IMG/VR virus record: IMGVR_UViG_3300020044_009142
Span: 1-27,677 of that record
Length of the DNA: 27,677 nt
DNA from: a virus
Taxonomy: Duplodnaviria; Caudoviricetes
Reading direction: 5' to 3' (one strand)
Below are positions 1 through 27,677 of the stretch, one piece after another. The translations under genes were made by a program, and so were the position numbers. The notes beneath the pieces were generated by a model. The model ran no database searches. It had not been told where the DNA came from and saw only the letters and a program-made list of their open reading frames with translations. Positions within the stretch are counted from its first letter, which is position 1, and every line of letters starts with the position of its first letter.

Positions 1-28
1 ACTTTTGTTTTGAAACTCAGCAACGGCA

Positions 29-3000
29 GTGATCTGTGGTGGCAGTGATTTGCCAATAACCTCTCTTTGCATATCGAAGCCGGAGAAGTTCTTCCATCCG
101 CTTTCCTTTGCTTGGAGGATTAGAAAAGAAAACAAGATTGGTTATAAGTCAACGTCTTTGGGTGATACCTTTGGGAGTATCGGCGAATTGCTGTGGGACG
201 CAGGCGTTGGTCTTGGGACAATGGTGAAGGTCGGTGTTCAAAATATAACCCAGCAGGATCCAGCGTGGGTATCCTCGCGGCTCTGGCTAGAAAAGGCTAG
301 CGGCAGTATTGTTGATAAAGCAAAAGAAAGAGACATGTTTCAAAAGCAAAAAGAAAAACTTTTAAACAAGTCGAGCGTTGCCGCAACTTCATTTGTAGAA
401 AACGCGATCAAGGCATTCTCTGAAACAGGAGCAATAGTCAATTTGGGCGCAACATGGGCATTGTCTCTTCCATCCAAAATGATGGGAGATGATGTAAAAG
501 CAACTGAGATGGTTGACCTATCCCGCCAGTTTCAAGAACGACTGCAAAAGTCAAACCAAGATGCTGCAATCGGATCCACGCTGGATGCTGTTTTTCAGAC
601 TGCGATTTATGTCCCGGAAATGGCTCGCGTAAAAGCAGAAATGCCAAAGGTTGAATTTGACCAAACCATCAAGCAAACTGGTGCGGCAGGTCAGATTTTC
701 GCAGACCCATTTGAAATGGGTAAGATCACAACAGTGATGAAATTGGCAACAAAACCAATTGTACGTCGTCTCACTCTGAACGCAGAACGAGTCATTGGAA
801 AAGCATCAGAACGTGCAGCGCGACTCGCTGAGATCGGAGTTGAGATCGCAGATGTTGAGCGTGCAAAAAACATGACTCAAAATGCTGCAGAGCTAGCAAA
901 ACGGACTGCCGATGCAGCACGCGAGCGATTTGATTTGACCGGTGACCAGAATCTTCTACGCCGTGCAAATGCAGCAGAGGACATTTTCAACAGAAGCACC
1001 TTGCAGGTAGGTAGATTTACCGACGATGGCATTCGACTCGTAGATGAATCGGCACAAATCGCAGCAGAATCTCAGAAGCTAGCATCGAGGATTCCTGTCG
1101 CAGCCGCCCAGACGTTTGAGGCGGCAGCAAAAGTCGGGCGAGACCTGAAGGCAGTTCCCTTCAAAACCTTCGCGGCAATGGTCGAACCTGTTGGTCGCGG
1201 TCTCGTTACCTTGGATGACGGTCTCGACTCGGTCTCGAAAAAGCTCGGGATCGGTGCTGCATACAACCTGATGACGTCAAAAGTTGGTCAGGCAGTTGGC
1301 TACGGTGCCGCAATCGGCATGGGGCCAATTCCGGCGGCAATCGGCGTAGCAGGAACAGTCCTGAAATCTGGTCCATTTTTGCAACGCCTCGCCGACACGT
1401 CGAGGATCATGGGCACCGAGATGGCAAAGGCCCAGAGCCAGATTCCATTTTTCCAGCGGGTGGCAAATCACTCGTCTATCTCGCCGGCGCACCGATCACT
1501 GGCGCACCTGTCGGACTTGGCAACACTCGGCGGATTCCTGCCTGACATCGCTCGCAGAGGAGTCAAGGGCACAGTCTTATCCTTCCCCGCTGACTTCGCC
1601 GCCCAATACATGTCTGACGGTGGAGAGATCAATCAGGACACTTTCAAACAGGTATTCGCAGAATCTGTGCTGATCGGCGGAAGTTCTGCAGCTCTCGGCG
1701 GGATGTTTGCCGGAACCCGGCAGCGCCACAAAGAACTGGCAGTTGGCGACGAGATCAATTTCCGAAACGAAATTACAGCGCCCGACCAGAAGCGCCTCTT
1801 CACGACGGCACCAGCCGGTGTGCGCCGGGCAGTGGGCACATTCTCTGCCGTGTTCCCATCCGTTAATATCCAATTCACAGAAAGCGGTGGAGGATTCCAC
1901 GACGACAACACAATTGGGATCGACCTGAATTCGTCCAACCCTCTGAAATACCTGCTGGCGCACGAAGTGAAGCACCTGCTAGTCCACCGCAATCAGATGC
2001 ACACGCCAATCGTGGCGATGATGCTCGGCGACGGTGAAGCTGGTGGCATCATGCGCTCGCCAGACGGCACCTTGAACCCAGAATTTGAGGCATTCGCCAG
2101 AGAGTATAACGGTCGCCAAATCTCGGCAGGCCGTGCACCTGTCTCGCTTGGCAAGATCGCCGAGGAATTCTTCGTCGAGGCCGGGGTCGATGACATGGCG
2201 CGAATCGCCGAGTCCGGCGAGCTTGGTGCCATTGCCAGCCGCACCGAGGCACGACGTATGGTCGGTCGGCTTTTCAACTCCATCTTCGACAAGAGCACGG
2301 TGCTGAAGGACTTCCACCTGCGTATCGGTGGTCTAATGGATCAAGGCGGAAAACTTGTCCAAGGAAACGGTCTGCTGGATCCGGGCATCACCCAGACGCA
2401 GGAGATGCGTAACATGACCAAGAACATGCTCAGCAGGGCAGCAGGACGGTCCGTTGGCCAGTTCCAGCCACTTGGTGCGGCAAACGCCGGAAACAAAGGA
2501 GAAGGGCCGGGAATTGACCTTCCTATCAATCCGGGCGACAACGCAATGATCGAGAAGATCGGTCCGGTCGAATTCGAGATGGAAACAGTGAACGGCCAGC
2601 GCCGGGTCGTCCGCGACAGCGCCGGAAACCCAGTCCCAGTTGATTTCAACACTCAGTTGATGCGTTCGCGCACAGGTGCCTTGATCCAAGAAGCAATCGG
2701 TGCTCGCCCATCCACTTACCAGTCTTCGCCCGGCGAGATGCGGATGAATGACGAGGGCATCTGGGAGGGATACCTTCCGCCGGATGTGCTTGAATACATC
2801 AAGCAGAAAGGCTCGCTCAACCAAGAGCAGATTCGGATGATTGAACACGTCAACAAGATGATCAAAAACTTCAAGGGTGACGTCGCGCTTGTGATCAATC
2901 ACCCGGCGACCAGTCGGAACAAGAAGGGCAAGCTCAACTACAAGACGCTGAAGGCAACTCTTAGGCAGGTTGTGCCGATCTCATGGAACCTCACCAAGGA

Positions 3001-6000
3001 CGGCAACCTGACTCTCGGGCTGATGTCTGTCACCCAACTAAAGTCCAACATCGATTCTCGGATCTCGAGCAAGATGGGTCAGAAGCTGTATCAAGGGAAC
3101 CGTGCGAAACTCATGGTCGATATCGGCAAGGTGATGGAGCTGCACCAAAAGGGTCAGCGCACCGACGCCTACTTCGACGCCGAATACGGTGCCGCCAAGA
3201 GTCAGCAACACAAGAACTTCGTCAATTCGGTCTTTGGTCTGATCACCAAAAAGCAGGGCGAGGCAAACCCGATCTTTTCTGAAGAGAACCTTCGCGGCAA
3301 CAGCGTCTACAAAACCTACCGTGCCGACCGGATTAGTCAGGCGACCAAGATGACTGGCGACAAGTATCCGTTTCAATACGACTTCGTCGTCCAGAACATG
3401 ATGCCAAACGGTCTGCCGACACTGGACGATCAAGGTCGCCCGGTCAATCGCCTTCCCGAGCCTGTCGGCGAGAAAGAAGTTGCAATCCCAGCCAGTCAGG
3501 GTAAAGAAGGGCAAGTAACCAATGGACAAACAACCAAAATACAAGCTAAACCCGTCAGCGCAGGCACTGGCGGATCGGAAACCCAAGGAGGAGGACTTCG
3601 AGGACAGGGAGGACTTTCTGGAGGCACTGAGCAGCTTCAACCACTTTATAGCCCCCGTGATTCTGGCATCCCTCTCGAGGGACTCCCAGCAACAGTAAAT
3701 ATCCCCGGATTAGGCCGGGTCACGTTTGGCCCCAATGAAACGGCACGCCAAGTTGCGGCTGATTACGCCACGTCGGTGGGAATCGATTACAACCCACCGA
3801 AGCAATATGCAAAAGTGGACGAAGCTCGGGCGACGAAAATTGCTGCCGAGTATGACAAAATGCCTCATGCTCCGAATGACCCAAAAGTAAAAGCATCATA
3901 TGATGCGATGATCAAAGAGACGCTCGCCCAGTGGGAAGAAATCAAGAAGACCGGTCTTAAGGTAGAAGCTATCCCAGCGGGAGCGCCTAACCCATACGAA
4001 TCAAGCCCAAGGTTGGCAGTAATTGATGTTAATGACAATAACCACCTGTGGTTCTTCCCGACAGAAGAGGGATTCGGAACAGTAGAAACTGCTGACATCG
4101 ACATAAGTGGGAATCCGTTGATGGCACCAACTGGCGAGATACTCAATGGGCACAAGATGCTCGCTAACGACGTGTTCCGAGTCGTGCACGATTATTTCGG
4201 ACACATCAAGGAGGGAGTAGGCTTCCGTGCGGATGGAGAAGAGAATGCATGGAGATCTCACTCTGCCATGTATTCCGATCTTGCTCGCCCGGCAATGACA
4301 GCAGAAACCCGTGGGCAAAATTCGTGGGTGAACTACGGACCATACGGAGAGCACAACCGAAAAGCAAAAGGAGACACGATCTATGCGCCGCAAAAGACAG
4401 GCATTATGCCAGACTGGGTGATGAGCGAAGGTGCAGGTGATATCAACCGCCTGCCTGAGCCAGTCAAGAAAGCCAAGAAGGAAATTGTTGAGCAGGAAGA
4501 CAAAGGAATCCAAGCACCAGTAGGAGCACTTGGAGAACTCAGAAGCAATGTGGAGATCAAAAGGATCAATCTTCCAGCAGATGCCTCAAGCGTTCCTAAA
4601 TTTGTGGCAAGAGAGAACAAGGACAGCGATTGGAAGGTGATGGAAGGACCACTTAGAATTGCCAGAGGCAACTATTTTACACCACTTCCAAACATTAAAA
4701 TCAAAAAGACTGGTGAGTTTTCAGTTCAAAATCAAAACCTAGTTCAGAATGCATTCTTGGCAAAATCCCCAACTCCAACCGACAAAAATGGGTTGCCAGA
4801 CCCGAAGGGGTTGAGAGAGCAACAGAATGCAATTCGCAATACCAATGACTCACTGGAGAAAATTGGCCTAGCTGTAAAAGACATCGAAGCTGATCCTCAA
4901 AAATTTGTGGATCCAAAAGGATACGCTGAGACAATGAAGAAAGCTGGAGTCACTGGAGACGTATTGATTCCACCATCGTCATTAAGGATGATGCTGGAGG
5001 ATCCAGATGCTTTCACCGCGCTTTTGAGTGGTGGCTATCACGGTGATAAGACGGTTGATGGCATTCGTGAAGCAGCGATGTCTGGTCTTGATTCTGTTGT
5101 CGAGATGCGGAAGTTGATTGGTGGTCGTCCTCCAGATATAGTCACTGCGATTCACCACTTGTGGGGAACTCTTTCCAAGCAACTTCCACCGCTTCAACAA
5201 GAGGCACTTTGGATGCGTATGATCACCAACAAAGAGGTGATGCAACAAATCGGTGAATCCATCAATGGAACATTTGCTCAGTCTCCAGCCCAGTGGAAGG
5301 ACACCGTAAAAAAAGCAAGGATTAACACTGCAGGCAATTACGGTAAGCTCGGTAATAACGCAACGGCAAATGCCAATAGCTTCTACTTGATGCTTTACAG
5401 GCACAATGGCAAATGGGGCGAGGTTTCGGATGTTTACAAGAACGACGACGCGGTCCAAATGCGTTATGATTTCAACACCTTGGGTCATGGAGCTACTGGA
5501 ATCAAAAACAAGGTTCAGAGCTTCATTGGGTTGACGTTCGGAATCAAAGGGAACGTTCTGGATCGGTGGAGATTTGTTGACATGTATCTTGCTGATGCGA
5601 TGAAAATCACTGGAGCAAAAACTGCTCGAGACTACTTCAAATATGAAGGTAAAGGCAAAAATGTTCCTGTAGACAAAATCGGAATCTACAAAAACTACGG
5701 AACTATCGAGAACAAATCTCCGTTATTTAGTCTGGCATTGTATTCCGCAATGGATCGAGTATCTCAGGCAGCAATCAATGCATCACCATCACTCCAAACA
5801 CTTCTTGGCAATCATGCTGATCCCGGTGGATTGCACTGGCTTTCTTGGAACGCTATCAAAAATGAAGCGGTCGGTCATTCTTCACTCGACATCACAAAGA
5901 ACTTCATCAAGGATTATGCGCCAGAAGGAAAGTATGACAATTTGACAGTTGATAATTTCTTGAAATTTGTAAATTCAACTGAAGCATTTGTTGAAGGAAC

Positions 6001-6070
6001 ATCTGGGGGCGGAGAAGAAATAACTCGCCTGACCTTGAAAAATGGAATATTTAACTATACGAAAAAATGA
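29..6070 (+). CDS. Giant modular (polyvalent-type) virion/DNA-ejection protein; 5' end uncertain, probably truncated
   Basis: 2013-aa ORF. Ala-rich helical N-half with hydrophobic Gly/Ala stretches, HEVKH zincin motif (1961-1975), two NRLPEPV repeats (3446-3466, 4445-4465), an HDYFGH module and a C-terminal HhH-like module. Lies directly upstream of the packaging genes. The first ~120 nt look like inverted coding sequence, so the GTG at 29 is doubtful. Confidence 0.75.
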   Translation: MICGGSDLPITSLCISKPEKFFHPLSFAWRIRKENKIGYKSTSLGDTFGSIGELLWDAGVGLGTMVKVGVQNITQQDPAWVSSRLWLEKASGSIVDKAKERDMFQKQKEKLLNKSSVAATSFVENAIKAFSETGAIVNLGATWALSLPSKMMGDDVKATEMVDLSRQFQERLQKSNQDAAIGSTLDAVFQTAIYVPEMARVKAEMPKVEFDQTIKQTGAAGQIFADPFEMGKITTVMKLATKPIVRRLTLNAERVIGKASERAARLAEIGVEIADVERAKNMTQNAAELAKRTADAARERFDLTGDQNLLRRANAAEDIFNRSTLQVGRFTDDGIRLVDESAQIAAESQKLASRIPVAAAQTFEAAAKVGRDLKAVPFKTFAAMVEPVGRGLVTLDDGLDSVSKKLGIGAAYNLMTSKVGQAVGYGAAIGMGPIPAAIGVAGTVLKSGPFLQRLADTSRIMGTEMAKAQSQIPFFQRVANHSSISPAHRSLAHLSDLATLGGFLPDIARRGVKGTVLSFPADFAAQYMSDGGEINQDTFKQVFAESVLIGGSSAALGGMFAGTRQRHKELAVGDEINFRNEITAPDQKRLFTTAPAGVRRAVGTFSAVFPSVNIQFTESGGGFHDDNTIGIDLNSSNPLKYLLAHEVKHLLVHRNQMHTPIVAMMLGDGEAGGIMRSPDGTLNPEFEAFAREYNGRQISAGRAPVSLGKIAEEFFVEAGVDDMARIAESGELGAIASRTEARRMVGRLFNSIFDKSTVLKDFHLRIGGLMDQGGKLVQGNGLLDPGITQTQEMRNMTKNMLSRAAGRSVGQFQPLGAANAGNKGEGPGIDLPINPGDNAMIEKIGPVEFEMETVNGQRRVVRDSAGNPVPVDFNTQLMRSRTGALIQEAIGARPSTYQSSPGEMRMNDEGIWEGYLPPDVLEYIKQKGSLNQEQIRMIEHVNKMIKNFKGDVALVINHPATSRNKKGKLNYKTLKATLRQVVPISWNLTKDGNLTLGLMSVTQLKSNIDSRISSKMGQKLYQGNRAKLMVDIGKVMELHQKGQRTDAYFDAEYGAAKSQQHKNFVNSVFGLITKKQGEANPIFSEENLRGNSVYKTYRADRISQATKMTGDKYPFQYDFVVQNMMPNGLPTLDDQGRPVNRLPEPVGEKEVAIPASQGKEGQVTNGQTTKIQAKPVSAGTGGSETQGGGLRGQGGLSGGTEQLQPLYSPRDSGIPLEGLPATVNIPGLGRVTFGPNETARQVAADYATSVGIDYNPPKQYAKVDEARATKIAAEYDKMPHAPNDPKVKASYDAMIKETLAQWEEIKKTGLKVEAIPAGAPNPYESSPRLAVIDVNDNNHLWFFPTEEGFGTVETADIDISGNPLMAPTGEILNGHKMLANDVFRVVHDYFGHIKEGVGFRADGEENAWRSHSAMYSDLARPAMTAETRGQNSWVNYGPYGEHNRKAKGDTIYAPQKTGIMPDWVMSEGAGDINRLPEPVKKAKKEIVEQEDKGIQAPVGALGELRSNVEIKRINLPADASSVPKFVARENKDSDWKVMEGPLRIARGNYFTPLPNIKIKKTGEFSVQNQNLVQNAFLAKSPTPTDKNGLPDPKGLREQQNAIRNTNDSLEKIGLAVKDIEADPQKFVDPKGYAETMKKAGVTGDVLIPPSSLRMMLEDPDAFTALLSGGYHGDKTVDGIREAAMSGLDSVVEMRKLIGGRPPDIVTAIHHLWGTLSKQLPPLQQEALWMRMITNKEVMQQIGESINGTFAQSPAQWKDTVKKARINTAGNYGKLGNNATANANSFYLMLYRHNGKWGEVSDVYKNDDAVQMRYDFNTLGHGATGIKNKVQSFIGLTFGIKGNVLDRWRFVDMYLADAMKITGAKTARDYFKYEGKGKNVPVDKIGIYKNYGTIENKSPLFSLALYSAMDRVSQAAINASPSLQTLLGNHADPGGLHWLSWNAIKNEAVGHSSLDITKNFIKDYAPEGKYDNLTVDNFLKFVNSTEAFVEGTSGGGEEITRLTLKNGIFNYTKK
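3522..3698 (+). CDS. Putative nested +1-frame small protein (58 aa, MDKQPKYKLNPSAQALADRKPKEEDFEDREDFLEALSSFNHFIAPVILASLSRDSQQQ)
   Basis: ATG 3522 to TAA 3696-3698, below the ORF-track cut-off. The host frame here is a low-complexity G/T/Q linker while the +1 frame reads as a helical, charged protein. The start context AACCAATGGACA is identical to that of the - strand gene starting at 22284. Confidence 0.55.
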   Translation: MDKQPKYKLNPSAQALADRKPKEEDFEDREDFLEALSSFNHFIAPVILASLSRDSQQQ

Positions 6071-6219
6071 ATTCATTCCCCGGAGATTTTACTGACGATA
6101 TTGATGATTCTGACGATATTATCCAATTGATGCTTGAAGCTGGAGAAAGCCAGCTTGGCAGAAAATTGACAGACAAAGAAAAGAGCGATATCATTAAGTC
6201 GATTAGAAACCCGAATTAG
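6067..6219 (+). CDS. Small acidic protein (50 aa, MNSFPGDFTDDIDDSDDIIQLMLEAGESQLGRKLTDKEKSDIIKSIRNPN); candidate inhibitor/immunity protein
   Basis: ATGA overlap with the stop of the giant ORF; TAG at 6217-6219, 2 nt before the next ATG, so it fills the gap exactly. Not in the ORF track. Confidence 0.75.
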   Translation: MNSFPGDFTDDIDDSDDIIQLMLEAGESQLGRKLTDKEKSDIIKSIRNPN

Positions 6220-6221
6220 CC

Positions 6222-6779
6222 ATGCCACGCAAACTGGAACAACCACCTGACGTCGAGCCACCACCGGAGTGGTTTGACGAGGTCCGCAAACGATCCGAAG
6301 AACTTGGCATCTCGCACAAGTGCATCGAGGCATGCGCCCCCAGGACGGCAGCCACGGCGCTCTGGATGAAGGCGCAGGGAGTCTCAAACAAGCAGATCAG
6401 CAAACGCACCGGGCTGAGCTACGGTGCCATCAACGGGCTTTCATGGCGGCACGCTGACACGCTCGAAACGAAGCGGAAGGAATTCAGCCAAAAATACGCC
6501 ATTGCCGCCCAGACGTTCACCGATCTGCTGTTTGACAAGGCCGAGCAACTCGCCGAGAACCCGGAGCAATTGGTCAACATCTCGCCGGACAAGCTGGCGC
6601 TGACTGTTGGCATCATGACCGACAAGGCTGCACAACTCTCAGGCATGGCCGGGGTCGTCATCGAGCACCGCAAGGGGGCATCGATCTCCGATGCCGCCAA
6701 GGTCATCTCTGATGCTCGTGCACGCATCGCAGCCAAGCTACGCGACGGTGCAATCGATGCGGAAATCATCAACGCATGA
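6222..6779 (+). CDS. HTH protein, probable terminase small subunit
   Basis: HTH-like segment GVSNKQISKRTGLSYGAI followed by a helical region; ATGA-coupled to the large terminase. Confidence 0.6.
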   Translation: MPRKLEQPPDVEPPPEWFDEVRKRSEELGISHKCIEACAPRTAATALWMKAQGVSNKQISKRTGLSYGAINGLSWRHADTLETKRKEFSQKYAIAAQTFTDLLFDKAEQLAENPEQLVNISPDKLALTVGIMTDKAAQLSGMAGVVIEHRKGASISDAAKVISDARARIAAKLRDGAIDAEIINA

Positions 6780-8374
6780 TCTGGCGCAAGCATCCAATCC
6801 TCGAGCCTCCGACCGACGAGGAGATCGTCGAACTCGACGAGGCGACACTGGTCGAGATTCACGCGATCTACCACGAAGCAATCGAGAACGCAGAACGTGA
6901 CCCGTATCGCTTTGGATTCCGCCTGCCGCACTGGGACAAGGCCGAGGTGCAATTGGCAGACGTCACCGAGATCGTAGCACTTGGCGGCAACCGATCCGGC
7001 AAGACGCAGTGGGGTGCCTTCACCATCGTCCGGGCGGCGCTCGAGAATCCCGGGTCGGAAATTTTCTGCTTTGCTCAGACTGCCGAGGTCAGCATCCGGC
7101 AGCAGCAGAGTGCCGTCTGGGACTGGCTTCCGGCTGAGATGCGGATGAAGCAGACGACCAGCGGCACCTACATCAGCTACACCAAGAAAAACGGATTTAC
7201 CGATTCGTCGCTGATCCTGCCCAACGGCAGCCAGATCATCTTCAAGACCTACAGTCAATACCAGAACAACCCGACGATCCTAGAAGGTGCCGAGCTTGGC
7301 AGCCGCAACCCGAAATGGCACAACGTCGGCGTCTGGCTCGACGAGTATCTGCTCGGACCGGAACTGATCAACACGCTGCGGTTTCGTATCGCAACCCGGG
7401 ACGCGAAACTGCTCCTGACGTTCACCCCCATCGATGGCTACACAGAGGTCATCAAAGAGTACCTCGACGGTGCCACCACCATCGAAAGCCGAGAAGCGGA
7501 ACTGCTGAACGGAGAACTGGTGCCATACGTGCAGCGCAGCAAGAAACGCAACGCCTCGGTGCACTACTTCCACTCACAGGACAATCCATTCGGTGGCTAC
7601 CACCGCATCAAGGAGACGCTCATGGGTCGTGGCCGGGAAGAGATCCTCATCCGAGCCTACGGGGTGCCTGTGAAGTCGCACGCGACCAAATTCCCACGCT
7701 TCAACAAGGAGGTCAACGTGGTCGATCCTGAGAAGATTCCAGACAACAACGTGACGCGCTACATGGTGCTCGACCCAGCCGGATCCAAGTCGTGGTTCAT
7801 GTGTTGGATTTCAGTGGACGCTTCCGGCACCTTCTGGGTTTACCGTGAATACCCCGGCGTCGATGTCGGCGACTGGGCTGAGTGGAAGCACGGGAAATGG
7901 ATGCCGGGCGACGGTGCGAAGGGACAGGGTCTTGGCATCCGCGACTACATCGAAATCATCAAGGATCTTGAAGGCGACGAGGAAATCTTTGAGCGTCTGA
8001 TCGATCCACGCCTCGGTGCTGCCAAATACCAATCGTCCGACGGATCGTCGTCGATCATCGAGGACCTTGCAGAGCAGGACATGGTATTCATTCCGGCACC
8101 CGGTCTGGAAATTGAGGACGGGCTGCAGGCGCTGCTTTCGAAAATGTCGTGGGACACATCAAAACCAATCGACGGCATCAACCGACCTCGGTTCTACATT
8201 TCCAACGAATGCGAAAACATCATTCATGCACTCAGCGAATACACCGGAGACGGTGGGTTGAAGGAGGCGTGGAAAGATCCTATTGACGTTCTGAGATACG
8301 CTGCTATTGCTGGCATCGATCACGTTGACAGTTCAGAAATTAACGTAACAACATATGGCACAGGTGGCTACTAA
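6776..8374 (+). CDS. terL: Terminase large subunit
   Basis: Walker A GGNRSGKT, Walker B VWLDE, coupling motif LLTFTP, RNase H-like nuclease acidic motifs (VLDPAG, IDPR, KDPIDVLRY). Confidence 0.93.
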   Translation: MIWRKHPILEPPTDEEIVELDEATLVEIHAIYHEAIENAERDPYRFGFRLPHWDKAEVQLADVTEIVALGGNRSGKTQWGAFTIVRAALENPGSEIFCFAQTAEVSIRQQQSAVWDWLPAEMRMKQTTSGTYISYTKKNGFTDSSLILPNGSQIIFKTYSQYQNNPTILEGAELGSRNPKWHNVGVWLDEYLLGPELINTLRFRIATRDAKLLLTFTPIDGYTEVIKEYLDGATTIESREAELLNGELVPYVQRSKKRNASVHYFHSQDNPFGGYHRIKETLMGRGREEILIRAYGVPVKSHATKFPRFNKEVNVVDPEKIPDNNVTRYMVLDPAGSKSWFMCWISVDASGTFWVYREYPGVDVGDWAEWKHGKWMPGDGAKGQGLGIRDYIEIIKDLEGDEEIFERLIDPRLGAAKYQSSDGSSSIIEDLAEQDMVFIPAPGLEIEDGLQALLSKMSWDTSKPIDGINRPRFYISNECENIIHALSEYTGDGGLKEAWKDPIDVLRYAAIAGIDHVDSSEINVTTYGTGGY

Positions 8375-8636
8375 ACGAAAACAAGAAGCAGAAGAAATCA
8401 TCAATAGTGTCCTTAGCAAGGAACCCATTGTTGAAAATAATGTTCCAGATGGACAAGAGCAGTTCACTGTGCGAGTCACGCGACTTGCAATGAATCGCCG
8501 ATTCGTTTATGCCGTTCTCGACGGAATGCTTATCGAAGTCTTCTATCCGCGATATCGAGAGAATTCAGTTGGCCGAATCATTACTGTCGTGAAGGCAGAT
8601 GAGATCGGTGAAAAAAAATACAAATTAGTGCAATGA
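8355..8636 (+). CDS. Hypothetical protein
   Basis: 93-aa ORF overlapping the terL stop and ATGA-coupled to the portal. Confidence 0.7.
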   Translation: MAQVATKRKQEAEEIINSVLSKEPIVENNVPDGQEQFTVRVTRLAMNRRFVYAVLDGMLIEVFYPRYRENSVGRIITVVKADEIGEKKYKLVQ

Positions 8637-10723
8637 AAGAAATTGAAGAAATGGAAGAAATGGAAGAGGAATTGCTTGAAGGAGAGCAGTTGATCTATGC
8701 GTCCGAGGAACCTGATATCGGGTCGTTAACGGGTGCTTACAACTCTACCCTTGCCGATCTCGACACCTATTTCGATACGTGTCTCAGGGGTTACAACGAC
8801 CGCAGGAACATCTGGGACGGAAAAACGCCCGATCTCAGAAAGTCAGGAGCAACTGCCTTCCCGTGGCAAGGTGCATCTGATCAGGAAGTCAACGTCATTG
8901 GCGAGCGCATCAATACCTACATTTCAATCTTCGACCAAGCACTGCAGCGCAGTCACATCAAAGCATTTCCGACGTCGATGGCATCGATGGCACGTGCCGG
9001 CGTGGTCTCGTCATTCCTCAAGTGGATGAAATCGTCCTACATTCCCGACTTCAAGAACCAGATGGAGCAAGGTGCAAACTACCTGCTCGAAAAAGGACTC
9101 ATGGTCACCTACGTAGGGTGGAAGCGTGAAAGCCGCACCTACCTGCAGCCGATGACGCTCGACGAGGTCGCGCAGCAATCTCCGGAACTGCTCGAGATCA
9201 TCCTCGACGAGACCAACGACGACATTGTGCTGAGCATGTTGCAGCAGGCATTCCCAAAACTCAGCGATAAGCGTGCGAAAAAATGCATCAAGGAACTTCG
9301 CACAACCGGAGAGACTCAGATCCCGGCACCCCGGACGTCGGTGGATTGCCCCGTAGCATACGCCTGCGCCCCCGATGGCGAGGTCATCTTCCCATCCTAC
9401 ATCTCGGACCCGCAACGGTCTCCTTGGGTATTCTGGCGCTGTTTCCTGACCGCTCAAGAACTTGAAAAGAAGGTTACCAGTGAAGGCTGGGACGAGGACT
9501 GGGTTGAAATGGCAATTGAGAACCTTCGCGGCAACGATTCCATGTTCTACGACGGTGAGAAAATCAAACGCTCCTCGATCATGCCGATTGTGGACGAGCA
9601 GCAACTGGTCATGGTCGTCTACGCTTACCAGCGCCTCATCGACGAGGAAGACGGCAGCGAGGGTATTTACTGCACCGTGTTCCACCCGGACACGGATGGC
9701 TACGCCAAGCACGAATTGCTCAACGGCATGGATGACTATCCGTTCGTCGTTACCCGGCTCAGCAACGACCAGAAGCGCATGTATGAGGTTGACAGCTTCC
9801 CGGAGATTCTCCGTGGGGCACAGATGCAGATCAAGACCGAGCGCGACTCACGCATCGACCGGGCTTCGCTGGCTACACTGCCGCCGATCATGCATCCAGC
9901 AGGTCGCCCGCCGAGCGATTGGGGTCCCGGACGCCGGGTGCCTTACCGTCGCCTCGGTGAAATTGCATTCGGTCCGGTCCCGCAAATGGATCAAGGGTCG
10001 ATGGAGATCGAATTGGCAATGAAGGTGCAGGCAGACCGTGCAGTTGGTCTCGACCTCGACAACCCGCTTTCGACGATGAAGCAGCAATTCTTCATCAACA
10101 AGTATCTCGACCACGTGCGAGACGTGCTGACGATGGCGTGGAAGCTCTACCAGCGCCTCGGCCCGGACGAGGTGTTCTTCCAAGTGACTGGCAACCCAAA
10201 TGGTCAGATCATGTCCAAGGGATCGCCAGACGAGAATTTCTCCATTGTTGTCTCATTTGATACCCAGTCGTCGGACCCGGAGGTAGCTGAGACACAACTC
10301 CGCAACATGGTGAGCCTACTGCAATTCGACCGCAATGGACGTCTGGACACAGACAAACTGCTTGAGTTTTCGGCACAAGCCATCAACCCGATGTTCGCCG
10401 ACTACGTTCTGCAGCCTGCCGAGGAAGCGCAGCAGAAGGTGATGAAGGACGTCACCGACGACATCTCGAAAATCTACGCAGGCATCGAGGTGCCAGCACG
10501 TCCAAATGGAGCACAGATCGCGATGCAGATGCTGCAGGCATACATCCAGCAACCAGACGTCGCCCAGCGTGCATCGTCGGACGAGGCGTTTGCTCAGCGG
10601 ATCCAAAAATACGCCGAGCAATACCAATTCCAGATGCAGCAGATGCAGAACGCGCAGATCGGGAAGATCGGAACTGCCCCGGCTGAGATGGGAGGAATGC
10701 AAACCCAAGGAATGCAACAATAA
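8633..10723 (+). CDS. Portal protein
   Basis: 696 aa, between terL and the scaffold/capsid genes; FPWQGASD near the N-terminus, YPFVV motif and a Q/M-rich C-terminal tail as in podovirus-type portals. Confidence 0.85.
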   Translation: MKEIEEMEEMEEELLEGEQLIYASEEPDIGSLTGAYNSTLADLDTYFDTCLRGYNDRRNIWDGKTPDLRKSGATAFPWQGASDQEVNVIGERINTYISIFDQALQRSHIKAFPTSMASMARAGVVSSFLKWMKSSYIPDFKNQMEQGANYLLEKGLMVTYVGWKRESRTYLQPMTLDEVAQQSPELLEIILDETNDDIVLSMLQQAFPKLSDKRAKKCIKELRTTGETQIPAPRTSVDCPVAYACAPDGEVIFPSYISDPQRSPWVFWRCFLTAQELEKKVTSEGWDEDWVEMAIENLRGNDSMFYDGEKIKRSSIMPIVDEQQLVMVVYAYQRLIDEEDGSEGIYCTVFHPDTDGYAKHELLNGMDDYPFVVTRLSNDQKRMYEVDSFPEILRGAQMQIKTERDSRIDRASLATLPPIMHPAGRPPSDWGPGRRVPYRRLGEIAFGPVPQMDQGSMEIELAMKVQADRAVGLDLDNPLSTMKQQFFINKYLDHVRDVLTMAWKLYQRLGPDEVFFQVTGNPNGQIMSKGSPDENFSIVVSFDTQSSDPEVAETQLRNMVSLLQFDRNGRLDTDKLLEFSAQAINPMFADYVLQPAEEAQQKVMKDVTDDISKIYAGIEVPARPNGAQIAMQMLQAYIQQPDVAQRASSDEAFAQRIQKYAEQYQFQMQQMQNAQIGKIGTAPAEMGGMQTQGMQQ

Positions 10724-10731
10724 GAAAACAC

Positions 10732-10950
10732 ATGATAACAGAGATACCAAAACCAACGCTACTGCAATCAGTAGAGGCATTATCAGACCGCGATGAATTC
10801 AAGGTGATTGTTTCATTCATTCGTGACGAGCGGGAAAGATTCTTTGCCGATCTGCGACAAGCAGTGGATCCAAACGAAGTGATGAAGATCACAGGCAGCA
10901 TTTCCACTTTAGCAGAGATATTGGAAATGCTCAGCGCAGAACCCGAGTGA
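10732..10950 (+). CDS. Small helical hypothetical protein after portal
   Basis: 72-aa ORF in the position commonly occupied by a small helical protein between portal and scaffold. Confidence 0.7.
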   Translation: MITEIPKPTLLQSVEALSDRDEFKVIVSFIRDERERFFADLRQAVDPNEVMKITGSISTLAEILEMLSAEPE

Positions 10951-10973
10951 TTTGATCTGTGCTTTCCCTTTTA

Positions 10974-11004
10974 TTGACATCGCGCCTCGAGTGTGAGATA
11001 GAAC
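10974..11004 (+). promoter_or_regulatory. Possible sigma70-type promoter for scaffold/capsid genes
   Basis: Perfect TTGACA at 10974-10979 in the largest intergenic gap of the head cluster; the -10 candidate (GATAGA or TAGAAC) is poor. Confidence 0.35.
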
Positions 11005-11038
11005 CGACACGCTAACGCCTAGCGAAAATGGTGATTTT

Positions 11039-12070
11039 ATGAATAAGCAATCCGATGCCACCGCTGGGGCAAATACACCAGTGACAGATAACATATCGTT
11101 TGAGGAACTTGTTGCTCAACGAATTGGAATGCATACCGAATCAGAAAATGATTCCGGCGATGACGACCTTGAAGAGGACGACGACCTGATCGATGACGAT
11201 CAAGAAGTCGAAGAACAAGAGGAAGAAATCCCGGAAGAAGAACCTGAAGAGGAAAGCGAAGAAATTGACTTGCTCAATCTTACGACAGAGCAAATTCAAG
11301 AATTGGCCAAAAAGGGCAAGAGTCGTCTGCTTCACCGAGTCGGTGAGTTGACTGCTCAGAAAAAAGCCCTTGAGGAACAATTGAAAAGTCAATTGGATGC
11401 CAAACCACAAGTTGAAGCTATCCCTGCAGAACAAAATCCGTTTTCAAATATTGATACGGTCGCTGACTTGCAGGTGCAGATCAAGGAGATGGAGAAGGTA
11501 GCCAAGGACACCGATCATATCTTGGATGAGCATGAGGACTACGGTTTGGATGACATCATCGTCATTGGCGACCGGGAATTCACAAAGCGTGAGATCAAGA
11601 AAGCCAACAGGAATGCCCGGGAATCACTGGTCAAATTCATTCCAGCGCAGCATGCGGAACTCGTCAAACGCGAGCAACGTGTAGCACTGGAAGATCATTT
11701 GGCCAAACTGATCCCACAGGAAATTCCTGAATTTGCCAACGAGGACTCCCCGCTGGTCAAAGAATTTCAAGCAATGATGGCAGACCCACTCGTCGCACAA
11801 GTGAGACTACGTGTCCCGGACATCGCCCCGCAACTGGCGTATCTCTTGGCCCACGCAGCAAAATCCATGCAGAGATCATCAAAGGTAGCGAATCGTGCAA
11901 AGACGACGGAACCATCCCGGTCAAAAATATCAGGGACCCCGTTTGGTGTTGGCGCAGCGAAGAGCACTCCGAAATCTGCAAAGAGGGCTGCTGATCAATT
12001 GGATCAGAAGTTTCAAAAATCTCATTCCGAATCAGATTGGATTGCTGCAAGAGTTGCACGTTTGAGCTAA
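11039..12070 (+). CDS. Capsid scaffolding protein
   Basis: Very acidic N-terminal tract, RVGELTAQKKALEEQL coiled coil and a basic C-terminus; directly upstream of the major capsid gene. Confidence 0.8.
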   Translation: MNKQSDATAGANTPVTDNISFEELVAQRIGMHTESENDSGDDDLEEDDDLIDDDQEVEEQEEEIPEEEPEEESEEIDLLNLTTEQIQELAKKGKSRLLHRVGELTAQKKALEEQLKSQLDAKPQVEAIPAEQNPFSNIDTVADLQVQIKEMEKVAKDTDHILDEHEDYGLDDIIVIGDREFTKREIKKANRNARESLVKFIPAQHAELVKREQRVALEDHLAKLIPQEIPEFANEDSPLVKEFQAMMADPLVAQVRLRVPDIAPQLAYLLAHAAKSMQRSSKVANRAKTTEPSRSKISGTPFGVGAAKSTPKSAKRAADQLDQKFQKSHSESDWIAARVARLS

Positions 12071-12088
12071 TCCTTATCAAATACCATT

Positions 12089-13081
12089 ATGGCTATTTCC
12101 AATACCTACCAACCAACCGCTCCCGCTGTAAAGTCGGGCACCGGATCCGCCGTTTCCAACCGCGAAGACCTTAGCACAGAGCTTTCGATCCTCGCTCCGG
12201 AGCAAACCCCACTCCTTAGCTTGGCATCCAAGGGTAAGGCAAACAGCACGTTCACTGAGTGGACTGTCGATATCTTGTCTGCTCCAGTCACCGCTGGTGT
12301 TGCTGAAGGTGCTGACGTCACATCGTTCGTCAACCAATTCAGCAATCGTGCTCGCCTTGGGAACTACGTGCAAACCTTCCGCGACGATTACCTCGTATCG
12401 AACCTGCAACAAGCAGTTTCGAGCGTCGGTCCTGCGGATTTCGCACAGGCTGAAGTGAAAGCAATCAAGCAGGTCAAGCGCAACGTCGAGGCAACCATCT
12501 CCGGCACTCAAGACTACACGGTCGAGAACGGTGCTGGAACTCCCTACACCATGCGCGGCCTTGGTTCTTGGATCAACAACGGCAACACTGCAATCCCTAC
12601 AGCTTACCGCACTCCGGCGGCTTCGATTGACACCTCGCTCACCGAGTCGAAACTCAACACGATCCTGTCATCCATCTTCGCCCAGAACGGTGAGATGAAT
12701 GCGCTGACTCTTGTTGCAGGCACCGCTGTTCGTCGGACGATCAGCAACTTCACCCGTGCAAACCAAGCTGCAGGCACTGACAACGTCTACACCGTCATGC
12801 AGGATGCTACCAGCAAGCAGATCACGCTTTCCGTCAGCGTCTATGACTCTGACTTTGGCATGCTCAAGATCGTCAACGCGAACCCAGCGTGCACGCTTGC
12901 CGGAACTGGTTACATCATCAATCCGAAATACCTCCAATTCAATACGCTGATCCCAATGGGATCGAAGCGCCTTGAAGACCAAGGTGGTGGTCCTCGCGGT
13001 TTCGTTGACATGACCGGAACGCTTTGCGTGAAGCACCCGGGTGCATTCGGAAAAGTGACTGGTGTTACCAATCCCGCCTAA
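12089..13081 (+). CDS. Major capsid protein (SU10/DUF5309-like, HK97 fold)
   Basis: NREDLS...TPLLS...KANSTFTEWTVD...GNYVQTF...MRGL...YDSDFG pattern; 330 aa; strongly biased codon use. Confidence 0.88.
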   Translation: MAISNTYQPTAPAVKSGTGSAVSNREDLSTELSILAPEQTPLLSLASKGKANSTFTEWTVDILSAPVTAGVAEGADVTSFVNQFSNRARLGNYVQTFRDDYLVSNLQQAVSSVGPADFAQAEVKAIKQVKRNVEATISGTQDYTVENGAGTPYTMRGLGSWINNGNTAIPTAYRTPAASIDTSLTESKLNTILSSIFAQNGEMNALTLVAGTAVRRTISNFTRANQAAGTDNVYTVMQDATSKQITLSVSVYDSDFGMLKIVNANPACTLAGTGYIINPKYLQFNTLIPMGSKRLEDQGGGPRGFVDMTGTLCVKHPGAFGKVTGVTNPA

Positions 13082-13121
13082 TAATTAACGGACAAATCAT
13101 AACAACTAAAAGATTACCATT

Positions 13122-13595
13122 ATGGCTAAAGTATCAAATAACGAAAAGTGCCCATTCACCGACATCATCCGTCTCACGCACGATGACATCATCGCCAACA
13201 CCGTTGCTCTGCAAGCAGGCACGTATCAAATCGCAACCATCCCTGCAGGTGGCTGCCTTGATCTTGTCACGATTGCACGTCCAACAAACTTCACTGCGAC
13301 TTCCACGTTGACACTGTCAATCGGAACGACCAGTGGAACTCCTGTTGAGTTGATGGCAGCCGGAACGATTGGGCAAGGCGCTGGAGCAATTGCTCCTCTG
13401 TCCAACACCGGAAGCGTGTTTGTAGCAGGATCGGCAGCAACCACTACCTATCTTGGTGGTGCAAAACCTGTCAACGCCACTGCAACTGCAGTGCCAGTGT
13501 ATGCCAAGACGTCCGCTGCCCTGACATCCGGTGAGACCACTGGTGTCGTGGTGATCGGTCTTAAAATCATCGACATGGCTCAATACCTGAACTGA
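13122..13595 (+). CDS. Probable capsid decoration/cement protein
   Basis: Thr/Ala/Gly-rich, beta-like 157-aa protein between the capsid gene and a strong terminator. Confidence 0.6.
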   Translation: MAKVSNNEKCPFTDIIRLTHDDIIANTVALQAGTYQIATIPAGGCLDLVTIARPTNFTATSTLTLSIGTTSGTPVELMAAGTIGQGAGAIAPLSNTGSVFVAGSAATTTYLGGAKPVNATATAVPVYAKTSAALTSGETTGVVVIGLKIIDMAQYLN

Positions 13596-13607
13596 TCGAA
13601 TCAAACT

Positions 13608-13646
13608 GCCGGGGAGTAGGAGCAATCCCACTCCCCGGCTTTTTTT
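13608..13646 (+). terminator. Rho-independent terminator
   Basis: GCCGGGGAGTAGGA-GCAA-TCCCACTCCCCGGC stem followed by T7. Confidence 0.9.
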
Positions 13647-13654
13647 CACCAACT

Positions 13655-13945
13655 ATGGACGCAATAACCGAAGCAGCAATGGATGCCGCATTAATCCGAG
13701 AATTGTGCAGCGGACGTGCATTTGTCGAGCAGATGGCGCGAAAGCGAGAGAATGAGGCAGCATTGATCGCAGCACGTGACAGGCGAGACGTGAACGCAAA
13801 GAGCACATTCCGGAAACTAGCAGAGATCCCGCAGCGGGAATACTTGCTCATGGCTCAAAAATACGGTAGTGAGTGTTGGGACGACAGGGAGTTCATGAAG
13901 GACTTCCAGCGCCTCGAGCCTGATCTGGCAGTCACCAAGATTTAA
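13655..13945 (+). CDS. Hypothetical virion-associated protein
   Basis: 96-aa ORF between the capsid operon and the adaptor. Confidence 0.7.
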   Translation: MDAITEAAMDAALIRELCSGRAFVEQMARKRENEAALIAARDRRDVNAKSTFRKLAEIPQREYLLMAQKYGSECWDDREFMKDFQRLEPDLAVTKI

Positions 13946-13949
13946 CCTC

Positions 13950-14744
13950 ATGAAGACTCGCACTTACACCGACCTTTTTGACCTTGTGCAGGCGTTGTGC
14001 GGAGTTGTGTTCGCCAGCATCGAGAAGAACCGCATCAAGGCGCTTATCAATCGCCGGGCAAAGAAGGCATACCGATCCACGAATTATTGGACACGCTTCC
14101 TGAAGGTCGGCGAAGGTCGGTATATGTCGGCGGCACCAGTCGTCGCCACTTCGCTTTCGGCCAACACAGGATATTTCATCGAGTCAATCGGCACCACCGA
14201 TTTCACGCTGATCGGCGCAACGGAAAACTCTGTCGGTCAGTATTTCGTCGCCACGTCAGCAGGAAGCGGTGATGGAACAGCTCGCCCGGCATTGGGCTAC
14301 GTTCCATACTCGGAGAGCGGCAAGAGCACTATCGATACGTTCCTGCGGATCCAAAAGGACCAACCGTATTTGAGCGCAAGCGTGCAGGATTACGAATTCA
14401 TGGTGGATCCACTCGGTGCCACAATCGTTTGTGGAAACCTAAACCCATCGCAAGCATGGGTGACCTACAAGGCAGACTTTGCCGACACGTTTGGACCAGC
14501 AGTCACTGCCCCCGCGACTACTCTTGATTCTCAGGCGATTCCAGACGAGTGGTTTGAGTATATTGCCCACGGCACTTACGCGGACTACCTACGGGCTGAA
14601 GGGCAGCAAGAACGCGCGGTAATTGCCGACCAAGAAGCAGACCTAATCCTTCAGGACGAGCTAATGCGCCTCGACGAGCAGCATACCCAAAATCTGATTT
14701 CGAACCGAATTTTCACCAACTCAAACATGCAACTTCGCTGGTAA
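13950..14744 (+). CDS. Head-tail adaptor (tail tubular A-like) with a Thr/Gly-rich insertion
   Basis: N-terminal TYTDL...LINR helices and C-terminal IPDEWFEYIAHG...ADYLRAEGQ, as in podovirus adaptors; position in the cluster fits. Confidence 0.65.
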   Translation: MKTRTYTDLFDLVQALCGVVFASIEKNRIKALINRRAKKAYRSTNYWTRFLKVGEGRYMSAAPVVATSLSANTGYFIESIGTTDFTLIGATENSVGQYFVATSAGSGDGTARPALGYVPYSESGKSTIDTFLRIQKDQPYLSASVQDYEFMVDPLGATIVCGNLNPSQAWVTYKADFADTFGPAVTAPATTLDSQAIPDEWFEYIAHGTYADYLRAEGQQERAVIADQEADLILQDELMRLDEQHTQNLISNRIFTNSNMQLRW

Positions 14745-15970
14745 TGGAATATTCACTAGGAAACATGATAAAAGGTGCTGGGGTTCTTAACCCAGACGGA
14801 CTCTCCCTTGACCTCCAGTTCGCCACCGACAAGACGCTCACGGCTCGCAAGGGGCCGACTCCGGTGCTGACGCGTGCAAACGCCACGGCAACATTCATCG
14901 GAAGCAACGGCTTAATCCAAACAGCCACTACGGACGTCGCCCGTTTTGACCACGATCCTGGCACCTTTGTTTGTAAAGGGTTGCTAATTGAGGAATCTAG
15001 GACTAACGTTTTTACTGCTTCACAAGATTTCACTAACGCGAATTGGACTAAAACAAGAACATCAATTACCGCAGATGCCACCACCGCGCCAGACGGAACG
15101 CTTACAGCTGATAAGTTAGTTGAGGATACATCTATTTTAAATACTCATACCGTATCTAGTATAACTGTTCCAGCAGTTCCAGCAACATTCAGCGTATTCG
15201 CTAAAAAAGGAGAAAGAAATTGGATCGTATTACGAGTAGCAGGCTCAAACGATTTCTTTAATCTTGATACAGGAGTTGCCACAACAAACGTAAATTCTCC
15301 TAAAATAACTGCATTTGCCAATGGGTGGTATAGATGTTCAGTAGTAGCTACCGTAGGAACACAAAGTTCCATTCAGATGTCTGCTGATGGTATTACCACG
15401 ACATACACGGGAGACGGCACATCTGGCATCTTTGTTTGGGGTGCGCAGTTTGAATCAGGCGCATTTGTTACAAGCTACATCCCTACGACAACGGTTGGTT
15501 TGGCGCGTAGTGCGGATGTTTGCAGTATTGCCGGAGCGAACTTCACAGCGATGTATAACCAAACCGAGGGGTCGGTGCTTGTGGAAGCTAGCACTGTAAC
15601 CAGTGGAACTAGAGACCTTGTGTCGATAGACACTAATGGTTTTAATGAAAACATCACTCTTTTTACAGGGTCAAGTGCTGCACAGCTGTCAGTAGTTGAC
15701 AGCGGTTCTTCTCAGGTATCTATCAGTTCTGGATCGCCAATAGCCTCAAACGTAGCTTTCAAACTGGCTTGTGCATACAAGCTGAATGATTTTGCGCTCA
15801 CCAAAAATGGCGTTGCTCCCCAAACTGATAACACGGGGACTCTCCCAACGCCTAACCAATTAAAAATAGGATACGAAAAAGGTCAGTATATCCTGTGTGG
15901 GCATGTTGCATCTCTGAGATACTACAAGAAACGCCTGCCCAACGACAAACTCCAATCACTCACAGCATGA
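14744..15970 (+). CDS. Tail fibre/head spike protein with a beta-sandwich (LamG-like) C-terminus
   Basis: LSLDLQFA, TRANATAT, ARFDHDP...GLLIEESRTN, NGWYRCSV and WGAQFESGAFVTSYIPTT...RSADV motifs typical of phage spike/fibre proteins. Confidence 0.8.
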   Translation: MEYSLGNMIKGAGVLNPDGLSLDLQFATDKTLTARKGPTPVLTRANATATFIGSNGLIQTATTDVARFDHDPGTFVCKGLLIEESRTNVFTASQDFTNANWTKTRTSITADATTAPDGTLTADKLVEDTSILNTHTVSSITVPAVPATFSVFAKKGERNWIVLRVAGSNDFFNLDTGVATTNVNSPKITAFANGWYRCSVVATVGTQSSIQMSADGITTTYTGDGTSGIFVWGAQFESGAFVTSYIPTTTVGLARSADVCSIAGANFTAMYNQTEGSVLVEASTVTSGTRDLVSIDTNGFNENITLFTGSSAAQLSVVDSGSSQVSISSGSPIASNVAFKLACAYKLNDFALTKNGVAPQTDNTGTLPTPNQLKIGYEKGQYILCGHVASLRYYKKRLPNDKLQSLTA

Positions 15971-16254
15971 CCGACTACATCCTAAACTTCCCATCGAAAG
16001 CAATCGCGGAGCAGTTCGGTATCGCCAATGGCTTTTCAGAGCTTGATGAGAATGGAGCAGTCCGATCAAATCTCGCATCCCACGAACATGCGTTGTGCGT
16101 AGTGGGCGAGTTTGCTGGAACATGGTGGGTGCTTTTCCGCGATCTCGTCGGCATTCCGATTCCGGTAGGCGGCGAGAAGTTCGTCCACTGGTCAAGCGCA
16201 TCTGGCGATCCCCGCCCAGTTGACGCGTCCGTCCCTAATATCTGGTGGGCATAA
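15967..16254 (+). CDS. Fibre-associated hypothetical protein (95 aa, start MTDYILNF)
   Basis: ATGA overlap with the fibre stop; start revised from 15895. Confidence 0.7.
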   Translation: MTDYILNFPSKAIAEQFGIANGFSELDENGAVRSNLASHEHALCVVGEFAGTWWVLFRDLVGIPIPVGGEKFVHWSSASGDPRPVDASVPNIWWA

Positions 16255-16271
16255 TCTTACACAACAAATCT

Positions 16272-16421
16272 ATGAAAACTACAATCCTCGGAGTATTAAC
16301 AATCGTTGGCGCTATTGTCGCCGCAAGCACTCAATTCCTGACCAGCGGATCGATTGATCTGCTGTCGCTTGCACCAGCAGTAACTGCCGGAATCGGACTC
16401 ATCAAAGCTCGAGATCAATGA
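16272..16421 (+). CDS. Small two-TM membrane protein, holin-like (49 aa, MKTTILGVLTIVGAIVAAST...AGIGLIKARDQ)
   Basis: Not in the ORF track; two hydrophobic segments; ATGA-coupled to the next gene of the lysis cluster. Confidence 0.7.
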   Translation: MKTTILGVLTIVGAIVAASTQFLTSGSIDLLSLAPAVTAGIGLIKARDQ

Positions 16422-16600
16422 TGATACCTTCATCAGTGAGAGATTTGATGTATGCTTTTTGCGGAACAGCTGCGCCAATAGTCGCAGTGATCACGTCATA
16501 CCAAGAGCAAATCGAGTACAACATGAGAATTGCATCGATGGTAATAGGCATGCTTGCCAGTATCATTTACTGCATCAGTCTATTGCGAAAAATCAAATGA
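16418..16600 (+). CDS. Small membrane protein, holin-like
   Basis: 60 aa, two hydrophobic segments and a basic C-terminus (RKIK); MM double start; ATGA-coupled on both sides. Confidence 0.65.
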   Translation: MMIPSSVRDLMYAFCGTAAPIVAVITSYQEQIEYNMRIASMVIGMLASIIYCISLLRKIK

Positions 16601-17070
16601 TCCTTGCTGAGAATGTAGCCAAGATCGCCCATACCCAGATCGGGGTAAGGGAGACATCCACAAATGGAGGAGAATCGATTGCAGAATATCAACGTGCAAC
16701 GTGGCTCCCAGTAGGACCGTGGCCTTGGTGCGCTGCATTTGTGTGCCATGTTATCCGACAGGCAATGTCAGGCGGCACGTGGACGTTCAAGCGTCCGAAA
16801 ACAGCAGGTGCGTGGGACATGGAGAATTGGTGCAAGTCGGTCGATAATTCCGCAAAGCTGCACAAGCCAGCGACAAAAGTGAAACGTGGTGACATCGTCG
16901 TCTACAAATTCTCCCACATCGGCATTGCAGTTTGCGATTCCGACAAGGACGGCATGGTCAGCGTGGTCGAGGGTAATACCAACAGCGACGGGGAACGCGA
17001 AGGCGACGGCGTCTATTTAAAGCGCCGCCACCTAAGCAAAATCCGGTCGGTGATCCGGTTTACTGTCTAG
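16597..17070 (+). CDS. CHAP-domain endolysin (157 aa)
   Basis: QIGVRE...PWCAAFV (catalytic Cys), GDIVVY..SHIGI (His) and VEGNT; start revised to the ATG at 16597. Confidence 0.88.
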   Translation: MILAENVAKIAHTQIGVRETSTNGGESIAEYQRATWLPVGPWPWCAAFVCHVIRQAMSGGTWTFKRPKTAGAWDMENWCKSVDNSAKLHKPATKVKRGDIVVYKFSHIGIAVCDSDKDGMVSVVEGNTNSDGEREGDGVYLKRRHLSKIRSVIRFTV

Positions 17071-18358
17071 CAATCGCCCGGTGGAAACTCGTCGCCTGCG
17101 GTGACACGCAAACTCCGGAGAACCAGTCTTTGAGCAGCAACCCCTGCAGGGATTTCACCCGCGACACTGCGACGTATGCCTGACCAGGTTCCCGGGCTGC
17201 GCGGATGTCGATCAGCGCCGACTCAAGCGTCAGTCCCTGCGACTTATGGATCGTGGCTGCCCACGCCAACCGCAGTGGGAACTGCCGAAACTCAGCGGTG
17301 CCTTTTTGCGACGGGTCGAATTTCCACGTGTTTATTTTGATTTCGATCACCTTTCCGGCATCCAACAGCAAAGATACGCAGTTTTTCTGCACATCTACCA
17401 CGGTGCCGATCTCGCCATTGGCTGCCAGCATCCCGTCTGGGTCGTCAGGATCCCGCAGGTTTGCCGTGACCATCGCCCGGGCATTGACCTTCAGCAGCAG
17501 GCGCTCAGGCGTGATCAGGTTCTTCTTGAGAAACTCGACGTCGTATTTATTGCCGCTGGTTTCGGCCACCAGCACGTGCTCAGGCGTCTCGAGCGTCCCA
17601 AGCTGATACGTGTTCCACTTATCGACCTGCACGTTGTGGGTGAACAGTCTGAGGACGTTTGCAGGGGGGAACAGTGCGACCCTCTTCTTGAGGATTGAAG
17701 CACCATCCTTGGTCACAGTTCCTTCCCGAAACTGGTTGAGAACAGAGATGAAGTCTGGGTCGTCCTGACGGTGGATTTGCCGCAGCGTGACGTGCCGGAA
17801 GTCGATGCCTCGCCACGAATCGCAGGCAAACGCCCAGTCATACAATCCGCTTTTGCTGACCGGGGGAAGCTGCAAGAAGTCTCCGACCGCAATCACTTGG
17901 ATCCCTCCCATTGGTCGGTCGTCACCTCGGACCTGCCGGCAAACGTAATCCACGAAATTGAGGATCTTGCCCGGCAACATCGAGACCTCGTCGATGATCA
18001 GGATCTGGGTGCCGCGAATGCGTCCCATAGTCGCCTGCCAGTGCAGACCCTGCGACTGCATGTGCCGAAAGTAGTCCTCGAATGACTGACCATCTTTCGG
18101 ACCGATGCCGATGCCTGCCCAGCGGTAAACCGTCGAGGTGTTGACGTCCTCGCCGAACATCGACGACAGCTTGTCGCGCAGGTTGAGCGCCGCCACCCCG
18201 GTTGTCGCGCATACCTTCAGCGACCGGGCACCGAGGCGTCGGCGGATGATCTCGACGGTAACCGAGGACTTCCCAGTGCCCGCCGGACCAGTGATGAACA
18301 CCGAGTGCCCTTCGTTCACCTTGCCAATGGCAAGCAATTGATCTTGGTCGAATTTCAT
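17060..18358 (-). CDS. Pif1/RecD-like SF1B DNA helicase
   Basis: GPAGTGKS, ATTGVAA, IIDEVSM, GDFLQLPPV, RQDDPDFISVLNQFREG, QFPLRLAWAATIHKSQGLTL and GQAYVAVSR motifs. Confidence 0.92.
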   Translation of the reverse strand: MKFDQDQLLAIGKVNEGHSVFITGPAGTGKSSVTVEIIRRRLGARSLKVCATTGVAALNLRDKLSSMFGEDVNTSTVYRWAGIGIGPKDGQSFEDYFRHMQSQGLHWQATMGRIRGTQILIIDEVSMLPGKILNFVDYVCRQVRGDDRPMGGIQVIAVGDFLQLPPVSKSGLYDWAFACDSWRGIDFRHVTLRQIHRQDDPDFISVLNQFREGTVTKDGASILKKRVALFPPANVLRLFTHNVQVDKWNTYQLGTLETPEHVLVAETSGNKYDVEFLKKNLITPERLLLKVNARAMVTANLRDPDDPDGMLAANGEIGTVVDVQKNCVSLLLDAGKVIEIKINTWKFDPSQKGTAEFRQFPLRLAWAATIHKSQGLTLESALIDIRAAREPGQAYVAVSRVKSLQGLLLKDWFSGVCVSPQATSFHRAIARQ

Positions 18359-18558
18359 AGGTCGTGTCTGTGTTTGCGTGCACCGTGTATAATGCCATTG
18401 ATCATCCGGTTCTCGGAGTCGTCGTAACGTCGATCATCGTATGGATCAGGAACTGGGTCCTCGGTTTCATCCTCGTCCTCACGTGTCCGGCATAGCGGAC
18501 AGGTAGAGTCATCGCTGGGCCAATCTCGACTACCGCAGAGCGTGCATGCAAAATTCAT
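18355..18558 (-). CDS. Small zinc-ribbon protein
   Basis: CTLC...CPLC followed by an acidic tract; ATGA-coupled to the helicase. Confidence 0.7.
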   Translation of the reverse strand: MNFACTLCGSRDWPSDDSTCPLCRTREDEDETEDPVPDPYDDRRYDDSENRMINGIIHGARKHRHDL

Positions 18559-18713
18559 AGTCCGATGATTTTCCTGATGGTTAGGAACGGTGCCTTGATT
18601 GCATCAATTCGGCGCTGGCGTAATCGCGCACGTTCTGCTCGAGCACCGATTAACTGGGTGATTTCATAAGTGAGGACTGGATCTCGTCCGATAATTCCAA
18701 TTTCAATTTTCAT
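18555..18713 (-). CDS. Hypothetical protein (52 aa, MKIEIGIIGRDPVLTYEITQ...IRKIIGL)
   Basis: Not in the ORF track; fills the gap, overlaps the rusA stop and is ATGA-coupled downstream. Confidence 0.6.
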   Translation of the reverse strand: MKIEIGIIGRDPVLTYEITQLIGARAERARLRQRRIDAIKAPFLTIRKIIGL

Positions 18714-19161
18714 TTTCTGATATGGTCATGATTGTTAGTATGCATCCTGCTCTTTTGTCAAAAGACCATGATTTGGTGATCTCGAGGATCACGACTTGAG
18801 AGTCGTCACCCCAGACATTGAGCACTGTCAGCGCATCTAGCACAGCCTTTGCGAGGTTGTCGGCATCAGGCTTTTTCGCAAAATACCGCTTTGGTGATGC
18901 TGGCTTGAGATCTTTTCCATTCGTGCGAAAGTGACTTTTTGGTCGGTCCATGAAAAAATACAACGAGACCTTGAGGCAACCTTGCAGATTCATGCCGTGC
19001 AGCTTCTTGGTTTGCCCAGCAATGTCTCCCTTCCATGCTTCTGCGGTGCCGGGGTCATACATCCGCGCCTTGCCATTGCTGGCAAACGCACGGGCGCGGG
19101 GCTGGGCCTTGGGTGCGCCAAAAATAGCGCCCTCAAAAATTGTGGTGAATTTTGCGATCAT
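18703..19161 (-). CDS. rusA: RusA-family Holliday junction resolvase
   Basis: PKAQPRAR, KPDADNLAKAVLDAL and WGDDSQV; start revised to the ATG at 19161 (ATGA overlap). Confidence 0.92.
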   Translation of the reverse strand: MIAKFTTIFEGAIFGAPKAQPRARAFASNGKARMYDPGTAEAWKGDIAGQTKKLHGMNLQGCLKVSLYFFMDRPKSHFRTNGKDLKPASPKRYFAKKPDADNLAKAVLDALTVLNVWGDDSQVVILEITKSWSFDKRAGCILTIMTISENEN

Positions 19162-19412
19162 AGAAGCCCTTTCCATTTTGCAATCTCCCGGGAAAACTGA
19201 GTCTGCAGCGAGTAAAACCAATGGATCTGATCGACCGTCAGCGAGAATGAATTCCAGTCGTCTTCATTCATTCCTGCGATCGCCTCGAGCATTGCAATCT
19301 CCATCCCGGTCAGGACGTGGTGCGAGGTATCGAGAATTGCACGGGCGATGTCCGAAGCTTCCTGTTCCTCGTCCATCGCGACGTTGAACTTGCGTGGGAT
19401 GCTGATGTTCAT
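19158..19412 (-). CDS. Hypothetical protein (start MNISIPRKF)
   Basis: ATGA overlaps on both sides; start revised from 19598. Confidence 0.7.
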   Translation of the reverse strand: MNISIPRKFNVAMDEEQEASDIARAILDTSHHVLTGMEIAMLEAIAGMNEDDWNSFSLTVDQIHWFYSLQTQFSREIAKWKGLL

Positions 19413-20152
19413 CGGGTCGAGACTACGGGTTTGCGGAATGCGCGGATGTTGAGGAGCGAAGCGGCGGCAGCGACGTCTTCGTCTGCCGCTTCCAATTCCC
19501 GGAACCATGACAGCACGGCTGCCCGCTTGATTTCCAAGCTGACCAATTCTGGTGCTGAACGCAGGACGCTGGCGATGTCGATCACCTCGAAATCCCACGC
19601 GAATCTGACACCGTCGGCAACCTTGGTGGCTGCGAGGTCGCTTGATGCGTCCATGCGGGCAGCCAGCGTGTCTTGACGGGCCTGCTCGGCCTTCTTGGCG
19701 GCAATTATGTCACCGATCTTACCTGACGCTTCAGCGGCGTCCTGTGCGGCTTCTGCGGCTTCTCGAGCAGCGCGGGCAATGTCGAACGCGATGCGCTCTT
19801 CCTCGGCCTTGGCGGCAGCGATCCGGGCAACCTCTGTAGCGTGCCCGCCAATCAGTCCCCGGATCCGAGATTCCTCGTCATCGATCTCGGCGAGAAAATT
19901 TTTTGCCGTGGCGTCGATCAGTTTCCCGATCCGTAGCACGGGTTCTTTGATTTCTTTCCTCGACTTATCGACTGCGATCCTCATCGCAGCCAGCGACCGC
20001 AAATGGCAGGCTGCGTCGGCAGACTCGTCGTTCGACCGGACGTGCTGCACTCCTCGAGCAATGTCGAGCAACTTGGCTTTTTGGATTTCTGCTTCTGGGG
20101 TGATTGTGAGAGCATAGCCCTCACCCGATAGTATCAGTGTTTCTGTGTTCAT
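19409..20152 (-). CDS. Coiled-coil hypothetical protein of the recombination module (start MNTETLIL)
   Basis: Long Ala/Glu/Arg helices, RKEIKEPVLRIGKLID and C-terminal WDFEVID; start revised to 20152. Confidence 0.7.
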   Translation of the reverse strand: MNTETLILSGEGYALTITPEAEIQKAKLLDIARGVQHVRSNDESADAACHLRSLAAMRIAVDKSRKEIKEPVLRIGKLIDATAKNFLAEIDDEESRIRGLIGGHATEVARIAAAKAEEERIAFDIARAAREAAEAAQDAAEASGKIGDIIAAKKAEQARQDTLAARMDASSDLAATKVADGVRFAWDFEVIDIASVLRSAPELVSLEIKRAAVLSWFRELEAADEDVAAAASLLNIRAFRKPVVSTR

Positions 20153-20301
20153 TGGATAAATTTTTGTTTGTCGGTTGGTGTGATGTGTCCGGTGCAGATG
20201 CAGCACCCGGAAAGGAGCAGGCGGCAGGCGTGGCGGTAGCAGTGGTCGCAGTGCCCAGCCGGGCAAGGCTTGTCGCGCAGCGCTTTTGCCGCCGCCGCCA
20301 T
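20149..20301 (-). CDS. Possible Cys/His-rich miniprotein (50 aa)
   Basis: MAAAAKALRDKPCPAGHCDHCYRHACRLLLSGCCICTGH...; its stop overlaps the next ATG; start uncertain. Confidence 0.5.
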   Translation of the reverse strand: MAAAAKALRDKPCPAGHCDHCYRHACRLLLSGCCICTGHITPTDKQKFIQ

Positions 20302-20315
20302 CTTGTCCCGAATGC

Positions 20316-20708
20316 TCAGAACGGGTGATTTTCCGGGCGCTTTGTTTGCGGGTGCTCGATGTATTGGATCCGGTGCAGCAGGATTAATGGTGCCACCAGA
20401 CCCTTGGGCTGAATTGCTATCCACGCTTGTTCCGGATCCTCCGGATCGTTCGTGATTACCAGTTCGCTCGCGAATGAGTTGAGTGCCTGATGCCACGTTG
20501 CCGGCGCTGGAAGGGCACCCACTGGAGTCATGTCCACTGCCTGACCTTGTGGCACCGATAGCGTGCGTTCTTCGTAGTAATCGACTGGCGGCGCTGGCTG
20601 CGGCGCTGGATTCGGATTGCTGGTGGATAGGACCAGCCCCCGGGCCTTTCCCAATCGGGCATTGTTACGGGCAGCAGTTTGGGCTGCAATTTTTTCTGAA
20701 ATGGTCAT
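20316..20708 (-). CDS. Hypothetical protein
   Basis: 130-aa ORF, co-oriented within the operon. Confidence 0.7.
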   Translation of the reverse strand: MTISEKIAAQTAARNNARLGKARGLVLSTSNPNPAPQPAPPVDYYEERTLSVPQGQAVDMTPVGALPAPATWHQALNSFASELVITNDPEDPEQAWIAIQPKGLVAPLILLHRIQYIEHPQTKRPENHPF

Positions 20709-20788
20709 TTGATTCTCGGTTTGAAAATGCCCCGTCTCTCCGGGGTGTCACGGTGCTGAAAATCGATCACCGTTTCGATCCCTGCCGA

Positions 20789-21532
20789 TCAGTAGTCGGC
20801 AGCAGGTTCTTCGCCAAGGTAGCCTTTGACTTCTAGCAGCGCCGCGATCAACTCGCGATCTGCCTTCAATGGTTTCGGCAACGCCTGACCGACTGGCAGC
20901 CACTTCGCGATCAGGGCGCGGACTGCCTCCTCGGCGAGGTCGCCAAGGTCAACCCCGGCATGAGCGCCGACGTGCACCTTCACCTTTTGCCAGTCAAGGC
21001 GACCTTCCTCTTCCTTGGCTGCAGGCACCTTCTTGTAGCCTGCCTGCTCGCCACCACCAGCGCCGGGACCTTCCACTGCATCCCGATCCTTGACCCGCTT
21101 GTAGTTGCCACTCGCCACAATCGGAGTGCCGCTCTTGTGAGGACCGACGAACGAGATGGTGCAATACGTCTGTCCGTTTTGAGCCAACTCATGCTGCACA
21201 ATGAGCGAGACCGGAGTGCCAATGAGACCCTCGGTATCGAACTCCGCAAGCTCGAGTGCGGTGAGGTCGCGTCCAAGAATCTTTTTGAGATCCTTGCGGA
21301 ATGTCGCCTTCTCATTGAGAGACGGCGTGTAACCACGTGACCAGACGCAATAGCGACGACCATCTGCATTCTCAACCTCGGTCTCATAAACGATGCGGAA
21401 TTCTTCCCGCTCGCCGTATTGTGTAGTCCGCAATTTGAGTGGTGTCAGATCGACGATCACTCCCTTCACGGTTCCTTCGGTTTCTGGGTGCTGAGTAAAT
21501 TCGCCACCGCCTCTTTTTTCGCTTAGTTTCAT
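20789..21532 (-). CDS. NGO0469-like replication / ssDNA-binding-type protein
   Basis: GGGEF..HPE...IVDL...YTPSLNEKATFRKDL..ILGRDLT..EL..FD.EGLIG...LIVQH pattern and an acidic EEPAADY tail. Confidence 0.65.
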   Translation of the reverse strand: MKLSEKRGGGEFTQHPETEGTVKGVIVDLTPLKLRTTQYGEREEFRIVYETEVENADGRRYCVWSRGYTPSLNEKATFRKDLKKILGRDLTALELAEFDTEGLIGTPVSLIVQHELAQNGQTYCTISFVGPHKSGTPIVASGNYKRVKDRDAVEGPGAGGGEQAGYKKVPAAKEEEGRLDWQKVKVHVGAHAGVDLGDLAEEAVRALIAKWLPVGQALPKPLKADRELIAALLEVKGYLGEEPAADY

Positions 21533-21587
21533 ACGTTTTGTTCTATTTGTTGTTGTTTTGTGTTCCGGGCCGATTTGGCCGAAATTG

Positions 21588-21908
21588 TTATAGCGGAGGC
21601 AAAATCCTCGCCTGTCTGCATCCTGCGTGGATCTGGAGCAGTTGTTTTTCGCTCAGCGAACTAAGCGCAGCAATGATTTTGCGCGACATGGTGTCCGGCG
21701 CATGCACCGTGATCGAAATCGTGTTGTGGTCAATCGTCGCTGAATGAGCGGAATACCCGCACTCCATTGCCTGACGCTGGATTCCAGACCTCATGGTTTT
21801 TGAGACGACGAACTGGTCGCCGACTTTCGCTTGCTCAAGGAAAAATTCCTTCCAATTAATTCGACCGTCTGGGGTGACTGGCATCGTGGCGAGATCGATT
21901 TTATTCAT
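21588..21908 (-). CDS. Hypothetical protein (start MNKIDL)
   Basis: ATG at 21908 lies 2 nt after the upstream stop; start revised from 22001. Confidence 0.65.
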   Translation of the reverse strand: MNKIDLATMPVTPDGRINWKEFFLEQAKVGDQFVVSKTMRSGIQRQAMECGYSAHSATIDHNTISITVHAPDTMSRKIIAALSSLSEKQLLQIHAGCRQARILPPL

Positions 21909-21910
21909 AA

Positions 21911-22036
21911 TTAAAAAATGAAATTCTTGAGTTCTACTAATGCAAAAAGAAATACAATGCCGATGGTTGCGGCGGCAGCCGAAATGATTACTGCCAGCCA
22001 TTCAGGCGGAGTTTTGAGCAGGTCGATGATCTTCAT
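21911..22036 (-). CDS. Small single-TM protein (41 aa, MKIIDLLKTPPEWLAVIISAAAATIGIVFLFALVELKNFIF)
   Basis: ATGA overlap with the upstream stop; one hydrophobic helix. Confidence 0.6.
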   Translation of the reverse strand: MKIIDLLKTPPEWLAVIISAAAATIGIVFLFALVELKNFIF

Positions 22037-22284
22037 GCGTCGAGGAAATTGCGGATGGTTTGGATGTAAGTGCGGATGTCGCGGATGTTCTGCGAGATTT
22101 CCTCGCGCTCCTCGACGGCTTTTTGCCATGCACCGGGGACGACGTAGTAATCGCGGGCATTGAACTCGATGTATTCCCACTTGTCGATGAAGTCGTAAAG
22201 AGCGTAGGCGGCGGCTTGGTAATCTTCTTGAAGAGATCTATGGCTGGTGCCGTTGGAGTGAATGGTTGGCAGTGTGATGTCCAT
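22033..22284 (-). CDS. Hypothetical protein, first gene of the leftward operon
   Basis: 83 aa (PTIHSNGT...FNARDYY) with an A/C-rich leader. Confidence 0.75.
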   Translation of the reverse strand: MDITLPTIHSNGTSHRSLQEDYQAAAYALYDFIDKWEYIEFNARDYYVVPGAWQKAVEEREEISQNIRDIRTYIQTIRNFLDA

Positions 22285-22333
22285 TGGTTTGTTTGGTTCG
22301 GTGTTGCGGTCGCCAGCAGCGGCGACAGGGACA

Positions 22334-22490
22334 AGATTGCAGGTGACGACTGGGGTGTCAAATTTATTTCACATATTTCTCAAATTATTTTCAAACCCTT
22401 CAATTTGCTCGGTTCCATTGCCGGCAATCCGGCCAACATAAGGTTTATTGAGAAAACGCTTGAGTTCCTCGCCCGACACCTGTAGAGGTG
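22334..22490. promoter_or_regulatory. Divergent promoter region
   Basis: Leftward TTGACA (22361-22356)-16-CAATCT and rightward TTGAGT (22460-22465)-17-TAGAGG with an AT-rich centre; lies between two diverging operons. Confidence 0.55.
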
Positions 22491-22528
22491 CCTTTCCTCG
22501 CTTTTGAGCGAGCCAAAACCGACACAAT

Positions 22529-24949
22529 ATGAGCAAACCAACCATCGCCGAGATCATCGCGGCACAACGAAACAAGCAACTGGCAGCACCCCCGTCAACC
22601 GAGGCACCGCTGATCGACTACTACGAAAACGCCGAGGCCCGAGAGGCCCGGCAAACCACGACCCTCGACCAGATCATCAAGGCAATCCGCTTAGGCGACT
22701 TTGCCGCACCCATGAACCAAGTGCGGGAATTCTGCGCCGCCGGGGACACCAAGGCAGCGGCGCTCGCCAAAAAGGCACTTCCCGCAGTGTCATTGTCAGG
22801 CACCACCAATGGGCTGCGAAAATCTGCCGTCGCCGACGACCGATTCACCCACTCCGGGTTCCTGCAGGTGGACATCGACGGCAAGGACAACCCGGACCTG
22901 ACGCTCGATCAGATCCGGCAGGTGCTCGTCGCCGACCAGCGGATCGTCGCGGTATTCATCTCGCCATCCGGCAACGGCATCAAGGGAGTCGCCCGGATCC
23001 AGCCATATGCCATTTGGCACAAGGCATCGTTCCTCGCGGTCGAGCGCCACTTCGCCACCGAGCACGGCATCGTCATCGATAAGTCGTGCAAGGACCCAGT
23101 GCGACTGTGCTTCCTGAGCTACGACCGAGACGCATGGATCGACGAGTCACGCACCGAGGTCTTCGCGCCGCTCACCGAAGACGCTGCCGAGGCACTCGAG
23201 CTTGAGCCACGTCGTCGAGCAGAGGTCAGCACCGAGTGGCAGAAGCCAACGCCGAACCGTGTTCTCCGGGCATCGACCACCGTCACCGCCGACGGGCGCA
23301 TGATCCTCCACGACACGTCGATTGCGCTATCGCTCGACGACCTGCGCGAGATGATCGATTGCATCCCGCGCCCGGACTATCAGGACTGGATCGAGATCTG
23401 CTCAGCAGCGTGGAATACGTTCGGCCAAGATGCCACCGAGGTGCTGCAGTCAGCGTGGCCCGAGGTCGAGCCGGGCGAGTATGCCAAGAAGTTCATTCAC
23501 CGACTGCAGGACTTCAAGCAAGGGACACTGTGGCACCACGCCCAGAACAACGGCTGGAAGCCGGGAAAGCACCTGCGGGAGCAGATTAATGCAGCCAACT
23601 CAGTTGCAGCGGCGCTCACTCCCCCGCCCCCATACACCTACGGATCCACCATCAGGTCGTTCGCATCCGGTGACCTATACTACGATGGACCCAGCGGGAA
23701 ATACCTGATGCAGGTCGGCAAGGCATTTCACACGTTCTCACGCAAGGCACCCATCGTCACCGGGATCACCCGGAACCTCGCACCGCTCTACACCGATGCC
23801 AAGGACCTGAAGATCGCCGTGGCTTCGTCCATCGCGTCCCGGGAGATCGATGGCAGCGTCCAGTGGTATGGATCCATCGCCGGGCACAAGATCGGTATTA
23901 TCAACGACTCGTCCGGCTTGCCGATCCTGATCACGTCCGAGCCAGTGCAGCCAACACCCGTGCACGGCGCATTCCCGATCATCGACAAAATCATCAACGA
24001 GGCATTCCCTAACGACACCGCGCTCGAGGTCTTCATGGGCTGGCTCAGTTCCCGATACAAGTCGGTGGCTGCAGCCAAGCACGTCCCAGCACCCATGCTG
24101 GTCCTTGCAGGCGAGATCAACTCAGGCAAGTCACTGCTCGCATGGATCGTCGCGGAGATGCTCGGTGGGCGCACCGCCAACCCGTGGTCGGCATGGAGTG
24201 GCAACAGCCTGTGGAACGATGACCTGATCGGTGCCGAGTTGCTCCTCATGGACGACTGCGCCGGCAACCCGGACATCCGGGCACGCCGGGCATTCGGCGC
24301 TGCATTCAAGGAGGCGATGTATCCCCACATCGTGCAGCTACGGAAGCGCAACGTCTCAGCCGTCAGCGTGCGCCCAGTTTGGTCGGTGCTGGTCTGCTGC
24401 AACGACACGCCCGAGGCACTCAACGTCATCCCGCCGCTCGACCCGGACGTCGCCGACAAGATCGCTCTGCTACACGTCCGAAAGGTCAACGTCCCAGTCG
24501 ATACCTCCACGGCATACGGTCTGCACCAATTCCAACAGATGCTGAAGGCTGAGATGTCCGCATTCGCTCAGGTGCTGGTCGATTGGCAGGTCCCGGCAGA
24601 ACTTCGCGACTCACGGTCGGGCATCGTAGCATGGCGAGACCCAGACCTGCTTGGCAAGGTTGATGCCACATCACCCGAGAAGGCGCTCCTCGAGCTTCTA
24701 CGCATCGCCACAGACTCCACAAGCAACCGCTACGACATCTGGAACGACTTGCCGTGCGACCTGTCTGCCATCGAGGTGCAGGCACGGTTACTCCAACAGT
24801 CGTCAGTCGTCAAGACACAGGCTCAGCAGCTTCTCAGCTACTCGAGCGCCTGCGGAGTGTATCTGCAGAAACTGTCACGCAGCGCCGAATCAGGGATTTC
24901 GATAGCTGTGAAGAAAAACAATTCAAACCAATATCGCATCGATTTATGA
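22529..24949 (+). CDS. Primase-helicase: VirE-N/BT4734-like primase domain + PriCT-2 + P-loop (SF3/DUF5906-like) domain
   Basis: KKALPAVSLSG, HSGFLQVDID, FISPSGNGIK, DKSCKDPVRLCFLSYD; DYQDWIEI; Walker A GEINSGKS, Walker B LLLMDD and VCCN sensor-like motif. Confidence 0.85.
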   Translation: MSKPTIAEIIAAQRNKQLAAPPSTEAPLIDYYENAEAREARQTTTLDQIIKAIRLGDFAAPMNQVREFCAAGDTKAAALAKKALPAVSLSGTTNGLRKSAVADDRFTHSGFLQVDIDGKDNPDLTLDQIRQVLVADQRIVAVFISPSGNGIKGVARIQPYAIWHKASFLAVERHFATEHGIVIDKSCKDPVRLCFLSYDRDAWIDESRTEVFAPLTEDAAEALELEPRRRAEVSTEWQKPTPNRVLRASTTVTADGRMILHDTSIALSLDDLREMIDCIPRPDYQDWIEICSAAWNTFGQDATEVLQSAWPEVEPGEYAKKFIHRLQDFKQGTLWHHAQNNGWKPGKHLREQINAANSVAAALTPPPPYTYGSTIRSFASGDLYYDGPSGKYLMQVGKAFHTFSRKAPIVTGITRNLAPLYTDAKDLKIAVASSIASREIDGSVQWYGSIAGHKIGIINDSSGLPILITSEPVQPTPVHGAFPIIDKIINEAFPNDTALEVFMGWLSSRYKSVAAAKHVPAPMLVLAGEINSGKSLLAWIVAEMLGGRTANPWSAWSGNSLWNDDLIGAELLLMDDCAGNPDIRARRAFGAAFKEAMYPHIVQLRKRNVSAVSVRPVWSVLVCCNDTPEALNVIPPLDPDVADKIALLHVRKVNVPVDTSTAYGLHQFQQMLKAEMSAFAQVLVDWQVPAELRDSRSGIVAWRDPDLLGKVDATSPEKALLELLRIATDSTSNRYDIWNDLPCDLSAIEVQARLLQQSSVVKTQAQQLLSYSSACGVYLQKLSRSAESGISIAVKKNNSNQYRIDL

Positions 24950-25230
24950 AACACAAAACACCGCTAAAAATAGAGTTGCCACCGACACCTGAAACCGACG
25001 ACGCGTTTGCCATCCGGCACAACCAGACGTGCACCATCGCCCACTTCCGACAGGTCATGGAGAAGATGGAACGTGAGCGCGATGCCGCCCTGCAGGCGCT
25101 CAAGGACGCAGGCAAGCCCACAGTCGCCAAGATCCCAATGGTGATCGAGGACATTGGAGGCGAGGACGCGACAGAGTGGGAGAAGCATTCAATCCACTCC
25201 CAGCATGTGAACAAAACAAGTGAGACATGA
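24946..25230 (+). CDS. Hypothetical TPETD/ERERD-motif protein (start MKHKTP)
   Basis: ATGA overlap with the primase stop; start revised from 24754. Confidence 0.7.
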   Translation: MKHKTPLKIELPPTPETDDAFAIRHNQTCTIAHFRQVMEKMERERDAALQALKDAGKPTVAKIPMVIEDIGGEDATEWEKHSIHSQHVNKTSET

Positions 25231-25269
25231 ATCGCCGGACTCGGCTGACCGAATGCGAAAGGAACAAAA

Positions 25270-25590
25270 ATGAACACTGACCAACAAAGAATCGCCATCG
25301 CGCTGGACGATTTAGCTGAACGACTGGATTTTCAGGAGAAACTTAACCGCGAGTGTATTGACCAGATTGCAACTATGACCGACCAGCGAGACGCTGCGAT
25401 GCAGTGTCACGAATGGTGCAGGAAAGACCGCAAACGCATCATCGAAGAACTCATCAAAGTCACCGAGCAGCGGGACAGCCTAGCTGAGGCTTTGATTAAA
25501 GCGTGTGCCAACATGTTCAAACTCGGCAACTGGTATCGAGAAGCTCAAGACGCCATTACGGAATGGAAGGAGGCTCGCTGTGAATCCTGA
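25270..25590 (+). CDS. Hypothetical coiled-coil protein
   Basis: 106 aa; QRIAIA N-terminus and repeated T(D/E)QRD. Confidence 0.7.
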   Translation: MNTDQQRIAIALDDLAERLDFQEKLNRECIDQIATMTDQRDAAMQCHEWCRKDRKRIIEELIKVTEQRDSLAEALIKACANMFKLGNWYREAQDAITEWKEARCES

Positions 25591-25897
25591 AGCACAACGG
25601 ATCGCCATTGCGAAAGCGAAAGCCGCGTTAGGTCCATGGGAAGTGATCGACCGAATCCGATGCGAGCGCGACGAGATTCGCGCCCAGCTGCGCGAGGAAC
25701 AACAACTGCACACCCAGACGCTGAACGAGCGTGACGAACTCGCCGGGTATCTCTGCCGGATAAAGCTGCCTCTATCGGTGCGATTTGTCGCGAATCTTGC
25801 GGACGTGTTCCCCGGAAAGAATGTCCGCATGAAGGACGTGGATGGATACCTCTGCATTTTCTCTGTGAACGCAATAACTGAGGGACCGGCAGCGTGA
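25580..25897 (+). CDS. Hypothetical protein (start GTG, MNPEAQRIAIAKA)
   Basis: GTG at 25580 preceded by AAGGAGG; start revised from 25505. Confidence 0.65.
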   Translation: MNPEAQRIAIAKAKAALGPWEVIDRIRCERDEIRAQLREEQQLHTQTLNERDELAGYLCRIKLPLSVRFVANLADVFPGKNVRMKDVDGYLCIFSVNAITEGPAA

Positions 25898-25919
25898 GCG
25901 GACTGAAAACACTGAACCT

Positions 25920-26192
25920 ATGGAAGCCATGAAGACAGACACACCAGAAACAGACGGGGAGTGGAATCGGCTCGCGTGCCAAGACCACCCCGAATTTGAA
26001 AGGAACCTAGCCAATTTCACCCGCAAGCTGGAACGCGAGCGCGACCAATGGAGGAATGAGCACGACCGAGTGGTGCGTGAGTTCCAGCACCGGCTGATGG
26101 TGGTCGGGATGTCCGTGATCGAGGCAACCAGTTATCCAGAAAGCTCAATGGGTGACGGATCGCCCGATACTAACACTCAACCAACAAAATAA
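25920..26192 (+). CDS. Hypothetical TPETD/ERERD-motif protein
   Basis: 90 aa, alternative start at 25929; shares motifs with the 24946 ORF. Confidence 0.7.
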   Translation: MEAMKTDTPETDGEWNRLACQDHPEFERNLANFTRKLERERDQWRNEHDRVVREFQHRLMVVGMSVIEATSYPESSMGDGSPDTNTQPTK

Positions 26193-26389
26193 TGCCACTA
26201 CCACCAACACCCGCCGACAGCCCAGTCACCTATGGTGCATCGCTTGTGATCCCAACAAACCCATCGTGGGCAAACAGTCCGATCCATCAAGAGGTTCAGG
26301 AGTGGGAGGAGAAGTCGATCCGCGCTCAGGATGGGCGCATCTGCAAATGCGAGGACGCGCCCTGCTGCGGGTGCTACTCTATTGACTGA
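26192..26389 (+). CDS. Small protein with a CxCEDAPCCGC metal-binding motif
   Basis: TAATG coupling; last gene before a terminator. Confidence 0.7.
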   Translation: MPLPPTPADSPVTYGASLVIPTNPSWANSPIHQEVQEWEEKSIRAQDGRICKCEDAPCCGCYSID

Positions 26390-26408
26390 AGATCGCAACC
26401 AATCGATC

Positions 26409-26443
26409 AAGCCACCTCGCTCACAAGGCGACGGTGGCTTTTT
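26409..26443 (+). terminator. Rho-independent terminator
   Basis: AAGCCACC-TCGC-loop-GCGA-C-GGTGGC followed by TTTTT. Confidence 0.8.
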
Positions 26444-26444
26444 C

Positions 26445-26737
26445 ATTAGGGGTCCCAATGAAAAATTAGGGGTGTTTTTTGACCCCTAATGCTCTGTGAT
26501 CCTTATAGAATATAGGAAAAACCGATGCTCTTAGGGGTCTTAGGGCTATTTCCTACTTCAATAGAAAATAAAGAGAATACAGGATATTGGGGGGCAAATC
26601 AGTAGGCATTGAAAATGCGTGGGAACTGGCAAATACCCCTAAGACCCCTAAGAGCTGCCATCAAACCCTTATAGAATATAGGAAAAAATGGCTTAGGGGT
26701 AGTTTTGACCCCTAATGATTTGGGGCCGACCCCTAAT
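26445..26737. repeat. Symmetric TTAGGG(G)/CCCCTAA iteron array; probable replication origin
   Basis: Ten copies of the motif, a 25-bp inverted repeat (26527-26551 / 26631-26655, 24/25 match), a 21-bp direct repeat (26501-26521 / 26667-26687) and a partly AT-rich central spacer. Confidence 0.8.
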
Positions 26738-27097
26738 TGCCACCCAATTACCACTCACCTCACCCCCAAACGCACATGAGCGGCACATAAGCACCCAGCC
26801 AGTGCAAGCCCCGCCAAGGCACCGTCACGACCCAGCAAAGGCACAGACAACCGGCCAGCAGGCCCAGCACAAGCCCGGCACAATGGGTCCCACTTTCTGG
26901 AAGAGAATGTCAAACGCCCGCCCGACCGCCCAGCCACCCACTACATATGGTGGTGCCAATGTGCCGACTCACAAAAAGCCGAGTCAATTACATCTCCTGC
27001 TAGACAACAACGCCGTGGAACACGCCTAGAATCTGGGCTGCAGCGTGGAACACCGACTCCGCATTAGATACGTTGTAACAAGTCAGAGTCGCCGACC

Positions 27098-27150
27098 GGG
27101 GGGGAGGGGGTCGCGTTTTGCGCCGCCCGAAAAAGCGGGACCCTTCCCCC
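27098..27150. other. G7-A-G5 tract within an imperfect GC-rich inverted repeat; candidate packaging/terminus site
   Basis: GGGGAGGGGGTCGCGTTTT ... AAAAGCGGGACCCTTCCCC in a non-coding region between convergent units. Confidence 0.4.
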
Positions 27151-27207
27151 TGCCCTTTAAAAAATGGATAAGTGGGGATCATTGCCCCCTGTTTCGTCCC
27201 ACCTTTA

Positions 27208-27251
27208 CCATATGGGGTCCATATAGGGTCCATATGGGGTTTGCCTAGGGT
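27208..27251 (+). repeat. 11-bp tandem repeat CCATAT(G/A)GGGT x3 plus one degenerate copy
   Basis: Copies start at 27208, 27219 and 27230; TTGCCTAGGGT at 27241. Confidence 0.85.
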
Positions 27252-27258
27252 TTGACGC

Positions 27259-27292
27259 AGAAAAGCCCCGCCGGGTGAATGGCGAGGCTTCT
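27259..27292 (-). terminator. Rho-independent terminator for the rightmost - strand gene
   Basis: The - strand reads AGAAGCCTCGCC-ATTCACCC-GGCGGGGC-TTTTCT, about 20 nt after the stop at 27312. Confidence 0.7.
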
Positions 27293-27311
27293 GGGTGGTG
27301 CTGGGTGGTTC

Positions 27312-27677
27312 TCAGTATGGGTCCTGCCATTGCAGGTCGCAATCTTCGCAGATCGCTCCGAGGGTCCAGTGGTTGATCAGGATTCGTCCGCATTTACATT
27401 CGGAGTTTTGTTGGTCTTTCGGGTCCTGCTCATTCTTGGCATCATTGTTCCTCGGAATAATGTTTCGATCATCTTGCAACGTGTTGCAGAAATCAGCATC
27501 CATGAGGATGTTACAGCTGCAGGCGATGTGTGCCAGATGCGACCTGCCGGATTCAGGGTCGAGATTCTCCCCGTCCCTCCAAGCATTCAGGTGGCGCATG
27601 ATTGCGTGCACGCAGGTTGACGCGCAGACTCCGGTATCTGGCCAGTTGAATGGCCCATATTTTTCTGCGCCGTGTTG
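27312..27677 (-). CDS. dATP/dGTP diphosphohydrolase-like (DUF5664) protein, 5'-truncated by the window edge
   Basis: The frame is open to the window end: QHGAEKYGPFNWPDTGV...HAIMRHLNAWRDGENLDPESGRSHLAHIAC; C-terminal CKCG...CEDC zinc ribbon. Confidence 0.82.
   Translation of the reverse strand, partial: QHGAEKYGPFNWPDTGVCASTCVHAIMRHLNAWRDGENLDPESGRSHLAHIACSCNILMDADFCNTLQDDRNIIPRNNDAKNEQDPKDQQNSECKCGRILINHWTLGAICEDCDLQWQDPY

Follow-up and report, generated by a model that had tools for sequence, protein, structure and literature searches.

A probable phage ejection protein with exchangeable C-terminal modules and small partner genes that are either nested or separate

The window analysed here, a stretch of 27,677 nucleotides from a Caudoviricetes virus (IMG/VR record IMGVR_UViG_3300020044_009142), opens with a gene for a very large protein that has one small ORF nested in its +1 frame and another coupled to its stop, and the locus raises the question of what these small ORFs are to the modules beside them. 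The initial annotation proposed an injected polyprotein with motif-delimited effector cassettes, each paired with a tiny acidic partner gene; the three ORFs, the seven-residue motif said to occur twice, the HExxH (aa 645-649 of the large protein) and the HDxxGH (nt 4187-4204) that it described were all located (Table 1). What is new in this window is the cognate pairing of modules with small genes, and the switch of the partner gene between a nested and a separate position.

Table 1. Features of the large gene and its surroundings
Feature	Position	Strand	Remarks
Inverted fragment of upstream gene, outside large gene	1..119	-	contig-end chimera
Polyvalent, probably virion-ejected protein, 5'-truncated	110..6070	+	listed as ORF 29-6070 (2013 aa)
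Conserved carrier region	110..3445	+	includes zincin-like HExxH (1961-1975) and conserved downstream Glu (2165-2167)
Delimiter motif 1	3446..3466	+	DNA similarity to relatives stops here
Nested +1-frame 58-aa predicted partner gene of HDxxGH module	3522..3698	+	purine-rich sequence upstream
HDxxGH module, phrog_3170 family	3671..4441	+	confidently modelled; no clear match among solved folds; zincin-like rows weak
Delimiter motif 2	4445..4465	+	exchange boundary
Modelled HhH DNA-glycosylase-fold module	4772..6067	+	invariant Lys (nt 5510) and Asp (nt 5561)
ATGA-coupled 50-aa acidic predicted partner gene of HhH module	6067..6219	+	pI 4.2
Terminase small and large subunits, portal-like protein, SU10-type major capsid protein	6222..13081	+	context

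The large gene and its carrier region

We reject the listed GTG start, together with the first ~27 residues, as an assembly artefact at the contig end, because bases 1 to ~119 are an inverted piece of the upstream gene, matching 2706-2799 of a relative (L001) in reverse at 78% nucleotide and 74% amino-acid identity; before position 110, one contig of sequencing run X1 runs on into different sequence. The N-terminus of the relatives is longer by roughly 90-110 residues than that of the window's large protein, and their gene order leads from small Gly-rich proteins through the large protein to the terminase.

The large ORF is a phage polyvalent protein, probably with the role of an ejection protein: disparate enzymatic domains are joined in one chain, the gene is located among the late/virion genes of a terminase-portal phage, and relatives of the protein contain ART-PolyVal and DUF7178 modules. 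Its core bears a zincin-like MPTase signature (HExxH and the downstream Glu), for which Pfam gives no match; the second His is lost in 3 of the 14 aligned relatives covering it (L027, L043 and L077). Neither the large protein nor its modules or partners drew any useful match in searches of Pfam, NCBIfam, PADLOC and PDB sequences, and ESM Atlas returned hypothetical or LPD39-containing clusters for the core, as leads only. The 2013-aa protein matched no MuF domain in Pfam, NCBIfam or the MuF-annotated PHROG, and a scan of 20 proteins of the window, a partial contig, identified no prohead protease. Delivery of the large protein via the virion is likely, as inferred from gene order and from phi24B gp47, a 2811-aa polyvalent protein reported to be detected in virions by proteomics (10.64898/2026.04.10.717836).

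The delimiter motif and module exchange

The two copies of the seven-residue motif differ at four synonymous sites, and many synonymous codons are used across 34 motif contexts; a repeated 7-mer of any kind appeared in 12 of 2000 shuffles of the large protein. The delimiter was not listed by a DNA-repeat finder and is therefore not a near-exact DNA repeat. Similarity to relatives breaks at both copies: at motif 1 it ends at 3461 for L001 and L002 and at 3444 for L005, L006 and L008; at motif 2 it ends at 4459 for L003 and starts at 4460 for L077, and an X1 contig carries a replacement for 4440-6222. The delimiter at which DNA similarity breaks is short, of the form xxPE. Judged from these sequence comparisons, the delimiter is a motif selected as protein that marks exchange points; cleavage at it is somewhat unlikely.

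The proposal of exchangeable C-terminal modules held up well. Relatives with an 84-91% identical core carry six module strings other than the window's, and 23 proteins of the clade, cut at the motif, fall into 16 clusters, eight of them recurring. A metagenome scan returned one locus sharing the protein architecture of L003. As in polymorphic toxins, a conserved N-terminal carrier is followed by variable C-terminal domains, and an architecture of carrier plus exchangeable modules is almost certain. The impression of AT-rich cargo is correct for both modules: GC/GC3 is 0.513/0.51 in the HDxxGH module and 0.439/0.43 in the HhH cassette, compared with 0.555/0.69 in the core, but aa 1-250 of the large protein are likewise low, at 0.45 GC.

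The modules and their partner genes

As modelled, the terminal module carries an HhH DNA glycosylase fold, which bears out the early guess of an HhH-like domain: comparison with the OGG Tm1821 gave Z 13.0 and rmsd 3.6 with 206 residues aligned, all of the top 23 rows of the fold search are glycosylases or related-fold enzymes, and Foldseek reports probability 1.0 at E 0.047. The module is basic (pI 8.8), and its K247 and D264, invariant in 28 sequences, are presumably placed like the catalytic Lys/Asp pair of HhH glycosylases, as judged by motif position and not by a residue alignment. An ATG-started acidic ORF lies at the stop of terminal HhH modules in 36 of 37 loci, and 20 distinct terminal copies have the partner just downstream. 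At all 12 internal HhH loci (10 distinct) a +1 homologue of the partner is overprinted at the module end; two of the 10 copies are divergent, and for some the closest ATG is 20-30 codons upstream. Profile-profile comparison of nested and separate HhH partners gave a probability of 83.5% (E 8e-6, over 16 columns only). Kinship between this family and the HDxxGH partner family was rejected at a profile-profile probability of 1.6%.

The HDxxGH module, probably a metal-dependent hydrolase of zincin-like build as far as its model indicates, has as its only PHROGs match a family of unknown function. H-D-x-x-G-H, itself one of the search patterns, and an invariant E190 characterise the module family, and the domain is found in proteins named LPD, ART-PolyVal-like or head-morphogenesis. 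Foldseek against the PDB gave no match for the model, which is not by itself proof of a new fold; among the best VIA rows (Z 2.1-2.6) are a minimal zincin, YbeY and BlaR1, and ESM Atlas gave hypothetical clusters, again as leads. The best match in bacterial assemblies (63%, in an Akkermansiaceae MAG) assigns no host because the module is mobile.

The nested 58-aa partner is conserved across diverse phages. All 38 profile matches to it are in +1 relative to the HDxxGH module, 37 of them at -128 to -152 nt from the module and one at -869; in L075 the partner sits ahead of another domain, 290 codons upstream. Out of sample, it was at the same place in 6 of 51 bacterial-assembly loci and in two of three GenBank phages, and upstream of the stand-alone module of L127 it forms a gene of its own. 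Of 53 distinct viral HDxxGH contexts, only 24 have this partner family; about seven more copies have a different +1 ORF family, and the remaining copies have no recognisable partner, this family being missing from 45 of the 51 bacterial-assembly loci.

Acidic small ORF families of their own accompany other terminal modules, and for the ART-PolyVal module and several singleton modules no notable acidic ATG-started alternative-frame ORF was found. The adjacent, co-varying cognate gene that typifies polymorphic toxins is present for several modules and not for all modules or copies; the idea of a partner for each module has to be restricted to that extent, many copies and modules having no recognisable one. 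Likewise, the partners were predicted to be acidic, which is true of the 50-aa ORF, but the nested ORF is only mildly so (11 D/E, 8 K/R, pI 4.9). The predicted rule of position, by which an internal module has its partner overprinted in +1 and otherwise the partner is a separate gene, was seen for both partner families.

What the partners may do

The partners are very probably translated genes, as the conservation of their reading frames suggests. Across 107 large ORFs surveyed without bias, it was the alternative frame that was the more conserved in 97 of 760 +1 pairs vs. 2 of 557 +2 pairs. Sequencing runs listed no RNA run that contains the locus, which says nothing about expression. The nested ORF might be imagined as what is left of a captured two-gene cassette in decay, now a mere linker, and it is indeed missing from about half or more of the module copies; however, no stop interrupts its +1 frame in any of 25 copies (in +2, 22 of them have stops), and this frame exceeds frame 0 in identity (0.83 vs. 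0.71 for close relatives, 0.32 vs. 0.23 for distant ones) and concentrates the variation of the region on its own third codon positions, which largely refutes decay and makes it scarcely credible. Programmed +1 frameshifting, in which the +1 ORFs would be tails of a shortened large protein rather than separate genes, could accommodate the several internal HhH partners without an ATG near the conserved motif. It is very improbable: 31 of 33 HDxxGH partners possess an ATG of their own, in frame and 5-36 codons ahead of an invariant Pro, 19 with an SD-like sequence; homologues exist as separate genes, in the -1 frame or before a stand-alone module; 36 small called proteins belong to the HDxxGH-partner family; and a shift into an upstream partner would terminate ahead of its module.

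A complex of module and partner, one of the original predictions, was obtained for the HDxxGH pair: ipSAE was 0.88 and the best of three controls 0.00, the runs agreed in at least 79% of contacts, and partner pLDDT was at least 73. Among solved pairs 116 of 157 reach the mark for this score, and among mismatched pairs 2 of 215; with analyst-made alignments these counts are only roughly valid. From this prediction we consider it quite likely that the partners bind their modules, and opinion tilts towards an inhibitory effect of binding. The predicted interface contains none of the putative metal ligands (H173, D174, H178 and E190 are all absent) and is not enriched in invariant residues (10 of 48 vs. 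44 of 257), which would also suit cognate binders with the role of a chaperone, packaging aid or activating subunit, and co-variation with the module suits any obligate binder. An obligate activator is nevertheless hard to reconcile with the many intact module copies without a partner, and the acidic partner beside a basic, putatively DNA-acting module and the two-gene layout of L127 resemble toxin-immunity pairs (Jamet et al. 2017); we regard such non-inhibitory roles as unlikely. Inhibitors could also serve kin immunity or superinfection exclusion, shielding an infected or lysogenic cell from the modules of sibling phages: partners specific to their modules and cassettes that are rapidly exchanged fit a conflict between phages, and HhH glycosylases are reported to target modified phage DNA in bacterial defence (10.1101/2025.10.29.685425). 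Against this as the main role, which we hold to be improbable, the partner genes are nested in, or immediately follow, a late-region gene without sign of separate early or lysogenic expression, and no integrase was found among the 20 proteins scanned in this partial contig; a kin-immunity role is compatible with the explanation that we prefer.

That explanation, which we judge reasonably probable, is of a polyvalent protein, likely packaged and ejected, with exchangeable modules after its carrier and two cognate miniproteins predicted to bind the modules and likely to inhibit them in the producing cell. A terminal or stand-alone module has its partner as a separate gene; where the large ORF reads through the partner gene, the partner is kept in +1, its DNA doubling as a low-complexity linker. 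The partners would be made late in expression from starts of their own; they would silence the modules during virion assembly and stay behind on packaging or ejection of the large protein, and the modules would therefore be active in the next cell, the HhH module perhaps removing from host or rival-phage DNA those bases that are modified or damaged and the HDxxGH module acting there as a putative hydrolase. We can conceive of a widespread phage strategy, although we would not yet lean towards it: toxin/inhibitor two-gene units would be captured whole on an ejection protein, their inhibitor genes read through in another frame as linkers, with the delimiter as both exchange hinge and release site, so that one virion protein would become a combinatorial, self-muzzled arsenal, with a new HDxxGH enzyme in it and a DNA-glycosylase weapon accompanied by its own inhibitor.

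Literature searches returned no description of such a system. Phage polyvalent proteins, for which autoproteolysis has been proposed (Iyer et al. 2017, PMC5512222), are likewise described as large late-region proteins with a zincin-like HExxH region and disparate enzymatic domains; cognate partner genes, nested genes and an inter-module delimiter are not described in the sections consulted of that account, and the words "overlap" and "glycosylase" do not occur in its main text. MuF toxins share a virion-linked carrier and a variable C-terminal effector, and a small putative immunity ORF is reported after 89.4% of the toxin genes (Jamet et al. 2017, PMC5576092); here, in contrast, several effectors are stacked in one chain that has no MuF domain, and internal effectors keep an overprinted partner, upstream or downstream. 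With Tm1821/OGG and, as reported, the anti-phage Dag glycosylases (10.1101/2025.10.29.685425), the terminal module has in common the modelled HhH fold and, presumably, the placement of its invariant Lys and Asp. It differs from HhH DNA glycosylases in that it is twice as long, shows 10% identity to them, is fused into a phage protein and is paired with an acidic miniprotein. In lambda Rz/Rz1 a +1-frame gene lies within the gene of its binding partner, and in type II toxin-antitoxin pairs a small partner gene stands beside the enzyme gene; unlike in these pairs, the overprinted stretch here is a floppy linker in the host frame, the partners belong to several unrelated families, and the same partner occurs nested or separate.

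As the same partner is seen both separate and nested, functional overlapping genes can arise via read-through of an existing gene. The locus provides a miniprotein that is a candidate inhibitor of an enzyme with the HhH glycosylase fold, and HDxxGH is a confidently modelled domain without a clear solved relative. The roles of polyvalent-protein domains, and the avoidance of self-poisoning in the cell that builds the virions, become testable. For the largest unannotated phage genes our results suggest a rule of reading: where a conserved +1 ORF accompanies a module, that module is likely a regulated effector and the ORF its candidate inhibitor. Annotation overlooks such genes; in the cultured Synechococcus phage MinM2 (OQ594354.1), the nested partner, which ends at about position 5880 of L171, is left unannotated.

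Exchangeable modules behind a recurrent motif

The window, a complete 27.7-kb contig, derives from a podovirus-like phage whose products match terminase subunits, a portal-like protein, an SU10-type capsid, tail protein, endolysin, helicase, RusA and primase; the small terminase gene begins 151 nt past the end of the large ORF. Comparison with relatives shows the contig end to be an inverted fragment of the upstream gene; the GTG start listed for the large ORF is therefore an artefact created by this piece, and the protein is 5′-truncated.

Coordinates of features in the window and in related loci
Feature	Locus	Position
Inverted upstream-gene fragment	window	1-~119
Large ORF, as listed	window	29-6070
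Delimiter motif, first copy	window	3446-3466
Nested 58-aa partner (+1)	window	3522-3698
HDxxGH module	window	3671-4441
Delimiter motif, second copy	window	4445-4465
HhH module	window	4772-6067
Terminal 50-aa partner	window	6067-6219
93-aa gene	window	8355-8636
Portal	window	8633-10723
267-aa gene	L001	1290-2093
267-aa gene	L003	2363-3166
Nested partner, distant from module	L075	4132-4302

A core query retrieved nine loci (identity 84–91%), of which eight extend beyond the core with six module strings, all unlike the window's. Modules after RLPEP-like motifs vary among core homologues, as the initial annotation had proposed, and the breakpoints fall at the motifs: DNA similarity to the window ends at the first motif (3461 in relatives L001/L002, 3444 in L005/L006/L008), and at the second it stops at 4459 in L003 and begins at 4460 in L077; one contig of sequencing run X1 has 1687 different letters in place of 4440–6222. 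Cutting 23 clade proteins at the delimiter, generalised as [NRSQ][YFRL][ML]PE, and clustering the pieces gave 16 module clusters, 8 of which recur, in new orders; with A for HDxxGH, B for HhH and C for ART-PolyVal, strings include A-B (window), C-D, C-J, A-C-E, A-D, A-F and C-B. Further HhH-looking modules, two matching DUF7178, occupy the C-termini of L002, L003 and L008, so several HhH-like subfamilies appear to rotate through the slot.

The motif is encoded by many synonymous codons (34 distinct contexts), and the window's two NRLPEPV copies are separated by 4 changes in 21 bases, every one silent; on this codon evidence the delimiter is therefore selected as protein, and it also marks crossover points. 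A three-residue motif ending in Glu resembles head-maturation protease sites; no such protease was found among 20 window proteins scanned, and the second His of the core HExxH is absent in 3 of 14 aligned relatives. We hypothesize that cleavage may occur at the delimiter.

Nested and separate partner genes

When segments from all six frames of the window and 118 loci were searched with an iterated profile, 38 matched the nested partner, every one +1 relative to an HDxxGH module and 37 directly upstream of it, the other (L075) lying 869 nt upstream; no match occurred in any of these loci without the module. Over 38 aligned codons in 25 copies, identity is higher in +1 than in frame 0 among both 8 close copies (0.83 vs. 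0.71) and 18 distant ones (0.32 vs. 0.23); +1 third codon positions vary most, and frame 0 reads as a linker rich in Gly/Ser/Gln. An in-frame ATG stands 5–36 codons ahead of an invariant Pro in 31 of 33 copies, with an SD-like sequence in 19, and 36 small called proteins belong to the family. Out of sample, the partner occupies the same position in 6 of 51 bacterial-assembly loci and in two of three GenBank phages, one of them the cultured MinM2, whose copy lacks annotation; in L127 (Paraburkholderia sediminicola) module and partner are separate genes, the partner ending one base ahead of the module ATG. On this evidence the nested 58-aa gene is real. Its family is present in 24 of 53 distinct viral HDxxGH contexts, ~7 have a different +1 family instead, and no partner was recognised for the majority of distant HDxxGH copies.

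Several loci depart from this layout. In L075, ~290 codons including another domain, perhaps an insertion, separate partner and module; in ~470–480-aa HDxxGH proteins (L028–L038, L076) another +1 ORF family fills the equivalent place upstream of the module; and in L062, L063, L065, L068, L069 and L074 a short acidic +1 stretch, possibly a further partner family, directly follows the module and precedes an HFS/HYS-motif, ART-like domain.

The HhH module closes the protein in 37 loci, 20 of them distinct; another 12, of which 10 are distinct, have it internally. The proposal that an internal cassette keeps its partner overprinted in +1 and a terminal one as a downstream gene was borne out: an ATG-started acidic ORF lies at the stop in 36/37 terminal loci (terminal L113 shows a +1 stretch that resembles the partner but lacks an ATG), and a +1 ORF lies at the module end in 12/12 internal loci, frame 0 continuing as linker. 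The same FP(A/G)DFS-type motif appears in this +1 ORF in 8 of 10 distinct internal copies, the other two being divergent; profile–profile comparison relates internal to terminal partners (83.5%, E 8e-6, over 16 columns), vs. 1.6% for the HDxxGH partner family.

Each of the terminal modules D, E and F is followed by its own family of acidic ORFs (63–105 aa); module J has an acidic 47-aa nested ORF, and in module G a +1 stretch is conserved. When the frames of 107 large ORFs were compared without bias, the alternative frame proved better conserved than the host frame in 97/760 +1 pairs vs. 2/557 +2 pairs, the HDxxGH partner family accounting for most of these. The claim that each module co-occurs with a small ORF proved too strong: many HDxxGH copies have no recognisable partner, and inspection of ART-PolyVal and several singleton modules turned up no noteworthy acidic ORF with an ATG start in an alternative frame. 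Elsewhere in the window, the end of the terminase gene and the start of the portal gene both overlap a 93-aa gene, whose tail appears as a conserved +1 stretch where the portal frame begins.

Module folds and a predicted complex

The HhH model (pLDDT 89.8) matches HhH glycosylases, led by Tm1821 OGG (Z 13.0, rmsd 3.6, 206 aligned) and followed by OGG1, Endo III, ROS1 and Mag1 (Foldseek probability 1.0, E 0.047); K247 and D264, invariant in 28 sequences, occupy what we take to be the positions of the bifunctional glycosylases' catalytic pair. Structure comparison of the HDxxGH model (pLDDT 90.3) gave no clear solved relative. Its invariant H173, D174, H178 and E190 may form a zincin-like metal site; a variant with HEXXXH is described by Iyer et al. 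(PMC5512222). The domain is mobile among phages, occurring in polyvalent proteins and, as a distant homologue (31% identity), in 199 Mycobacterium phage records from cluster C (e.g. Rizal gp102), which offer a culturable route towards its function.

When the pair was modelled as the initial annotation had suggested, HDxxGH module and nested protein scored 0.88 vs. 0.00 for the best control, with contact agreement of at least 79% and a pLDDT of 73 or more for the partner; of solved pairs 116/157 attained the mark, of mismatched pairs 2/215, counts that apply here roughly. Next to the motif helix, the predicted interface takes in N166, R170, F185 and R186; no putative ligand is listed in it, and invariant residues are not over-represented there (10/48 vs. 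44/257). The model supports binding, predicted for this one pair, not inhibition.

Divergent stand-alone HDxxGH genes lie on large bacterial contigs (L157, L158, BD1-7 clade; L159, L160, Enterovibrio), just upstream of 5839–5923; L157 and L159 share a clearly conserved preceding gene, a possible chromosomal two-gene system. PADLOC returned nothing for the HDxxGH proteins.

Probable delivery, proposed mechanism and known systems

In L001 and L003 three small-to-medium ORFs, partly Gly-rich, precede the large gene, a gene order shared with the T7 and P22 ejection-protein clusters; because of this match, we infer that the large protein is delivered in the virion. Polyvalent phi24B gp47 (2811 aa), which has been detected in virions and for which an ejection role has been proposed (10.64898/2026.04.10.717836), is a precedent.

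By features open to testing the large protein is a polyvalent protein; identification as a MuF toxin was rejected. The system would work like polymorphic toxin–immunity systems such as MuF toxins (PMC5576092). Peptidase processing of polyvalent proteins was proposed by Iyer et al. 2017 (PMC5512222), partner genes and nesting being absent from the parts covered; searches of the open-access literature yielded no description of nested partners in polyvalent proteins. Our analysis adds module-specific pairing, the nested/separate switch for both partners and the predicted complex.

Comparison of loci establishes the architecture, exchange points, selection on partners and their co-variation with the module; packaging, inhibition and targets we infer. 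Most likely, the delimiter is where two-gene effector/inhibitor cassettes get captured. For the last-added cassette, the partner would remain a coupled gene lying downstream; where the partner lies upstream, or further modules follow it, the large ORF would run through it in another frame. Partners would be produced late, mute the modules by binding during virion building, and be left behind at ejection.

Close relatives L001 and L003 also have, within what is presumed to be the ejection-gene cluster, a 267-aa gene whose SGGKDS motif is presumably PAPS-reductase-like.

Follow-up and report, generated by a model that had tools for sequence, protein, structure and literature searches.

In bacteriophage lambda, the embedded spanin pair Rz/Rz1 consists of a small gene lying wholly within a larger gene in its +1 frame, the product of the small gene binding that of the larger one. 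Polyvalent proteins of phages and conjugative elements are described in passages of Iyer et al. (2017, PMC5512222) as very large, multi-module polypeptides, and section 8 of that paper mentions HEXXXH zincin-like metallopeptidases (MPTase). In the MuF polymorphic toxin-immunity pairs of temperate phages, as treated in passages of Jamet et al. (2017, PMC5576092), a small adjacent gene was proposed to neutralise the toxin. The locus analysed here, in which a 58-aa gene is nested in the linker that precedes an enzyme-like domain of a giant phage protein, resembles each of these systems in part.

The window, i.e., the whole stretch of DNA that was analysed, corresponds to a linear virus record that is 27,677 bases long and an estimated 73% complete. 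Its genes include those for the small and large terminase, a portal-like protein, an SU10-type capsid protein, and a tail protein, as well as a CHAP endolysin (at 16459), a PIF1-like helicase, RusA, and a primase; the coordinates of the features discussed below are collected in Table 1. The giant gene bears the marks of a polyvalent gene, namely several disparate domains in one large polypeptide, virion genes nearby, and shuffled modules, and judging from this gene context its product may be packaged and injected. A Pfam search of the giant ORF returned zero matches, and its sole family match was to phrog_3170 (unknown function) at aa 1232–1437, which is the HDxxGH domain; the other modules of the protein had no family match. 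The N-terminal half contains an HEVKH zincin-type motif (window 1961–1975, aa 645–649), and a C-terminal module (window 4700–6067) with HHLWG, DRWRF, and HWLSW motifs is common to three relatives (L004, L005, and L010), replaced in others, and likewise without a family match. In the giant protein, NRLPEPV is found repeatedly at module junctions, where relatives have RFMPE or RYMPE; the pair of copies was not among the output of the DNA repeat finder. The closest bacterial-genome match of the HDxxGH domain came from an Akkermansiaceae bin (63% identity), which is a weak hint as to the host.

Table 1 Features of the nested gene, its giant host gene, and the adjoining domain, in positions of the window
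Feature	Position	Strand	Remarks
Giant polyvalent-type gene	29..6070	+	2013 codons, first ATG at 221; followed directly by terminase, portal-like, and capsid genes
NRLPEPV peptide, first copy	3446..3466	+	Before the cassette; likely module junction; seen by eye
Main-frame linker	3467..3673	+	G/Q/T-rich; unconstrained read-through of the nested gene
Nested-gene start region	3504..3524	+	Weak purine tract AAGAAGG (3504–3510); AACCA-ATG context like other starts in the phage
Nested +1-frame gene	3522..3698	+	58 aa, ATG 3522 to TAA 3698
HDxxGH domain	3674..4447	+	aa 1216–1473; phrog_3170; predicted binding partner of the small protein
HDYFGH motif	4187..4204	+	aa 1387–1392; H, D, H invariant, also downstream E, H, E, R, Q, N
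NRLPEPV peptide, second copy	4445..4465	+	After the domain; relatives change downstream modules near such a motif

The features that the initial annotation had read at this spot were all recovered: a +1-frame ORF running from ATG to TAA whose peptide includes EEDFEDREDFLEALSSF, an unusual main-frame linker (GTGGSETQGGGLRGQGGLSGGT) overlain by that ORF inside the open frame of the giant gene, a start context (AACCAATGGACA) common to position 3517 (+) and the start of the gene at 22284 (−), and an AAGAAGG tract ending 11 nt 5' of the ATG. The tract is weak (−4.2 kcal/mol against the anti-Shine-Dalgarno sequence), and most genes of the phage are without a Shine-Dalgarno (SD) sequence, having instead A-rich starts, often with ACC shortly 5' of the ATG (6222, 8633, 12089, 13122, 13950, 22529). 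The core of the 58-aa family is P-x(3)-[DN][FY]-x(4)-E-x-[FY]-x-E-A-x(3)-[FW]; helices are predicted at residues 11–17 and 27–56 of the present protein, and its model, computed with no alignment, has a short helix connected by a loop to a long one (pLDDT 74.5). When the codons of the giant gene were shuffled synonymously 1000 times, 98% of the outcomes contained one or more +1 ATG ORFs of at least 58 aa (mean 2.95, observed 1), and within the window the length of the ORF alone is at chance level; the comparative evidence is far beyond chance.

Among 80 viral loci retrieved via the downstream domain, many carried a +1 ORF with a common motif over a variable, open linker. In an ungapped alignment of eight close relatives, anchored on the stop codon, dN/dS over the core (aa 8–45) was 0.11 in the +1 frame versus 1.59 in the main frame; variable bases fell mostly on +1 third positions (8/10/26), and in the downstream control they fell mostly on main-frame third positions (14/17/54), with a Fisher P of 5e-7. 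Three further clades of the same motif class (type 1), compared over windows anchored on the +1 motif, gave +1/main values of 0.21/2.34, 0.15/1.95, and 0.12/1.51, these estimates being pooled pairwise values of related sequences. The four clades together range from 0.11 to 0.21 in the +1 frame and from 1.5 to 2.3 in the main-frame linker, which bears out the earlier claim that the +1 frame is the constrained one; the main-frame values above 1 do not signify positive selection, since selection on the other frame casts an expected shadow of this kind. Accumulation of +1 stops or loss of the ATG, which the initial annotation had named as contrary evidence, was not seen: the compared clades are free of +1 stops, and an ATG within 40 codons is kept in all 36 nested representatives that could be anchored (out of 41, the other five not being anchorable). 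An SD-like signal was present at the nearest ATG in 56% of these 36 representatives versus 16% of 314 control ATGs. Of 536 candidates in a profile search, 54 proved to be homologues that had been called separately. Purifying selection in the alternative frame, a conserved start, and an enriched initiation signal, all read from sequence comparison, argue that the nested gene is almost certainly real. The term "overprinted", which had been applied to it, is doubtful in the sense of de novo birth inside the giant gene, as free-standing and un-nested homologues exist; the linker may therefore instead be read-through of an older small gene.

A set of loci, obtained by searching viral contigs with the small-protein homologues alone, held 64 loci with 38 distinct peptides, some contigs being included twice. 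The HDxxGH domain was directly downstream in 63 of the 64, always one frame away, and the main frame was continuous into the domain in 62, with an intervening stop in L143. Fewer than 100 main-frame codons lay upstream in nine of the 63 loci, the contig end not being reached, and therefore the cassette also sits near gene starts. Up- and downstream modules varied even among close relatives while the nested gene stayed with the domain. When 1042 nested ATG ORFs from 141 dereplicated loci were scanned without bias, the only two families that exceeded the main frame in identity both sat just before the HDxxGH domain, and 11 families did not exceed it. The converse association was weaker, type 1 being found in 32 of 97 domain-retrieved representatives with a profile partly trained on these loci. 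Among 107 domain representatives (80% identity), type 1 accounted for 42, one of three other motif types for 22, and other +1 ORFs for 3, the non-type-1 labels having been set by eye and the accompanying tree being a quick one with weak support; a recognisable nested partner directly upstream was absent from the remaining 40, including the close relatives L016 and L151. These 40 domains retain all of the invariant H/D/E/R/Q/N residues, which is the main evidence against an obligatory immunity role: in an effector-immunity pair a partner would be expected wherever the effector is intact. It follows that the partner is either not universally needed or lies beyond the 2–3 kb flanks.

Complex prediction for the small protein and the HDxxGH domain passed with an ipSAE of 0.82, the best of three controls scoring 0.00, and the runs gave 0.82, 0.86, and 0.73 with contact agreement of at least 74% and partner pLDDT of at least 69. 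The mark applied is reached by 116 of 157 solved pairs and 2 of 215 mismatched pairs, counts that are approximate here, where our own alignments were used. Predicted contacts join E34, A35, S37, F38, and F41 of the partner with Y108, P112, R113, N165, R169, G183–R185, E189, and Q215 of the domain; the contacted domain residues are invariant among representatives, and the invariant E34 and A35 of the partner, together with its aromatic residue 38, touch the invariant Y108-P112-R113 loop and G183-F184-R185. Residues H172, D173, H177, H196, and E211 of the domain are absent from the listed contacts. The invariance of the contacted residues suggests that the small protein could block an active site. 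The passing prediction and the co-occurrence at 63 of 64 loci support the earlier proposal that the small protein is a partner of the domain, and on the strength of the models the two probably bind.

The model of the HDxxGH domain itself was confident (pLDDT 91, pTM 0.91). Its structural matches were other phage proteins, some named polyvalent and some of mycobacteriophages; there was no significant match among solved structures and none to the Pfam LPD or MPTase families. The domain occurs in roughly 1400 stored viral stretches (an estimate), in cluster C mycobacteriophages, and in bacteria. Its H-x4-H and downstream glutamates recall the HEXXXH metallopeptidases mentioned in section 8 of PMC5512222, but Asp stands in place of the catalytic Glu of HEXXH/HEXXXH in all representatives (HDYFGH) and zincin fold comparisons gave scores at noise level; the large number of additional invariant polar residues suggests a different chemistry. 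Where the domain stands alone in bacteria (Enterovibrio, BD1-7 clade; L191:1784–4120, L192, L189:1744–4215), it comes after an adenosylhomocysteinase-like gene and lies ahead of DUF3293 or seems to be fused to it, a setting that hints at chemistry on nucleosides or SAM/SAH. Weak structural matches at ranks 21–36 were small uncharacterised proteins of Pseudomonas, Vibrio, Acinetobacter, and Caulobacter phages (e.g., LKA1 Q0E607), which are perhaps a minimal free form of the domain. In L085, some 550 nt of in-frame extra sequence splits the domain near model position 213, and L306 is similar near position 130; both insertions are possibly inteins.

Ten metagenome loci, each with a limited flank, comprised five with the gene nested before the domain, four with free-standing copies, and one weak match. 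No domain was found in the available flank of the free-standing copies (L202; L203, which is frameshifted and near an integrase; L205 and L206, which have one peptide), and the L206 orphan (2956–3138) has a type IV restriction-like HNH gene on one side and an HIT-HNH gene on the other. In Paraburkholderia sediminicola the pair is un-nested, the small gene being followed by a stand-alone domain gene. Twelve longer proteins (126–433 aa) contain the module, mostly at one end and mostly of the L206 subfamily. This subfamily (P0056–P0066; L206:2956–3138) begins W-x-DVP-x-EIKKRFP and is joined to varied unknown proteins, five of them with a common C-terminal part ending CPxC; it had no match in Pfam or PADLOC and is possibly a module that was captured as a sensor or an inhibitor.

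Among six annotated phage records, type 1 was present unannotated in two (MinM2, 30 bits; MW202675, 75 bits), a type 2 ORF in one, and neither in three; the matches of Pag-Yong1 and Pra-JY27 had the same length and score as that of MinM2. In GenBank, cyanophage MinM2 and MW202675 have the large gene alone annotated over the spot, and such nested genes are thus being overlooked by annotation; in MinM2 the nested ORF runs from 18098 to 18307 of OQ594354.1. Types 1–4 are motif classes at the same position, the common descent of the other types with type 1 being unproven. The nested ORFs of type 3 gave a dN/dS of 0.16 in the +1 frame versus 1.13 in the main frame, and those of type 4 gave 0.31 versus 0.95, with the domain downstream in 10 of the 10 loci returned by a type 4 query. 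Different +1 ORFs, encoding an acidic helix followed by basic residues, lie at the same spot in other domain clades (L020–L040; L046/47/53/155/237/254/257/259/288/291; L149/168–170/174–176/178/179/182/184/195), and L200 has an unrelated-looking +1 peptide. A recurring +1 ORF type (around KQARLLQK) that was not recovered by the unbiased scan lies 100–400 nt before the domain in L054, L056, L060, and L073.

Given these patterns, we lean towards the reading that the product of the nested gene is a binder of the adjoining HDxxGH domain and likely its dedicated inhibitor, that is, an immunity or latency factor. Predicted binding alone does not show inhibition. In the proposed mechanism, the giant protein would be packaged and then injected; the small protein, made from the same late mRNA through internal initiation, would keep the domain silent inside the producing cell and would be left behind or released, upon which the domain would act in the next host. 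Nesting would render domain and partner swappable as one in-frame cassette into any position of a polyvalent gene, and owing to its nested position the partner would stay with the domain during module shuffling into a continuous reading frame.

That the ORF is a by-product of the G-rich linker and not a gene is scarcely credible: such ORFs are common by chance, but the frame-specific dN/dS, the codon-position pattern, the SD enrichment, and the 54 separately called homologues contradict this reading. The +1 ORF might otherwise be a recoding device, in which a frameshift or re-initiation at its end would produce the domain either in a free form or as part of a short fusion, and the +1 stop does lie near the domain start in most loci. 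Of the 41 representatives, nevertheless, one has a slippery heptamer and six have a main-frame start codon close to the stop, the stops are scattered from −137 to +52 and are often created by the main-frame LxGLP.TV motif, and the amino acids of the +1 product are themselves conserved, which together leave recoding very improbable.

A real nested gene could also have a function unrelated to the domain and hitch-hike in the same linker by common descent. Clustering in a tree can come from physical linkage alone, and orphan copies exist; we hold this to be quite improbable, however, as the gene stays with the domain despite differing flanking modules, is also found in an un-nested pair, and passed complex prediction against three controls. 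Binding may instead serve an end other than inhibition, the small protein acting as a folding chaperone, an activator, or a packaging adaptor. Co-occurrence and the predicted complex are silent on the sign of the effect, the putative metal ligands lie outside the listed contacts, and the partner-less domains look intact, all of which are compatible with such a role. The domain alone is, on the other hand, predicted to fold confidently (pLDDT 91), and orphan and fused copies without a nearby domain, one of them in a defence-like neighbourhood, suit an inhibitor or a sensor better, so that we regard a chaperone, activator, or adaptor as rather unlikely.

Returning to the inhibitor reading, we put forward tentatively, as a generalization that may well be too broad, that the effector domains which phage polyvalent proteins deliver by injection sit in complete cassettes, each with its immunity gene concealed in another frame of the linker ahead of the domain; in the present case an enzyme without a solved relative would have several alternative nested inhibitors, and the orphans and fusions would be binding modules that bacteria captured in order to sense the domain, or neutralise it, once injected. 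Should the genes nested in linkers prove to be cognate inhibitors, this would explain how disparate enzymes can be held in one phage polypeptide and shuffled without harm to the producer, and enzyme and partner would travel as one hidden cassette. In that case the nested genes would also serve as a convenient reagent with which to clone and assay an enzyme-like domain that has no solved relative, and the cultured phage MinM2 renders the idea testable.

Like Rz1, the 58-aa gene lies entirely within its host gene in the +1 frame, and binding between the two gene products is predicted. Unlike in the Rz/Rz1 pair, the small protein is a soluble acidic helix in which inspection by eye showed neither lipoprotein nor membrane features, the gene lies far from the endolysin gene and outside a lysis cassette, it travels together with a shuffled domain as one cassette, and the host frame over it is unconstrained. 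The giant protein agrees with the polyvalent proteins in the passages of PMC5512222 in being very large and multi-module, in lying beside virion genes, and in having an HExxH motif (HEVKH); moreover, structural matches of the domain include proteins named polyvalent, and one cultured phage annotates the domain so. It differs in its out-of-frame partner gene, of which those passages describe none; the word "overlap" has 0 occurrences in the main text of that paper, and we found no description of such nested partner genes in the literature that we searched. With the MuF pairs, as far as the passages of PMC5576092 describe them, the locus shares a phage-borne enzyme-like domain and a small adjacent gene as its proposed neutraliser, whereas here there is no MuF domain, the giant gene precedes the terminase genes instead of following the portal gene, the small gene is nested and upstream and not directly downstream of a toxin gene, and the domain is internal and not C-terminal. 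Same-strand nested genes and phage toxin-immunity pairs are thus already known, and the present case, which lacks the defining features of each, works like a blend of them.
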